This document shows, one piece after another, positions 1 through 64,000 of a stretch of 64,000 bases of DNA; the first letter of the stretch is position 1, and the number at the start of each line of letters is the position of its first letter. Both the position numbers and the translations under genes were made by a program. The DNA lies in IMG/VR virus record IMGVR_UViG_3300010354_000001, positions 1 through 64,000 of that record; one strand, written 5' to 3'. Origin of the DNA: a virus. The notes beneath the pieces were generated by a model. It had not been told where the DNA came from, did not search any database, and worked only from the letters and a program-made list of their open reading frames with translations.

Positions 1-47
1 CACTGGGGGTAGGACTGGGTTGGAGAAATTATTCCGAGTTAAGGGAT

Positions 48-1163
48 TCAAAGCTCTGTAGGGATAAGTCCTGGTAGAATGTCATCTCCGTCACCTTCAG
101 GATCTACGTCATTATCTAACGCATCTTCTGGTGCTCTAAGGATAACTCTTCTAGGATTACTTTCTGTAGCAGGAATATGAGTATTAAGCTCATAAGAGAC
201 TGTATAGTCGCCTTTCTTGCTGTAGTTATACATCACTTTAATAACTGCATAGTTTCCGTTTAAAATATCAGGCAAGCCAGTTACATTAACTCTAGTTTCA
301 GCAGGGATTCTAAATCTACCTTCTGTAGAAATATTAAGTTTTCTTTTACCTCTACTAATCTGATTATATGCAGTGTTAGCTTTTCTTAAAGCATCTTCTT
401 CATTTCCAGCTATCTCATTTAATATTTTTAAAGGTTCGCCAGTACCAACACTTGCCACTTCTGTAGTTATATCCCCATTAGAGGCTACAGCCCTATACTT
501 AACTCCAACACTTGAGAAGTTTACTGATTTATCTTCTTGCCCACTGTAAGTTAAAATATCTCTTTTATACTCTAGATTAAGTCTAGGTAATTGCACAAGT
601 GAATTAATTAGAGTGTCAGGGCCACGTCTAGCAAAGACTAGTACATTGCCTTGAATCTTAGTAAAAGCATCATGCTCTTGTCCTAAATCAAATAATAGAC
701 GTTGGTTAGTAATTCCAGATTGGTCTTTATTTACATTTACAGTAAAGAAGTAAGGATCTATTCTAGGCTGTAAGCTAGACTCTAAACATATTTTATTTAC
801 TATATATCCGACAGATTTATTAACAAACGATCTAGTTTTATTATCTAGTAAAGCAGTGTTAGCGGAAGCACTTTTAAAATTCAATATTACTTTTTCGTCT
901 TGTGAGTCTCCGTTATATTCTACAGTAGTTAAAGTATAATTTCCGACTTTATATAAACCCTCTTCCAGATACCCCAAAAACAACTGAACCTTAAATCCTA
1001 CGTTGGGATGTAAAAACTTTCTATCGTTATACAGAACTAAATCTAATTTATCGTTTTTCTGTCCAGACTCATCTGTTGCAGTAATAGATAAAACTCTACG
1101 CATAAGTTCAGTGAGTTCTTTACCTGCCTCGTTTAAAATTTTAAAACTCGGAGTTAATCCCAT
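48..1163 (-). CDS. Phage late control / baseplate hub protein (P2 GpD-like)
   Basis: ORF; N-terminal PSFKI...ITATDESGQKNDKLDL and LFLGY...VGNY motifs typical of GpD; follows GpU and GpX genes. Confidence 0.85.
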   Translation of the reverse strand: MGLTPSFKILNEAGKELTELMRRVLSITATDESGQKNDKLDLVLYNDRKFLHPNVGFKVQLFLGYLEEGLYKVGNYTLTTVEYNGDSQDEKVILNFKSASANTALLDNKTRSFVNKSVGYIVNKICLESSLQPRIDPYFFTVNVNKDQSGITNQRLLFDLGQEHDAFTKIQGNVLVFARRGPDTLINSLVQLPRLNLEYKRDILTYSGQEDKSVNFSSVGVKYRAVASNGDITTEVASVGTGEPLKILNEIAGNEEDALRKANTAYNQISRGKRKLNISTEGRFRIPAETRVNVTGLPDILNGNYAVIKVMYNYSKKGDYTVSYELNTHIPATESNPRRVILRAPEDALDNDVDPEGDGDDILPGLIPTEL

Positions 1164-1366
1164 AGTGTTATTAGTTCTTGAATGTTAGCTTTAGCTCTAT
1201 TAATTTCAGGCAGATTAATCTTGATACCTGGAGGTAGGATAAAATCGTAATCTACTAGATGTGGATTAAAGGCATAAAGCTTTTCAGTCGTGCCTCTCTC
1301 ATAGCCGTAGTATTTGAAGGCTATTAGGTCTAAAGTATCTCCTTGGATAGTGCTATAAACTCTCAA
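1154..1366 (-). CDS. Tail protein X (P2 GpX, LysM-like)
   Basis: 70 aa; QGDTLDLIAFKYYG...NPHL...LPPGIKINLP...LWD is the GpX signature. Confidence 0.92.
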   Translation of the reverse strand: MRVYSTIQGDTLDLIAFKYYGYERGTTEKLYAFNPHLVDYDFILPPGIKINLPEINRAKANIQELITLWD

Positions 1367-1929
1367 AATAAGTAATCGCTCACTTTCGTTGTGGCATCGG
1401 AAATGCCTTTAAGCCCTTCTTTAGTTTTTACTATGAACATATTATCCGCACTTACTTTTAATACGTCATAGTCTAGTAAAGTATTAACGCTAAGTCTAGT
1501 AGCTTCTATATCTTGTTTAAGCTCCATAGTAAACTCTTGTTTTATCGCAACCCCATACTCATTGTATTTAGATTCTTGTACGTTTAAATCCACTATTACC
1601 CATCTGCCTAAGTTTCTACCTATACCATCAAATAGAGGATAGGATTCCCCACTTCTAGCACTAGCATCTCCCATTCGTTTTAACTGCTCTAAAGACTGAT
1701 TGCCAAATAGAGTATTAATAGTATTTAGGATATTTATGTTTAGTTGCAGGTCGTGAAATATAGTACCTGTAAGTATTCTGATAGGAGCTTTAACCCCACC
1801 GTTGTTAAGAGAGTTTTCTCCAGCTAATTTATCTCTTTCTACCCATTCCCAAGAATACCTCTTTATAGACTCCTGAAAATTAGTCGTGTAAGAGTTAAAT
1901 ATAAAATCGCCTAGTCTCATTAGTGGCAT
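1363..1929 (-). CDS. Tail protein (P2 GpU-like)
   Basis: LMRLGDFIF start, LFDGIGRNLGRWVI, QEFTMELK; located between tape measure and GpX. Confidence 0.88.
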   Translation of the reverse strand: MPLMRLGDFIFNSYTTNFQESIKRYSWEWVERDKLAGENSLNNGGVKAPIRILTGTIFHDLQLNINILNTINTLFGNQSLEQLKRMGDASARSGESYPLFDGIGRNLGRWVIVDLNVQESKYNEYGVAIKQEFTMELKQDIEATRLSVNTLLDYDVLKVSADNMFIVKTKEGLKGISDATTKVSDYLF

Positions 1930-4184
1930 TAGTTGAACCCGTCCTTAGATTTAAACGCAGACCCAGCACCTATAAATGCAGGAGCTTCTGGAGCCTTGTA
2001 ATTTCTAGCAAACTCCATAAAGGCTTTAGTATCCTCTAGTGCGGTAGAATCTTTTCCGCCGTGTATGTTAAACACTATATGGTTATTACCGTTATTAACT
2101 GTTTGTATAGGAGCTTTAGAAATGCTTCTTTCAAACATGCTATTTTTATCCATAGCAGTTCTTTGTTTTTCGGCTTTAAACTCTGGAGTGAGTACGGAGT
2201 CGGCAGTAAGTCCTCCATTATCTTGCAAGGCTCTTCTAGCTCTGCTTTCAGAAATATTGTCGCTTATAGCTTCATATCCTTTGTAGGCTCCATAGCCGAT
2301 AGCAGCAGTGCCTGCGAGTGCAAGTAATCCATAAGGGCCAAGAGAAGCCCAAGCGGCTACAGCCACTTTAGAGAACCATCCTATAGCACCAGAAGCAAAA
2401 GTTGCTATAGCAGCAGAGGCACCAGGGAAAATCTTCTGGAAAGCTAACACCCCTAACCCCATATCTCCTATAGTAGATAAAACAGATCCAGTAACCATAC
2501 CCAAAGCACCAAAGGCAACACCTAACGTACCTAGCCAAGGCACAGCTTCTATGATACCTTGAACCATCCATTTATTCTTTTTAGTTAAATCAGTTATGAC
2601 CCCTACTAACCCTCGCATATCTGTCAGAGTTTGTTTGAGAATTTCTTTACCGCCTAAATCAAAGAACATAACCGCAGCTAATTCATCGAACTGGGTTTTC
2701 AATAGATCCATAGCACCACTGACAGTATTGAGTTGATTGATAGCAGAGCTCCCAATCAAATCTTCCTTAGCAGCCTTCTGCATTCTAGCTACCTCAGTTC
2801 TAAGATCGGCCAACCCTTTAGTACCCTCTTTCGTTAACTGCATTATCGCTACAGCAGCTTCTTTTTGAAACACGTTAGATACGAAATCCATATAACTTTT
2901 AGGAGACACTAGCTCGTTTAAAGTTGTGAGCCTCTCGACTAAATAATCCAACCCTTTAAATGTACCTGTCTTTGTCCATACGTCAAAATCAAAGCCAGTT
3001 TCTTTTTTGAAATCGGCAATGGTGTCTGTAGCTTTTTTAGTAGGGGAAGCAAATCCTAACATTGCAGATTTAAAAGATCTAGTAGCTTGCCCGCCACGTA
3101 AATTACCTTTACCTATTTGGGTAATCATGGCTAGAGATTCTGGCAGCGAGACTCCCATTACCTCCATAGTAGAAGCCACATACTTCATTGATTCATTGAT
3201 GTCACTTACAGATATAATAGAATCATTAGCAGCTTGAACTACCATGTTTAAAGCATCACGAGTATCGTAGCCAGTAGAGCGTAAAGTTTTATCCTTACTT
3301 AGAGATTTACTGAAAGTAGCTTGTATCTGAGATAATATCTTCATGGCAGTCTCAGGAGATTCGCCCGTAGCTAGAGACATATCCGCCATAGTCTTTAACA
3401 TACCTCTAGGGCCTACTTGTTTAGCTAAATCAATACCAGCTTTAGATAACTCTACAGATAAGTCTGCTAAGGTATTCATAGCGATACCACTCTTCAAAGC
3501 TACTTCTCTTATGTTAGACTCGGCAGTTTTTATATCGAACGATTTATCATCGGCAGATATAGCCTTCATCAAAGCAAGCTGTCTCTCTACGTGCATTGAC
3601 TTCTTCATGAAGTTATGGGCTGTGTAAAGAGTTCCTAACCCAGCACCGAAAGACATAAATCCCGCACTTACCATGCCACGACCTACACCTCTCACACCTT
3701 TAGCTATGGACTGTCTTGTCTCTTGCTGTTTCTGCTGCTGCATTAACCTGCTCTGCTCGGCTATTTTAGAGTTTAATTTAGCTTGTGCTTCAGAGGCAGA
3801 TTTAGCATCTATTCCATAGTTCCGTAACTTACCAGAAGCTTTGGAAACTTCATTATTTACAGATTTTTGTTTATTTTTATATTCTTCTAACTTAGCTTTT
3901 TGTTTATTTATTTGCTGCGTTAGAGTGCCATAAGCATCACCAGTTTTAGCGGCTTCTTGCTGAAGTTTATTTAACTTCTCTTCAGTCTTCTTAATAGAAT
4001 TACCTAAAGCTTTAGAGCTGTTTTCCAGCTTCTTCATCTTGTCAGTAATATCTAAAGCAGCATCTAGCTTTTTTGCTTGTTTTTCAAAACTTTTTACAGT
4101 GCTTTCAGCAGTCTTGAATGAAGCCATGAAGCTTCTAGCTAAAGTAGCTGTAAGCTGCATAGTTATTCTAGAGTCTGACTTCAT
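1929..4184 (-). CDS. Tail tape measure protein (TP901-like core)
   Basis: 751 aa; coiled-coil N-terminus, ESMKYVAS/GGQATRS core, hydrophobic Gly/Ala-rich C-terminal part; synteny. Confidence 0.92.
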   Translation of the reverse strand: MKSDSRITMQLTATLARSFMASFKTAESTVKSFEKQAKKLDAALDITDKMKKLENSSKALGNSIKKTEEKLNKLQQEAAKTGDAYGTLTQQINKQKAKLEEYKNKQKSVNNEVSKASGKLRNYGIDAKSASEAQAKLNSKIAEQSRLMQQQKQQETRQSIAKGVRGVGRGMVSAGFMSFGAGLGTLYTAHNFMKKSMHVERQLALMKAISADDKSFDIKTAESNIREVALKSGIAMNTLADLSVELSKAGIDLAKQVGPRGMLKTMADMSLATGESPETAMKILSQIQATFSKSLSKDKTLRSTGYDTRDALNMVVQAANDSIISVSDINESMKYVASTMEVMGVSLPESLAMITQIGKGNLRGGQATRSFKSAMLGFASPTKKATDTIADFKKETGFDFDVWTKTGTFKGLDYLVERLTTLNELVSPKSYMDFVSNVFQKEAAVAIMQLTKEGTKGLADLRTEVARMQKAAKEDLIGSSAINQLNTVSGAMDLLKTQFDELAAVMFFDLGGKEILKQTLTDMRGLVGVITDLTKKNKWMVQGIIEAVPWLGTLGVAFGALGMVTGSVLSTIGDMGLGVLAFQKIFPGASAAIATFASGAIGWFSKVAVAAWASLGPYGLLALAGTAAIGYGAYKGYEAISDNISESRARRALQDNGGLTADSVLTPEFKAEKQRTAMDKNSMFERSISKAPIQTVNNGNNHIVFNIHGGKDSTALEDTKAFMEFARNYKAPEAPAFIGAGSAFKSKDGFN

Positions 4185-4402
4185 TGATATTCCCCTCTAG
4201 ACTTATTCATCTCATACTCTATGGCTTGATTTTCTCTGGAGATAGCCCTACTAGCTATCATGCACCAAAAATTAAGCTCACTTATAGTAAAGCCCATACA
4301 AGTAGTGTAATCCCAGTGCATAGTCCTAGATAGGTATGCCACGTTATCAAAAATATTAATCCAAGTTTCACTATCCTTTACTGGATAGTCAAGGAAAAAA
4401 AA
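4181..4402 (-). CDS. -1 frameshift extension of tail chaperone (GpE+E'-like)
   Basis: GCT TTT TTT TCC slippery site (A8 at 4395-4402). The -1 frame reads FLDYPVKDSETWINIFDNVAYLSRTMHWDYTTCMGFTISELNFWCMIAS... to a TGA overlapping the tape measure ATG; HW...EL..W is the GpE' pattern. Confidence 0.85.
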   Translation of the reverse strand, partial: FFFLDYPVKDSETWINIFDNVAYLSRTMHWDYTTCMGFTISELNFWCMIASRAISRENQAIEYEMNKSRGEYQ

Positions 4403-4800
4403 GCCGTAGCCAACTTCGCTGCATCGTAGGAGCAGAGAGTACCTAATTCAGCCTTACTTAGTTGCACATCTGGATTATCTGCACTGTATGTGCAAGATGC
4501 CATTAAGTCTAAAAATTTATCTGGCTTAGTGTCAGGCCAGCTTAGGTAGCTGTCAGTTACCCCGTCTTTCTCTGGATCTAACTTAACTCCAGTTTTAGAC
4601 AAATTGACCTTTTGTGCGAGTGTTAACTGCCTAACTATGAGTTCTTTACATTCGACAGTCTGTACTAGAATAGGTTGGGCGAGTTTAACTTTTTTTTCGA
4701 TATCTATATCAACATTACCTAAAAGTAATGCTATACTATCATCGAGTTCTGCTTTTAGTTTTTGAGCTTCGTCTTTATTGAGTGGTTTATTTTCAGTCAT
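4378..4800 (-). CDS. Tail assembly chaperone (P2 GpE-like)
   Basis: Between tube and tape measure genes; ends ATAFFSLTIQ over a T8 slippery run. Confidence 0.8.
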   Translation of the reverse strand: MTENKPLNKDEAQKLKAELDDSIALLLGNVDIDIEKKVKLAQPILVQTVECKELIVRQLTLAQKVNLSKTGVKLDPEKDGVTDSYLSWPDTKPDKFLDLMASCTYSADNPDVQLSKAELGTLCSYDAAKLATAFFSLTIQ

Positions 4801-4839
4801 ATCTGCTCGTAATTATACTACGAGACTGGTAAATACTGA

Positions 4840-5364
4840 TTATATAGAAGTTCCGATACCTAAAATACGTCTGTAGTTAACTGCTTGATCCAATCCACCG
4901 ATAACTTCTTTAAGGTTAGGGATATCTATATCTTTAAGTACTCTGCCGTCAAACATTTCTTTATACTGTCTTAACTGCAATTTAAACTTATACTCACCTA
5001 AACCAGCACCGTTTTCAGCAGTTCCTTTATCCTCTTCCACGACCATGCCTGCACCAGTGTGATACCAAGTATGCTCTGAACCATCTTCTGACTGAACTAC
5101 TTCTCTTAAAATAAATCTTACGTTTTGCCCTTGATTCAAACCACTTAAGGAGAGAATGTCTGGGTTGACATCGAATAGAGTAAATTCCATTTCGATTGCT
5201 TTCAATCCAGTCTTAACTGGAACTGGAGCACTAAAACCAGCAGGGCGATAGCTTTCAACTTCGTTACTGACATTTGGTCTCATAACGCTTTTAGCTTTTC
5301 CTGTTAAATCTAGCAAGTTTACGCTTAGCGTGAAGTTTGTACAAATTTTTGAACCTTGAACCAT
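4840..5364 (-). CDS. Major tail tube protein (P2 FII-like)
   Basis: 174 aa; YRPAGFSAPV..GLKAIEMEF, IDIPNLKEVIGGLDQ; immediately downstream of sheath. Confidence 0.9.
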   Translation of the reverse strand: MVQGSKICTNFTLSVNLLDLTGKAKSVMRPNVSNEVESYRPAGFSAPVPVKTGLKAIEMEFTLFDVNPDILSLSGLNQGQNVRFILREVVQSEDGSEHTWYHTGAGMVVEEDKGTAENGAGLGEYKFKLQLRQYKEMFDGRVLKDIDIPNLKEVIGGLDQAVNYRRILGIGTSI

Positions 5365-5365
5365 A

Positions 5366-7006
5366 CTATATTACCGCCGCCTCCGTAAATTCTGTAACGT
5401 ATCCGTTTGTTACTTTAGTTAAAATGTTTATTGTTTGTGCTGGGCTAGGGAAACTAACCGCAATGTTAAAGTAAACATTACCAGCAAGTAATTCCGCAGG
5501 TGTGTTTATGTCTGCACTAGCAGGCCACGCCTCACCGTTTAGGATAACTTCTTGCCCTTTAAGAGTTAATAATTGGTCGTTTAGGTATTCAGTCACTAAA
5601 TCAATGTATCCAGCAGTTATTTTTGCATCTATAAACTGTATAGACCCTTTAGAAATTATTCTACCTAGATAATCAATTCCTCTCTTAACACAATAGAATC
5701 TTGACTGATCTTGTGTTTGGGAAGTAGAGTAGTTTCCGAATAGTCTGAAACCGTTATTGTTTATGATGGTTGCTACACCATTCTCATTCAAATAGTTAGT
5801 ATCTGATGCCACACCTTCTTGAGAGAAGACTGCTAGGTTGAAGCTAGCTGGTTTAGCTAATGATTCTATACCTCTGATAAGTCTATTAGAAGGGGATAGT
5901 GTTACACCGCCTACTAGGTTATCTGTGCTAGCTATTAGCCCTGCAACTGAAGCAGCCGAAGGTCTAGTTAGCAATTGACCGTTTATAGTTTTTCTGATAA
6001 AGCCTAAGCCTACAGCTAGGATTCTGTCTGATGGGTTATTGTACGCATAAGCTACCGCATCTTCTTTTGTAGTGTTTGGAGTATCTGTTACTACAGTAGT
6101 ACCGCAAGTATTAGCTAATGTTAAAAGTTTATTAACTACTGCATTATATCCACCGCCCGCAACTAACTGGTAAGTCCAGTCAGGGGCTATTAGGATAGCA
6201 TTACCTAAATCTATTTTTAAGGTAGAAGGAATGTCAGAGATTTGCTCAGCACCAGTTTTAGTTCCGCCAGAATTAGTACCTATTATGTTAGTACCTGTTA
6301 TAGCGGCAGCACTTACTTTAGAGTAAGAAGCAACTATAGTAGCCCTAGGAGCTATTTTACTTGTATTAGTTCTGGTAAGTATCCCAGTCTCAGCTTCTAA
6401 TGTATAGTCAGTATTAACAGCTAAAGTAGCTGTGTAAGCTACAAGAACTTCAGCACCAGTAGGGATACTAGCTAACAAGTTAGTAATTACGTTAGAACTT
6501 ACGTTGTAATCTGTGGAATTACTGTAAGTAGTAACTCCGTCAGCAGATTTAACTGAGGTTACAGCAGTTATGCCCGTAGGTAAAGTTATAGTGTTATTTG
6601 GGGCGAATCTTAGTTTAGCGGTGATTGCAGTAGTGGTAGTTAAGGCAGAAACATACCCGTTAGCTAATTTAGCTTTTCCGTTAGCTCCAAAAACCACATT
6701 CTCATTTGTTACAGAAGTAACAGTAGTGCTAGGTAAAACATTAATGACTACCAAAGGTACAGATGCTTGAACGAATATATCAGCAGCATCTTTAGGGATA
6801 CTAAATTCGTCATTCGTCACAGCTCCAAATTTTTTGATAACATCATCTATAGAGTTGCATAAAGTAGGTACGTTTGGCCCTTTGCCTGCTGTTCCTAAAA
6901 GAACTATCGCAGTACTGCTAACATTTGTAGCTGGTCTAGCCAGAACTTCGGTTGTGTATATGGTTCCGTGGTGAAAAGGCATCCTGTAAAAAACTCCCAA
7001 TGACAC
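5366..7006 (-). CDS. Tail sheath protein (P2 FI-like); true start probably 6982 (MPFHHG)
   Basis: FHHG N-terminus, LLGTA, SPSNRLI, YLNENGVATII..NGFRLFGN; has inserted beta-rich DYT domains. Confidence 0.93.
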   Translation of the reverse strand: MSLGVFYRMPFHHGTIYTTEVLARPATNVSSTAIVLLGTAGKGPNVPTLCNSIDDVIKKFGAVTNDEFSIPKDAADIFVQASVPLVVINVLPSTTVTSVTNENVVFGANGKAKLANGYVSALTTTTAITAKLRFAPNNTITLPTGITAVTSVKSADGVTTYSNSTDYNVSSNVITNLLASIPTGAEVLVAYTATLAVNTDYTLEAETGILTRTNTSKIAPRATIVASYSKVSAAAITGTNIIGTNSGGTKTGAEQISDIPSTLKIDLGNAILIAPDWTYQLVAGGGYNAVVNKLLTLANTCGTTVVTDTPNTTKEDAVAYAYNNPSDRILAVGLGFIRKTINGQLLTRPSAASVAGLIASTDNLVGGVTLSPSNRLIRGIESLAKPASFNLAVFSQEGVASDTNYLNENGVATIINNNGFRLFGNYSTSQTQDQSRFYCVKRGIDYLGRIISKGSIQFIDAKITAGYIDLVTEYLNDQLLTLKGQEVILNGEAWPASADINTPAELLAGNVYFNIAVSFPSPAQTINILTKVTNGYVTEFTEAAVI

Positions 7007-7040
7007 AAGGTCATCTAAATAAAGTGTACTTCGAGTTAGT

Positions 7041-7421
7041 TTACGGGAGTTTGTTGCTTAGTTTTCTGATAGCATCTTTGATAGCATCAAACTCTTCTTC
7101 CATGAAAGTTTTTAAGCTATCAACCTTATTTTGCATACTTAACAAGGGAACTAATGTGCTATTCATTTTCTCTACGTTGAGAATTAAATCGTGAATACTT
7201 TTCGTTATAACTGGAAAATTTACTGTAGCGGTATCTATAAACGATACCATTGATGTGAAAACTCTAGGTAACTGAGTAGTACAAAGAAAGACTAGAATTG
7301 CAATAAAGGATAGGCAAAGAGTGAATATTACTATAGGAATCCAGTTATCTACAAAAGTGACTACTATGTCAGATGCTATTTTTGCAGTTTCTTCTGTGAC
7401 ATTTAAACTTATAATTCCCAT
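7041..7421 (-). CDS. Small membrane protein, possible holin
   Basis: One hydrophobic helix (WIPIVIFTLCLSFIAILVFLC) then amphipathic coiled coil; holin role is inference. Confidence 0.55.
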   Translation of the reverse strand: MGIISLNVTEETAKIASDIVVTFVDNWIPIVIFTLCLSFIAILVFLCTTQLPRVFTSMVSFIDTATVNFPVITKSIHDLILNVEKMNSTLVPLLSMQNKVDSLKTFMEEEFDAIKDAIRKLSNKLP

Positions 7422-8678
7422 CGGAATAATCCCTTCATAGACATAAGTGCCTATATAAACTCACTTATGGTATAATTGTACTATGAGAGGATTTGAAGTA
7501 AAACTATATCCAAATAAATCTCAAATAGAACAGTTAAACAAAGAGTTTAACTGTTCGAGATTCATCTATAATAAGATGATAGAAATATCTCAAAAGAAAT
7601 ATCATAGAACAGGTAAATCTTTATCTGGCTATGATATGCAAAGTTATCTGCCTAAACTTAAGAAAGAGTTTGTATGGCTTAAAGAGCCTTCGGCTCAACA
7701 ACTCCAAATAACCTGCCATAATCTGGCAGAAGCATATAATAGATTCTTTAAAAAACTTTCTAAATATCCTAACTTTAAAAAGAGATCTAGCAAAGCTAGT
7801 TATACTGTAGTTACTAACGTAACTTTATTAGATACTCATATAAAACTACCTAAGCTTGGCTTAGTTAGATATAGAGGAGGAGATAAACCTTTAGGTGAAA
7901 TCAAAAGAGTAACAGTAAAGAAATCTGCCTCTGGCAGATTTTATGCTAGTATTCTTTTTGATACTAAAGAGACTTTACAGGAGTCTAAACCCTTTAGTAC
8001 TATAACTGGTATAGATTTAGGAATTAAAGATTATCTTATTTGTTCTAATGGGGATTTTATACAAAATCCCAAACATTTAAGAGTATCAGAAAAGAAGCTA
8101 AAAGAAAGACAAAGAAGACTTAGTAAGAGCCTGAAAGGCTCTAAAAAGAGAAATCAAAGAAGAATAATTTTAGCAAGAACTCACGAAAAGATAGCTTTTC
8201 AGAGAAAAGATTTTACCCACAAGGTATCAAAGATCCTAACAAGCAAATGCGAGAATCAAGCATTTGCTTTAGAGGATCTAAATATAAACGGAATGATTAA
8301 GAACCATAAACTAGCTAAGTCTATTGCTGACTGTAGTTGGGGAATGTTCAAGACATTCCTCAACTATAAGGCAGCTAGTCTTGGCAAACAAGTATTTACT
8401 GTAGATAGATTTTATCCATCTAGTAAAACTTGTTCTAGTTGTGGTATAGTTAATAATATGCTTACTTTAGATCAAAGGTCATGGAACTGCCCGCATTGCG
8501 GATCAGTTCATGACAGAGATCTAAATGCAGCTATTAATATTAGCAAAGAAGCGTGGAGGAACTACGCTAGTGGAGGGGCGATAAGCCCTGAGACACTCGA
8601 AAGGGTGGCTCAGGCAGCCCCAGCGAAGCTGAAAAAATCACTTTATATTCAGTAATGTCTATGAAGGGATTATTCCGA
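7421..8678 (+). mobile_element. Non-autonomous TnpB-carrying element bounded by perfect 24-bp terminal inverted repeats
   Basis: TCGGAATAATCCCTTCATAGACAT (7421-7444) is the exact reverse complement of 8655-8678; the only gene inside is tnpB, oriented against the late operon. Confidence 0.88.
7483..8655 (+). CDS. tnpB: RNA-guided endonuclease TnpB (IS200/IS605/IS607 OrfB family)
   Basis: N-terminal KLYPN..Q HTH, RuvC-I GIDLG, RuvC-II ALEDL, Zn ribbon CSSCG/CPHCG, RuvC-III DRDLNAAINI; all catalytic residues present. Confidence 0.96.
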   Translation: MRGFEVKLYPNKSQIEQLNKEFNCSRFIYNKMIEISQKKYHRTGKSLSGYDMQSYLPKLKKEFVWLKEPSAQQLQITCHNLAEAYNRFFKKLSKYPNFKKRSSKASYTVVTNVTLLDTHIKLPKLGLVRYRGGDKPLGEIKRVTVKKSASGRFYASILFDTKETLQESKPFSTITGIDLGIKDYLICSNGDFIQNPKHLRVSEKKLKERQRRLSKSLKGSKKRNQRRIILARTHEKIAFQRKDFTHKVSKILTSKCENQAFALEDLNINGMIKNHKLAKSIADCSWGMFKTFLNYKAASLGKQVFTVDRFYPSSKTCSSCGIVNNMLTLDQRSWNCPHCGSVHDRDLNAAINISKEAWRNYASGGAISPETLERVAQAAPAKLKKSLYIQ

Positions 8679-8697
8679 AAGAAGTGTACCTACAAAG
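8550..8697 (+). ncRNA. TnpB omegaRNA (scaffold about 8550-8677, putative guide about 8678-8697)
   Basis: Overlaps the tnpB 3' end; hairpin AGCGTGG-AGGAA-CTACGCT, GTGGAGGGGC..TAAG..GCAGCCCC..GAAGCT, 3' hairpin CTTTATA/TATGAAG, ends TTCCG. Confidence 0.8.
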
Positions 8698-9139
8698 TAG
8701 TTACGCTTATGGCAGTAATGTCATCACTGCCATCCCTAGTTAAGGTGACTTGATAAGTAATCCCATTAACTGTGGATCTGTAGCTGTTTAGTACATCTAA
8801 AGTATAAACAAAGTTGCTTAAAGTTTCCTCTGCTGTTTGATAAAAAGTTATATTTCCGTTACCATCTCTAGTGATAGTAGCAGTAGTAGGCATAGGTCTA
8901 ATGTTTTTTTTAGTGCTAGTTAGACTTGTTACGTTAGTTTGTAGGGTTGTTATACTGCTAGCAGAAGCAACTGCACTATCCCTAACAGTATCTAAAGCAG
9001 TATCTATTTCAGTTATAGCTTGATCTAAAGCTTCGATGAGTGTGCTTCCATGCACATCTTGACCTGGAACTGGGAAACTAAAATTAGGAGTTTCGTCAAA
9101 ACTGTCTTTAGCGTTGCCAACAATTATAGTTCTAGGCAT
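8690..9139 (-). CDS. Hypothetical virion protein
   Basis: 149 aa ORF in the structural operon; short coiled coil and two TRDG repeats. Confidence 0.7.
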   Translation of the reverse strand: MPRTIIVGNAKDSFDETPNFSFPVPGQDVHGSTLIEALDQAITEIDTALDTVRDSAVASASSITTLQTNVTSLTSTKKNIRPMPTTATITRDGNGNITFYQTAEETLSNFVYTLDVLNSYRSTVNGITYQVTLTRDGSDDITAISVTTL

Positions 9140-9142
9140 GGA

Positions 9143-10369
9143 TTAAACTGACCATCCTCTTAAGTTTCTTAAGTAAACCCTATCCGCAGCATTAGGTAAA
9201 GTAGCAGCTAATCTTATTGATGATAAATTTAGTGAATCAACTTCAGTGCAAGATGTTCTTTCATACACTAATTCCAAGAATCCGTCTGGTAGTGGGGTAG
9301 AGCTTATCTGTGTCATGTTTAAATAGTTATTGCTAGTAGCAGATTCTACGGCTACAGTAAAAGTTCCACTACCTACTACTTTAGCTTCTAGTTTAACTCT
9401 ATAAGTAAAACTGTCAGGTACGTAGAATCTTAGGCTATATCTGTTCCCAGTAAGTGCGATAGTCCCCATCTCTAATCTAGTATTAGGGAACAATACAGGG
9501 GATCTCTTAGATGTCCCTTTAAGGTTAGCCGATACGGAGAAGTTTCCAGTTTTATACCCTTGTAAATTAGTAGCAGTTAAATTATCTAAGACAACAGTAG
9601 AGGCATCTGGTAAAGTAACTGTGTAGTTTATAGATGTCTCAGGATCAGGTAACTCTTCAGTAGCCATGACTAAGATATCTGAGATATTAGTACCTGTAAC
9701 AGTACCTAAGCTTACTGTTCTAGTAGTAGAGGTATAGTTTGCAGCGTGCAGTTTAAATTGTAGATCTTTGTTTTGCTCTACAGACCATGCAGATCCGTTA
9801 GAAGATGTTAGTAAAACTCCAGCGTTAGGCTGACTTGCTATAAGCTCGCCAGAAACAGAATCAGGCTTACCTAACTCAGCAACCCCGATAGTATAGTTTA
9901 TATTTCTTGTCAATACTACGAAACAATATTCTTTTCCTGCAAGTAAAGGAGTAACTGGAGATAAAGTAAATTTAGTAAAAGTTCCAAAAGCTTGTATGTT
10001 GGCAGCTAGTACCCTAGACTCTGCTAGTACTTTATCACTAGGAAGACTTCCAGCATTGACTTCTCTTACCTGAACAATAACGTCATCTGTCCCAGAGAAT
10101 TTGTTAATGTTTAAGCTTATAGCAGTTAAATCTCTGTTTTCATTTAAGGTGAAAGTTTGTGCTATAGGGGCAAACAGATCAGTTCCAGCAGTAGCGTAGA
10201 TAGATCTTATTTCGGCAGGGGTGAGGTTAGGTTTGTTTATATACTTAGCTGTATGTATTTTACCATTACCCAACTCTATAACAACATCGTGTATACCAGA
10301 AGCTAAAGTGCCGTCTGGTATGTTTATAGTGAAGTTTATGTCTCCGTTTACGTCTGAAACTATTGCCAT
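9143..10369 (-). CDS. Virion structural protein (resembles C-terminal part of DUF4815 proteins)
   Basis: PIAQTFTL..VQVRE..LPSDKVLAE..GVLLTSSNGSAWS..DLQFKL motifs. Confidence 0.7.
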   Translation of the reverse strand: MAIVSDVNGDINFTINIPDGTLASGIHDVVIELGNGKIHTAKYINKPNLTPAEIRSIYATAGTDLFAPIAQTFTLNENRDLTAISLNINKFSGTDDVIVQVREVNAGSLPSDKVLAESRVLAANIQAFGTFTKFTLSPVTPLLAGKEYCFVVLTRNINYTIGVAELGKPDSVSGELIASQPNAGVLLTSSNGSAWSVEQNKDLQFKLHAANYTSTTRTVSLGTVTGTNISDILVMATEELPDPETSINYTVTLPDASTVVLDNLTATNLQGYKTGNFSVSANLKGTSKRSPVLFPNTRLEMGTIALTGNRYSLRFYVPDSFTYRVKLEAKVVGSGTFTVAVESATSNNYLNMTQISSTPLPDGFLELVYERTSCTEVDSLNLSSIRLAATLPNAADRVYLRNLRGWSV

Positions 10370-10378
10370 CTTGAATTA

Positions 10379-12691
10379 TTATCCTTTTTTCTTGGTTAGG
10401 TTAACTACTGGAGCTCCGCCACTGTCTGCAACAGCTAGAGCATTGCCTACTTTAACTTTGGTTACAGGTACGCCAGCAGCGTCTGCTTTAGCGAATGTTG
10501 TGAGTAGGTTTAGTTGCCCTTTTTGAGTTAGCTCTGTTTTACCTTTAGCTGCTAATAGTGCTGCTAGAGTTTGTGCGTAGTTTAACCCAGTAGCAGCAGG
10601 CTTAGGTATCCCTGTACCAGGGTCTATAGGAGGAGTGTCAGGAGAAGGTATCCAAGCCCCAGGGTCGGGGTTAGTAGTACCTACCATTAGGGCATCTATG
10701 TAATCTTTAATTTCTTGAGATAACTTAACATCTATAACCGCAGGCTGAGGAGGAGTGTACGTAGCAAATGGGTTAACTTTCATAGCAGCAGAGTATTTAC
10801 TCTGGACTACTATTTCTTCTTCAGTGAAAGCTAAAGTCTGAGCAACCAAGTTATTTGCATTATCTAAAGTATCTTTAGTTAAAGTCATAGGCAAGAAAAC
10901 TAAGCCATTAAAAGTGCTTAAAGTATTACTCTTACCTGGGTCTTGTTTATCAGTGTCGAAAAACTTATCCGTAAATATTCCTTTAGGAGGAGTGGTAGAA
11001 AGTCTAGCACTAGTTTTGATAGAGTCTACTTGCAAAGCTAAGTCAGCAACTACCTCATTGAGATACGCTATGCTTCCTTTAAGTTTAGTTTGCTCTTTTT
11101 GGTTTACTCGTATGTTGCCTACACGTCTTACTACTGGGGGATTAAAGAAATCTAAGTAAACAGCAGCTAAACCTAAAGCATCAGAAGACTCAGTAGGCTC
11201 ATTAGGATTAAGGTAATCAGCTCTTCCCTTAACTCTGCGAATAACTCCTTTTTCAGTTATTTCTAAAAGGTCTACTCTTTTTAGATTATATGTATAATTT
11301 ACGTTACACACTGTACCGTTTTCTATAGTTCCGTCAGCTCCTTGATCAGAGATAGTGAATGTGTCAAACCCTATAGAACCTGCATCAGGCAGTATAGATT
11401 TATTGTAGGTGTAGACTACATCGTAAGTAGCTCCAGCTACAGGCTCAGCCCCACCCAAAGCCCAGCTCACAGTACTTCCGACTAGGCTATAATCTACGCC
11501 TTGCGTGTAGCCAGCGATACTTATAATTTGAACAGCAGGGATAAATCCAGAAGGTAAGTTATCTGCCCCATTAGCAGTAATACCTCTAGTTAGGGTTTTA
11601 GTTACTCTTAATTGAGTAGCAACCCCAGAAACAGTATTGATAGGGCCTCTATCAACTGTAATAATCGCACCAGTAAAAGTAAACTCTACAGTATAGGTAG
11701 ATCCTGTAGCAGGTTCAGCTCCACCTGGAGCCCAAGAAATATTATTTCCTGATAGGGTATAGTCTGTAGTCACCGTGTAAGTGGTAGCTCCCTGCTTAAC
11801 AGATACTATAGATAAAACATTTGGCCTAGGTAAAGCATCCGTTCCGTTAGCAGCACCTTTAGTAATAGTCGCTGTAAATGTTCTAGCCCCAGTACTGATA
11901 GTATCTGGATCTGAAGTAATAGCTTGAGTATCAGGATCTTTAGCAAATTCAATCCTTTGGGAAGTAGATCTAGATATTTGACGACCTAGAACTGCAACTA
12001 ACCCAGGCTCGACACTATATACATACTCATTATCTTCAGTGTCATCATAGTCGAAACTAATACCGACACCATCTATGACATAAGAACCATTAACATTATT
12101 ATTATAGTTAACTACTAAATTCTCTACTTCCGCAAGTACTGGAACAGTGCCTACTATAATTAAAACTCCGTTATCAACATCTACTGAAGGGTAGAATATA
12201 CCGCCTGCTTGAGAACGTGTGCCAGCAGCAGTTACATAACCCCAATTAACAGATTCTTTAAGTCTGTGGGAAGTTTCTAAACCAGAAGATGCGTAAGTTA
12301 CCCCAGGAGCTATGCTACCTGAAGGATCTAACAGATCTGTATCCTCTGCAGACGTTATAATTTCTTGAGTTAAAAACACACCAAGCTTAAGTTTTACGTT
12401 TGTAGGAATAGTAAATGTTTGTTGATCGTAGTGCCTAATATCTTTATTTACGTAAACCGCTCCAGCAGGAATTATTACTTCTCCGCCAGCTTTAACTACA
12501 GGAGATCCACCAGAAACTATATCCCCCTCTTTTAAAAGAATATCTGCTAACTTTTGGCGTTTATAGTCAATAGTATCTTGAAGCTCATTAGCCTCGGCAG
12601 CAGTTAATAACTTTTTAGGGTAGTGTAAGTGTTTAGTATAATCCTTATCAGGGTCGAATAAGTTTTGATAGTTTTGCGGGAAGTTTACCAT
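10379..12691 (-). CDS. DUF4815-like virion/baseplate-associated protein (N-terminal part)
   Basis: YQNLFDPDKDY..LTAAEANELQ, duplicated QG.DY.L.G..SW..GGAEP..G.TY.V domains, KGIFTDKFFD. Confidence 0.75.
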   Translation of the reverse strand: MVNFPQNYQNLFDPDKDYTKHLHYPKKLLTAAEANELQDTIDYKRQKLADILLKEGDIVSGGSPVVKAGGEVIIPAGAVYVNKDIRHYDQQTFTIPTNVKLKLGVFLTQEIITSAEDTDLLDPSGSIAPGVTYASSGLETSHRLKESVNWGYVTAAGTRSQAGGIFYPSVDVDNGVLIIVGTVPVLAEVENLVVNYNNNVNGSYVIDGVGISFDYDDTEDNEYVYSVEPGLVAVLGRQISRSTSQRIEFAKDPDTQAITSDPDTISTGARTFTATITKGAANGTDALPRPNVLSIVSVKQGATTYTVTTDYTLSGNNISWAPGGAEPATGSTYTVEFTFTGAIITVDRGPINTVSGVATQLRVTKTLTRGITANGADNLPSGFIPAVQIISIAGYTQGVDYSLVGSTVSWALGGAEPVAGATYDVVYTYNKSILPDAGSIGFDTFTISDQGADGTIENGTVCNVNYTYNLKRVDLLEITEKGVIRRVKGRADYLNPNEPTESSDALGLAAVYLDFFNPPVVRRVGNIRVNQKEQTKLKGSIAYLNEVVADLALQVDSIKTSARLSTTPPKGIFTDKFFDTDKQDPGKSNTLSTFNGLVFLPMTLTKDTLDNANNLVAQTLAFTEEEIVVQSKYSAAMKVNPFATYTPPQPAVIDVKLSQEIKDYIDALMVGTTNPDPGAWIPSPDTPPIDPGTGIPKPAATGLNYAQTLAALLAAKGKTELTQKGQLNLLTTFAKADAAGVPVTKVKVGNALAVADSGGAPVVNLTKKKG

Positions 12692-12696
12692 TTGGT

Positions 12697-12814
12697 CGGA
12701 TTTATCCTTCTAGTTTTTGGCTAGAGTGAAATTATCGGCTTCGCCGAGTCTGCTTTTACTCTCGTATGAGTAAGTAGTCTTATTAACTCTCCACCTACGC
12801 CCATCCTAGGCGTA
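12697..12814 (-). ncRNA. Stand-alone TnpB omegaRNA-like scaffold, copy A (guide would be about 12696-12677)
   Basis: 82/84 identical to 61349-61432; aligns with the tnpB 3' scaffold with compensatory changes; ends GGATAAATCCG. Confidence 0.75.
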
Positions 12815-12824
12815 AAATTTCTTA

Positions 12825-12863
12825 CAGGTGCTTGGTTATCGCACCTGATTCAATTATACTACG
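12825..12863 (-). promoter_or_regulatory. -10 promoter (CGTAGTATAAT) plus leader hairpin upstream of omegaRNA copy A
   Basis: TATAAT at 12858-12853, then hairpin CAGGTGC-9 nt-GCACCTG (12847-12825); the same GTAGTATAAT motif occurs near 4812-4821 and 13873-13882. Confidence 0.65.
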
Positions 12864-12894
12864 TTCTTAACGTGTGCTAATGGGAGGTGGGGAA

Positions 12895-13827
12895 CTATCT
12901 AGTTAGCTGAATCAGGAATGTATCTGTATAAAATGCCCCTGCTAATTTGTTTATCGTAGGTGCAGTCTTAGCTAAATACAGTGTACCTATATTTGTTATA
13001 TCGGCAGGTAGCAAAAGCTCTGAGGCTATCTTTTCATAAGTAACAGAGACTACTTGACCGCCAGTAATAGCCCCAGTAGGCAATCTCCAGATTTCTGAAG
13101 TTTCTGCATCTAATATATAATCTGTCCCAGCTACATAAGTAGTTACTAAATCCTGCGATTTAACTACTACGTTATTGGCAGTTTTGTATCCGCCTTGAAT
13201 ATCTGTATCCACTACTATTTTACTAGTAGTGAAAGTTCTAGTAACTGTGTAGGAAGTAAGGTCAGGAACTACAGAGAAGAATAAACCAGACTCTCTAATA
13301 GAAGTGCCAGTTAATTCCCCTTCAGGGAAAGTTACAGTAGCAAGTAAAAACTCAGTAGGGTTTGCAGAGATGGAGTATTTAGTTCCGTTAATTAGGTAAG
13401 AACCGTTAACATTATCAACAACCGCATAAGATAAAGAAGCTCTACGTCTTCCTACTTCAGCTACTAGCTGCGTTTGTCCTGCGGTAACTAAGCCTATCGC
13501 TTTGTACACAACTGTCACAGTTGCGTTGCTGGCTATAGCCCCACCTGCAAGCCTAGTGCAAATACCAGTTTCAGTATCAAATAAAAAATCTATACCGCTT
13601 ACATATTGGGTGGACAGGGTGTTTAATAAGTACAGCTTAACTTGGTCAGCGTAAGCGTTAGTAGGGATTAGTGTAAACTGATCCCCTACAAAAGTTTTGT
13701 TAACTTGTATCTCAGTATCCCAAGAACTAGAGCCACTGCCGATCGCTAAATAAACACTCGAACCTTTTTCTTTAAGTGCTTGAGCTTGGATTATTTTGGC
13801 GGAGTTAACTATTCTTTGATTGGGCAT
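12895..13827 (-). CDS. Baseplate/tail-fibre attachment protein
   Basis: YLAIGSG..W, LVAEVGRR, IRESGLF motifs typical of fibre-collar N-terminal domains; follows GpI. Confidence 0.7.
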   Translation of the reverse strand: MPNQRIVNSAKIIQAQALKEKGSSVYLAIGSGSSSWDTEIQVNKTFVGDQFTLIPTNAYADQVKLYLLNTLSTQYVSGIDFLFDTETGICTRLAGGAIASNATVTVVYKAIGLVTAGQTQLVAEVGRRRASLSYAVVDNVNGSYLINGTKYSISANPTEFLLATVTFPEGELTGTSIRESGLFFSVVPDLTSYTVTRTFTTSKIVVDTDIQGGYKTANNVVVKSQDLVTTYVAGTDYILDAETSEIWRLPTGAITGGQVVSVTYEKIASELLLPADITNIGTLYLAKTAPTINKLAGAFYTDTFLIQLTR

Positions 13828-13878
13828 AAAAAACGTGAAAAGTCAAGGGGTGTAACCCGAACTTGTAATCCAATTATA

Positions 13879-14724
13879 CTACGGTGTGACTAGCTCAGAC
13901 TTAGATACAAAAGACTCTTGAAGAGCACTAACATTAACTACTCTAGAGAAATTAATAATGTCGCTCACTGTTATGGCAGGTCTAGGAACGTAGGTACTTA
14001 TGCCTATACCTATACCAGAAGAAACTTCCCCTATAGTTCTTCTCAGCTCATTAAACATTAATAGCTCGTCATCAAAACCTACTTCCTTAGCCACACCTAT
14101 GCCAGAAGACGATTGGACTGTTGCGTATATATCATTCGTAAATAGTGTAGAGCTACCATAGTTTAAGAATAGCCATAGCTTAAATTCCTCATCCCAAATA
14201 CCGCCAGGAACATCTAGTATAGATCCGTTAAGTTCTGAGTTAATGTTTAAGCCCATAGCAGGGATATCACTACCAGACCACACCCTAGACAGGGTGGCCC
14301 TAGCAGGTAAGCTAGCTCTGGTTAACTCTATTATGTTTCTTAACTCTTCCCTATCCTCTACTGGAGTCTGTAGATAAACTTCTACGTTAGTCCAGTGCCA
14401 AGATTCGCTGTTTTCTATTAACAGATCATTTCTAAACAGCCAAGTCATAGCTATATCGAAAGCTAATGGAGTACCTCTAGATTGGCTCCACTTTTGGCCG
14501 TCCACGATAACTTGTCTAGGATCTTGTATGTATTTGGTTAATTCTCCTAAGCCTAAATCTTCTATTACGGCTGTAAGTAAATTTACTGGAATATCCCCAT
14601 AACGAAAACCCCTAAGAGTTCTAACATAATCTATGTTAGCTCTTAAATAATCATAGATAGTATTAGCTAGATCTATTTCTAACTGTGTTGAGTTTGGGGG
14701 TACTATTACAGTTCTTTCGCTCAT
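13879..14724 (-). CDS. Tail protein I (P2 GpI-like)
   Basis: PPNSTQLEIDL start, RGTPLA, SLPARATLSRV; follows baseplate J. Confidence 0.82.
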   Translation of the reverse strand: MSERTVIVPPNSTQLEIDLANTIYDYLRANIDYVRTLRGFRYGDIPVNLLTAVIEDLGLGELTKYIQDPRQVIVDGQKWSQSRGTPLAFDIAMTWLFRNDLLIENSESWHWTNVEVYLQTPVEDREELRNIIELTRASLPARATLSRVWSGSDIPAMGLNINSELNGSILDVPGGIWDEEFKLWLFLNYGSSTLFTNDIYATVQSSSGIGVAKEVGFDDELLMFNELRRTIGEVSSGIGIGISTYVPRPAITVSDIINFSRVVNVSALQESFVSKSELVTP

Positions 14725-14727
14725 TCG

Positions 14728-15591
14728 TTAATATCCGCTTGTTGGTGCTAGTGTTAAGTTAATAGTTCCTAATTTAGCAAAGCCTGTCTGTCCTACTATA
14801 ACGTCACTAGTAGGTGCTACTAGCTGCACTTTGTAAACAGAAGAAGTGCTTAATGTTTTGATTAACCACGATAGAGTTATGTCTCTGCCAATATCATTAA
14901 TAGCATTAAACGCAGCAGTTAATATACCTGGTAAATCATCAAAAGCTGTAGTAGATGCCCCAGTCAGTAAAGTTATCGTAGCTGTCACATTCACTGTTGA
15001 AGCTGTAGCTCCTACTACTTCGATTACATCATTTATAGCTCTTATCTCTCTACTATTAAGATATGCACTTAAAGAATTTTTTAGTCCAGTAGTGGCTATT
15101 CCGTTATTATCTTTTGTGACGATAGACATGGTAAGTAAGTTAGAATTAGCATTTAGTTTTTCTATTTTTGCAGACCTTATGTTGGAGTTAAACTGCGTAG
15201 CAAAGTATTCATACTCTTCTGCTGTAGCAGCATTGTTAGGTGGCGCGTTTTTAATTCTTAAACGGTAATCGGCATCAGATTCATAAATAGCAGCAGTAGG
15301 AGGATTGTTGTTAGGATCTGCCTCCTGTAAAAGTAATCTAGTAACTTGTTTATTAGCTCCTATCAAATCTAACCACTGCCCACTTGCAGTATCTACAAAG
15401 TTCTCTAACATCCCTAAATTAATTAAAGATTTTAAGTCAGTGCCTAGACCAGCACAAATCGCAAGCATGTGCATTAAAGGGTCAGCATCAGTGAAGTTAG
15501 TATAGTTACTACTCTTCTCTTTAAAGTTTTCTACAAGTTGAGTATACTCAGTGGTAAAATCTACATTCTCGATTAGTATTGGATCAGCCAT
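14728..15591 (-). CDS. Baseplate J-like wedge protein
   Basis: ADPLMHML, ASGQWLDLIGAN..VTRL, ESDADYRLRI. Confidence 0.93.
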   Translation of the reverse strand: MADPILIENVDFTTEYTQLVENFKEKSSNYTNFTDADPLMHMLAICAGLGTDLKSLINLGMLENFVDTASGQWLDLIGANKQVTRLLLQEADPNNNPPTAAIYESDADYRLRIKNAPPNNAATAEEYEYFATQFNSNIRSAKIEKLNANSNLLTMSIVTKDNNGIATTGLKNSLSAYLNSREIRAINDVIEVVGATASTVNVTATITLLTGASTTAFDDLPGILTAAFNAINDIGRDITLSWLIKTLSTSSVYKVQLVAPTSDVIVGQTGFAKLGTINLTLAPTSGY

Positions 15592-15955
15592 TTCTTAATT
15601 TAACTCCTGATAATGTAACAAACCTATTCTCAGGCACGAAAAATAGATTAATAGTAATATTCATAGTTCCGTTTACAGCTTCAGATAGATCCACGGATAC
15701 AGACTCTACTAAAAAATCATATAAATTTTTTTCTATGTCTATAGCTATCTGGCTAGATACTAAAAGTTGTGTGGTATTGTTTATGGGAAGGTCTAAAAGG
15801 TTAGGTAAATTACTTCCCCACGATCTGTTATAGACTCTACTTCCTAGAGGGGTGGATAATAAAGTATATATGTTCTGCAAACCAGTAACTAATTCAGCAC
15901 TGATAGCACCATCTTCTTGAATTATCTCTCCTGTGTTTCTATTTATTGCAGTCAT
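15584..15955 (-). CDS. Baseplate wedge W / gp25-like protein
   Basis: LLSTPLGSRVYNRSWGSNLPNLLDLP. Confidence 0.93.
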   Translation of the reverse strand: MTAINRNTGEIIQEDGAISAELVTGLQNIYTLLSTPLGSRVYNRSWGSNLPNLLDLPINNTTQLLVSSQIAIDIEKNLYDFLVESVSVDLSEAVNGTMNITINLFFVPENRFVTLSGVKLRNG

Positions 15956-16555
15956 CTAAGGAACCATTAAAGACACACCATTAACTGACAGCCCAGCAGA
16001 GCTTACAGTAACAGTAGTACCGCCTGCAATAATTGTTGCATTAGAAGCACCTAACTCTACAGATGTATTACCCAAAGCTAATTTTCCAGAGTTTTCTTTA
16101 AGGGATAGGCTAGCTCCTCCAGCAATACTAGCTTTAAACTCTTTGTTTTGCAGGTCGTAGAATAGGTTAAAGCCATTATCAGAAAATACATGCCAGTCTT
16201 TCTTACCTGTAGGATCTACAGATCCATTCATAATATAAGGTAGAGCAAACCCCGTACTTAAAGTAGATCCTACACACAGAAATAGCATAGTATCCCCCAC
16301 TTTAGGTTTTTTATAGTCTGTTACTTTAGCAGATCCAGTCATCAAAACTGGAATCATGCCAGTAACATTCCCATCAGCTAAACCATTTTCTAATTCTAAG
16401 TTAACTCTTTTACCGTTAGTAGATAAATCTCTTACTTTACCTATCCTTACAATATTGCTAAGTGTGTTAGCAACCTCAGAATTTACCATGCTTTGACTGA
16501 ATAATCTGTCTTCGGTAGTATCTTGGTCAAGCACCATAGCAGTCTCCTTGAACAT
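15956..16555 (-). CDS. Baseplate spike protein V
   Basis: NIVRIGKV, PKVGDTML, C-terminal beta-helix-like repeats. Confidence 0.85.
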   Translation of the reverse strand: MFKETAMVLDQDTTEDRLFSQSMVNSEVANTLSNIVRIGKVRDLSTNGKRVNLELENGLADGNVTGMIPVLMTGSAKVTDYKKPKVGDTMLFLCVGSTLSTGFALPYIMNGSVDPTGKKDWHVFSDNGFNLFYDLQNKEFKASIAGGASLSLKENSGKLALGNTSVELGASNATIIAGGTTVTVSSAGLSVNGVSLMVP

Positions 16556-17351
16556 TGATATAATCTGTTTTATCTAAACCAACATCATTAAAGTCTGGAT
16601 AAGTAGCCTGTGTATTAGTAAAGATATTTTGGATAGGATAGTTATTGCTAGGTAAGACTATATTAATATCTGATTTAATTATCGAAGGCATCTGCCAGTT
16701 TACCTGCCCCCACAATACTTTATCGGTGAAGTCTAAGTGGAAAGTACCAGTACAGTATATCTTAGCTGGACGAGGCATAGAGGTTATAAAGTAACCTATT
16801 AAGCAGTTATATAGTTGGTGGTAACATCTCTCACGAAGATCCATAACACTTCTACCGCCTATCTTAGATAGATAACTAACCGATAAGGTAGCGTTAGCTG
16901 CTATGCCAGAGCCAGCAAATACTTCTATAGTATTAGTTAATGGATTAAAAAAATAGTGTTTTTTATTTACGTAAGTAACCGTGTTGCTTGCATTTTTAAC
17001 TACTACCGTAGATAGAAATTCTTGATAATTATTGCTTAGAGTGAAGGAGGAATTACTTAAAGTGATAGCTCTGTTAGTTACTTGAGATTCAGTAGTTTTA
17101 TTTCTAGCTATAAACTCTACAGCTACTATAGTAGCAAAGTTATAGTTAACTACCTGCTCAGTTGCATTACCTTGTAAAGGTATGAAATCTCTCGGAGCTT
17201 CTGCGATAACACATAGAGGGTAAGATATCCCTGCGGTCATTTCTCCATCATTACCTCTGAGAGCCGCAAATTCTACTACTTCTAAAACATTATTGTTAAA
17301 GATAGGACACTGCGTGCGGATTCTAGTTATAAGCTCAGACCAAATACTCAT
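16527..17351 (-). CDS. Tail terminator/completion protein with inserted beta domain
   Basis: LITRIRTQCP.F..V start; located after the neck genes. Confidence 0.65.
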   Translation of the reverse strand: MSIWSELITRIRTQCPIFNNNVLEVVEFAALRGNDGEMTAGISYPLCVIAEAPRDFIPLQGNATEQVVNYNFATIVAVEFIARNKTTESQVTNRAITLSNSSFTLSNNYQEFLSTVVVKNASNTVTYVNKKHYFFNPLTNTIEVFAGSGIAANATLSVSYLSKIGGRSVMDLRERCYHQLYNCLIGYFITSMPRPAKIYCTGTFHLDFTDKVLWGQVNWQMPSIIKSDINIVLPSNNYPIQNIFTNTQATYPDFNDVGLDKTDYINVQGDCYGA

Positions 17352-17770
17352 GTCACCACCCTAGATAATACTGAATTAATCTGTGTTTTAAAATAATGCT
17401 CAGCAACATTTTTTATATTTCTGTAGATAGGCCTGTTCAACTCTTCATCTAGAAATTGAGCATAAAAAGCTTCTGGGCTAGTAGATATTTTACCAGTTAT
17501 TTCGTAAGGCGTAGGAGTTAAGCTAGTAGATAACCCATTTATTAAAGTACCTGAAAGCACCGCAGGGCTTTCCCCTGGAGCTGAAGCTATATGGTCTGCT
17601 CCAAATATTCTATACACATTACCAGTTTTAGGTTTACGCATGTCTTCTCTAGCAAGTTTACGTGCATGTTCCGTAGACACGGCTACTGCTTTTAAAATGT
17701 CTTCATAAAGCCTTTCGCCAGCTTCTTCTGTGAAAGAGGAGTTATTTATATGTACTTGAAGATCAATCAT
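17348..17770 (-). CDS. Neck/tail completion protein (HK97 gp10-like)
   Basis: KTGNVY..HIASAPGESPAVLSGTLING, YAQFL..RP. Confidence 0.8.
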   Translation of the reverse strand: MIDLQVHINNSSFTEEAGERLYEDILKAVAVSTEHARKLAREDMRKPKTGNVYRIFGADHIASAPGESPAVLSGTLINGLSTSLTPTPYEITGKISTSPEAFYAQFLDEELNRPIYRNIKNVAEHYFKTQINSVLSRVVT

Positions 17771-18224
17771 TGAAGAACCCAGGGTTATCTGGAATATTTA
17801 CAGAGTCTATTTTTTCAACCTCAGATATATCTATATCTGTAGTATCATTAACCTCAATTGTAGCTAGGACTTGAAACCCACGCTCTTTAGCAGATCTGTT
17901 ATCCATCACTTGGTGAATCATATACATCTTGTCTCTATAAATGACGTAGTCTGATTTCTCCATAATTTCTACATCAGGAGCTTTACGAATACTAAAATTA
18001 ATCTGCAATTCTTTAAGGAAAGGTTCAGCAGTTCCAGTAGTGGCTATCTCTGCTATTTCTGTCTTTGCGTAGCATTTCCTTATTACTTGAAAAGTACGAT
18101 TAAATTCAGTATTAGATCCAGTTGTCTTCGGAGTTAGTTTAGCCCTAACTATAGTGATAGGATTAGTCAGCTCAGAAACTTTTGGAACTTTAGTAAAGAG
18201 CCAACGCTCTCCAAAGGATGTCAT
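17763..18224 (-). CDS. Head-closure (head-tail joining) protein
   Basis: SELTNPITI start, FSIR, DYVIYRDKMYMI; synteny. Confidence 0.7.
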   Translation of the reverse strand: MTSFGERWLFTKVPKVSELTNPITIVRAKLTPKTTGSNTEFNRTFQVIRKCYAKTEIAEIATTGTAEPFLKELQINFSIRKAPDVEIMEKSDYVIYRDKMYMIHQVMDNRSAKERGFQVLATIEVNDTTDIDISEVEKIDSVNIPDNPGFFND

Positions 18225-18790
18225 CCGTAATACCTATAATTCGCAGACGGTCTATACAGCTTAGTAGGTATAGGGATATCCGCTTTGTCGTACATATGTA
18301 CGGCTAAAGATTTTATGTTATTCTGCACTATAGATGGGATATTTTCGGTAGTCCAGCCTATGTTGCAATAAATTTCTAAATATTCTCTGCCGTTAAGCTT
18401 GTATCTGTTATTGTTTTGCAGTTTAACAATATTAGAGACAATGTCAAAAGTATAGTCTGTAGTTACTTGCAAAGTATCGTAAGTACCATCGCTTTTAATA
18501 GCTCTGATCTCACTGACAGTATTAACAGGGATAGACTGGAAACTAAACCCTTTATTTAGTTCTAATTTATCTGGATCTTCGTTAATATATCCTTGAGTAG
18601 CTAGCCTAACTCTTTTAACAGCAGTGCATTTAGTAATAGGGAACTTAAGATACTTTTCTAATTCAGATATACAAGAAGCTTCTAAGTCAGCTAGCATCTC
18701 ATCGTGTTCGCCCCAATCTATACGCAAAACAGATTTTAACTCGCTTAAGTCGAGTAGGCTAGTTACTTCTCTAGTTAGGACTTTGAACAT
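18221..18790 (-). CDS. Head-tail connector (gp6-like)
   Basis: LSELKSVLRID..EHDEML, IPSIVQNNIKSLAVHMYD. Confidence 0.82.
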   Translation of the reverse strand: MFKVLTREVTSLLDLSELKSVLRIDWGEHDEMLADLEASCISELEKYLKFPITKCTAVKRVRLATQGYINEDPDKLELNKGFSFQSIPVNTVSEIRAIKSDGTYDTLQVTTDYTFDIVSNIVKLQNNNRYKLNGREYLEIYCNIGWTTENIPSIVQNNIKSLAVHMYDKADIPIPTKLYRPSANYRYYG

Positions 18791-19239
18791 TAATCTACTT
18801 TTGTTTCCTCAGCAGCTTCGTCTTTAGTCTCTTCTTTAGCTTCCTCAGTTTCTACTTTAACTTCCTCAGATCCTTTGGTTTTGCCTCTAGGTGCTGGCTT
18901 AGGTTTAGCGTTAGCTCCAATATCAGCAGCAAAGTTACTTTTCACAGCTTCTTTTTCTGCCTCTTCTTTCTCGTCCTCGACTAACTCAGTAACAGTTTTA
19001 GTGGTAAGTAATAATCTTTCGATCTTAGGGGAGATAGCTGTACCTCCAATGAAAGTAGTAGCTGTTACGTACTTGTTAGGGCTGTTTTTGAATTTTTCAT
19101 AAAGATCCTTAGATATTTCTACAGGTGTACCTTTAGTTAAAGTGATTCCTTCTACAGTTTGACTTTGGTCTATAGAGTAATTTAACTCGGCAAAATATGT
19201 TTTAATTTTTTTCTCAATCATGCTATAATTATACTCCAT
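18790..19239 (-). CDS. Hypothetical protein after capsid gene (likely start 19221)
   Basis: ORF with E/K-rich tail; TATAAT 6 nt upstream of the second Met. Confidence 0.7.
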   Translation of the reverse strand: MEYNYSMIEKKIKTYFAELNYSIDQSQTVEGITLTKGTPVEISKDLYEKFKNSPNKYVTATTFIGGTAISPKIERLLLTTKTVTELVEDEKEEAEKEAVKSNFAADIGANAKPKPAPRGKTKGSEEVKVETEEAKEETKDEAAEETKVD

Positions 19240-19260
19240 GAGTCACTGGTCTCCAAATAA

Positions 19261-19290
19261 AAAAGGTGCGAAGAGAACTTCACACCTTTT
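19261..19290 (-). terminator. Intrinsic terminator after major capsid gene
   Basis: AAAAGGTG...CACCTTTT stem with a T-run on the minus strand. Confidence 0.75.
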
Positions 19291-19312
19291 AACAAATAGT
19301 ATTTTAAGTAAA

Positions 19313-20311
19313 TTAAGAAAGTGTTTGGTAAACAACTCCTTTAAGTTCTTCCCAACCTAGACCGTAGTTAGCGTGAACAAATAGGTTTTGTCTATCTAAG
19401 TACTTGTCGTAGTCAGTTAAGAATCGCATAGATTCAGTGTGTGGAGCGAATATCATATTCTTAGGGTTTGTAAGTAGGATTACTCCTTCAGGGATGAACT
19501 CATCGCCGATAACAGGGATACCGTTAAGAGCGACTGGAGCTCTACCGTTGTGATAAGTATCTCCAAGTGGAGTTAATCTCTTACCTAAAGCAGATCTTAA
19601 ACGTAGTAAGTTTTTAGCAGACATGATGAACGCCATATCTTCTGAGGCTGAGAAGTACTCAGATGCCAAGCTAGTAAGCATAGCTTCTAATACTTTTTCG
19701 ATTATAGGGTTAACTATATCAAACGCAGCGTTTAGAGTAACTGATCCTGCTGGATTAACTTGTGCAGTTACAGGGTTGTTAGCTGCTTGTTTGATCCAAC
19801 CATCGAATTTTCTCATTACTGCTTGCTTGTTAGCGTTAGCATCAACGAACGCAGTGTCAGCTAATAACAAGTTAGATAAGATGTTAGATGATAGTTTTTT
19901 GTAGAATAAATCTTCGTGCTTTCTGATTAATAGAGCTGACCCACCATTAATATCTCTCATAGCTTCGTGTGTGATGAATGTAGCTGCAGAAATATCTTTT
20001 GGTGATAGATCTACATAACCGAAAGAAGATGTGCTATACTGACCAGAAGTAGGAGCGGTATTTTCAGTCTTCGCATAAAGAACCCAGTCGTCAAATAAGA
20101 TTTTAGGGATTCTGAAGTTAGGGCCGTTTAGAACTTCTGTTCTAACTACACTTAAAAGTGTCGGGCTTAGGACTAACTGAGAAATAAAATCTTGTTTTAC
20201 TTCTAAAGGGATATTAACCCCAGCAGCACTACCTACTGTGCTAAGTAAACCATCTTTTTGTAAGGTTTCCTTATCTTTAATTATAATGTCTAGTATGTTT
20301 TCGTTTGGCAT
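19313..20311 (-). CDS. Major capsid protein (HK97 fold, P2 GpN-like)
   Basis: 332 aa; FDGWIKQA, RLTPLGD, NGIPVI, ILLTNPKNMIF; follows protease/scaffold and precedes a terminator. Confidence 0.88.
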   Translation of the reverse strand: MPNENILDIIIKDKETLQKDGLLSTVGSAAGVNIPLEVKQDFISQLVLSPTLLSVVRTEVLNGPNFRIPKILFDDWVLYAKTENTAPTSGQYSTSSFGYVDLSPKDISAATFITHEAMRDINGGSALLIRKHEDLFYKKLSSNILSNLLLADTAFVDANANKQAVMRKFDGWIKQAANNPVTAQVNPAGSVTLNAAFDIVNPIIEKVLEAMLTSLASEYFSASEDMAFIMSAKNLLRLRSALGKRLTPLGDTYHNGRAPVALNGIPVIGDEFIPEGVILLTNPKNMIFAPHTESMRFLTDYDKYLDRQNLFVHANYGLGWEELKGVVYQTLS

Positions 20312-20325
20312 AATTTTCTCCTGGT

Positions 20326-21270
20326 CTATTTTAATTGCTCGCAGATTGATAGAAACGCACTTTTTCTTACGTTTCCTTTGGCTTCCTCTTTAGTATCCGC
20401 TTTGGTAGCTTCTATTTCAGAAGAATTTGATCCTAGTTTTGAATCCTCAACACTCTTAATAAGAGTCTCGTACTTAACTTGTGACTCTTTAGCTTGAGTT
20501 TCAAACTTCTCAGTTTTAGCTAACAATTCAGCAAACTTACCCTCGTAAGCTTCTAAAGCCTCTTTAGCTTTAGCTATCTCTTTAGCTAGTTCTGCATTTT
20601 CAGTTTTGATAGTTTCTAAAGCTTTTTCAGCTTCTTCTAATTTACTTTCTACAGAAGGAGTAGCAACTTCGTCTACTTTGATCTCTTCTTTTACTTCTTC
20701 TTTAATCTCTTCTTTTACTTCTTCAACTTCATCTTTCTTAAGATTAGTTAGAGCAGATTCTAAAGTTTTGATTAATTTATCTATTGTTTTGCTCATATTT
20801 ATTTCGTCTTGATCTATTATCTGATCTGCTAAAAGTGTACTACAAGTTTTTTCAGCTATAGAATCCTCGTCTTCTTCGTCCTCGTCTTCGTCTTCCTCGT
20901 CTTCGTCATCAGACGTAATTCTTGGGTCGTTAACCCAAATAGTAAATCCCTCACCTTTAATCTCAGTGAGTTTTTCTTCCACGTTAAAATCCTTAGAGTA
21001 TATGATGTACTGTTCGTTCTCTACAGACCAAGCAGACTCATCGTAAATATCAGCATCGTCAAAGTTCTTCTCCACAAAAGCCATACCAACATTCATGTCG
21101 GTAAAAGCTATTTTCTTAATTTCAGTTCCAGTTTTTCTTTCTGATTTTAAGGTAAATCTTTTTTGATTAGCTCCACGATTAACTAAGCTGATTTTTACTG
21201 GATCAGCATCCTCTATCATATTTACTGTTCTTGCGTAAACCATTTTTTTAGGCTTCATGTTTAACCTCAA
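20326..21270 (-). CDS. Putative scaffold / protease-associated protein
   Basis: ISLVNRGANQKRF motif, acidic tract, long coiled coil. Confidence 0.7.
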   Translation of the reverse strand: MRLNMKPKKMVYARTVNMIEDADPVKISLVNRGANQKRFTLKSERKTGTEIKKIAFTDMNVGMAFVEKNFDDADIYDESAWSVENEQYIIYSKDFNVEEKLTEIKGEGFTIWVNDPRITSDDEDEEDEDEDEEDEDSIAEKTCSTLLADQIIDQDEINMSKTIDKLIKTLESALTNLKKDEVEEVKEEIKEEVKEEIKVDEVATPSVESKLEEAEKALETIKTENAELAKEIAKAKEALEAYEGKFAELLAKTEKFETQAKESQVKYETLIKSVEDSKLGSNSSEIEATKADTKEEAKGNVRKSAFLSICEQLK

Positions 21271-21868
21271 ATCTATGTGCGTGACCGTTAGTTATGTCTG
21301 TGGCAGAAGTTCCAGACATAGTGTGCGAGTGTCCTTTATCCTCGCTTGTGTAACCTTTGACAATCAAACCAGCCCCATCAAACTCTGCATAGAACACGTG
21401 TGAGTGTCCCTCAGTATCCTCTGTTACCCCAGTAGCGTAAGCTACAGACTCAAAAGGAACTACTGTAGGAATAGTGTAAGCTTTAACCTCATAACTAAAT
21501 CCGTTAAGAATACCACGTTTAGCTAGATCCCAAACCGCATCATCCTCTATCTTTATAGCTACTATCCAAGAGCCTTCTTTAAAATCTAAATCTCCTTTTC
21601 TAGCAATAAAACTTTCTACTGGGTAAGCATTAATAGCTTGCTGGTTATGTTGAATGTCTATTACTTTAGATAGGTCTGGCAACTTTAAAAATTTATACGC
21701 TAGCTTTTCTATCTCTATAGAAGTCATCATGTCTCCATGTGCATCTACTACGTTAGGTTCGTATACTAAACCGTAAGCTATTTTCTTTTCGTCTGAGAAC
21801 TTTTTAAGTTCAAGTTTGTTACCTTCAGGCATATCCCTAAGTGTACTATCGTGTAGTAACACTACCAT
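21248..21868 (-). CDS. XkdF-like prohead serine protease (likely start 21832)
   Basis: YGLVYEPNVVDAHGD, IDIQHN, VESFIA, GSWIV, GILNGFS; His-rich C-terminal GHSH repeats. Confidence 0.88.
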   Translation of the reverse strand: MVVLLHDSTLRDMPEGNKLELKKFSDEKKIAYGLVYEPNVVDAHGDMMTSIEIEKLAYKFLKLPDLSKVIDIQHNQQAINAYPVESFIARKGDLDFKEGSWIVAIKIEDDAVWDLAKRGILNGFSYEVKAYTIPTVVPFESVAYATGVTEDTEGHSHVFYAEFDGAGLIVKGYTSEDKGHSHTMSGTSATDITNGHAHRFEVKHEA

Positions 21869-22769
21869 CTGACCCTACTAACGTAGATCTGCAATTAGGA
21901 TGGTACATACCAGGCACAGGAACGCCTGCATCCTGCAAACTATCTTTATCTATATAAGGATTTACTCTTGTGGAAATCTCAGGACTAGTAGAGTAATAAG
22001 ATCTCATTCCTATTAATGAAGTATCTACTCTATATATGTTGCCATCTAGACTAGTACATATTTCAGTAGTTTTATCGTCTAAAACTGCATCGTATCTATA
22101 ATAAATTACATTAGCTTGACTTAGTTTTTCTAAATATGCTAAATGGTAGAATTTACTCACCTCGGAATTAGCTAACATAGAGAAGTAAGAGTTTTCATTA
22201 AAAGCTTTATTTATATACTCCTCTGTTAAGTTTTCGACATTCTCTATTCTAGGTATAAGTATTCTTCTAGCAAAATTATCCGCATAAAATACAGCCTTTT
22301 CTACTATGTTATTTACATATCTATCAACACCTATAGAGGTCTCGTTATTAAGAAGTGAGTTATATACTGAGTTACTTATAACTCCACGAAGTCTAGCTAA
22401 TCTTATAGAGTCATCTACTGCTATTTTAAATAGCTCGCTAAAGAATTTGGATAATTCAGATCTGTCACTGTTAGTAATAATCGCAGTATTTCTAAGCCTG
22501 TCTAAATTATTAGTTAAAAATACTCTAGACTGCGGAGATATTTGATTTGTTTTAATGCCTCTAATAATCTCAGCTTTTATAGTTTCAGTTCTAGTTATAA
22601 ATAGTCCAGCCAAGAAAGCTGCTAACTCCTTCTCTCTAGCTGTAATATTTTCTACTTGTCTTTCTTCCTGCTTTCTAAAAATACTAAAGACAGACATATC
22701 TCTCTCAAATTTATACGTATTGGATTTTTCTATACCGTCTTTATAGTCTTGGCTTCTGAATAAATACAT
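21846..22769 (-). CDS. Minor head morphogenesis protein (SPP1 gp7 / Mu F-like)
   Basis: AVLDDKTTEICTSLDG and HPNCRS motifs. Confidence 0.9.
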   Translation of the reverse strand: MYLFRSQDYKDGIEKSNTYKFERDMSVFSIFRKQEERQVENITAREKELAAFLAGLFITRTETIKAEIIRGIKTNQISPQSRVFLTNNLDRLRNTAIITNSDRSELSKFFSELFKIAVDDSIRLARLRGVISNSVYNSLLNNETSIGVDRYVNNIVEKAVFYADNFARRILIPRIENVENLTEEYINKAFNENSYFSMLANSEVSKFYHLAYLEKLSQANVIYYRYDAVLDDKTTEICTSLDGNIYRVDTSLIGMRSYYSTSPEISTRVNPYIDKDSLQDAGVPVPGMYHPNCRSTLVGSDGSVTTR

Positions 22770-22770
22770 A

Positions 22771-24525
22771 TTAAGATTGTTGTCTTACTTGAGCATCCAT
22801 AGTTCCATTGTCTTGAACTATAGAACTATCTGCAGGAATAACTCCCTGCTCCAAGAATGACTCAAAGTCTTCGTTTGTAATTATTTTTCCTTCATTAGCT
22901 AAACTCTCTAAATAAGATTTAAAACTATCTCTTACTGAAGTAGCAGGGATAGATCCCCAGAAACTTGTGATGTTTGGAATCTCGGTATTTAGGGTATTAT
23001 TTAAGATATTGATAATCATGTTAGGGGTAAACGCACCACTAGCAATACCGTAGCGAATAGCCGTAAATATAGAATCTTGCTTCATTACGTTAGTGGGTCT
23101 GAATTTAAGACTCCAATGTTTATCTGTAAATCCATCATCGTCTACTAAGATAACTCTGGATATAAAATCCTCTAACTTTTTGCGTAAAGGTGCAAATACT
23201 TCAGCCTCAGCAGCAAGTATAGCTACTTCCGCAGCAGCTCTATCTCTAGCTTCGGATAAACCTATCAGTATAGGATCTATTCTAAAAGAACTCATAATAG
23301 TTCTGTTAGCAGCATCTTTATATTTCTGGAATATAGCATCGTCTTGACGTACATCACCTAAAGGTTTGATATCTAGTTTAGGTACAGGTATAGCCCCATC
23401 GTCAGATGCAGCATCCTCATCTCCTACCGCCTCAAGGAATAGAATATTATTAAAAGATTTCCCACCTCTTAAATTCTCAAAAGCTTGTGTAATTTGATTA
23501 TATGAGTTTTCGGTAAGTCCTCCGCCCGCAGTTAAAACTACCATAGCAGGTATCATGTTGTTTTGGAAGAAGGATAAGTTTACTTCGTTGCAGAGCTTAG
23601 AGCCTAGTATAGCTGTTAGCTGGTTAATCCAGACAGGGTGGGCATATAGACTATCAGGTTCATAATCAGTGATTTCGTAAATCTCTGTAGCTAATTTTCC
23701 ACCTCTGGCTAGAAAATTCGGTAAATCTGTTACTACTTGTCCTGTAGCAGAGTCTATGTCTCTCGGATCTTCAAATTCTTTAAAGTAAGTATAAGTTTTA
23801 GGGTTTCCAGCAGTGACTTGAGCGAATCTTCTAAAATACCTATCTACTGGAAGTTCTCTAATTTTCCCGTATCTTTTTAGTTTGCTTTTAACTACTACTG
23901 GCTTTTCGTCTTTCGCAGTTTTTCTCATAGTAACCGCAGGTACATGGTACAGAGCTAATACTTTAGACTTAGCTTTTGCTTCTATCTCATCTACAACATT
24001 TCCACGAACTACTTCTATATAAGCTCTGTTGAGCATTGCAAAGTCAGTAACTAGAGCATCAAAAAACTCATGCCCATATTTATCTGGGTTTGGGTTATCT
24101 AACAAGTCTTGGAAAAATTCTTTCTTAAGTTTTACGTCAGCATTTTCTTGCTCTTCTGCCCTGCCTATGTAGTTAAGGGAGTAGCCATTACCTACTGCAT
24201 TTACTTGAATACATTTAATGGTTTGTTTTAATACATCGTTAGTATTAACTAGGACTACTAATTTTCTAGGGTGAAAGTCAGGCTCTACTACACTGAAAGC
24301 AGAGGTAGAACCTCTAGTAATTTCTGTAGGATCTGGGTCTTGTCTTGAATATTTAAAAATGTCTTGTTTGACTGAATCCACTAGAGGATCGTCTATCCTA
24401 GTAGAGACTCCCTTCATCTTATCTCTAGCTTTGCTTTTAAGGTAGGAATCAACTACCTCTCGCCTTATCCTATCTTCTTCGCTAAGAGGAGCTACTTTAT
24501 TTATATTTTTTCTTTGTCTAGCCAT
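22771..24525 (-). CDS. Portal protein (PBSX-like)
   Basis: AYIEVVR, LYHVPAVTMR, FFQNNMIP, DDAIFQKY, SSFRIDPILIG. Confidence 0.9.
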   Translation of the reverse strand: MARQRKNINKVAPLSEEDRIRREVVDSYLKSKARDKMKGVSTRIDDPLVDSVKQDIFKYSRQDPDPTEITRGSTSAFSVVEPDFHPRKLVVLVNTNDVLKQTIKCIQVNAVGNGYSLNYIGRAEEQENADVKLKKEFFQDLLDNPNPDKYGHEFFDALVTDFAMLNRAYIEVVRGNVVDEIEAKAKSKVLALYHVPAVTMRKTAKDEKPVVVKSKLKRYGKIRELPVDRYFRRFAQVTAGNPKTYTYFKEFEDPRDIDSATGQVVTDLPNFLARGGKLATEIYEITDYEPDSLYAHPVWINQLTAILGSKLCNEVNLSFFQNNMIPAMVVLTAGGGLTENSYNQITQAFENLRGGKSFNNILFLEAVGDEDAASDDGAIPVPKLDIKPLGDVRQDDAIFQKYKDAANRTIMSSFRIDPILIGLSEARDRAAAEVAILAAEAEVFAPLRKKLEDFISRVILVDDDGFTDKHWSLKFRPTNVMKQDSIFTAIRYGIASGAFTPNMIINILNNTLNTEIPNITSFWGSIPATSVRDSFKSYLESLANEGKIITNEDFESFLEQGVIPADSSIVQDNGTMDAQVRQQS

Positions 24526-24537
24526 GCTACTATATTG

Positions 24538-24933
24538 TTACTCGCAAATTCGTTCTATTACTTCCATAGAGTATGCCTGAAGTGCGGTATGTATAGAACT
24601 TTTAAAATCAGCACTACACAAGGTACTAAATCTAGGATCATCGAATATTAAAACTAATTTTTTTTGGGTTAAGGCTTTGTCAGCCGTATGAACTATATCT
24701 ACATAAAGTCTTGTTTGAGCATCTAAAAAAGCTAAGGATTCTTTATCTGTTGTTGGTTTCCATTTAGCTTTAACTCCCTCATAATAAGAATGTTTTTCAT
24801 CGCAAGCATCTGAACAGAATATATGTTTTTTAGCTTCTTGGTATTGCTGGAGCTTCTTTACTCCTAGAGGGGTACATTCTGCACCACAGTAGGTACAGTT
24901 GGGGATGAATAATTTACTTTTGTAATTCGACAT
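24538..24933 (-). CDS. Hypothetical Zn-finger protein
   Basis: CTYCG...FCSDAC. Confidence 0.7.
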   Translation of the reverse strand: MSNYKSKLFIPNCTYCGAECTPLGVKKLQQYQEAKKHIFCSDACDEKHSYYEGVKAKWKPTTDKESLAFLDAQTRLYVDIVHTADKALTQKKLVLIFDDPRFSTLCSADFKSSIHTALQAYSMEVIERICE

Positions 24934-24965
24934 ACGTATTTCTGCACGTAATTATACCTCGATGT

Positions 24966-25331
24966 ATGTTATACTTGAATCAGGTGCAAATAACTGATTT
25001 ACTAACCATAAAAAACAATAACTTTAACCCTATAAAGCATAGAGAGTTATTAGCTAAGGACGTAAGATACCAAATAGATATTGATTTAATGGCCACTAAT
25101 GTAGCTAGGGCAGTATCTTTAATAGAGGATTATTTTTTAGATCAGGTTGCAGATGAGGTGGATTTAAGCCCCATGTTAGCCATAAAAGACAAAGATCAAT
25201 CACTACACATAATATATGTTCCTTTGGGAGATTTTACCTATACCTACAACGATAGCAAAGGACATAGTAACTGCCATATATTAATGGATGCTATAGAAGC
25301 TTACTTTAGGGTTAAGATTTTCAAAGTTTAA
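24966..25331 (+). CDS. Hypothetical protein
   Basis: 121 aa ORF filling the gap between minus-strand genes. Confidence 0.65.
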   Translation: MLYLNQVQITDLLTIKNNNFNPIKHRELLAKDVRYQIDIDLMATNVARAVSLIEDYFLDQVADEVDLSPMLAIKDKDQSLHIIYVPLGDFTYTYNDSKGHSNCHILMDAIEAYFRVKIFKV

Positions 25332-25600
25332 ACAAACCCTTCTAAAGAACCATCTATTATATGCAGCCTACTTAGATACTTGCATTTGACAGCTTTAAAA
25401 TTATTATGCCCTTCTTGAGCTATTTTAAGTTTTATAGTTCTTGGGGAAATTACAAGTATAGGAGCACCTACTCTAACTTCTTTTTCACCTACTTTAAGTA
25501 AGTCTTCTGGTTTACATAAATAGTCGCCTTTTGCATATACTTTGTAAATTATGTACCCTTTCGAAGATAAGAATCTGAGTAAATCTCTTTTAAGAATCAT
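25328..25600 (-). CDS. Hypothetical protein
   Basis: ORF; start overlaps the stop of the upstream gene. Confidence 0.6.
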   Translation of the reverse strand: MILKRDLLRFLSSKGYIIYKVYAKGDYLCKPEDLLKVGEKEVRVGAPILVISPRTIKLKIAQEGHNNFKAVKCKYLSRLHIIDGSLEGFV

Positions 25601-25959
25601 ATTAAAGGATTAGGTAATATCTTTAAATTGGAACTTGAGAAGGTCAAAGGGATAGGCACAAAGTCTGTCAAAGCTCCATACTTTAAACCAAAGCCTATGG
25701 TATAGGATTTATTCTTTTGTAGTTTATTTGAGGCAAAGTCAGAAGTATTAAAAGTTATAATTATAAACTTATTTGGGGCATCTACTACTAGCCCATTATT
25801 AGTTATAGTTTTTTCTATGACTATAGAACTTCCAGACTTTATAGTAATCTTAGCATCCGTTATTTGTGCCATAGAAGTTATAGAATAGCTGTTACTAAGT
25901 AATAGCTTAGTCATGCTAATTCTCTGGGATCGTATATCTCCTTCTAGCCTATCCATCAC
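25597..25959 (-). CDS. Hypothetical protein (BppU-like Ig fold possible)
   Basis: Beta-rich 120 aa ORF. Confidence 0.6.
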   Translation of the reverse strand: MMDRLEGDIRSQRISMTKLLLSNSYSITSMAQITDAKITIKSGSSIVIEKTITNNGLVVDAPNKFIIITFNTSDFASNKLQKNKSYTIGFGLKYGALTDFVPIPLTFSSSNLKILPNPLI

Positions 25960-26101
25960 AAATATCCTCTATCTCCAACTCCTCATCGAAGCTGTAGTCT
26001 ATCTCTAATTGTAGGTCGTGTTCAGGCAGGTAGTCTGGTAAGACTATTCCCCCACCCCCAGAGGGTTTAAATTCTTTTAAAGCTAACCATTTAAACCACA
26101 C
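25949..26101 (-). CDS. Small hypothetical protein (50 aa, not in ORF track)
   Basis: GTG TGG TTT AAA TGG...GGA TAG fills the gap between two co-oriented genes. Confidence 0.5.
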   Translation of the reverse strand: MWFKWLALKEFKPSGGGGIVLPDYLPEHDLQLEIDYSFDEELEIEDICDG

Positions 26102-26103
26102 GA

Positions 26104-26613
26104 TTATATCTTCCTAATTTCAAAAATCTCAGTAGTAGAGTCTACTCCATCAGAATCTTTAGTGCTGAATTGCAGTATCGGGGTAGTTTCGTCATCATCG
26201 TAGACTATGAGCCTATTTGTTAGTTCGTCTATTTTAGATGTGTTAGTTATTAGTTTTCTAATCAATTCTATTGTAGTTAAGTTATTTAATCTTGAGTCAT
26301 TAGTTAGCAGTGGGTTAATAGGTATAGCGTTTACGCTAGTCTGGGTAGCTCTTGTAGAGATGTCAGCATCAAGCTTGTTGATAGTTTCTTTAGTGCCGTC
26401 CCAATAAAGTTCGCCATAGCCTACTAAAGTAGGCCCCTCTTTGAAAACTACAAAATAGTTACCTGCTGCTAATGCAGGTACATTGCCAAAATAATGACCA
26501 GTAGTACCTCTTTCACTTAAAGAGATATTAGAAGCGGTTACTGTTGACCCGTTTAGAATATCAGCTGTAATGGTTCTGCCAGTAGATAGTAAAATATTTA
26601 GTTCGTTAGGCAT
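26104..26613 (-). CDS. Hypothetical virion-associated protein
   Basis: LSERGTTGHY..G.LYWDG, LIVYDDDETTPI. Confidence 0.7.
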   Translation of the reverse strand: MPNELNILLSTGRTITADILNGSTVTASNISLSERGTTGHYFGNVPALAAGNYFVVFKEGPTLVGYGELYWDGTKETINKLDADISTRATQTSVNAIPINPLLTNDSRLNNLTTIELIRKLITNTSKIDELTNRLIVYDDDETTPILQFSTKDSDGVDSTTEIFEIRKI

Positions 26614-26675
26614 GTCTAAAGTGTAGTCTATGAGTCTATGTATGTCTCAGGGGGTAAGTCCGTTTTGTTTTATCC

Positions 26676-26819
26676 TCACACAAGTCTCCACGTTCCGCCT
26701 ACACTCACATGGACAGTTGCTTGCTTCCACACACCTGATACATTAACATAATAAACCCCTTGTCTCCAAACGCCGCCTACGTTGGCAAATACTTTTGTGA
26801 CACTTGTTACTGTTGGCAT
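26676..26819 (-). CDS. Small V-x-G-x-W-R/K repeat peptide (47 aa, not in ORF track)
   Basis: MPTVTSVTKVFANVGGVWRQGVYYVNVSGVWKQATVHVSVGGTWRLV; preceded by AAGGAG. Confidence 0.75.
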   Translation of the reverse strand: MPTVTSVTKVFANVGGVWRQGVYYVNVSGVWKQATVHVSVGGTWRLV

Positions 26820-26828
26820 CCGTCTCCT

Positions 26829-27557
26829 TTAAGGTGTGTATTGTAACCAAACGTCTCCATCTACTCCGCCTGTTGGGGCAGAACTTGAAATTGTTACCTT
26901 TCTTTTTTGATCTGCATTTAAAGTATTTTCTTTACCGCTTAAAGCTGTTTGTAATCCAGATATATCTGTTATTCCTAAAGTTACATTCTTATACAAAGAA
27001 TCTACTGAGTCATAAGCGATTACTTGTTTGTTTAATGGGTTAACTATAAGTACATTATGCAGTTCTTCTAGCTCATACCCATTAACTACTCTTATTTCTA
27101 CAGATCCTTGATTAGTATGAGAGCGAGTTACTACTCCTAAGTACACTGAATGGTTAGGAGCTTGGGGTTTAGTGGTAGTAAATCCTCCTGCTACAGTAGG
27201 GGATAGCCATAAAACAGCCCCCTCTGCAAATGTAGAAGTATTAAATCCTTCTAAGCTACCAGCACAGACCGCAAATCCGTTCTGGTTAGTTAGTATGTCG
27301 TTCTGAACGACTCCAAAAGTTCCAGATGATGTAGCCTCGCTATTAGCTTGAGCCCTAATAGCTAAAGGCTTATTTCCGCTAACCCCAGATAAATAAACCA
27401 CAGTACCTTTAGTTAAAGTAGTTCCTGTTTGATTTCTGATCTGAGCTACTAGGATTCTAGATTCTCCAGCAGCTATATAAGTATCTATTTGAGCATGGGT
27501 ATTTATTCCTATGTCAGATAATGTTGTATGCGAGAAAGTAGTAGGATGTCCTTTCAA
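26829..27557 (-). CDS. Virion fibre/decoration protein
   Basis: RNQTGTTLTKGTVVYLSG, ISGLQTAL, C-terminal SSSAPTGGVDGDVWLQY. Confidence 0.75.
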   Translation of the reverse strand: MKGHPTTFSHTTLSDIGINTHAQIDTYIAAGESRILVAQIRNQTGTTLTKGTVVYLSGVSGNKPLAIRAQANSEATSSGTFGVVQNDILTNQNGFAVCAGSLEGFNTSTFAEGAVLWLSPTVAGGFTTTKPQAPNHSVYLGVVTRSHTNQGSVEIRVVNGYELEELHNVLIVNPLNKQVIAYDSVDSLYKNVTLGITDISGLQTALSGKENTLNADQKRKVTISSSAPTGGVDGDVWLQYTP

Positions 27558-27958
27558 TTAAGTAAGTTCTCCATTATTGTAGTTAATCTATTAATTAGCC
27601 GTACGGCTAAATCTGGATCTATTTTATTTGTGTTTTTATCTTCTGTAAAATCACTAATTAATAATTCTATATCTTGTATATTTAATTTTTCGTTAGGTAC
27701 AACATAATCTAGGCTTGGGTTTTCGTGTTTAATATAGAAAGCTAATTTATCCCTATCTTCCCTAGAAAGGCTTTTAAATAAATGTTTTAAATTTAAATCA
27801 AACGTAAAAGTTTTTTTAAAGTCTTCTAGTTCTTGTGGCGTTAGTTTAACTATAGTTTCTTTTACTGGTGAGCCTACTGCTTGCTCATTTTCATAAAAGT
27901 ATATTCTCTTTAAATACTCATCGCCTTGTTTAAATGGTTTTTGCTCTACTTGGTACAT
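27554..27958 (-). CDS. Hypothetical protein
   Basis: 134 aa ORF in operon. Confidence 0.7.
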   Translation of the reverse strand: MYQVEQKPFKQGDEYLKRIYFYENEQAVGSPVKETIVKLTPQELEDFKKTFTFDLNLKHLFKSLSREDRDKLAFYIKHENPSLDYVVPNEKLNIQDIELLISDFTEDKNTNKIDPDLAVRLINRLTTIMENLLN

Positions 27959-27960
27959 AA

Positions 27961-30900
27961 TTATTCTTCCTCTCTGTATAAAATCGAGTAAGGAACGCTA
28001 GCTCCGCTTAGATTAATTTTTAAGGTAATCGAATTTTTAAACTCTTCACCTATTGGTATTAAGTTTAAATTTCCAAAATATGAAGTTGTAGACTGACCAG
28101 ATACCGCAGAGCCATACGCTGTGAAGCTTTCAGGGTTTCCGTCTTTGGTTATTTTGGTGTTATAGAGCTGGTAAGTGCCTCCTGAACTAGTGCCTAAAAT
28201 AATATGGTCGATAATTCCACCTTTACTATTAGGTATATTAAGGGTAGTAGTGTCTGTGCTACCTGAACCGCTAAAGCCTGAAAAGCATTTAGCTTTTAAA
28301 TTACTTGTGTTTATTTTAGGTTGTAAAGAATATAAATCATTTAAAACTATTTCACCTTTAAAAACTGCTGCTGGTGAGCGTTCTAAATTATCTCTTCCTG
28401 TAATTACCCCTGCTAAATCTACTGATGCTTGCATGTGTGCCACGCAATTATTTCTACATTTACCTATATATTTAGAATCTAGATGAGTTATTAAACTAGC
28501 TAAACTATAAATTCCTTGTTTAATTTGTAAGCCTAAAGGGGCTGCTGCTGCACCTTGAGAATAGCAAACTAAAAATTTGTTGTTATTTAGTTTATGGATC
28601 ATTAAACTAGGCAGACTAGTGTTAATAAATTCGTTAGGGTTTAATTTAATTAAATTTATCGAGCCAAAGTCTGGGTCTATTTCGTATAAACAACCTAAAA
28701 TATCTGCGTCTGAGTTAATAATTGGGAAATATACTCTATTAGCTGTAGCAAATATGCTGCTAACAGTTTCACCAACTAAAGTGTTTGGGGTTGGTAATGT
28801 AATCACTATTCCTGTCGTTGAGATAGTGCCTCCAGTTACATCTATACCTAAAATTCTGTCTGCCCCAGATACCTTTCTATTAAAGAATAATTTATTTTTA
28901 ACGAGAACGCTAGAACCTAAAGCCCTATAAGAGCTACCAAAGTTATTAACTAACCCAGTGAGTGTAATGTTTACATTTGAACCGCTTAATTTATATGCGT
29001 CTGTTTGGTACGTTAATTTACACGCTATAGGACTGTTCACTGAATTATTTTGTGTCGCTATAACATAAGCACAGTCATTTGCTAGATCGTATTCTATATG
29101 TATAAATTCATTTAGTCCGCTAGCTCCGCCATTAAATCCTGTAAGCACTTGCTCCGTACCTACTCTCGCACCTAGTAAGTTAAAAGTGCCGATTTTAGGG
29201 TTTTCTCCACTGCTTCCTTTAGTGGCTGCTATGAATAATTCTCTAGAAGTATCAAAGGTTAAAGATACTGGCCCTTCCCCTGTGTGAGTGATACCTACGT
29301 TACCTATCATTCTTAAAGTTAAAGCTGCTTCGTCTATTTCCACCAAGACAAAGTTTCTCCACGCTCCTGTTCCGCTTGTTTTGCAAACTATCCCTAGTAA
29401 ATTTTTATTAGGTACTTTTTTAAAACATACGGCTGCATTGCTTCCTACACCGAATTGTATCTGTGAAATTAAACTATTTAAGCCCCCAGAAGCTAGAACA
29501 TTTCCGTCCTTATCTGTGTAACTAAAGCGAGATTCCGACCCGAAATCATTTATGGCTTGAATCGAGAATATCTTACCTCCTAAAGTTTCGCAAGAAAATA
29601 CATTATTAATAGGGCCTGAACCAGTTATATGGTTAGTTAAAAAAGATATTTCTGGCTCGTTTAAAGGATATACTTTTCCGTTAGGTCTTAATCCTACTGA
29701 GGCATTAGCACTTAATGTGCTTTCTGCTAAACCTAAAAATTCTTGGTTATTAGTAGTTATAGGTATCAAATTTTGGGTGCTAGAAATAACTAAAGAACCG
29801 TCTCTATCTCTATTACCTATAGTTTTTCCTGCGTTAGTTCTAGCCTGTAAAACGCCTATAAAGTTTTTAGTTAGTTCTACCAGAGCGTTAGCGTTATTTA
29901 AAACATCTAATTTAATAAAACCTAAAGGCTCAAACGCATTCTGAGAGTATAAAGCAGTTATATCCTTAACTAAGGATAAACTACATTCTGCGAAATTTCC
30001 TAAAATGCTAGAGCTAATAGGTATATGAGTAAAATCTATATATAAAACATTAGTTCCGTGGTTTACCGCAAAGCCGTTAGCGAATACTGTAGTAGAGTTT
30101 ACAGGTGCTATTCTTTTAGCGAAATTAGTTTTTAACTTTCCTACTACTTGTTTAGCGATAGCTCCTACCGAGCTAACTATCTCTATGAGAGTGTTTCCGA
30201 GTTTATCTATCACATATAATTTATTATTCGTGGTTATTAATCGCCTGCCTAAAGCTAAATTAAAACCAGAAGCCGTAGGGATTACATTATTTAAAATCTG
30301 TGCCGTTGCGTTGATAGTACCGCCAGAAATATTTACAGCGACTAAGTTTAAATTATTAGTTCCATTATTAAATATAGTGAATATTTTATTATCAAAAATT
30401 ACTGCTTCTCTAACTTGTTGGTTATTGTCCCCGTCTATATTTCCTGTTAATAAAACAACTGAACCACTTAACTTATAAGCGTCTGTTTGCCAAGTTACTT
30501 TTAAAGCTCTAGTTTCTCCTGCTGTAGAGGTGCTAACTATGGCGTAACATGCGTCCGATACTGAATCGTAAGCTATAGCTGCTAACCCAGTAGCATAACC
30601 GTTAGATGTAGAAATAACTTGCGTGGTTCCTAGTTGAGCTGCGACATTGCTGAAAGTCGCTACCCTAACAGATGTTGAGTTAGTTTTAGCTAATAAAATA
30701 AATCTATTTGAATTATCCGAAGTAACGCAAAACTCGTGCGTTGCTGCACTGGAAAGTATTGTAACTCCTGCGTTTACAGTTATTGCATTTGTAGAATCGT
30801 TAAAATCTACACTAAAAAATCTAACTCCAGTATTACCCAAGCTGTAAGCCAGTCCTACTGTGTTGTTAGCTCCTGCTAGTTTATGAGCTGAAATTATACT

Positions 30901-31320
30901 GTTAGCCACTAAACCAGTTAAAGTCGGTAAATTTATTTTTCCAGAAGTTAAGAAATTTAAATTATTATCGAAAATACTATAAGCTAATAAACTAACATCC
31001 GTTCTATGAGAATAAATAACTACTGTCTTATTGTTTGCATTAGTTCTAAAAGCTAATACTGGGTAGAAATTTCTTTCTTTAAATAAGTCATCGCCTTGAG
31101 CTAATATATTGCTTGCCCTTCTTACTTTTCCGTCTGCGTCTAGCTTAACTAAAGTATCCGCAAGTAAATCCTCCCCAGCTACTAAAGTTAATTCTTTAGT
31201 AATATCTGGCGGGATTAATGTAGGCAGATTTGTTATCGATGTGGATATTGCATCAGTTCTAGTTATCAGTTCTTTACGAACTCTATTTACTGCGTTTTCT
31301 ACTAGTGGGTCGATACTCAT
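27961..31320 (-). CDS. Large beta-rich protein with two internal repeats (putative tandem beta-propeller receptor-binding/virion protein)
   Basis: 1119 aa; duplicated segments, e.g. DACYAI..KVTWQTDAYKLSGS and DCAYVI..KLTYQTDAYKLSGS. Confidence 0.7.
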   Translation of the reverse strand: MSIDPLVENAVNRVRKELITRTDAISTSITNLPTLIPPDITKELTLVAGEDLLADTLVKLDADGKVRRASNILAQGDDLFKERNFYPVLAFRTNANNKTVVIYSHRTDVSLLAYSIFDNNLNFLTSGKINLPTLTGLVANSIISAHKLAGANNTVGLAYSLGNTGVRFFSVDFNDSTNAITVNAGVTILSSAATHEFCVTSDNSNRFILLAKTNSTSVRVATFSNVAAQLGTTQVISTSNGYATGLAAIAYDSVSDACYAIVSTSTAGETRALKVTWQTDAYKLSGSVVLLTGNIDGDNNQQVREAVIFDNKIFTIFNNGTNNLNLVAVNISGGTINATAQILNNVIPTASGFNLALGRRLITTNNKLYVIDKLGNTLIEIVSSVGAIAKQVVGKLKTNFAKRIAPVNSTTVFANGFAVNHGTNVLYIDFTHIPISSSILGNFAECSLSLVKDITALYSQNAFEPLGFIKLDVLNNANALVELTKNFIGVLQARTNAGKTIGNRDRDGSLVISSTQNLIPITTNNQEFLGLAESTLSANASVGLRPNGKVYPLNEPEISFLTNHITGSGPINNVFSCETLGGKIFSIQAINDFGSESRFSYTDKDGNVLASGGLNSLISQIQFGVGSNAAVCFKKVPNKNLLGIVCKTSGTGAWRNFVLVEIDEAALTLRMIGNVGITHTGEGPVSLTFDTSRELFIAATKGSSGENPKIGTFNLLGARVGTEQVLTGFNGGASGLNEFIHIEYDLANDCAYVIATQNNSVNSPIACKLTYQTDAYKLSGSNVNITLTGLVNNFGSSYRALGSSVLVKNKLFFNRKVSGADRILGIDVTGGTISTTGIVITLPTPNTLVGETVSSIFATANRVYFPIINSDADILGCLYEIDPDFGSINLIKLNPNEFINTSLPSLMIHKLNNNKFLVCYSQGAAAAPLGLQIKQGIYSLASLITHLDSKYIGKCRNNCVAHMQASVDLAGVITGRDNLERSPAAVFKGEIVLNDLYSLQPKINTSNLKAKCFSGFSGSGSTDTTTLNIPNSKGGIIDHIILGTSSGGTYQLYNTKITKDGNPESFTAYGSAVSGQSTTSYFGNLNLIPIGEEFKNSITLKINLSGASVPYSILYREEE

Positions 31321-31398
31321 TAAAATTCTTAATAAACGTAACGTATTTACGTTTTCTTATCAAATTATACCTCACTGTGCATAGTATAATTTGGGTAT

Positions 31399-31551
31399 AT
31401 GATTTCTACACTCCCAAAACTTGTTCCCGTAATTGCAGTGAAGCATAAAGAAGACAAACTTGTAGAAGCTGTAGAAAAAGCAGCCGTTGATAAAGTTTTA
31501 AAAACTTTAAACGATATTACTGCTGAAAAAAGATTAGATATTAAGGCTTAA
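31399..31551 (+). CDS. Small hypothetical protein (50 aa, leaderless; not in ORF track)
   Basis: TAGTATAAT 8 nt before ATG ATT TCT ACA CTC CCA...; open to TAA 31551. Confidence 0.55.
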   Translation: MISTLPKLVPVIAVKHKEDKLVEAVEKAAVDKVLKTLNDITAEKRLDIKA

Positions 31552-31865
31552 ATTTTCAAAACTGTTTCGCCTTGAAAATTAAATAAAATATTAGCTCCAG
31601 TTGTAGCAGCTTGTACTTGGATAGCTTGATTAGCATCTGATACTAGGGGATAGTCAAAACTGATAGCTACAGGAGTAGGCATAGTAGCACTAGCTGAAAA
31701 AGTAGCTACTATAGTAGCCCCTACTAATATATTAAACAGGGTAGCCGTAGCTGAAGTATTTTGGAATTGTATAGATTTGACTATATTTATAGTCTTAGCT
31801 ACCGCAGGCAGAATGTTCTGTGCAGTGGTATTGGTGATAGTTAATGTGCTGCAAACTCTAGGCAT
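31548..31865 (-). CDS. Small beta-sandwich protein, paralog 1
   Basis: Shares TNTTA..P/NTSATAT/A.TTGAN motifs with 31922-32254. Confidence 0.8.
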   Translation of the reverse strand: MPRVCSTLTITNTTAQNILPAVAKTINIVKSIQFQNTSATATLFNILVGATIVATFSASATMPTPVAISFDYPLVSDANQAIQVQAATTGANILFNFQGETVLKI

Positions 31866-31874
31866 AATTTAATT

Positions 31875-31899
31875 AAAGAGATGGCGAACCATCTCTTTT
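31875..31899. terminator. Hairpin terminator
   Basis: AAAGAGATGG-CGAA-CCATCTCTTT perfect stem with a tetraloop (TTCG on the minus strand). Confidence 0.7.
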
Positions 31900-31921
31900 G
31901 TATAATGTTGTTGACTAACTA

Positions 31922-32254
31922 TTAAGGTCTGATCTTAACTTCGCCTAAAGCGTTAACAATTACGTTAGCTCCTGTAGTTACGGCAATTATGTTAATATCT
32001 TGATTAATTGCAGATTCCCAAGCTAGATCCCACTTAGTTAAATCTATGATTACTGGATCTGTCATACTTGCACCTGCGTTGAAGCTGGCTATTACAGTAG
32101 TACCTCTACGTAAGTTAATTACTGTAGCTGTAGCACTTGTGTTATGGTAAGTAAGCACTTTCAGTAAGTTAAGAGACTTAGCTGCTGCTGGAAATAGTGT
32201 AGCTGCGGTCGTGTTAGTTAGAGTTGCTGTCGCTTGAATATTTTGCATACCCAA
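31922..32254 (-). CDS. Small beta-sandwich protein, paralog 2 (likely start 32248)
   Basis: Paralog of 31548-31865; TACACT 6 nt before ATG. Confidence 0.8.
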   Translation of the reverse strand: MGMQNIQATATLTNTTAATLFPAAAKSLNLLKVLTYHNTSATATVINLRRGTTVIASFNAGASMTDPVIIDLTKWDLAWESAINQDINIIAVTTGANVIVNALGEVKIRP

Positions 32255-32346
32255 AGTGTACTATGAGAAAAATTTAATCTACAGGTTTGTAAGTTTAACA
32301 CATCCTTAATAAAACTTGGTATAATGATCTCAAAGGAAATGAAAAC

Positions 32347-33102
32347 ATGAGTAATTTAAAAGAAAAAGTAAAGGATATCCCAGTATTAACTAAAGAAGAA
32401 GAGAGAAATCTTTTCGCAAGATTAGGGAATGGGGATAATTCCGTAGTTGATAAGTTAATAGAGCATAACTTAAGATTAGTGGCGAGTATAGCCATAAAAA
32501 TCTGCACCTCTAGATTAAGCCTAGATACAGATGACCTAATATCGGAAGGAGTAATAGGATTAAAAACAGCGATCCTTAAGTATGAGTATAAAAGAAACTT
32601 AAAATTTAGCACATACGCTACCTACTGGATTAGGCAGGCCATGATTAGGGCCATATACAACAAAAGCAAAATAGTTAGGATTCCTTGCTACATGGAGGAG
32701 AGGCTGGCTACTAAACGTAAAGCCTCTAAATACGGCATAGAAGTTTCTGAGGATAACGAACCTTTAGAGGTTATAAGTTTCGTTGATGTGGACTATACTG
32801 CGGATTATAGAGGATTGGCTCACGGGGATCTTGCCAGTAACTTAGAGGCTTGGAACGGTAAGCTGGATTCTAATATAACTAGAGCAGAAGCTAAGTTAGA
32901 CAGAAGTAGCTTATGTGCTGCTATATCTGAGATAAAAGTGATCTCTCCAAAAGAAAGACGTACTTTTTACTATTCTGTAGCAGGGGAGTCAGTGAAAAAT
33001 ATAGCTAAAAGATTAAGAACTTCTCCAGATAAAGTTAGAGGGGTAGTTAGAAAAGTGACAAATGTTGTTAGAGGAGCTATATCGTGTCAGGATTACTTAT
33101 AA
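32347..33102 (+). CDS. Phage-encoded sigma-70 family RNA polymerase sigma factor
   Basis: LTKEEE, LIEHNLRLVASIA, DDLISEGVIGL, KFSTYATYWIRQAM..IVRIP (regions 1.2-2.4), C-terminal HTH. Confidence 0.95.
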   Translation: MSNLKEKVKDIPVLTKEEERNLFARLGNGDNSVVDKLIEHNLRLVASIAIKICTSRLSLDTDDLISEGVIGLKTAILKYEYKRNLKFSTYATYWIRQAMIRAIYNKSKIVRIPCYMEERLATKRKASKYGIEVSEDNEPLEVISFVDVDYTADYRGLAHGDLASNLEAWNGKLDSNITRAEAKLDRSSLCAAISEIKVISPKERRTFYYSVAGESVKNIAKRLRTSPDKVRGVVRKVTNVVRGAISCQDYL

Positions 33103-33245
33103 TGTATACTAGTGCGTTATCTTTTGTTTCTGGTGTATGGTATACTAGGCGTATATACGAGGAAAAAGAGAAAGCTGCGGCCAATGATAGAGCTAAAGCT
33201 GCGGCCAATGATAGAGCTAAAGCTGAGGAGATTGCAAAGAAATGA
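33102..33245 (+). CDS. Small hypothetical protein with a tandem 8-aa (24-bp) duplication
   Basis: TAATG and ATGA overlaps with neighbours; AAAGCTGCGGCCAATGATAGAGCT twice. Confidence 0.55.
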   Translation: MYTSALSFVSGVWYTRRIYEEKEKAAANDRAKAAANDRAKAEEIAKK

Positions 33246-34294
33246 ACGAAGATCAATGTGTAACAAGAACTAAGATAGAATCAGTAGTGCCCATCCCTAA
33301 TGCGGATAGAATAGAATCTCTTAAACTTAGTAACGGATTCCAAGTAAGTTGGAATAAAAATGTATATAAGGAAGGAGAGGAAGTTCTATATATAAGAGAG
33401 CAGGCCGTACTACCTCCTAAATTAATTACTGAGTTAGGCTTAGACGGTATGTTATCTGGCAATGCTAAGAATAGAGTTAAAGCTAGAAGGTTTAAGCAAG
33501 TCTATTCAGAAGGCTTGTTAATGAAGGCAGAATCTACTAAAACTTTACCAGAAGAAGAGTTGGATAAATTCTTTGAAATTACTAAATATGTCCCAGCTCC
33601 TCCTAGAGGTACTGGAGCTAAAAATCTATACGGTGATGTCTTCTATTTAGGTGCAGTTGCAGATTTTGAAGTGCATAAATTCAAAGATAGGATTCCTCCT
33701 TCTGTGGATAAATTTGACATAGTGACTGAGAAGATACATGGCACTAATGTAAGAATTGGTAAAGTAGAAGTAAAACCTCTAAAAAGATGGTTTCATAAAA
33801 TAACTAAATTTTTAGGGATAAGAGTTAAAGGTAGACTATTCGGCCCTAACTGTGATATGTACGTCTGTTCCAAAGGTCAAGGTAATAAAGGATTAGTCTT
33901 TCATGATTATGTAGATAATGCTTATACTAGAATATTTAAGAAGTATCAAGAGTCTTTTAAATACTTTAAACCTGGAGATTATTTAGTAGGGGAAATTGCA
34001 GGGCCTAATATTCAGAAAGGTTTTGATTATGGGCTAGCTGAAGATGATTTATTTGTGATAGATTTTAAAGGTAATTTAGTTGCGACTGGCGATAAATTTA
34101 TTAGGGCTACTCCTGCAATTACTATAGACTGCACTATTGAGGATTTCTTTAAACTGGACATAGAAACTCTTGACACAAAGGTAAGTGAGAACTCTCACAT
34201 GGCTGAAGGAATAGTAGGTAAGTCTGGGAAATTTATGATGAAGAGAGTATCCGAAAGATACAAGTTGAGGAGTGATGGAACTGAGTTCAATTGA
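33242..34294 (+). CDS. RNA ligase (Rnl2/DRB0094-like) with N-terminal tRNA-binding OB-like domain
   Basis: IPNADRIE..RVKARRFKQVYSEGLL N-domain; motif I TEKIHGTN; GEIAGPNIQK; EGIV. Confidence 0.9.
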   Translation: MNEDQCVTRTKIESVVPIPNADRIESLKLSNGFQVSWNKNVYKEGEEVLYIREQAVLPPKLITELGLDGMLSGNAKNRVKARRFKQVYSEGLLMKAESTKTLPEEELDKFFEITKYVPAPPRGTGAKNLYGDVFYLGAVADFEVHKFKDRIPPSVDKFDIVTEKIHGTNVRIGKVEVKPLKRWFHKITKFLGIRVKGRLFGPNCDMYVCSKGQGNKGLVFHDYVDNAYTRIFKKYQESFKYFKPGDYLVGEIAGPNIQKGFDYGLAEDDLFVIDFKGNLVATGDKFIRATPAITIDCTIEDFFKLDIETLDTKVSENSHMAEGIVGKSGKFMMKRVSERYKLRSDGTEFN

Positions 34295-34411
34295 GCTATT
34301 AGCTAATATCGCGGTTATACTTATGGGTTTAGAGTCCGCAGGTAGATACGTTACAAAACATATCCCTACTTTTTATAGATATGTTACTAGAATGTTAATA
34401 TCTATGATATT

Positions 34412-35569
34412 ATGGGTATTAAAAAAGGTGAGAAAATGATAATCAAAACACTATATAAATTAGACACTAAAGGTAAAACAAGAGTATTGCACATGCACTT
34501 GGAAGGGGATAGTTATTATACTTCTCACGGCATTTTAAACGGCAAAATCATTACCGACAAACCCACAAAAGCCGTTCCTAAAAACGTAGGTAGGGCTAAT
34601 GCTACTACGGCAGAAGAGCAGGCTAAATTGGAAGCTGAGGCTAAGATCACTAAGAAAATTGAAGAGGGGTACTTCGAGAATTTAGAAGACATAAGCGAAG
34701 GAGTAAGTTTCTTTGAACCTATGTTAGCTCATAAGTTTAATGAAAAGTTTAAGCCTACTAGTGCTGAGATTTATTCACAGCCTAAGCTAGATGGCATTAG
34801 AGCTATTGCAAGAAGAGAGAAAGGCGAGATAGTCTTAAGAACCAGAAACGGTAAAGTTATAGTCCCTTGTGAAGCTATAGAGCGTGCATTATCTTCTTTT
34901 CTGCCTGAAGATGTTATCTTAGACGGGGAGCTGTATAATCACGAGTTTAAGGATGACTTTAATAAGATAGTATCGCTAGTGAAAAAATCTAAACCAGATG
35001 CTAGCGAAATACAAGAAGCGAATAAACTGATACAGTATCATGTATATGATGTAGTATCTACGTTAGCTCCTAATGCACCCTTCTTTAAAAGAGTGGCAGA
35101 TTTAGCAGTTCTAGAATCTGACATTAGAGACAGGGGAGCTCATTTAGAGATTAAAGTAGTTCCTACACTAATACTCAAAGGCGATGACTTAAAAGCTATA
35201 GATGCTGTATACGAATACTATCTAAAAGAGGGTTATGAAGGTCAAATGATTAGACTTAACACTAAGTATGAGAATAAGAGAAGTAACGGATTACTTAAAC
35301 GTAAAGAGTTCTTGTCTGAGGAATTTGAGATAGTAGCTATAAACGAAGGTATAGGTAATAGAGCTGGTACAGCAGGCAATGCTACCCTTAAACTTTCAGA
35401 TGGTAGAACATTTAGCTCTAATATAAAAGGGGATAGAGAGTTTGTGGCTGAGCTATTAAATAATGCAAAGTCAGTGATTGGTAAAAAAGCTACAGTAGTA
35501 TTTTTCAACTACACCCCAGACGGAATACCTAGATTTCCATTTGTACATTCTATAAGGGATTACGAATAA
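34412..35569 (+). CDS. ATP-dependent DNA ligase (likely start 34436)
   Basis: PMLAH, QPKLDGIR, LDGELY, YEGQMIR, LLKRK, PRFP. Confidence 0.95.
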   Translation: MGIKKGEKMIIKTLYKLDTKGKTRVLHMHLEGDSYYTSHGILNGKIITDKPTKAVPKNVGRANATTAEEQAKLEAEAKITKKIEEGYFENLEDISEGVSFFEPMLAHKFNEKFKPTSAEIYSQPKLDGIRAIARREKGEIVLRTRNGKVIVPCEAIERALSSFLPEDVILDGELYNHEFKDDFNKIVSLVKKSKPDASEIQEANKLIQYHVYDVVSTLAPNAPFFKRVADLAVLESDIRDRGAHLEIKVVPTLILKGDDLKAIDAVYEYYLKEGYEGQMIRLNTKYENKRSNGLLKRKEFLSEEFEIVAINEGIGNRAGTAGNATLKLSDGRTFSSNIKGDREFVAELLNNAKSVIGKKATVVFFNYTPDGIPRFPFVHSIRDYE

Positions 35570-36417
35570 TGCCAAAAAAGATTAACAGCCCTATAAGATA
35601 TCCAGGTGGTAAATCTAAATACTTTAATCTATTCGAGAAGTATGTAGCTAAAGGGGATTTTGATACTTTCATAGAGCCTTTCGCAGGCGGAGCGAGCATA
35701 GGTATTAATACTATGATCCTGCATCCTAAAAAGCAATATATTCTTAACGATAAACATGAAGGAGTTTATGCTTTCTGGAAAGAGGTTTGCGACTATGCTT
35801 ATGTTGGAGATTTCTTGCCGTTGAGCATACCTTTAGTAGCTAAAGTAAAAGAAATCCAAGCTAGATTTCAAGATAACGGTAAAGCTCTTTATGAGCTCTG
35901 TAGGATTTTTGAATCGAAAGATATACTAACGCAAGCGGCTAAATTCTTTATACTTAATAGAATTACTTTCTCTGGCACAGCAGATAGTGGAGGTTACTCT
36001 GAATCTGCATTTAAAAGCAGGTTTACAGAATCCTCTATAGAGAGATTGTCAGATTGCGTAAGACTGTTTAGTCACAGAAAAGTATCAGTATTTAACAAGA
36101 ACGCTGTAGATCTTTTGGCTAATTATAATAACGAGGATACATTAGTTTACCTAGATCCTCCATACTATACAGCTAAAAAACTTTATGGATTCAGAGGTAA
36201 ATTACATGATGAGTTTAACCATCAAGAACTTAAACTTTTCTTAAGAAACAGAGCTAAGTTTAAATGGTTTATGTCTTATGATAACTGCGAGTGGGTAAGT
36301 GAAGCTTACAAAGGTTTTAACAAAGAGTTAATAAATTTAAGATATGGTATGGATAACGCAGGGGGTAATTCCTGTAAGATAGGAAATGAAGTTATTATAT
36401 CTAACTTTGTGGTATAA
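35569..36417 (+). CDS. Dam-like N6-adenine DNA methyltransferase (D12 class)
   Basis: SPIRYPGGKS, EPFAGG, YLDPPY. Confidence 0.93.
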   Translation: MPKKINSPIRYPGGKSKYFNLFEKYVAKGDFDTFIEPFAGGASIGINTMILHPKKQYILNDKHEGVYAFWKEVCDYAYVGDFLPLSIPLVAKVKEIQARFQDNGKALYELCRIFESKDILTQAAKFFILNRITFSGTADSGGYSESAFKSRFTESSIERLSDCVRLFSHRKVSVFNKNAVDLLANYNNEDTLVYLDPPYYTAKKLYGFRGKLHDEFNHQELKLFLRNRAKFKWFMSYDNCEWVSEAYKGFNKELINLRYGMDNAGGNSCKIGNEVIISNFVV

Positions 36418-36441
36418 TGAAAGCGTAAAGGAAAACAAACA

Positions 36442-37563
36442 ATGAAAAGATTAATATTAATTATAAGCTTAATGCTTCTAAGTAGCAAGGCAATGGCTTG
36501 CTCTTACCATACTAAAATTAACTTTAAAACTTCTAGGGCCACATGGAACGGTGATGGTGCTTTTACTTGTGGAAATAACACCTGCTACCAAGAGAATTTA
36601 AAATATACTTATTGGAAACCTGTTAATGAAAATAAATTAAGGCTACCTAAGTTTAGATTTTCTGAGGATATACCAAAGCCGATTAGAGATTTAGTGTTAT
36701 TAAAAATAGAAAAAGATTTATTAGGTTTACCCGCAGGTGTTCTGGAAAATGAGATAGTGGAAAATGAGGCTGCCTTTGCAACTGGAGTAGATGATTGGTT
36801 TAATTTCGCTGTCATCTACCCTAATGATACCCCTTATTTTAGAGCTTTATTGGCTTACGCTAATTTACAAAAAGATAATTTTAGATTGGATGAAAACAAA
36901 AATATGTATGAAGTTTTAGGTGGCAATCTTAGGCTAGTCAGTTTCTTTTTAGATAGAGAAGATTTAACCGTAGATGCTAAAGCTAACGTATTAGTGCATG
37001 AGTTCTTGCACTATTTTTTAAATCATTCTCAAGGCGATACGGTCAAATATGATTACTTATTTAAAGGATCTAAAAAAAGACAGTGGGTAATGGGCAAGAT
37101 AGGAGAATCAGTGCCAATCATGTACCCTACCCCAGCATTAGGTAAAGCTAAGATCATGCAAGAAGATGTAGCTCAGTTCAGAGAAGTCATAGGATTGCCC
37201 CAAGATAAGGATACTACTACTGTATCTGGAGTAGTAACTTGGAACAGTGTTTTAGTTAAGGCTGCTAGATTAACTTTTATTAACTTAGAGAATCCAGACT
37301 GGACTCAGAATGTTGAAATAGATGGTCTAAGAGCTGGTGATGGAAGCTTTACTGTTTACGGACTAAAGAAAGGAACTTATGAGATTAGACTCGAAGCTGT
37401 AAATCCAATGTTTGCAGATTTAACTGCTTGGAACAAGTTTAAAGACAAGCCAGTGAATATGCCGACTGCGGTTTTCCTTAAAAACAAAAAAGGTAGGAAG
37501 ATTAAATTTGTTTCGGACATAGATAAGAATATTAATTTAGATTTTAGGAGTGTTGAAATATGA
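36442..37563 (+). CDS. Secreted metzincin-type metalloprotease with C-terminal carboxypeptidase-regulatory-like domain
   Basis: Signal peptide MKRLILIISLMLLSSKAMA, HEFLHYFLNH zinc motif, IMYP Met-turn, DGSFTVYGL..GTYEIR. Confidence 0.75.
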   Translation: MKRLILIISLMLLSSKAMACSYHTKINFKTSRATWNGDGAFTCGNNTCYQENLKYTYWKPVNENKLRLPKFRFSEDIPKPIRDLVLLKIEKDLLGLPAGVLENEIVENEAAFATGVDDWFNFAVIYPNDTPYFRALLAYANLQKDNFRLDENKNMYEVLGGNLRLVSFFLDREDLTVDAKANVLVHEFLHYFLNHSQGDTVKYDYLFKGSKKRQWVMGKIGESVPIMYPTPALGKAKIMQEDVAQFREVIGLPQDKDTTTVSGVVTWNSVLVKAARLTFINLENPDWTQNVEIDGLRAGDGSFTVYGLKKGTYEIRLEAVNPMFADLTAWNKFKDKPVNMPTAVFLKNKKGRKIKFVSDIDKNINLDFRSVEI

Positions 37564-37925
37564 AAATAGTATACCCAGATTATATGCCTGATTGGAGCGG
37601 TTCACGAGGCCGTCTATACCCCTCTAAAGGAGAGGTATTGGAGACAAATCCCCAAGTTAAGGGGATGTCCGAAAAGCAAAGAAAACTGTTGCAGAGGCAC
37701 CACATTGACCTAGATCGAATGAATCCAGATCCTAAAAACATTCACCTTCTCGATGCCGAAACTCACGAGGGAGTACACAAACAAGAAAGAGCCTTATCCT
37801 CTGCCTTAATTAAGGCAGGAATCATAGGATACGATAGAGAGAATCCACACTACTTTATAGCAGACAGTAATGTTAGAAGGGTTTTGCAGAAAATGTTTGG
37901 GGGAGGGGGTACATCGAATGACTAA
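37560..37925 (+). CDS. HNH-like endonuclease
   Basis: HHIDLDRMNPDPKNIHLL...HEGVH. Confidence 0.7.
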   Translation: MKIVYPDYMPDWSGSRGRLYPSKGEVLETNPQVKGMSEKQRKLLQRHHIDLDRMNPDPKNIHLLDAETHEGVHKQERALSSALIKAGIIGYDRENPHYFIADSNVRRVLQKMFGGGGTSND

Positions 37926-38373
37926 AAGAATTAAAGAGCTATTTGCCGCTGTTATGCATAGGGCCTACACTGAAGAGTGTGCAGACACCGAGTCATTAGT
38001 GGCTATGGAGGAATTGCAAGGACTTGTAGATAAACTAATAGACGAGAATAAGATACTTAATCTTATGACCAAGACTAGTGATGCAGCTACAGGAATTATA
38101 AACGACCAAAAACTGCATGGGTTACTGCTTAAGTTTTATGATATGTTTACAGAACACTTTCCACCAGAAGATGATTTTAAAATAGATGTAGACTTTGATC
38201 CTGAAGATGAAATAAACGAAGATAGAATAGTCATAACAGTGATGACCAGATCAGACGATCTGGAAGGTTACTTAGATAAATATTTTTTAGTTTATCAGGA
38301 GTTAGATCAGGCTAGAAAATTATTAGCTCCTGAGTGTAAGCATGTAGGATTTGGTATACAGTATGTGGAGTAG
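37870..38373 (+). CDS. Hypothetical protein (likely start 37918)
   Basis: Acidic ORF; GGAGG upstream of MTKRIK. Confidence 0.7.
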   Translation: MLEGFCRKCLGEGVHRMTKRIKELFAAVMHRAYTEECADTESLVAMEELQGLVDKLIDENKILNLMTKTSDAATGIINDQKLHGLLLKFYDMFTEHFPPEDDFKIDVDFDPEDEINEDRIVITVMTRSDDLEGYLDKYFLVYQELDQARKLLAPECKHVGFGIQYVE

Positions 38374-38376
38374 GTT

Positions 38377-39357
38377 ATGAGAGTTTTAAGTTTATTTGAT
38401 GGTTGCGGGATGTGTTATCAAGCTTTGAAAGAAGCTGGCATACAAGTGAGTAAGTATTATGCTTCTGAGATAGATAAATTTGCTATGCAGATAGCTAATA
38501 AAAATCATCCAAACATAATCCAGTTGGGGGATATTACCTTATTAGATGAGGCTAAACTTTTAGAGCTTGGCGAAATAGATTTAATTTGTGCAGGCTTCCC
38601 CTGCACTAGTTTATCCATAGCAGCGAGGCAGAAAGAATCAGGACTAGAGAAAGGGCAATCCACCTTATTTTATGAAGCTTTGAGGGTCTTAAGTACTGTA
38701 AAACCTAAGTATTTTTTAATAGAGAATGTGGCTTCGATGAAACATTCTGATAGAGATAAGATAACAGAAGCTTTAGGCGTAGAACCTATTATGATAAATT
38801 CTGCACTTGTTACAGCTCAGTCTCGTAAGAGATATTATTGGACTAATATTCCTAACGTAACTCAGCCAGAAGATAGAGGTATTTTACTAAAAGATGTGTT
38901 AGATAGTGGGTTTACTGAGAGGCACAAGTCGTTATGCGTCACGGCTAGTTACCATAAAGTATGTCCTAATGATTATTTTTTATTCGGCAATAGGCAGATG
39001 ATATTTACTAAACCTGTTTTCTTAGGGGGCGTTCCAAGTAAAAACCACACCAAAGGTTATGGGCAAGGGAATAGAGTTTACTCCGTAGAAGGTAAATCGG
39101 TAACATTATCCGCTAACGGAGGAGGTAAAGGAGCTAAGACTGGACTTTATGAAATGAAGGAGTTAGTAACTAATGAACTAAAACCGATAGTTAGGAGATT
39201 GTCTACTCTAGAATGTGAAAGACTACAAGGCTTACCAGAAGGGTATACAGAGGGGGTTAGTGAAACTCAGAGATACAGGATGATCGGTAATGGTTTTACT
39301 GTTCCAGTTATTTCTCATGTATTGAGAGGCGTGGGTCACGTGAGTGAGGTGGTTTAG
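38377..39357 (+). CDS. C5-cytosine DNA methyltransferase
   Basis: LSLFDGCG, GFPC, ENV, QSRKRYYW, ECERLQG, IGNG. Confidence 0.95.
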   Translation: MRVLSLFDGCGMCYQALKEAGIQVSKYYASEIDKFAMQIANKNHPNIIQLGDITLLDEAKLLELGEIDLICAGFPCTSLSIAARQKESGLEKGQSTLFYEALRVLSTVKPKYFLIENVASMKHSDRDKITEALGVEPIMINSALVTAQSRKRYYWTNIPNVTQPEDRGILLKDVLDSGFTERHKSLCVTASYHKVCPNDYFLFGNRQMIFTKPVFLGGVPSKNHTKGYGQGNRVYSVEGKSVTLSANGGGKGAKTGLYEMKELVTNELKPIVRRLSTLECERLQGLPEGYTEGVSETQRYRMIGNGFTVPVISHVLRGVGHVSEVV

Positions 39358-39914
39358 TGGAAAATGTAGTGGAAGAGATTGCCTATCGTTTGTTAGAGTC
39401 TTATAAAATCAAGAAGCCAATAGTAAACCCTTTTGATTTAGCTAACAAAAATGGACTCAAAATAATTTATTTTAGCCCGAGTAAGGAAGAGTTCAAGGAC
39501 GTATCTGGTGCGTTAGATAAGGCGAAGAAAACTATATTTATCAACAAGGAAGAACCAGCGGAAAGGCAATTGTTTACAGCCGCTCACGAATTAGGACATT
39601 ATCTGTTAGGGTACAAGACGGAAGATGTCTTGTATAGGTTAGATAGCTTTTCTAATAATGATGATAAACAAGAGAGGGAGGCTAATTTTTTTGCTGCATG
39701 TTTATTAATACCTGAATACATGTTAGATGATGTTTGCAGGGAATACCAGTTTAGGCTACGTGGAGATGAGGTAAAATTATCAAAAATATTTGGGGTCAGT
39801 CTAAGTTTTATGACGTACAGGCTTAAGCATTTACTTAGGTCTAAGATAAGAAACACTTACCTAGAAGAAGAAATTCAAGAAGGCAATCCTTTTGATGACG
39901 AATTTAAGTGTTAG
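39357..39914 (+). CDS. ImmA/IrrE-family metallopeptidase
   Basis: RQLFTAAHELGHYLL, EREANFFAACLLIP, FGVS. Confidence 0.92.
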   Translation: MENVVEEIAYRLLESYKIKKPIVNPFDLANKNGLKIIYFSPSKEEFKDVSGALDKAKKTIFINKEEPAERQLFTAAHELGHYLLGYKTEDVLYRLDSFSNNDDKQEREANFFAACLLIPEYMLDDVCREYQFRLRGDEVKLSKIFGVSLSFMTYRLKHLLRSKIRNTYLEEEIQEGNPFDDEFKC

Positions 39915-40308
39915 TAAGGATAAAGAGATAATCAGTCTCTTAGAGACAGAAATTGATGCACCAAACTTAGCACAAGAGGAAGATTCCTCGCAATTAAGGG
40001 AATTAGAAGCAGCAGCAGAAGCAGCAAGGGCACAGAGACAATTAGAAATAAAAGAAAAAGCTGATATTCTCGGAATGCGGCAAACTTGGAGTAACTATAT
40101 TTTGTTAGCTATATGCTTATTGACTTGTGCAAATTTATTGTTCTGTTTAAGTGCTATTTTTTACCATAATCACAACTTGTACCATGTGCAATATAGCGAT
40201 AGCGTATTAATAACTCTACTTACTAGTGGTGCGTGTGAAATGTTTGGGCTAGCTTTTATAGTTGCTCGTTTCTTGTTCTCGTCCACTGGCGATAAAACTA
40301 CAACATGA
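39892..40308 (+). CDS. Two-TM membrane protein coupled to ImmA/IrrE gene
   Basis: Two hydrophobic segments; overlaps the upstream gene. Confidence 0.7.
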   Translation: MMTNLSVSKDKEIISLLETEIDAPNLAQEEDSSQLRELEAAAEAARAQRQLEIKEKADILGMRQTWSNYILLAICLLTCANLLFCLSAIFYHNHNLYHVQYSDSVLITLLTSGACEMFGLAFIVARFLFSSTGDKTTT

Positions 40309-40318
40309 GTTCACGCTT

Positions 40319-40334
40319 AAAGGGATGATTCCGA
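40319..40334 (+). repeat. Isolated copy of the element-end motif AAAGGGATGATTCCGA
   Basis: 14/15 match to AAGGGATTATTCCGA at the right end of the TnpB element. Confidence 0.5.
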
Positions 40335-40434
40335 ATGAGTTTGCTTTTAGATGGAATAATAGGGGGATTGAAGATATGTTTGGGTTAATTGTTAGAAGAG
40401 GAGTTTTAGTTTAGTAGGCTAAACTAGAGTTAAT

Positions 40435-41559
40435 ATGGCAAACAAATTATTGCATAAAGCAAAGAAATCAAAAAGTGATGAATTTTACACGCAATATATT
40501 GACATTCAAAAAGAAGTTGAAGCCTATCTAGAGTATAACCCTGACACATTCAGAGATAAAGTAGTTTACTGTAACTGTGACGACCCGTTTGAAAGTAATT
40601 TTTTTCGTTATTTCATATTGAACTTTGAACGAATTGGGTTAAAACGGCTCATTACAACAAGTTATAGACCCTCACCTGTTGCTAATACTCAATTAAGATT
40701 GTTTGGTGACGATGACACTGTCAAACAAAAAAAAGGTCGCCCTAAAATAACAGCCAATAAATTTATTATAAACTCAATTGGCGACATAGATGATGACGGT
40801 GAGTTCAGCCTAAAAGATGTTGCGTTACAACTAAAACAAAACAAGAAGAACGAATGGACACTTTTGGATAGTGACGGTGATTTTCGCAGTGCAGAATCTA
40901 TTGAGTTATTGAAACAATCCGACTTTGTAGTAACCAATCCACCATTTAGTCTTTTCCGAGAATTTGTAAAGCAGCTTGTTGATTACGACAAGAAATTCTT
41001 AATCATTGGAAATATTAACGCTATTACTTATAAGGAAGTTTTTCCCTTAATTAGAGAGAATAAAATATGGTTAGGTACGGGTATGGGGCGATGGATTTCT
41101 GGGTTTATTGTTCCAGAATCGTATGAATTATATGGTACTGAGGCACGAATTGATGAAGATGGTAATAGAATAGTGGCGACAAATAATTGCCTTTGGCTTA
41201 CAAATTTAGACCACGGTAAAAGACACCAACCGCTACCCTTAATGACAATGGCTGACAATATTAAATTCAGCTCACACAAGGATGTGAAGGGGAAGAAATA
41301 TGAAAGATATGACAATTACAATGCAATTGAAATTCCATACACTGACGCTATTCCAAGTGATTATGATGGCATAATGGGTGTGCCAATTACATTTTTGGAT
41401 AAATACTCGCCTGATCAATTTGAAATAATTGGTATGGCAGAAGATAATGGCCGCGGTTATTCTGGAGGTGTAATGATTGACCCCAAAGGTAATTCACATG
41501 CTACTTTACCAAATGGGAAGCACATGTATAAAAGAATATTTATTAGGCATAAAAAATAA
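40435..41559 (+). CDS. EcoRI-family adenine-specific methyltransferase (orphan)
   Basis: KSDEFYT, VVYCNCDDPFESNF, GDFRS.E, VVTNPPFSLFREF, YDNYNAIE, MGVPITFLDKY. Confidence 0.93.
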   Translation: MANKLLHKAKKSKSDEFYTQYIDIQKEVEAYLEYNPDTFRDKVVYCNCDDPFESNFFRYFILNFERIGLKRLITTSYRPSPVANTQLRLFGDDDTVKQKKGRPKITANKFIINSIGDIDDDGEFSLKDVALQLKQNKKNEWTLLDSDGDFRSAESIELLKQSDFVVTNPPFSLFREFVKQLVDYDKKFLIIGNINAITYKEVFPLIRENKIWLGTGMGRWISGFIVPESYELYGTEARIDEDGNRIVATNNCLWLTNLDHGKRHQPLPLMTMADNIKFSSHKDVKGKKYERYDNYNAIEIPYTDAIPSDYDGIMGVPITFLDKYSPDQFEIIGMAEDNGRGYSGGVMIDPKGNSHATLPNGKHMYKRIFIRHKK

Positions 41560-41576
41560 AAATTAATAATCCCTTA

Positions 41577-41605
41577 TTGACATCTTAACTTTTATTGTTT
41601 ATAAT
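41577..41605 (+). promoter_or_regulatory. Consensus sigma-70 promoter
   Basis: TTGACA-N17-TATAAT. Confidence 0.85.
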
Positions 41606-41993
41606 GAAAGCAGGAAAACAAAAAGGAGAAATTATGAATAACGACAAGCTTAAAGAATTATTAACAGGATTTACTAGAGTTAAAGAACTTGCTACCGAAG
41701 TTAAGGAAGCCTACAAAACAATCAAAGAGATTAGAAGTTTAGCTAACACTATGCCTGAATGTGATGCAAGAACTAACATAGTCAATCAAGTAGAGTTACT
41801 TGAAGTAGAGGCTGCATTAAACGAGTTAGCTATACACAATAAGACAGATAAACTACTAGCTTTGCAGGAGGAGATACTTAAAGAGCATAAATTATTTCTT
41901 AGATACGAGGGCGAAGCTGAAGAGTTTAAAGAGAAAATGTTAGAAGTTAATCCAGAATATTATTACCACGAAAGTTTAGGGGGTACTAAATAA
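41595..41993 (+). CDS. Hypothetical coiled-coil protein (likely start 41634)
   Basis: AAGGAG RBS before MNNDK. Confidence 0.7.
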   Translation: MFIMKAGKQKGEIMNNDKLKELLTGFTRVKELATEVKEAYKTIKEIRSLANTMPECDARTNIVNQVELLEVEAALNELAIHNKTDKLLALQEEILKEHKLFLRYEGEAEEFKEKMLEVNPEYYYHESLGGTK

Positions 41994-42196
41994 TGGAGAT
42001 CATTGGAGTTTGTGTAGCCATACCAGTTCTAGCTACTATGCTAGGAACCTTTATAGCTATGCTATTATGTTTAATACCGCTTGTTTTGTGGGTTGTGTAC
42101 ACCGCATTTCCTACTAGCTGGATAGGTATTAAGATTAAAGATTTAGGAAATTACGTAGATAGAAAAATGTTGGAGAATTATGACAGAAACCATTAA
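41993..42196 (+). CDS. Small membrane protein
   Basis: Hydrophobic N-terminal half; TAATG coupling. Confidence 0.65.
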   Translation: MEIIGVCVAIPVLATMLGTFIAMLLCLIPLVLWVVYTAFPTSWIGIKIKDLGNYVDRKMLENYDRNH

Positions 42197-42866
42197 GATA
42201 GTATTAGATCACGGAATAGGTGAGGTAGAATTAATAAGAGCCTCTGGTAGCGACCTAGACGTGATTAACGCAGCTAGGATCTCGTATTCTAAAGTAAAAA
42301 CAGAGCTAGATGAGGCTGATAAAAAATTAATTAAGTATTTAGTTAACCATAACCACGTTTCTACGCTAGAGCATAATTATATTACTTTTAGAGTAAGGTG
42401 TCCTAAGCCTTTAGCAGTTCAGTGGATGAGGCACAAATCATGGTCTTTTAATGAGACCTCTTATAGGTACTGCAAGATGGAGGAGGAGTTCTACACTCCG
42501 CAAAATATAAGAAAGCAGCACGAGTCCTCCAAGCAAGCCAGTACAGATTTTGAGTTTCCAGAAGAGGATGCTGCACATATTAAAAACATATATAATAATA
42601 GCTACAAAGTAGCTCACTCTGCATATAAGCAATTATTAGAGAAAGGTGTAGCCAGAGAACAGGCTAGAATGATTTTACCTTTTGGATTCTTTACAGAGTT
42701 CTGGGCCACTTGCAATCTACGCTCCTTCATGCACTGGTACTTAGCTAGGGTGGATACTCATGCTCAGTGGGAAATTCAGGAGCTAGCTAAAGCAGCTATG
42801 TCCTTGATTAAAGATAAATACCCAGTAACTATCCAAGCAATTCTTGACAAAGGAGGTAACAAATGA
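42180..42866 (+). CDS. thyX: FAD-dependent thymidylate synthase ThyX
   Basis: AARISY, H.STLEH, QWMRHKSWSFNETSYRY, AREQARMILP, NLRS, HAQWEI. Confidence 0.95.
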   Translation: MTETIKIVLDHGIGEVELIRASGSDLDVINAARISYSKVKTELDEADKKLIKYLVNHNHVSTLEHNYITFRVRCPKPLAVQWMRHKSWSFNETSYRYCKMEEEFYTPQNIRKQHESSKQASTDFEFPEEDAAHIKNIYNNSYKVAHSAYKQLLEKGVAREQARMILPFGFFTEFWATCNLRSFMHWYLARVDTHAQWEIQELAKAAMSLIKDKYPVTIQAILDKGGNK

Positions 42867-43186
42867 GCGGAGGAAGTTTAGATTATATTTATTGTAAGGT
42901 AGAAAGTGCGGCTCACGACATAGCTAGAGAATCTTTTACTAATAAAATACCAGAGCTAAAAGCTTTTAAAGATCATTTAGTTAAAGTAGCTGAAGTCTTG
43001 CATGACGTTGAGTGGTTTCTCTCTGGAGATTATGCAGAAGAAACTATGGTAAAGTCTATTAAGAAGTTACTTTCAGAGGAGCAAGTTTTAGACTCTGTCG
43101 TGAAAGAGGCTGAAGAGATATTAGTAAAACTTACTAATAGCTTAGAAAATTATAAAGGAGGTTCTAATGCAGCTAATACTAAATAA
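42863..43186 (+). CDS. Hypothetical phage protein
   Basis: MSGGSLDY..LHDVEW..SGD pattern common in phages. Confidence 0.75.
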   Translation: MSGGSLDYIYCKVESAAHDIARESFTNKIPELKAFKDHLVKVAEVLHDVEWFLSGDYAEETMVKSIKKLLSEEQVLDSVVKEAEEILVKLTNSLENYKGGSNAANTK

Positions 43187-43382
43187 TGGAGAAACTATAG
43201 ACGTTACATCAGATGAGGTAATTTTATACGTGAGTGAGGAAGACAGAGATAACTTTTATGATAGAGTCAGTATTGCAAATTTTAGTGCTATTTTAGACAT
43301 GCCTTATTGGTGGTTTAATTTATCAGCTATTGGTGTGAATGGCAAGGTGTACAAACTTACTGAAATCAAGGAGATCAAATGA
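43167..43382 (+). CDS. Hypothetical protein
   Basis: ORF with GGAGG RBS. Confidence 0.65.
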   Translation: MQLILNNGETIDVTSDEVILYVSEEDRDNFYDRVSIANFSAILDMPYWWFNLSAIGVNGKVYKLTEIKEIK

Positions 43383-43801
43383 TAACAATAAATTTTAATA
43401 AGATTAAATCTAGACAAGTTAATATAGAGCTTGCCTTTACTACTAACCACTATAATCTGGATCATGCTCAAGCGTTAGATAAGATCAAACAGTATAGGAT
43501 TTTATCTAAAAGAAATGACTTCTTAGATGTGAACGATAAGAATGATAGAAGCCTGATCGCCGACATATTTAACAATTACTATGCTAAGGAAGAAGGACTG
43601 CCAGAAATAAGAACTTACTACAGTAATGATTATGCCCTACCTGATTCTATGCTGTCTGCTTACAAAAATAAATATAATAGATTCATACTTTTTACTAAAA
43701 TTAGACCTTTCTATGTCAGCTTGGATAGATACTTAAAACATTACGAAAATATCAAATGGCTGATTGAAAGTGATAACATAAAAATAAAGGATGTGAGTTA
43801 A
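43379..43801 (+). CDS. Hypothetical protein
   Basis: ORF, ATGA coupling. Confidence 0.65.
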   Translation: MITINFNKIKSRQVNIELAFTTNHYNLDHAQALDKIKQYRILSKRNDFLDVNDKNDRSLIADIFNNYYAKEEGLPEIRTYYSNDYALPDSMLSAYKNKYNRFILFTKIRPFYVSLDRYLKHYENIKWLIESDNIKIKDVS

Positions 43802-44007
43802 TGTTGGCTAGAAGCTTTAAGGAGTATATGGACGTAGTAGGCTCTGTGGAGCACGAAAACGAAACCAAGACTTGGCACGGTAGTTTACTAAGTATAAAAG
43901 ATCGTCCTATCGATGCACTAGTGACTTACGAGGCAGAGAGCCTATTGGAGTTGCAGCAAGCTTTTCATGAAGCTGTGAAAGAGTATTATAGGATAGGCGG
44001 TGAGTAG
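43801..44007 (+). CDS. HicB-like antitoxin domain protein (stand-alone)
   Basis: GSVEH..WHGSLLSI..LVTYEAESLLELQQAFHEAVKEY matches the HicB N-terminal pattern. Confidence 0.7.
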   Translation: MLARSFKEYMDVVGSVEHENETKTWHGSLLSIKDRPIDALVTYEAESLLELQQAFHEAVKEYYRIGGE

Positions 44008-44063
44008 ATTGTTTAATCACCGCAAATCTGCTATGATAAAAACAAAACAAAGGAGAAAATTAA

Positions 44064-44705
44064 ATGTTTTACAGTAAAGAATTAGAAGAAATAAAAAAAC
44101 TACTAGCCGAAAGAGATAGTGAAGCAGAGAGACAACGTAGAGAAATCAGAGATCTTAACGCAACTAACGCAGGTCTTTTAAAAAAGATTGAAGATATTAC
44201 AGATGCAAGAGATAAAAAGATCGAAGATGCTAAACATGAGGCTATAAGACAAGAGTCTTATAAAATTTCTGCTTTGGAGAATGATAAGAAAAAATTAGAG
44301 TTAGAGTTAAGTAATGTTTCTACTAGAGTTAAAATGGAACTTTCTACAGAACTTAACAAAATCACTACTTTACAAGTAGAGATCGAGAAACTAATAGCTG
44401 AGAATACCGCCCTTAAGACAGTGGGTGAGTCTGAATATCTAGCTAAGCTTGCTAAGCTGGATGCGGAGCATAAGGAGTACCAAATTACTGCCGAAAGTAT
44501 AATTAAAGACTTAAAGAATAATTTAGCTAAGGCAGAGTTAAATGCTGCAAATGCAGAGGAAAGAGAAAAGAATACTATTGAGAGATACAGTAAAGAGATT
44601 CAAAGGCTTACTGAGTCTAGAGACAGTATGTTTAAGCAGGTGCAAGAGAGCAATGAAAAACTGCAAGCTATCGTACTTAAAAAATACGACAAGGTAGATG
44701 GATAA
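44064..44705 (+). CDS. Coiled-coil hypothetical protein
   Basis: Heptad-rich 213 aa. Confidence 0.75.
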   Translation: MFYSKELEEIKKLLAERDSEAERQRREIRDLNATNAGLLKKIEDITDARDKKIEDAKHEAIRQESYKISALENDKKKLELELSNVSTRVKMELSTELNKITTLQVEIEKLIAENTALKTVGESEYLAKLAKLDAEHKEYQITAESIIKDLKNNLAKAELNAANAEEREKNTIERYSKEIQRLTESRDSMFKQVQESNEKLQAIVLKKYDKVDG

Positions 44706-45273
44706 TATCTACTTAACAGTTGACCAAATATCGGATAGAGTTTCTAAAGAGGCTCTATCTGATAGGTTAATAAAAAAAAGATGTGAACACTATTCTAATA
44801 ACGCAAAGCTAGACTCTAAGGGTGATGAGTATGCGGATAGGTTAGACAAGGCTCTTAGTTATCTTTCTAATAGAAATCTCAGGATAGAGAACTGGTGCAT
44901 AGGAGTGATTACCGTACCAGACTGCCCAGACATAATACTTAGCATTTACACGTATGATAGAGATTATGGTGATTTTAATGGTAGTGATTATAAAGATTCT
45001 CAGAGGTATTTAGATAGCGGGAAAATTCTACATCCATTAGATGCGGAGGGACATAGAAGACTGTTTCTATCTATAATTAAAGAAACTTTATTACGTCCAG
45101 ACGTATACACAGATGGAGTACCTCAAAAATGGACCATAGTGAATAATGCTAGAGATGTAAAATATAAATTAAATAACGGCATCATAGGATATGGTAATAG
45201 TGTGGAGTGGAGAGCAAACTTTGAAGGGGCTTATGGGTATAGTTGTCCTTCCATAATTAAAGACCATGGATAA
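44698..45273 (+). CDS. Hypothetical protein
   Basis: 191 aa ORF, starts MDNIY. Confidence 0.7.
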   Translation: MDNIYLTVDQISDRVSKEALSDRLIKKRCEHYSNNAKLDSKGDEYADRLDKALSYLSNRNLRIENWCIGVITVPDCPDIILSIYTYDRDYGDFNGSDYKDSQRYLDSGKILHPLDAEGHRRLFLSIIKETLLRPDVYTDGVPQKWTIVNNARDVKYKLNNGIIGYGNSVEWRANFEGAYGYSCPSIIKDHG

Positions 45274-45823
45274 TATTTACAAACTAGTAGATGATGCCTG
45301 CGTCAAGGTTAAACACGACATTAAGTGCAGGGTGGAGACTGATCGGATCATTCATCACCTAGATGCTCTTATGTGTCTTTCTCATTGGACTGGGGGTAAC
45401 TGGCGAGAAGAAACTACAGAAGAGATACTATATAGGACTAAACAAGGAATGAGATCGCATAATACAGTTTCATTATTTTCTTTTTTAGGGGTTGTGTGGG
45501 AAGTAGGGTACTTCGTAGATGTTCAGACAAGCAGTAGACGTTTCGGGGACTGGGAACAACATAACCAAAGAGTGCATGATTTAAAACTGGCACTTGATCC
45601 TTACAGAATGACTGGCTTACTTCTGTCGCAGGTAAAAAGCTTTATAGAAGATAATAGCTCCAGGGTGTTTGATATTAAGCCAGAAGAAATAGAAAAGTTT
45701 GTACTTCCTATTAAGAATGTGGTTTGGATCGGAGAGGTTAATCATAGTAGGCTCTATTCGCATAGTAATTGCGAGGCTGTGGTAGAGTGGAAATTAAAGT
45801 CCACACAAGAGTTAGGGGTGTGA
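45266..45823 (+). CDS. Hypothetical protein
   Basis: 185 aa ORF, starts MDNIY. Confidence 0.7.
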   Translation: MDNIYKLVDDACVKVKHDIKCRVETDRIIHHLDALMCLSHWTGGNWREETTEEILYRTKQGMRSHNTVSLFSFLGVVWEVGYFVDVQTSSRRFGDWEQHNQRVHDLKLALDPYRMTGLLLSQVKSFIEDNSSRVFDIKPEEIEKFVLPIKNVVWIGEVNHSRLYSHSNCEAVVEWKLKSTQELGV

Positions 45824-45997
45824 GAGGCTAACCCCCCCCCTCGCTTCTTACGGAAGGCTTTAACCGCTCTAGGATAGCTTATTGAGTATTATTCTGTCGC
45901 AAAAAAAGTATAAATTTGCGATAAATACTATAGGAGAAACAGTATCAACTCAAATGATATAAAGGTGATAATGGTTATAAAGATATAATCAGTAGCG

Positions 45998-46309
45998 TTA
46001 AACATCTTCTTTATCAGTAGGTCTAAGTGCAAACTCTACTCCATCTAAGAATGATTCTAACTTTGTTTTAGATTCTTCTAGCTCTTTAGCATAGCCGTAT
46101 AATTCATTTTTTATAGTATCTTCTATGTAAGATATAACCTTAGGAAGATGTAATCTTATCTGATCGTAATCATTCTTAGTAAGTTCTGCTTGCACATCCG
46201 CTCTACTAAGTTTTCTACTTACAGCAGCCTCTAACTCACCGTGTTTAAACCAGTTTCTCATTAAATTAGAAAATTCTATTTCGTCTAGTCCTTGTATATA
46301 TGGTCTCAT
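45998..46309 (-). CDS. Hypothetical protein (leaderless)
   Basis: TGCTATAAT 7 nt before ATG. Confidence 0.7.
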   Translation of the reverse strand: MRPYIQGLDEIEFSNLMRNWFKHGELEAAVSRKLSRADVQAELTKNDYDQIRLHLPKVISYIEDTIKNELYGYAKELEESKTKLESFLDGVEFALRPTDKEDV

Positions 46310-46440
46310 AACTTACATTATAGCACACGGTTTAGATTTATTATATTAGGTCTATTAAAAGTGGACTTGTCACAAACTTAGTAAACTTTTGTGACGATAT
46401 TTCCGTAAAGGGAATTATTTTAGTCGTTAGGGAAATGTAA

Positions 46441-46515
46441 TGGCACGTTCTGAAGGACTTGAACCTTCTACTAAGGTTTTGGAGACCTTTGTTTTACTAG
46501 GTAAACTAAGAACGC
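46441..46515 (-). tRNA. trnW: tRNA-Trp (CCA)
   Basis: GCGTTCT/AGAACGT acceptor, AAGGT-CTCCAAA-ACCTT anticodon arm, GAAGG-TTCAAGT-CCTTC T arm, encoded CCA. Confidence 0.92.
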
Positions 46516-46519
46516 ATTA

Positions 46520-46594
46520 TGGAGCGAACGGTGGGACTTGAACCCACAACCAACAGTTTGGAAAACTGCTACTCTGCCGTTGAGCTACATTCGC
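46520..46594 (-). tRNA. trnG: tRNA-Gly (TCC)
   Basis: GCGAATG/CGTTCGC acceptor, GCAGT-TTTCCAA-ACTGT anticodon arm, GTGGG-TTCAAGT-CCCAC T arm, T discriminator plus CCA. Confidence 0.94.
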
Positions 46595-46599
46595 ATAAT

Positions 46600-46650
46600 G
46601 TAAGGGCTAGGAGGATTCATATATCAGCCCTTACAAGTAATATTATAACA
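46600..46650 (-). promoter_or_regulatory. Extended -10 promoter and leader hairpin for the tRNA pair
   Basis: TGTTATAAT, then GTAAGGGCT...AGCCCTTAC hairpin directly before tRNA-Gly. Confidence 0.6.
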
Positions 46651-46655
46651 CGGCC

Positions 46656-47027
46656 TTAGTGTATATTCCTTAGCCAAGGTTTTTTAATTTTGGAGTCGAA
46701 GTCTAAAGAAGAATGTGTCTTTACCAAATCGGAGCAATGTTCGATTCGCAAGCCCCAACCACCTTCCACTTCCCTAAAATGAAAATCAACTGTTTTAAAG
46801 TTATCGTATTTTAAATTTCTTATTACTTTAAAATCCACAGTATCAGAATCCAAGGACTTGCAATCTATAGAGAATCCTTCAAATCTATAGTACTTATCCT
46901 TTACTTGGTCGTAAAAGATGTAACTCCATCTGCTTTCTTTTGGTGCTTTAGTATTAAGCTCAGATACTCTAAAATACCCGTCAGTAGTTTCCAATAATAT
47001 TTTTTCGATAACGTCTAAAGTAATCAT
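46656..47027 (-). CDS. Hypothetical protein
   Basis: ORF with GGAG RBS. Confidence 0.65.
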   Translation of the reverse strand: MITLDVIEKILLETTDGYFRVSELNTKAPKESRWSYIFYDQVKDKYYRFEGFSIDCKSLDSDTVDFKVIRNLKYDNFKTVDFHFREVEGGWGLRIEHCSDLVKTHSSLDFDSKIKKPWLRNIH

Positions 47028-47090
47028 ATAAATAACTCCCTCTTAGTATCTACTTGCTTGACAAAAGAAGGAAAAAGCTTTTTAAATTCT

Positions 47091-47252
47091 TTATTCATCA
47101 TCCCTCAAATTTACATAAATGCAAATAATTATAAACATAAGTAGAACTAATTTCGTTATCCAGCCCATCACTGGGTGTTCCCCATAGGTCTGATCTAATC
47201 CCATAATTAAAGAGCCTTCCAGCATTGCGTTAAGGTAGTTTTTTCTTGTCAT
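47091..47252 (-). CDS. Small membrane protein (start MTRKN at 47252)
   Basis: GGAGG RBS; C-terminal hydrophobic helix. Confidence 0.6.
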   Translation of the reverse strand: MTRKNYLNAMLEGSLIMGLDQTYGEHPVMGWITKLVLLMFIIICIYVNLRDDE

Positions 47253-47449
47253 TTTAAATCCTCCATACGGCAAGCCCAAGAAGCAGCTAGGGCACAAATA
47301 CAAACGACTAAAAGCCCTACAAGAATCCAACCTAAATAAGGCTCAAGCCACATAACATAAGCTTTTAAAAACTTAAAAATTAGATGAGTACCCAGCCCCC
47401 AAATCGTAAAAACTCCAAGTGCTTTTAAAAAGTTAATCAAAAATCTCAT
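47249..47449 (-). CDS. Small two-TM membrane protein
   Basis: Hydrophobic; ATGA coupling. Confidence 0.65.
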   Translation of the reverse strand: MRFLINFLKALGVFTIWGLGTHLIFKFLKAYVMWLEPYLGWILVGLLVVCICALAASWACRMEDLK

Positions 47450-47718
47450 TCCTTAAACCTCACATTTTTACCGCCTATTAGTTCTTTTGTCCGTTTGCTC
47501 ATCGTAAAATGAACATGGAGCACGCCATCTATGAAAGCTTTAGTTTCTTCCACTGTACCGCCAATAAAAACAGTTTTAAAAGGTTTATCACTACCTATCT
47601 TTCTTTTTTTAATTTCTTTTTTGCAAATGAATAAAATTTCGTCCTCCTCACAGAAATATTGAGAAATACAATCTTGGTAATTTCTAAAGTATATTTCTAA
47701 ATTCGCTATTGTGCTCAT
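47446..47718 (-). CDS. Hypothetical protein flanked by 26-bp direct repeats
   Basis: ORF; CTCATTCCTTAAACCTCACATTTTTA at 47445-47470 and 47714-47739. Confidence 0.7.
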   Translation of the reverse strand: MSTIANLEIYFRNYQDCISQYFCEEDEILFICKKEIKKRKIGSDKPFKTVFIGGTVEETKAFIDGVLHVHFTMSKRTKELIGGKNVRFKE

Positions 47719-47852
47719 TCCTTAAACCTCACATTTTTATCCATAATCAAGATCCTTTAGACCTTTTAAGTTTCTCTTTTACTTTAAAGAAAAAAAGCAC
47801 TAATAAAGTAACTACAACTACTATACAAAATTCTTGATTCATAACTAATATA

Positions 47853-48170
47853 CTAACATACTTGAGGGAAATACTCCTTTAGTATACCCCTAATTAAACT
47901 AAAAGATTCTGCACTAATATCTAGGTCTTCTTCTAATATATCTTCTTGCTTAGTTTTATTTTCTACGTAAACCGTAAGCTCTTTATTCTTCCATACTTCC
48001 ATAGAGAAGTAATAAGATTCATTTTCTATTATTACTTGGTAAGCTCCTTGATTCTCGCCATAGTAGTCTAGTAAGGCATCTTTGTGCCCTTTATATTTGT
48101 CTTGTAATTCTTTAACAAATTCAGGTAAAGTCATATACTCAGTATTACATAAGATCAAGTCTGTAGGCAT
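47853..48170 (-). CDS. Hypothetical protein
   Basis: 105 aa acidic ORF. Confidence 0.65.
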   Translation of the reverse strand: MPTDLILCNTEYMTLPEFVKELQDKYKGHKDALLDYYGENQGAYQVIIENESYYFSMEVWKNKELTVYVENKTKQEDILEEDLDISAESFSLIRGILKEYFPQVC

Positions 48171-48630
48171 TAAATTTATCTTTTAATTCTTTGGGGTAAT
48201 GCTCATGACACCATACAAATGCTTCATAAGCTGATTTAGTCCTATACAAGTATTCATCTATACCTATGCCTATATGTCGAGGAGTGCACTCATCTATAAA
48301 ACAAACACTTTTCATTGCGGTGTGTCCAGCCCATGTATAGGTGATTTCACTGTCATGCTCATACCCTTCATACTCAGGTAGACATGCCTCAAGTGCACCT
48401 TTAGGAATAATTGGAGTTAAATGATCTATAAACCTAAAGAAAGCAGGTAGAGTATCTGGTCTTTGATCTATCTCATAAAGTGTTATATCTCTAGCTACAG
48501 CTAGGTAGTTATTAGCTCGGTTATAAAACCGTCCTTGTTCATTTACAAATACGTTAGATACTCTACGGAAGTCATATCCTAAATCTAGTATCTTTTTACT
48601 TTCTTCGTAGGTTAGGTTTAATTCGATCAT
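48145..48630 (-). CDS. Hypothetical protein, paralog of 63697-63990
   Basis: Shared PIIPK.ALEACLP and EAF.WCH..YP..L..KF. Confidence 0.75.
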   Translation of the reverse strand: MIELNLTYEESKKILDLGYDFRRVSNVFVNEQGRFYNRANNYLAVARDITLYEIDQRPDTLPAFFRFIDHLTPIIPKGALEACLPEYEGYEHDSEITYTWAGHTAMKSVCFIDECTPRHIGIGIDEYLYRTKSAYEAFVWCHEHYPKELKDKFNAYRLDLM

Positions 48631-48652
48631 TTATTTACTCCTTCAGGATTAC

Positions 48653-48934
48653 CTAATTCCCATTCAACTGTTTAAGTCCTATACCAGTACAAATTGCAGT
48701 TGCTATAGTACTTAAAATACTAGCAGCAATATCAGCATTTTCCATAACTCCCTGATTAATATATAAAATTAAAGCAGAAAATATAATAAAATAAAAAATA
48801 AACATCAAAGAAACAATAAATACTGCAAATGCTAATATACCTGCAATTTGTAAAGATAAAAAGAAATCTCCCTCACATACATTTAGAGAAAATATAAACA
48901 GGATTAATAAGGTGCAGATTGTAAAAGTTAACAT
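48653..48934 (-). CDS. Membrane protein (3 TM, leaderless)
   Basis: Very hydrophobic; TGTTATAAT 6 nt before ATG. Confidence 0.65.
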   Translation of the reverse strand: MLTFTICTLLILFIFSLNVCEGDFFLSLQIAGILAFAVFIVSLMFIFYFIIFSALILYINQGVMENADIAASILSTIATAICTGIGLKQLNGN

Positions 48935-49065
48935 ACAGCTATTATAACATAAAATTTACCTCTCAAACCATATGGTAATGTAGCATCTGGTTTTAAAATT
49001 TTCTGGGGAATTTTTTAGGTATTTAGGTTTTTTGGGATTTTAGAAGTGGTTTTTGGAATTACTGT

Positions 49066-49372
49066 ATGTGTCTTTTTTGAGGTTTATTTCTTTTATGACA
49101 TACCGATATGGGGAATCCCGTTTCGTTTTTTGAGGCTTAATTCTTTTCGGGCGTAGCGTCTGATTTTAAAAATATGTAGGAATTTTTTTGGGGATTGTGT
49201 TTTTTCTAAATTCTGAAATGGCTTTGGGGTTATTGTGTGTGTTTTTTTGAGGCTTTTGAGCGTATTTTTTAGAGTGATGTAGCGTTTGATTTGAAATTTT
49301 AAAGAGTTTAATTCTTTTCGGTATGTCTTTTTTGAGGCTTAATTCTTTTCGGATGTAGCGTCTGATTTGAAA
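49066..49372. repeat. T/G-skewed direct repeats
   Basis: TTTTTTGAGGCTTAATTCTTTTCGGnnGTAGCGTCTGATTT at 49126 and 49328, plus partial copies. Confidence 0.8.
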
Positions 49373-50465
49373 TTTTTGTGGGGTTGTGTCTTAGGCTACT
49401 TTTCACGTAAATACGTATTACCGATTTTTGACTCTAAACTGGGTCCCTTAAAAGCATGGCTATTCAATGATTTTGGACTATCTGCAAGGCTCCATAGCAA
49501 ACGAATTCACGCAAAAACTAGAAAATATATACTTCAATATCGAAACAACGTATAAAGAGAATCCTCAAAGGTCTAACAAGATAATTGCACGCAAGCTAAT
49601 ATGCTTATCGGCTAGCAAAGGCACGCAAGGCGTGAAATTTATGACATTTTGAAGGCTTTTTATCAGTTCAAGATAACACTGTATTATCTTTACTAAGTAA
49701 GAAAGGGATAATGGCTCCTAGTCTAGGTTATACGGTTTATAGTGTTTTACGCAAAGCAAAATAAGCATATTATCTTGTGCAAGTAAGAGTATGCGATAAG
49801 AACTGGACTGTTTTTAACCTAATTTCTGAAATAAGTTTCTTAACAGCTTTAATCAGGACTTTTAAAAGTCCTAGATTGATATTTTAAAGTTTATTACATT
49901 AGCCGATACAGTGATTTGCACTTTATATATCGCTAGAACCCTGTTATAGAAAGGGTTACAACTGATAGCAAGTTTTTCATTCTACATCTATCATTAGAAT
50001 TATGTCCAGTAGTGCTTTTCAGCGAATTTAAACTTTAAATGACTGGCCCATTTATTGTCGTGAAAGCCTTTTATAGACTGGTTTTCAGTGTCTTAAGAGT
50101 AGGGAAAGTTCCATGCTTGGGCCGATTTTTTACATCTACAGAGTAGAGACGGAAGCGGTAGCTTTATGCTCTTAATTAAAGTGTAATACATTGATTATTG
50201 GGAATTTAGACAGGGCCAGAAGGCTCTAGGACGAACGAAAATAGGTCTAAAGGTATAAATACTAGGCTATGGTATTTATTACGCTCCTAGCCGATAAGTA
50301 AATTATTTTGTTAATTTGTAAAGCGTAAATATAGATTTTTTACTGGAAAATGGGTATTTTGGGGCCCGAGATTTATATATTTCATTCTGAAAGCCTTTGC
50401 TGGAAAGGGTTTTAAGCTGTAAAAAGCCATATAAAAAAGTTTTACCCGCAACATACAAGCCCCCC

Positions 50466-50600
50466 CAATAAAGCCATAAAAAGCCCCAAAAAAGCCATAA
50501 AAAAGAGCTGATAAGCTCTTAAAAGAGCCGTAAAAAAGAGCTGAAATAAAGAGCTGAAAAGCTTTTAAAAAAGAACTGGAATATAAAGAGCTGGAATAAA
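50466..50600. repeat. AAAGCC / AAAGAGCTG short repeats
   Basis: Multiple A-tract-spaced AAAGCC(A/C) and AAAGAGC(T/C)G units. Confidence 0.7.
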
Positions 50601-51353
50601 CTTTTAAAATATCCCTACTACTGGATACTTTTTAAATATCTCCCCTACAAGTACAAGGGCCCATAAAAGGCCCGATAAATACTTCTAAAATCCTTTATCT
50701 AAGCATGTTCTAAGCTATTTTAGGCCCTAAGTAAAATATTAGGCCTTATAGATATTCTTAAAACTCTTTACTGATGAAGGTTCTAAGCTATTTTGGGCCC
50801 GAGAAAGTTATATAAAAAGAGCTGGTATAAAAAGCTAAGTAATTACATTGTTATTACTTTTACAAAATAAAAAAAGAGTTGAGATCTTTTAACTTCTCAA
50901 CTCTTTTATAGTGTATCGGGGGGCCTAAGGCTATATTAAGCTAAGCCCTGTCTTCCTATCTGTTATAGATAGGGTATTACCTGCGAGGCCGTGAAAATAG
51001 ACCTCTGCCTGTTTATACCCCTTAGCACTCAAAATGCACTAGCGTCTTACCGCTAGCCGTTATATAAACAACTTGACGGTATCCATCAATGATTATTGAA
51101 TCGTTCATTTGTACTACTCTATTAATTAATTTATTTTCCATACCTACTATTTTAACATATTTAATTAAGATCTGCTTAAGAAAGTAATATATTTTTAGTT
51201 TATTAACTTTATTTAATACTTGTTAGTGTTATGCGGCCTTATGGGATTGTATTAAAATTGCTTATCGGCTTAGGGGTTAAAATCTTGCAGTTGCTACATA
51301 TGTATCTTTTTTAAATTTACTAGCTTATGCCGATAAGCAGAAATATAAGCAAT

Positions 51354-51381
51354 AAAAAAGCCTAGCGGGGGGGCTAGGCTT
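51354..51381 (-). terminator. Intrinsic terminator
   Basis: AAGCCTAGC-loop-GCTAGGCTT followed by a T-run on the minus strand, after the 51400 gene. Confidence 0.7.
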
Positions 51382-51399
51382 GGGGGGGTTTATTGGGGA

Positions 51400-51585
51400 T
51401 TAGTTAGACTTAGCTAACCTAATCCAGGTATTTACCTCCGCCATTTCTGCAGAAGTGAACTCTATGAATTTTATACCCATCTGCTCAGCTTCTTGGGTAG
51501 TGGCTTTAATTTTAGCTAGTAAAGCTAAATTAGCTTTAGTAGCTTTAGTAGCTCTTATTAAGTTTAGCACTGCATTTTTTCCCAT
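51400..51585 (-). CDS. Small hypothetical protein
   Basis: ORF between a repeated leader and a terminator. Confidence 0.65.
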   Translation of the reverse strand: MGKNAVLNLIRATKATKANLALLAKIKATTQEAEQMGIKFIEFTSAEMAEVNTWIRLAKSN

Positions 51586-51696
51586 AATTTACTTCTTTTA
51601 GATTTGTTTTAGCTGTTTACTCAGCTCTCTATACTTCTTATATTAGCATATAAAATTAAGCTATGGTTAAGAACATGCTAATAAATCGTTAAAAGA

Positions 51697-52014
51697 TTAT
51701 AAGGATTTTTTTAAAGAAATTATAGTCTCCTTTAGTTCTAACAGTTTAGATAAAGGTAATTTTACTCGCACATAGTCTCCTAGATTATTAATAACAACTA
51801 GAATATATTTATCTAGGTCTTTAATATCTTCTAGCTCCCTGTCACAAGAGCTAAAATCGGGAGTCCCGTCCCAATTATTAACATAGGCCAGATGGTCATC
51901 TATTAGATCAAATAACCTATCTTCCTCCGAACCTTCATAATCGCTAATACTAGCGATTCTATCGGGGGAGACTTGCCGCTCTTTTGTCCCCTTGTATATA
52001 GTGTTAAATAACAT
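51697..52014 (-). CDS. Hypothetical protein
   Basis: AAGGAG RBS. Confidence 0.7.
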   Translation of the reverse strand: MLFNTIYKGTKERQVSPDRIASISDYEGSEEDRLFDLIDDHLAYVNNWDGTPDFSSCDRELEDIKDLDKYILVVINNLGDYVRVKLPLSKLLELKETIISLKKSL

Positions 52015-52696
52015 TTTTTATTCTCCTTTACCTAGTTTTAAGATACTAGGATCTATTTTTAAGGGCCCGAGTTAGGGCCCCTGCTACTACATCTCTACTG
52101 CGATTAAATCGCTGAACCATACTCTCTCAGCAGGAGAATTTCTAACTACTCGGTTAGAATACACGTCATACGGCCGTATTATAGCAAACGTCCCCGTAAA
52201 TCCTACTAGTTTATACACTAGGCAACTTCCAGACTTTCTACATAATTTACTCATAATTTTTCAGCTCCTTTATACCTATAATATTAACACATAAAGTTAA
52301 TAAGTGGTTAAGAATATTTAAAAATATTCTTTTATTAACTTTATTTAATTTTCAAAAAAATTAGCCTGCTCTTTTACATGCCGCCTAAATAGTTTTTTGG
52401 CTTCTGTTAAACTATAAGCTGCATACCTTTTTTTATAAAATACCCCTTTATAATGGGTAGTTAAAATAATATCCCCGCTAGGAAATAATTTTTCTATATC
52501 TATTTTCATTTTGGCCTTTTACTGTTTGTTGAGTTTACCAGCTCTCTATACTATGCTATATTATTAAAATGGTATGCCTGGACTTATACATATACAATAT
52601 AACCAGTCTGCTGTATGCCACGCTGCTATAGTTAGGGCCATAGCTGCTAAGAATTGTACTAGTGTTATTTTGTTATCCATAGTTTTATTATTCCCT

Positions 52697-52879
52697 TTAT
52701 TTTAATATTATATTTTTGTATAAAGTACGTCCGTGTCCATCTTGAACATTACTCGGGATAGTTACCTGAGTTATCACGTAACCTAGCTTGACATGATTTT
52801 TAAGCATAGGTAGGTCATGATAACTATTAGTTAGTCCTATAACATGTGTTTCTTTTTTTAACGTATAATATTTTAGCAT
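52697..52879 (-). CDS. Small hypothetical protein
   Basis: AATAAAGGGAATAAAA leader shared with neighbours. Confidence 0.6.
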   Translation of the reverse strand: MLKYYTLKKETHVIGLTNSYHDLPMLKNHVKLGYVITQVTIPSNVQDGHGRTLYKNIILK

Positions 52880-52918
52880 AGTTTTTTTATTCCCTTTATT
52901 TATTGTTTTTAACCTATT

Positions 52919-53668
52919 TTAATCATTATTTTTTATAACGGGCATAATCATAACTGTAATATTATCTTGTTCTATGAATACAGGACTCTTAAGGATTCTC
53001 TCCCCTTCTGCATGCGTATAAAGTAGAATACCTTCCTGATTAGAAGTTTTAACAAGAGTTAATAAATCCTTAACATAAAAATTAACCTCCTTGGTTGCTT
53101 CGTCAAAATCTATAGAATCCTTTGCATTTAAAGTAATTGAATCATTTTTATTTTTAAAAGCATTTAAAGTTTTAAGCAAAGAACTTTTTTTAAAAATTCC
53201 CAATACTTTTTTATCTTCAATTAAGCACCCTAAATAGTTAGGAGCTTTAATGTCCAAGGACTCAGCACTATAGGTAAGTTTAACTTCTTTATAGCAGTTT
53301 AAAACTTTAAAAGTAACTGTATTATCTAGTTTTTCGATAGTTACTTTAAAGCCCTTTTTATCCAACTTGTTGAAAGCCTTTAAAGCAGTAGTTAATACTG
53401 CTACATCCTTACTATCCAGTAATACATAATTATTACTGGTAGAATCAGTAGGGCCTAATTTAGTTAATACCAATTTGCTGCTATCGGAAGCTGCTATGTA
53501 AGCCCCGGATATGTAAATACTGTTAAGTATACCAATTGATTTGGTATTTACATAATCCAGGCTACTGCTAAGGCAGTTAACTAAATCTAAACTATTTATT
53601 TCTAAGATTGTTTCTGTCATTGTTTTTATTCCCTTTATTTTATTCCCTTTATTTTTAAATATTAACAT
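52919..53668 (-). CDS. DNA polymerase III beta-clamp-like protein (truncated; likely start 53620)
   Basis: ILNSIYI..IAASDSSKL, APNY, C-terminal VMIMPV resemble clamp motifs. Confidence 0.6.
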   Translation of the reverse strand: MLIFKNKGNKIKGIKTMTETILEINSLDLVNCLSSSLDYVNTKSIGILNSIYISGAYIAASDSSKLVLTKLGPTDSTSNNYVLLDSKDVAVLTTALKAFNKLDKKGFKVTIEKLDNTVTFKVLNCYKEVKLTYSAESLDIKAPNYLGCLIEDKKVLGIFKKSSLLKTLNAFKNKNDSITLNAKDSIDFDEATKEVNFYVKDLLTLVKTSNQEGILLYTHAEGERILKSPVFIEQDNITVMIMPVIKNND

Positions 53669-53805
53669 ATCTTTTAAAAAAAATATGGTCTTATAAAAAA
53701 ATTAAAAATTAAAATAAGCACTGCCCCGATAATTGTCAATACATTTATAAAAACGTATATACTGAAAGCATCTAAATCGTATTTACTCATTGTTTTTACC
53801 TTTTT

Positions 53806-54108
53806 TTAATTATTTGTGTAAATAAATTCTAAATTTTTCTCTATTATTTCTTTCTTATCTAGAATTTCAGCAGTATCAGCATTCAATTCGTCAATACCCA
53901 TTAGGTCTAACATATTATCTAGAGCCTCGTAAATCTGTTCTATATTTTCTGAAAAATCTGGAAGTCTTGGAGCTGGTACAGATTCGCTAATACATATTCG
54001 GTATCTTAACCTGAGCTCATCTTCAACTTTATCTATATCTTGCTCTCTTAATGTTATCTTAATAATATCTTCTATCGTCATTTTTACCTCCATTTTTAAT
54101 ATTAACAT
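53806..54108 (-). CDS. Hypothetical protein
   Basis: GGAGG before MTIED. Confidence 0.65.
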   Translation of the reverse strand: MLILKMEVKMTIEDIIKITLREQDIDKVEDELRLRYRICISESVPAPRLPDFSENIEQIYEALDNMLDLMGIDELNADTAEILDKKEIIEKNLEFIYTNN

Positions 54109-54378
54109 TTACTCATTTATCTATTAGGGATTTATACAGTTCTGAAAGCCTGTCAGGGATTGGGTTTCAGGGGAAAATCCTCTACAATCAATTAAAATTA
54201 GCATGGATAGATATTCATACAGGCTTGTTAATTTTCGTTGATTCTAGAGGAATGACCTCTACAACCCTGTCACTGAAAGGGTTTTAAAAACACTAATTCT
54301 AGATAATATACATTTAGTAATACTTATTAGTGTTTGCCTACCCTAAACGATAAATGAGAGATTTTTAATGTTGTTTTC

Positions 54379-55242
54379 CTAATAAGTAAATCCTAGTTTT
54401 TCCATATCTGATTTAAAATTTTGCATTAAAGCTGGTAAACGCTCTAGTAACAATTTTTTTAAATCTTCCTTGGGTAGTGACAGCTGCTCATCTGTGGCCT
54501 CGGGCCATACGGCCGAGTTTCTAGCTGCTTTAAAATCTCGGTCTTTGCCTTCCCCCCAAGAAGTTGGCTCCTGCACTATTTCCACTTTGCAATTAGTCAT
54601 AGCCGCTACAAAATTATTAGCTTCTTGTACACTATCAAACGGGGCCCTGTGCCACTCCTCCGTATCCATGCCGTTAAAAGAATATTTAGGAGAGAATTGA
54701 TACTCGTTTTTATGTCTGCTGTTTTTATGATGAATTTCAACAATTTTAAAATCTTTCCAATCAGCGGCCACTCCTACTAAGTCAATAAAATTTAATAATT
54801 CTCTACTAGGTTTATATAAAAATGGACTGTTATTAAATTTTAATTTTCTAGTAAAGTTATAAGGCTCTCCCTTCTTTCTGCCCCAACAGTCAAGATCTCC
54901 AACATTATATAATGTATTAGCTAGATAGTGCATAGGACCATCACTGGATACGTTATGCCATTTTATTAGGTAAGCAAGTTCTGGAGCATATTTAGCTATT
55001 TCGTCATGCAGGCAACCGCAACTTATTAAATTTTGCTCACTTGCTGGCTCAACTTTATAACTCCCTTGATATAGAGACCCTGTTATAGCAAAGGTATTAT
55101 GTCCATTATTGCATTCGTCATCAAAGCGTAAATTAATAAAGAGAGTATAATTTTTATCATTTTCTCTAAAATGTTTAACTATTTGCTTTTTCTGTTTTTT
55201 AGTTAGTATGCTGATAGGTAGTGTATTTAGTGTATTTTCCAT
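54379..55242 (-). CDS. Hypothetical phage protein
   Basis: 287 aa; FDDECNNGHNTFAITG, CGCLHDEI, KWH..GPMHY.ANT.Y. Confidence 0.8.
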   Translation of the reverse strand: MENTLNTLPISILTKKQKKQIVKHFRENDKNYTLFINLRFDDECNNGHNTFAITGSLYQGSYKVEPASEQNLISCGCLHDEIAKYAPELAYLIKWHNVSSDGPMHYLANTLYNVGDLDCWGRKKGEPYNFTRKLKFNNSPFLYKPSRELLNFIDLVGVAADWKDFKIVEIHHKNSRHKNEYQFSPKYSFNGMDTEEWHRAPFDSVQEANNFVAAMTNCKVEIVQEPTSWGEGKDRDFKAARNSAVWPEATDEQLSLPKEDLKKLLLERLPALMQNFKSDMEKLGFTY

Positions 55243-55265
55243 TTTGTTTATTTTCCTTTTATTTT

Positions 55266-55988
55266 TTAAATTAAATCTAATTCCTTAATCATTTCTGAAT
55301 ATTCCTTAAAATCTGCATTTTGCAAACATTCTAGAATATTGTCTAGATCTTCTGTCTCGGTAGCATAGTCAATAAACCTGTCAATACTGTAATAATAATT
55401 ATTATGAGATCTCATGTCATTACTTATTTTATCCTCGATTGAGGATCTTATTCTATCGGCTAACTCGAAATACAAATTAGTTATCTCTTCTGAGTCAGGA
55501 TCTTTTAACTCGTAATACGTACCATCTACTTCTACGTTAACCCAACAAGTGCCAAGCAATTCTTGGCCTTGCAAGCCATACCCATTTCTTAAGCATTTCT
55601 TAAGAATTTTAAAAGCTCTTGAATCAGTTTTTTTATTTTGAACAAGATAGCAGTATGCAAGATTGTTAAAATCTTTATTTTCCATATCTAGGTCAAAATT
55701 TATTTTGCAGGAATTATAGTTAAAATCCCATTTTTTTAATTCTACATTTTTAACGCTTTTAACTGCGTTACGAGGTAAGTCTTTAAGATAATAATCTTTA
55801 ATAATTTCCTCATCATCTAATTCATGCTTTAAATCATAAATAAACAACTCGTAATACTCATCATCTTCTAAAATTGCGTAAAAATTATTATCTTTACAGT
55901 ATTTTAGGACTTTGTTAATTTTCTCTCTATTTAAATTTTTATTAAGAGCTGCTTTGGCCCTGCTTGAGTAAGTTTTAACTATTGCCAT
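55266..55988 (-). CDS. Hypothetical acidic protein
   Basis: 240 aa ORF after a repeated leader. Confidence 0.75.
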   Translation of the reverse strand: MAIVKTYSSRAKAALNKNLNREKINKVLKYCKDNNFYAILEDDEYYELFIYDLKHELDDEEIIKDYYLKDLPRNAVKSVKNVELKKWDFNYNSCKINFDLDMENKDFNNLAYCYLVQNKKTDSRAFKILKKCLRNGYGLQGQELLGTCWVNVEVDGTYYELKDPDSEEITNLYFELADRIRSSIEDKISNDMRSHNNYYYSIDRFIDYATETEDLDNILECLQNADFKEYSEMIKELDLI

Positions 55989-56855
55989 TATTGGCCCCTT
56001 TTACTGTTTTTTAAGAGTTTATCAGCTCTCTATTTATCTTATACCCATAATCTTATCATAGCTAACACGCCTTAGCAAGATATTTTAAATTAACTTTTAT
56101 TAATTTTAGTATTAGGGTTAATTCTCATAATTACCTTATATCAGATCAATATTAAGAAATAGTTATGAAAAATAGCATTTATAGCTTATCGGCGTAACGA
56201 TTTAAAATATATAAAGGTATAAACACTAGGCTACTGCCTTTTTAATTGCTTATAGGGCATTTTAAAGAGAGAGCTTAAAAGCCTTTTTGGGATTGTGTTT
56301 TTAAGCTTTTTTTTGCTTAAAAATAGATAGTTAGTATCCCAATCTAACTAAAAAGCTAAATAAGATAGTCTTATCCTACTGCTCTTTTTTGTTTTTTAGC
56401 TCTCAAGAAAAAAAAGTTTAAAAATTATCCTATATAGAATTTTAGCAGGCCTTACTAAGGCCTTTGGGCCTGTGTCGGGCCTATAATAAATAAACTAGTA
56501 TAGGTTTGGGCCTGGCCTTGGCCATAAGTTAATAGCGTAACCCTGTCATAGAAAGACTTTCAGAAATATAAAAATTAAAAATAAAACTATTGGGCCTGCT
56601 ACATAAATAACTTATTAAAATATTCTAGTGCTTGGGCCACGGCTTTAATTAGAAAGCTGTCCTAGACGGGGTTTAAAGAATAAAATTTTATACAGTTCTG
56701 GAGTTGTTGGGCCACGTGCTGGCCCTAAAAAATAATTTAAAAAAGCTGTTATAAATTTAAAAATTGTGGCATAGTAGAAGTATGAGCAACTTAGAGATTT
56801 TTAAACATTTAGCTGCTAAAGAGCTTTTTTTTAGAAAAAAAATTTTAAAAAACTC

Positions 56856-56884
56856 TTGACAGCTTAACCAAGCCTTAGTATAAT
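56856..56884 (+). promoter_or_regulatory. Consensus sigma-70 promoter with AT-rich UP element, no ORF downstream
   Basis: TTGACA-N17-TATAAT. Confidence 0.8.
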
Positions 56885-56944
56885 TAAGGCATAAAGAGAT
56901 TAAGAGATAAATCTTCAATCTCTTAGTAAACTGAAAAAAAGAAT

Positions 56945-57054
56945 AGCCCCCAAGCCCAAGCCCCAAGCCCAAGCCCCAAGCCGAAGCCGAAGCCCAAGCC
57001 CCAAGCCGAAGCCGAAGCCCCAAGCCGAAGCCGAAGCCGAAGCCCTAAAAGCCG
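56945..57054. repeat. Tandem 6-7-mer repeat (AAGCCG / AAGCCC / AAGCCCC)
   Basis: About 16 consecutive units. Confidence 0.95.
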
Positions 57055-57504
57055 CTCTGGGCCTATATTCCACCAATTATTAAATTTTTATAAAATTTTT
57101 TAATCCGAAATACGTATTACACATTAAAAAAACTCCAAAAATCCAACCTTAATAAAAAACATAATTCATTTTAAAAAATCATGGGAGTTCGGGAGCCTCG
57201 AAACTAATTCGTTTTTAAAAATCTTGGGGAGTCTGGCAGGTTTTGTGTCTGCTGTTCCCTTTGCAGTTTTCCCTACTCTATAATTAAGTTACTATACTTT
57301 ATAGCTTTTAAATTTAATATCTTTGCACTAAATACATACATAATGTAGTATATGATAACTTGTAGTTGCTTCTGCTCTATGCTTGTATAGAGTATCCTAC
57401 TAGGGTAGGTACGTATGTAGTTTAAAGTATCTTATAATGAGCGTTACCTGCGGTTTATACCTGTTATATAGTATCTTATCCTATATATTATGTATATAAT
57501 ACAT

Positions 57505-57565
57505 ACTCCGCAAAAACTCCGCAAAAATTATTTTTGGGCGATACTGTGGCGAAAACTCCGCAAAA
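57505..57565. repeat. ACTCCGCAAAA x3
   Basis: Three direct copies in the intergenic region. Confidence 0.7.
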
Positions 57566-57566
57566 T

Positions 57567-58196
57567 CTAAACACCACCTTCTTTTGGGCGAAAATGTAGA
57601 CTTTTCCTGTCGTGCAATTTATACACATAGCAATGTTTTGGAGGTAATGTTATAGGAGTTAGTAATCCTTGTTCTAACTTCTCTCTGAGTCTTTTAACGA
57701 AAGGTTTATACTCCCCTTTGTGTTTAGTTCTTAAAGCTCTTGAATGGTAAGTTTTACCTGTTTCTGGATCTAAATATCCTTTGTCTTTACTACCTAAGCC
57801 TAAATACTCAAAGTTAGAAGCTTTGTAAATAATTCCTGTATGCCCATATAAGGGATCCGCATAAGATACTATTACTTTGATAGTAGGATCTGTTTGTTTA
57901 ATATGCTTTATACACTGGGCTATAACCCTACTCTCAGAATTTTTTGCAGTCTCGTCTACTAATACTAATCTCCGCAATTCTAAAACCTCATGCTCGTTCT
58001 GGGCGAAGCGTTTCCATGCCGTGGTAGACATAGCCCCAAACAGCACCGCTCCTACAAGATACCCTTCATGCTCTACTGCAAAAGAGTAGGATACTTTAAC
58101 TCCGTTAATACTGTGAGAGTAGTGTTTATTTTCAATAAAAGATTTAATCTCTGAAACCTTACACTCCCTTATGGTTAAATCTTTAGCTGGGATCAT
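57567..58196 (-). CDS. Mom-like (GNAT-fold) DNA modification protein
   Basis: KHYSH, ELRRL, KNSESRVI, IVSYADPLYGHTGIIYKASNF.YLG. Confidence 0.85.
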   Translation of the reverse strand: MIPAKDLTIRECKVSEIKSFIENKHYSHSINGVKVSYSFAVEHEGYLVGAVLFGAMSTTAWKRFAQNEHEVLELRRLVLVDETAKNSESRVIAQCIKHIKQTDPTIKVIVSYADPLYGHTGIIYKASNFEYLGLGSKDKGYLDPETGKTYHSRALRTKHKGEYKPFVKRLREKLEQGLLTPITLPPKHCYVYKLHDRKSLHFRPKEGGV

Positions 58197-58422
58197 TCTA
58201 ATTTACAGAAAAAGGTAACTTAGTGCTATTATGCCCGCACCTAAAGCACCTAATATATAGTGTGTCTGTGAGTAATCTCCACCTGCCGCAGCATTTATTA
58301 TATCAGTTACCATAATCAAAGTAAACATTACTAAAGATACTGTGTTAAAAGTACTCATTTATTTCCTCCCTCTATTTCTTCCTTTACTCTCTCGAATCTA
58401 TCTATTGTGTAATCTATTTCTA

Positions 58423-64000: not shown

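Follow-up and report, generated by a model that had tools for sequence, protein, structure and literature searches.

In 2023, Altae-Tran et al. (PNAS) described six branches of TnpB proteins associated with DDE transposases (DDE-1 to DDE-6, the transposase of DDE-6 being named as IS630), all with inverted terminal repeats, together with solo TnpBs that have the same inverted ends and are presumably mobilised in trans (PMC10691335). Among eukaryotes and their viruses, Fanzor1 and Fanzor2* are cargo of transposons with terminal inverted repeats, or TIRs (PMC3627910, PMC10711439), and Yoon et al. (2023) located TIRs and TSDs inside Fanzor guide-RNA scaffolds (PMC10711439). Elements of the IS200/IS605 and IS607 types are stated to lack both TIRs and target duplications (PMC13565253, PMC4810608, PMC6188088). 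The principle of TnpB residing in prokaryotic TIR transposons was already published in 2023 (PMC10691335), and the phage locus described here is a well-documented new example of it, which is of value as documentation and brings no new principle. It would represent a natural, population-level case of a bacterial TnpB that has moved from an IS605/IS607 carrier to a cut-and-paste carrier, a parallel to the step presumed to lie at the origin of the eukaryotic Fanzors.

The locus lies in the first 64 kb (hereafter the window) of IMGVR_UViG_3300010354_000001, a complete virus record of 113,974 bp with direct terminal repeats and a G+C content of 36%, from a phage assigned to freshwater. No DNA match to GenBank phages was found, and no TnpB relative above 43% identity was found in them. 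The element (E1) is a cassette whose cargo consists of tnpB and the omegaRNA gene only, inserted between two phage genes (Table 1). It is probably a non-autonomous DNA transposon of the cut-and-paste type, the transposase being supplied in trans.

Table 1. Features of the tnpB cassette, its surroundings and related copies in the window.
Feature	Position	Strand	Basis and remarks
Flanking phage gene, 126 aa	7041..7421	-	ORF list; ATG adjoins the left end/arm directly
Whole non-autonomous cassette, CGGAAT...ATTCCG, 1256 bp (~1.26 kb)	7422..8677	+	Copies elsewhere and empty-allele contigs
Left TIR	7421..7455	+	Repeat search; exact core 7421-7444
Subterminal 8-bp hairpin, CATAAGTG(12 nt)CACTTATG	7442..7469	+	Sequence reading; kept in the L005/L006 alignment
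Extended -10-like motif TGgTATAAT (putative promoter)	7468..7476	+	Sequence reading; 6 nt before the tnpB ATG
tnpB, 390 aa, intact	7483..8655	+	Pfam, structure match, residue conservation
omegaRNA scaffold, overlapping the tnpB 3' end and ending in TCCG	8548..8677	+	Nine-scaffold alignment, covariation, fold
Right TIR	8644..8678	+	Exact core 8655-8678; also serves as 3' strand of the last omegaRNA hairpin and as the TTATTCCG tail
Predicted guide AAAGAAGTGTACCTACAAAG	8678..8697	+	Sequence past TCCG; positions 1-8 correspond to the right copy of the target 8-mer, which is retained
Flanking phage gene, 149 aa	8690..9139	-	ORF list; stop codon 8690-8692
E2-type guide-only mini-element	12697..12890	-	BLAST to E2 ends; left end, TATAAT, scaffold whose terminal hairpin differs
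Stand-alone E2-type omegaRNA scaffold without left end	61319..61440	-	BLAST to E2 ends; abuts a DUF2828 gene (Pfam)

A preliminary description of the locus had pointed to exact 24-bp inverted repeats around an intact tnpB, which was confirmed: the exact cores are contained in arms of 35 nt that match at 89% (7421-7455 and 8644-8678) and are unique in the genome, a 22-mer of the repeat occurring just twice in the window, where shuffled sequences lead one to expect 0, and just twice in all 113,974 bp. An inverted-repeat scan was extended to 228 TnpB loci, with two kinds of control repeat also scored. The reversed-sequence control never scored above 12 and direct-repeat controls stayed at background; about 6 of the 228 loci lay above the control maximum (E1, E2, L168 at 52% identity, L064, L069 and L060), most of the others being at background. 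E2 is a second tnpB of the same phage genome (79,587-80,729), with 58% amino acid identity to E1 and a repeat of its own (30 nt, 90%) whose sequence is unlike that of E1. Imperfect inverted repeats were seen in L022 (58%) and in L005/L006, two IMG/VR contigs that carry a 92%-identical element. The CGGA terminus is common to E1 and the repeats of L022 and L168, the inner sequence being different, and it is the sole part common to the E1, E2 and L168 repeats. Homologous loci devoid of the repeat, which the preliminary description had considered damaging to its reading, are therefore not the pattern found, as E2, L022 and L168 carry it and L005/L006 do so imperfectly. A long repeat that recurs in the clade (24 nt exact within 35 nt at 89%) is what is expected of DDE-type TIRs.

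The limits of the cassette are backed by the L005/L006 copy, by contigs carrying the empty allele and by a 98%-identical copy at another position (site B). In L005/L006 the flanks are unrelated to those of the window site, and homology sets in after AT with CG(G/A)AAT and breaks off directly after ATTCCG. The possibility that the arms derived from a palindromic target, such as a terminator hairpin, was rejected because they travel with the element to other sites. Exact-pattern scans of IMG/VR with the E1 TIR, the E2 TIR and the scaffold core returned already-known contigs or chance matches only, and BLAST of the element ends against GenBank phages gave no significant match.

The protein presents the helix-turn-helix, RuvC-like and zinc-ribbon architecture with the D-E-D triad that defines the TnpB class. 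It contains the families PF12323 (HTH_OrfB_IS605), PF01385 (OrfB_IS605) and PF07282 (Cas12f1-like_TNB), matches the ISDra2 TnpB structures 8bf8/8exa/8h1j (E = 3e-66), and its RuvC residues D178/E264/D346 and zinc-finger cysteines C317/C320/C336/C339 are invariant in a clade alignment of 55 sequences, the RuvC-I motif being DLG as in canonical TnpB. Metagenome and genome scans for relatives yielded mostly 35-45% identity among the matches listed. A Y1 transposase lies next to tnpB in many of the relatives at 38-45% identity, and this neighbourhood, together with the subterminal hairpin of the left end, is what would be seen in an ordinary IS200/IS605 tnpB-only element (IS1341-type), mobilised by a Y1 TnpA that acts on subterminal hairpins and bearing its inverted repeat incidentally. 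Such an element is very improbable here: the repeat is non-palindromic, reaches the exact termini and recurs in the clade with different sequences, direct-repeat controls are at background, no consistent tetranucleotide stands directly 5' of the left end, and the 8-bp target duplications described below are incompatible with peel-and-paste insertion. The combination typical of that family (asymmetric hairpin ends, a fixed 5' tetra- or pentanucleotide, no duplication, Y1 transposase) was thus not found, and the duplications at two independent insertions of E1-like and E2-type elements agree with the earlier view that the ends are not of the IS200/IS605 style.

The right repeat had also been proposed to double as the omegaRNA 3' end, a proposal borne out by the alignment and fold of the scaffold. 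Nine scaffolds were aligned (E1, L005, E2, L022, L168, L007 and three stand-alone copies in the phage genome), and all nine end in TCCG, with the sequences diverging directly after it. RNAalifold gave 15 consensus pairs, compensatory changes being present in 9 of these, and the E1 scaffold folds with z = -4.07, its right arm constituting the 3' strand of the last hairpin. The base following TCCG varies, being A, G or T. The locus thus has the organisation of an omegaRNA gene, that is, a scaffold that overlaps the 3' end of the gene and ends at the element boundary, with a predicted guide derived from the flank. An Rfam search of the element gave no match; this, and the presence of just 60 nt upstream of tnpB, led to rejection of a group I intron/IStron reading.

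The contigs of four freshwater metagenome runs were compared with the tnpB region, and the empty allele was sought in related phages. It was found in three IMG/VR relatives (L248-L250), located through homologues of the 149-aa gene at 83-96% identity, and in runs X3 and X16. In the relatives a 14-nt spacer stands between the flanking genes, the ATG of the 126-aa gene sitting 14 nt behind the upstream stop codon. The X16 contig skips the element by joining 7421 to 8679 with TAC between, and the X3 contig by joining 7421 to 8682 with TACAAA between. The empty allele reads ...TTCCCAT-TAC-AAGAAGTGTACC... (in shorter form CCCAT-TAC-AAGAAGTG), and the occupied one ...TTCCCAT(CGGAAT...ATTCCG)AAAGAAGTGTACC.... 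As anticipated in the preliminary description, the predicted guide matches this empty allele: its positions 2-20 are identical to the X16 sequence, with a difference at position 1 (guide A, allele C).

Copies at other positions bear on how the element moves. An E1-like copy with 98% identity (25 differences in 1262 nt) is present in runs X7 and X16 at site B, whose counterpart in a related phage is at about 26.07 kb. Its flanks, read from 30-nt loose-end consensus sequences, are ...CCATTTA-AAAAACAT before the left CGG and AAAAACAT-TTAAAC... after the right CCG, meaning an 8-bp target duplication; two given ends would agree at 8/8 positions by chance with a probability of 2.9e-5. The second, independent insertion with an 8-bp duplication is an E2-type guide-only mini-element at 87.3 kb of the phage genome, whose ends measure 28 nt and are each directly adjoined by one copy of a perfect 8-bp direct repeat, TAGCATAC. 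Removing this mini-element and one repeat in silico restores the end of the neighbouring ORF (GSML-stop); a search for its empty site found none. Runs X3 and X7 contain additional E1-like left junctions, and at one of the insertion positions, site D, the left flank is identical in 30/30 positions to the phage genome at 71,782, which is itself empty there. The element is thus polymorphic, with occupied and empty alleles and at least 3 positions in the phage lineage. Movement to new sites that leaves the 8-bp footprints of staggered cuts is the signature of a DDE-type transposase, and not of a Y1 or serine enzyme.

The preliminary description had emphasised the lack of a target duplication, which stands for the flanks of the window copy and fails as a property of the element, given the 8-bp duplications of its sister copies. 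The right flank of the window copy, AAAGAAGT (8678-8685), retains 7/8 of the empty-allele 8-mer CAAGAAGT, and its left flank has neither the TA nor the 8-mer. A canonical insertion between TTA and CAAGAAGT would give CCCATTA-CAAGAAGT-element-CAAGAAGT-GTACC, and the missing duplication is a peculiarity of this copy. Two routes could have led to it. In the first, a 10-bp deletion would have removed the left duplicate and the adjacent TA. In the second, the copy would have entered by microhomology-mediated recombination from a donor resembling site B, whose flanks have CAT (left) and AAA (right) in common with those of the window site. By either route the copy would come to look duplication-free, with the ATG of the neighbouring gene abutting its end. 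A clean duplication is also absent at L005/L006, E2, L022 and L168, so that, with E1, most of the tnpB-bearing copies examined lack one, and this is a real weakness of the DDE reading.

The duplication-free window copy, the natural coexistence of occupied and empty alleles and the match of guide to empty allele would also suit a pure homing element that never transposes and spreads solely where TnpB cleaves empty alleles and recombination repairs them, its inverted repeat serving RNA or DNA structure, for instance by pairing within a read-through transcript; the variable terminal hairpin of the omegaRNA, tracked by the left end, points the same way. This explanation is nevertheless unlikely, since near-identical copies are found at several unrelated positions (the window site, site B, site D and the L005/L006 site), meaning that homing alone cannot be their origin, and since two insertions show duplications. 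In addition, the putative promoter TGgTATAAT, from which a possibly leaderless mRNA may start, lies inside the inner border of the left arm, so that the element's own transcript would be without most of that arm. A simple promoter scan did not list the motif because it has no -35 element.

The phylogeny of TnpB brings in another type of mobile element. In the FastTree reconstruction, E1 belongs to a clade of 40 leaves (support 1.0) in which all members are tnpB-only wherever the context is known (for about 35 clade members just the protein is known), and the clade is sister to a group containing all four TnpB loci associated with a serine recombinase. The locus could accordingly be imagined as an IS607-type derivative that lost tnpA, whose circle joint would be a perfect palindrome centred on a shared CG and whose insertion by a serine recombinase would leave no duplication. 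In line with this, two loci of that group (L236 and L164) have inverted repeats of 16-23 nt whose right arm coincides with the stop codon of tnpB, the right end of L236 has AATGTCTATGG in common with E1, and CG is found at both junctions in E1, L005, L022, L168, L064 and L069; IS607 elements are described as having imperfect inverted repeats near their ends and no duplication (PMC6188088). E1 resembles them in these near-terminal repeats, in the missing duplication of the window copy and in having its nearest transposase-associated TnpB relatives there. It differs from them in its sister duplications, which serine recombination does not produce, in a repeat that extends to the exact termini, in lacking a GG terminus, and in the variable base after TCCG, which is fixed in IS607. 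Moreover, the empty alleles have TA and not CG at the insertion point, so that matching end and target dinucleotides were not observed, no gene of the resolvase family was found in the phage, and the node of the tree that unites the E1 clade with the serine group carries no support value. Taken together, these differences make an IS607-type origin improbable.

That the element lacks a transposase, as first described, was verified for both element and phage: the search of the phage genome found no Y1, resolvase-type (serine) or IS1595 DDE transposase gene, the 70 largest ORFs of the phage matched 50 Pfam families, of which the 25 listed include no transposase family, and the genes beside TIR-bearing loci are phage genes without transposases among them. 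Movement must therefore occur in trans. The ends had been compared from the outset with those of the IS1595 family, and a catalogue of 110 IS1595 loci was built from 300 Bacteroidota genomes and IMG/VR (80 IMG/VR loci). A detector of duplication plus repeat recovered 17 IS1595 elements, all with 8-bp duplications and with termini GGnnATTATATAC, the termini being defined through the duplications; a likeness to GGGAATTAT in some IS1595 ends proved to be mis-anchored once this was done and was discarded. The first 14 nt of E1 agree at 10/14 positions, anchored at the terminus, with L289_R, an end of the IS1595 family (null P(best >= 10) = 0.0097), whose element L289 has 2262 bp, the TSD AAAATTTG and ends GG(C/T)GATTATCCC(C/T)TGA. 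The E2-type end reaches 9/14 against IS1595 ends (P = 0.046), and TIR 14-mers gave scattered 2-mismatch matches in IS1595 loci, none of them confirmed at an element end.

E1 shares with the IS1595 family the possession of TIRs, the 8-bp duplications as far as the two insertions described above show them, and three bases at the offsets of the family profile (T6, A8 and T9). It departs from the family in lacking an IS1595 transposase, in its first base (C, not G) and in positions 10-13 (CCCT versus the usual ATAC). A cognate PF12762 transposase with E1 ends was not found among the 110 loci, a small sample of the possible hosts, and the partner family is therefore inferred from the duplication length and a modest similarity of the ends. 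The proposal that TnpB had been captured by an IS1595-like TIR transposon is partly supported, by the DDE-like ends, the 8-bp duplications at two insertions and the modest 10/14 agreement, and falls short on the cognate transposase; IS1595 is the best candidate partner.

In the proposed mechanism, a DDE transposase provided in trans by the host or by another element would recognise both ends, excise the cassette and insert it with an 8-bp staggered cut. TnpB and its omegaRNA would then cut the unoccupied allele, in which a TTA-like motif precedes the 8-mer and flank, and in co-infecting or recombining genomes repair would copy the cassette in, amounting to homing or retention. Homing or retention has been shown for IS605 TnpB. 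The predicted guide appears to begin with the duplicated 8-mer, which would then lie outside the scaffold. As to the target motif, TTA stands directly before the 8-mer at 6 of 11 sites versus 3.6% expected (binomial P about 8e-7), these being the empty allele of E1 (CATTA), site B (ATTTA), the mini-element (TATTA), L022 (TGTTA) and two sites in X3; the target of the empty allele is preceded by CCCATTA(C). TTA may be a candidate TAM, a target preference of the transposase, or both. The CCCAT-like TAM suggested earlier did not hold up against these sites and is an artefact of the missing left duplicate of the window copy. Exact empty sites, TTA as candidate TAM, and a compact nuclease of 390 aa whose scaffold is defined make both the homing prediction and a search for the transposase directly testable.

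Compared with the DDE-associated branches (PMC10691335), the phage element has in common a prokaryotic TnpB placed between inverted terminal repeats, with the tnpB 3' end at most 250 bp from the element end, and differs in its guide-only mini-elements and in the identity of the right TIR with the terminal hairpin of the omegaRNA. The 8-bp duplication also separates it from DDE-6 (IS630) and points elsewhere, IS1595 being the candidate. No relative bearing a transposase was found in the E1 clade, and the element is accordingly placed in none of the six DDE branches. As in Fanzors, a nuclease of the TnpB family resides in a transposon with TIRs and TSDs, a TIR forms part of the guide scaffold and non-autonomous copies occur in viruses; unlike in Fanzors, the carrier is a bacteriophage element, the protein is a canonical 390-aa TnpB and the scaffold ends at the TIR, with the 8-mer apparently beginning the guide.

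The relation between ends and guide RNA may go further than this. The sequence of the terminal omegaRNA hairpin varies among lineages, and its complement is present in the left end of E1, E2, L022, L168 and one mini-element; no such complementarity exists in the 12.7-12.9 kb mini-element, which is also devoid of a duplication, or in the bare 61.3-kb scaffold. The inner TIR thus differs from lineage to lineage while the arms remain complementary, an observation that the DDE reading leaves without explanation, simple transposase binding not predicting an inner TIR that diverges and yet stays complementary. One tentative idea, rather doubtful at present, is that end and guide RNA have become fused into one evolving unit, with the left end kept complementary to a drifting hairpin, and that the guide-only mini-elements would program both TnpBs in trans. 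If so, a lytic phage population would host a multi-guide homing system that borrows its transposase, and upkeep of the ends would need more than sequence-specific transposase binding; possibly one end is copied from the other, or just the terminal ~8 nt are recognised.

The sequence GAAGGGA, 8 nt upstream of the ATG of the 126-aa gene, comes from the left end of the cassette, and would have been placed there by the 10-bp deletion considered above. Both flanking genes are opposite in strand to tnpB.

These tnpB cassettes have repeatedly re-tailed the neighbouring genes. The phage gene upstream of E2, the sister tnpB cassette located in the same phage genome, takes its final codons and stop (..TYPINIR*) from the left arm of E2, a cassette with a 30-nt inverted repeat of its own. 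The same peptide tail is also encoded by this repeat at a mini-element located at 87.3 kb, when its right end is read inward. In L005, the IMG/VR contig with an E1-like copy at another site, the flanking phage gene runs into the right end, its stop falling within the element.

The 87.3-kb mini-element is guide-only, being composed of a left end, TATAAT, the omegaRNA scaffold and a right end, and presents a perfect 8-bp duplication, TAGCATAC. The window contains two further scaffolds of the E2 type, which may program TnpB in trans. Their terminal hairpins and downstream "guides" differ, and the second scaffold has no left end and adjoins a DUF2828 (Ro60-like) gene.

Features of the tnpB cassettes, scaffolds and relatives (G000:C1, whole phage genome; L-numbers, comparison loci)
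Feature	Location	Remark
E2 tnpB cassette	G000:C1:79,540-80,811 (L002/L252), outside window	58% identical to E1
E2-type guide-only mini-element, 196 bp	G000:C1:87,323-87,518 = L251 524-719	
E2-type omegaRNA scaffold	window 12697-12890 (-)	
E2-type omegaRNA scaffold	window 61319-61440 (-)	
Phage gene flanking E1-like copy	L005 2511-3119 (-)	
TnpB of different clade	L064 2381-3608 and L069 2394-3632 (IMG/VR)	43% identity
Inverted repeat, serine-recombinase (IS607-type) relative	L236 965-987 / 2822-2844	
Inverted repeat, serine-recombinase (IS607-type) relative	L164 1767-1782 / 3751-3766	

Inverted repeats of 16-23 nt are also found in both IS607-type relatives, with the right arm beginning at the tnpB stop codon, and AATGTCTATGG is common to the L236 right end and E1. 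Therefore, the complementarity of the left end to the omegaRNA 3' region may be older than the carrier swap. The TnpB of a different clade is bordered on both sides by 30-32-nt inverted repeats, its two cassettes occupying an identical site in two related phages; CG is present at each junction, and no duplication is visible.

The IS1595-family elements bounded by their own duplications (L289, L306, L329, L340, L379 and others) mostly measure 1.9-2.7 kb. About 0.95 kb is enough for the transposase, and in the extra 1-1.5 kb tblastn detected no likeness to the E1 TnpB.

The whole-genome ORF set of the phage includes several DNA methyltransferases (D12, EcoRI-type, N6_N4 and C5), a Mom-family protein and two sigma-70-like proteins. 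An RNA ligase is encoded as well, as are RNA repair genes of the RlaP type, DUF2828 and a Hint/homing-endonuclease-associated domain.

Follow-up and report, generated by a model that had tools for sequence, protein, structure and literature searches.

The window, by which we mean the whole 64-kb stretch of DNA analysed here, is the first part of a virus record of 113,974 bp (~114 kb) whose ends overlap by 123 bp, which points to a circular or DTR assembly. Between two of its ORFs lies a stretch of ~194 bp without a protein-coding gene, here called mini-element A, which ends at the start of a tail-type gene. The features of the locus are as follows:

12697..12890, minus strand: mini-element A, ~194 bp without an ORF, made up of a degenerate left end, a promoter, a leader hairpin and an omegaRNA scaffold
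12853..12880, minus strand: predicted sigma70-like promoter; -35 TTAGCA at 12880-12875, 16-nt spacer, -10 TATAAT at 12858-12853
12825..12847, minus strand: leader hairpin A; CAGGTGC, loop GATAACCAA, GCACCTG
12697..12813, minus strand: omegaRNA scaffold A, 117 nt, with TCCG at its end
12677..12696, minus strand: predicted guide A, ACCAAATGGTAAACTTCCCG, directly 3' of the scaffold and spanning the ATG of the DUF4815 gene
10379..12691, minus strand: DUF4815 tail or adsorption-type gene (Pfam PF16075, E=1e-117), immediately downstream of A

A first-pass annotation had read this locus as a stand-alone omegaRNA scaffold preceded by a TATAAT promoter and a leader hairpin and followed by a guide at the beginning of the DUF4815 gene. 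Each of these features was recovered: a promoter scan of the element gave 10 of 12 matches to the sigma70 consensus, the leader hairpin is present and is compensated in a further copy (C, below), and the predicted guide and its target contain the start of ORF 10379-12691. Over a short stretch of DNA this ORF also matches Rhizobium phage genes that carry the annotation 'adsorption associated tail protein'.

In a BLAST comparison with the whole genome, copy A returned a segment at 61432-61349 (82/84 nt, 97.6% over 84 nt, E=4e-39), reproducing the match between 12731-12814 and 61349-61432 that had been reported in the first-pass annotation. Genome-wide searching showed that the phage has five scaffolds (T, A, B, C and D) and two tnpB genes, both intact, with scaffolds C and D and the second gene, tnpB-2, lying beyond the window:

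7422..8677, plus strand: tnpB-1 element; ORF 7483-8655, scaffold T 8551-8677, guide 8678-8697
61319..61431, minus strand: omegaRNA scaffold B, 113 nt; core 96.5% identical to A
61299..61318, minus strand: predicted guide B, ATTCTCTTTGAAGACAGACA, the flank 3' of the TCCG end
genome 79547-80802, minus strand, beyond the window: tnpB-2 element; ORF 79560-80735, scaffold D 79547-79664
genome 87324-87518: mini-element C, 195 bp, both ends kept, with 25-nt inverted-repeat ends
genome 87404-87518: scaffold C, stand-alone, found by BLAST and by covariance model R1

Model R1 was built from six scaffolds, these five and scaffold E of a related phage, and its matches in the phage genome are exactly the five and none besides. 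The scores were 106 bits for A (E=1.5e-23), 107.5 for B, 133 for D, 124 for E and 102 for T. The model found no match on the contigs of four further relatives or among 17 viral TnpB loci that are more distant, and exact and degenerate scaffold patterns retrieved no additional copy from IMG/VR. One metagenome scan produced 46 matches, the sole real one being a contig (L118) with its scaffold at the same site as element E. Across the IMG/VR patterns, the metagenome scan and the contigs of relatives, copy A is thus known from this genome only. The cores of A, B and C are 94 to 98% identical (A-B 96.5%, A-C 94%, B-C 97.6%) and each copy is followed by a different flank, so that on these alignments the three form one subfamily that differs in its predicted guides. 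The TCCG end is common to the scaffolds and six distinct 20-nt flanks follow it 3'; in T, A and B the base after TCCG is A.

The layout of A and B comprises a 7-bp hairpin with a GGA loop, the segment GGUGGAGAGUU...UAAGAC, an inner hairpin, the segment GCAGACUC, a hairpin with a GAA loop, a copy-specific 3' hairpin and the terminal UCCG. The 3' end of the in-window tnpB aligns with both copies column by column and, together with the R1 scores, these alignments establish that A and B are homologous to tnpB 3' ends and right ends, as the first-pass annotation had maintained. The individual features that it had listed also withstood the comparison, namely the GGA-loop hairpin 1, the exchange of GAGTT/GACTC for GGGGC/GCCCC, the GAA-loop hairpin, the variable 3' hairpin and the TCCG followed by A. 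On the model-based alignment the fold contains 33 pairs, with standard pairing in 91.4% of cells and compensatory (two-sided) changes in 14 of the 33 pairs; none of 500 shuffles did as well, and when the 3' partners were slid by 1-3 columns as a control only 23-47% of cells paired. The covariance-model check that had been suggested therefore upheld the fold, and the scaffold structure is supported by covariation. Scaffold lengths range from 113 to 118 nt. The GGA at columns 22-24 can pair with the 3'-terminal UCC in seven of seven sequences, both segments being invariant and hence giving no covariation signal.

The hairpin formed by the terminal repeat in C, D and E is missing from A and B, each of which has an unrelated hairpin in the same place. 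The retention of a different hairpin by each copy where the repeat was lost fits selection on an RNA rather than on a transposase-binding site. Resemblance to a known RNA family extends to Rfam RAGATH-18 (RF03064), the guide-RNA core of IS607-type TnpBs, which matched A, B and D over its full length at 21.4, 21.8 and 18.7 bits, all below the gathering threshold of 44.9 bits, so that these matches are to be read as resemblance and not as membership; an Rfam search of T gave no RAGATH-18 match. Taken together, the alignments, the fold and the promoter motif support the view that copy A is a stand-alone, promoter-bearing and structurally intact omegaRNA scaffold.

Upstream of the scaffold, A can be aligned with C from end to end (194 versus 195 nt). 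The left end of A is homologous to that of the tnpB-2 element, and its promoter is the same module as that found upstream of tnpB-2, common to D and C. This module, which reads ...CCCATTA(A/G)CA(T/C)ACGTTAAGAA(C/T)GTAGTATAAT and lies 5' of A, C and tnpB-2, corresponds to the left end of tnpB-2 together with its promoter. In C the leader hairpin has the counterpart TAGGCAT, loop GATAACCAA, GTGTCTA, so that three pairs are compensated between the two copies while the nine-base loop is identical. The left end of A is degenerate, with a deletion of 3-4 nt, and its right-end hairpin has been replaced; conservation among the copies is much higher in the scaffold core (A, B and C) than in the left end and the leader. 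From their shared architecture, A and C are evidently two copies of one internally deleted element of the tnpB-2 type.

The ends of these elements differ from those of IS200/IS605 elements, which have subterminal hairpins, depend on TnpA for their movement and possess neither inverted repeats nor target duplications. By BLAST, the tnpB-1 element is bounded by an inverted repeat of 24 nt without mismatches (7421-7444 and 8655-8678), the right arm of which is also the 3' end of omegaRNA T, and it has no target duplication. Terminal inverted repeats of ~25 nt occur in C, D and E, and C is flanked in addition by an 8-bp direct repeat, TAGCATAC (contig L013 1417-1627, equivalent to genome 87316-87526), whose counterpart in a related contig (L173), TATCATAC, is single. 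Copy A has neither an inverted repeat nor a target duplication. Judged by these sequences, the element ends are not IS200/IS605-like, and that of tnpB-1 is not IS607-like either. The phage genome yielded no detectable Y1 or serine-recombinase (TnpA) gene, and a mobilising IS1595 DDE transposase was considered and set aside, as a search of the genome with Pfam PF12762 returned nothing at E<=0.1.

The A site is empty in all four of the IMG/VR contigs that cover the junction (L003, L004, L006 and L007; 90-97% identity to the DUF4815 protein). The empty alleles read ...CTAACTAGATAA CCAC ATGGTAAACTTCCCT..., the window having ~200 extra bases at that point, and the two genes that flank A are only 4 nt apart in them, as in an operon. 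The target-like sequence in the empty alleles is ACCACATGGTAAACTTCCCT, with CTAGATA directly before it; guide A departs from it at position 5 and again at position 20, leaving one mismatch in the first 16 nt. The tnpB-1 site is likewise empty in two relatives (G002 and G003), which have TAC where the element would be, and the empty T alleles (L008 and L009) differ from guide T at positions 1 and 4. Two further relatives (L170 and L171) have an empty tnpB-2 site, with indels at the D junction. Conversely, the related phage G005 carries a tnpB-2-type element (E, 89% nucleotide identity) at a site where the window has no insertion, 21854-21862. The sites of several elements are therefore polymorphic, from which it follows that the family has been recently active in this phage lineage. 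At the G005/L118 site, the empty counterpart in the window is the overlap at 21846-21868 of ORFs 21248-21868 and 21846-22769, and the filled allele has extra flanking bases with a repeated GTGCTG.

Close to the junction, every empty allele that was found at the A, T and D sites departs from its guide by a mismatch or by an indel, so that none of the sampled relatives is a predicted target. The suggestion in the first-pass annotation that related phages could be cut at empty alleles thus stands in so far as the A site is empty in four of four contigs, while cutting of these particular alleles is not predicted in view of the mismatch at position 5 of the guide. Differences of this size fit the 8-18% by which these phages diverge in general, and these few sequences can be read neither as escape nor as refutation.

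The left flanks of the copies share no single motif unless the element boundary is set inside the inverted repeat. TCCCAT, which the first-pass annotation had put forward as a common TAM, does occur upstream of A at 12885-12880 and lies outside the tnpB-1 element, the empty allele of which has CCCCAT at the same position; we nevertheless doubt that it is a shared TAM and have set it aside as unproven, since it falls inside the inverted repeats of C and of the tnpB-2 element (D), and since no CCCAT stands beside the target in the empty A alleles. The search for empty alleles with a CCCAT-like TAM at A accordingly delivered the alleles and not the motif. The bases before the guide-like targets in empty alleles are AGATA (A), TATTA (C) and CATTA or CACTA (T), from which (A/G)(T/A/C)TA may be drawn as a candidate TAM, a lead only, given three sites and registers chosen partly post hoc.

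Which nuclease would use scaffold A can be approached through the two tnpB genes of the phage, whose products are 57% identical. TnpB-1 has Pfam matches to OrfB_IS605, Cas12f1-like_TNB and an HTH domain, and TnpB-2 matches ISDra2 TnpB at E=2.6e-69; aligned with the latter, TnpB-1, TnpB-2 and the homologue from G005 all retain the catalytic (RuvC) residues D, E and D. Although tnpB-2 lies 67 kb from copy A, the core of A is 82% identical to D and 58% to T, and the left end and promoter of A are of the tnpB-2 kind, which together make TnpB-2 rather than TnpB-1 the likely partner. We regard TnpB-2 as probably the nuclease for copy A, its compatibility with the scaffold being suggested by the 82% identity; as A, B and C are no closer than ~82% to D, the true cognate could also be a third TnpB that is absent from this genome. 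The multi-guide TnpB system envisaged in the first-pass annotation is accordingly retained in its main outline, that of several scaffolds with different guides, with a change of partner: the in-window TnpB-1 to which the scaffolds had been assigned is an unlikely one, and their closest tnpB lies outside the window, though in the same phage genome.

When reference genomes were searched with TnpB-2, the relatives returned were no more than 44% identical and gave no donor IS and no clue to the host; a large protein search found closer relatives at 87-94% (P0001, P0003 and P0004). The nearest named cellular relatives (42-46%) are mostly cyanobacterial (Anabaena, Nostoc, Planktothrix, Scytonema and Microcoleus), which is at best a weak hint about the host.

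We propose, giving the idea roughly even chances, that copy A is a tnpB-less miniature of the tnpB-2 type, a fixed guide cassette, driven by its own promoter and used in trans by TnpB-2 for homing into relatives that lack A. Its observed basis is the homology, the fold, the promoter motif, the intact nuclease gene and the insertion polymorphism; from these we infer a course of events that runs through transcription, loading by TnpB-2, TAM recognition and cleavage to homing. The A cassette would be transcribed from its own promoter, its scaffold would be bound in trans by TnpB-2, and 16-20 nt of flanking DNA would serve as the guide. In a mixed infection, an insertion-less relative with a matching target and a suitable TAM would then be cut between its baseplate and DUF4815 tail genes, and repair templated by the A-bearing genome would transfer the cassette along with the neighbouring tail-gene alleles. 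B and C may act likewise at two other loci, in which case one nuclease gene would serve several drive sites.

A broader version, which we offer tentatively and consider possible rather than probable, is that a TnpB family with inverted repeats and target duplication has spawned ~195-bp cassettes of promoter plus scaffold that together would act as an RNA-guided, multiplexed means of gene drive or exclusion between co-infecting phages. If this is true, the one nuclease is redirected by each cassette to the site where that cassette is inserted, and the arrangement would stand functionally between the transposon omegaRNA and the CRISPR-like organization of one effector with many guides.

Other accounts of copy A have to be set against the proposed guide cassette. 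A pairing of A and B, as trans guides, with the TnpB-1 encoded in the window (7483-8655) has in its favour that scaffold T shares the architecture and the invariant motifs GUGGAG, AUAAG, GCAG, GAAGC and UCCG with both copies, that TnpB-1 has the D-E-D residues and that its gene is the nearer one to A; we nevertheless find this pairing distinctly unlikely, because core identity is 58% for A-T against 82% for A-D with proteins only 57% identical, because the left end and promoter of A are those of tnpB-2 and not the left end of tnpB-1, and because A, B and D share weak RAGATH-18 matches that T does not have. It is also rather unlikely, if somewhat less so, that A is an inert relic, a decaying and immobile mini-transposon without current function. 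Its want of an inverted repeat and of a target duplication, the lack of any Y1, serine-recombinase or IS1595 DDE match in the phage and its presence in this genome only would all be expected of such a relic, yet decay does not sit well with a core that is conserved among A, B and C at 94-98%, far above the left end and leader, with stem substitutions that are compensated, or with a 3' hairpin that was swapped for another and not lost.

The remaining alternatives concern A as DNA or as a regulator in cis. Lying within an operon, A could act through its promoter or its RNA structure on the tail gene instead, as a mobile promoter or cis-regulatory insertion that controls the DUF4815 gene and has the omegaRNA fold only incidentally. 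The predicted promoter is indeed directed into that gene and, since the flanking genes are 4 nt apart in the empty alleles, A adds to it a new promoter and 5' leader. This account leaves unexplained why the same scaffold is kept in B and C at unrelated loci, C lying where a convergent ORF terminates, and why the whole 117-nt scaffold has been retained, and we think it improbable. Very improbable, in our estimation, is that the sequences are transposon ends at the DNA level only, with the conserved pairing reflecting hairpins recognised by a host-supplied transposase: the 25-nt terminal inverted repeats of C, D and E and the 8-bp target duplication at C, single-copy in a relative, are what this would predict, but the covariation covers ~90 nt internal to the ends, and A and B keep the scaffold without the repeat.

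As a trans-acting guide cassette, A would belong to an already known kind described in bacteria, for stand-alone omegaRNAs that act in trans have been published. According to the summary in PMC10691335 of Altae-Tran et al. 2021, they function with compatible effectors and add target sites without duplication of the nuclease gene. Copy A resembles the loci so summarised in being effector-less, evidently mobilised and resident in the same genome as effector-containing loci; it differs in lying in a phage genome, in being fused directly to the parental tnpB promoter and in its proposed role, which is homing or exclusion between phages and not maintenance in a bacterial chromosome. The PATEs of Geobacillus stearothermophilus, IS200/IS605-related elements that encode omegaRNAs and need TnpB in trans (Meers et al. 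2023, PMC10055086), are similar in having no protein, in keeping parental end sequence (both ends in C, a degenerate left end in A) and the omegaRNA, in depending on TnpB from another element and, at A, in an insertion polymorphism with empty sites in relatives. Here, in contrast, terminal inverted repeats of 24-25 nt bound the parental elements, an 8-bp target duplication flanks C, A and B have no matching ends, and no TnpA was found in the phage genome.

The omegaRNA of ISDra2 has a minimal scaffold of 116 nt, a pseudoknot that pairs positions -5..-3 with -105..-103 and the TAM TTGAT (PMC10097598). To the homology between the two nucleases noted above can be added that the scaffolds described here are of like size (113-118 versus 116 nt), overlap the tnpB 3' end and start exactly at the minimal ISDra2 start (-116), and that the potential GGA:UCC pairing beside the guide, which is invariant here, resembles the pseudoknot; the TAM, however, is not evident in our sequences. 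The outcome that we propose, the cutting of a co-infecting relative with co-conversion of flanking markers, is that of the free-standing homing endonucleases Seg and Mob of T-even phages, whose intronless homing is reviewed in PMC13565253, except that here an RNA would guide recognition, and separate guide cassettes would multiplex it. The same 2026 review treats 'transposon non-restorative homing' between co-infecting phages as theoretical only, and a full-text literature search found no description of multi-guide TnpB in phages. If TnpB-2 does load these cassettes, one nuclease gene with at least three extra guides would bias the inheritance of dispersed loci in mixed infections, tail and host-range genes among them; transposon non-restorative homing between phages would become directly testable; and the cassettes would be a source of compact natural guide units with defined 5' ends.

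The surroundings of the other copies and ends offer some further observations. Copy B has no recognisable left end; hairpin 1 of its scaffold overlaps the stop codon of ORF 61424-62884 (DUF2828/DUF7788), and a TATAAT is found nearby at 61445-61440. The B locus is covered by no close relatives, homologues of the neighbouring gene being at most 38% identical. An 18-nt sequence upstream of scaffold B, AGTATGCTATAATTAAAA at 61435-61452, is the same as the promoter region in the left end of the G005 element E, and it also codes for KYAII, the native C-terminal end of the DUF2828/DUF7788 protein, an end conserved among its homologues. Between scaffold B and a tRNA-Ile, beside the same gene, lies a tRNA-like T-arm, TTGGTTCAAATCCAACC (61244-61260, minus strand), for which neither ARAGORN nor Rfam made a call. 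At 40316-40335, just upstream of an EcoRI-type methylase gene, CTTAAAGGGATGATTCCGA is similar, with 4 mismatches, to the final 18 nt of the right end of tnpB-1 (local BLAST piece, E ~0.7) and may be a solo end remnant or a chance likeness. Finally, the right end of element C encodes the C-terminus, RTYPINIR, of the product of ORF L013 1593-1925.
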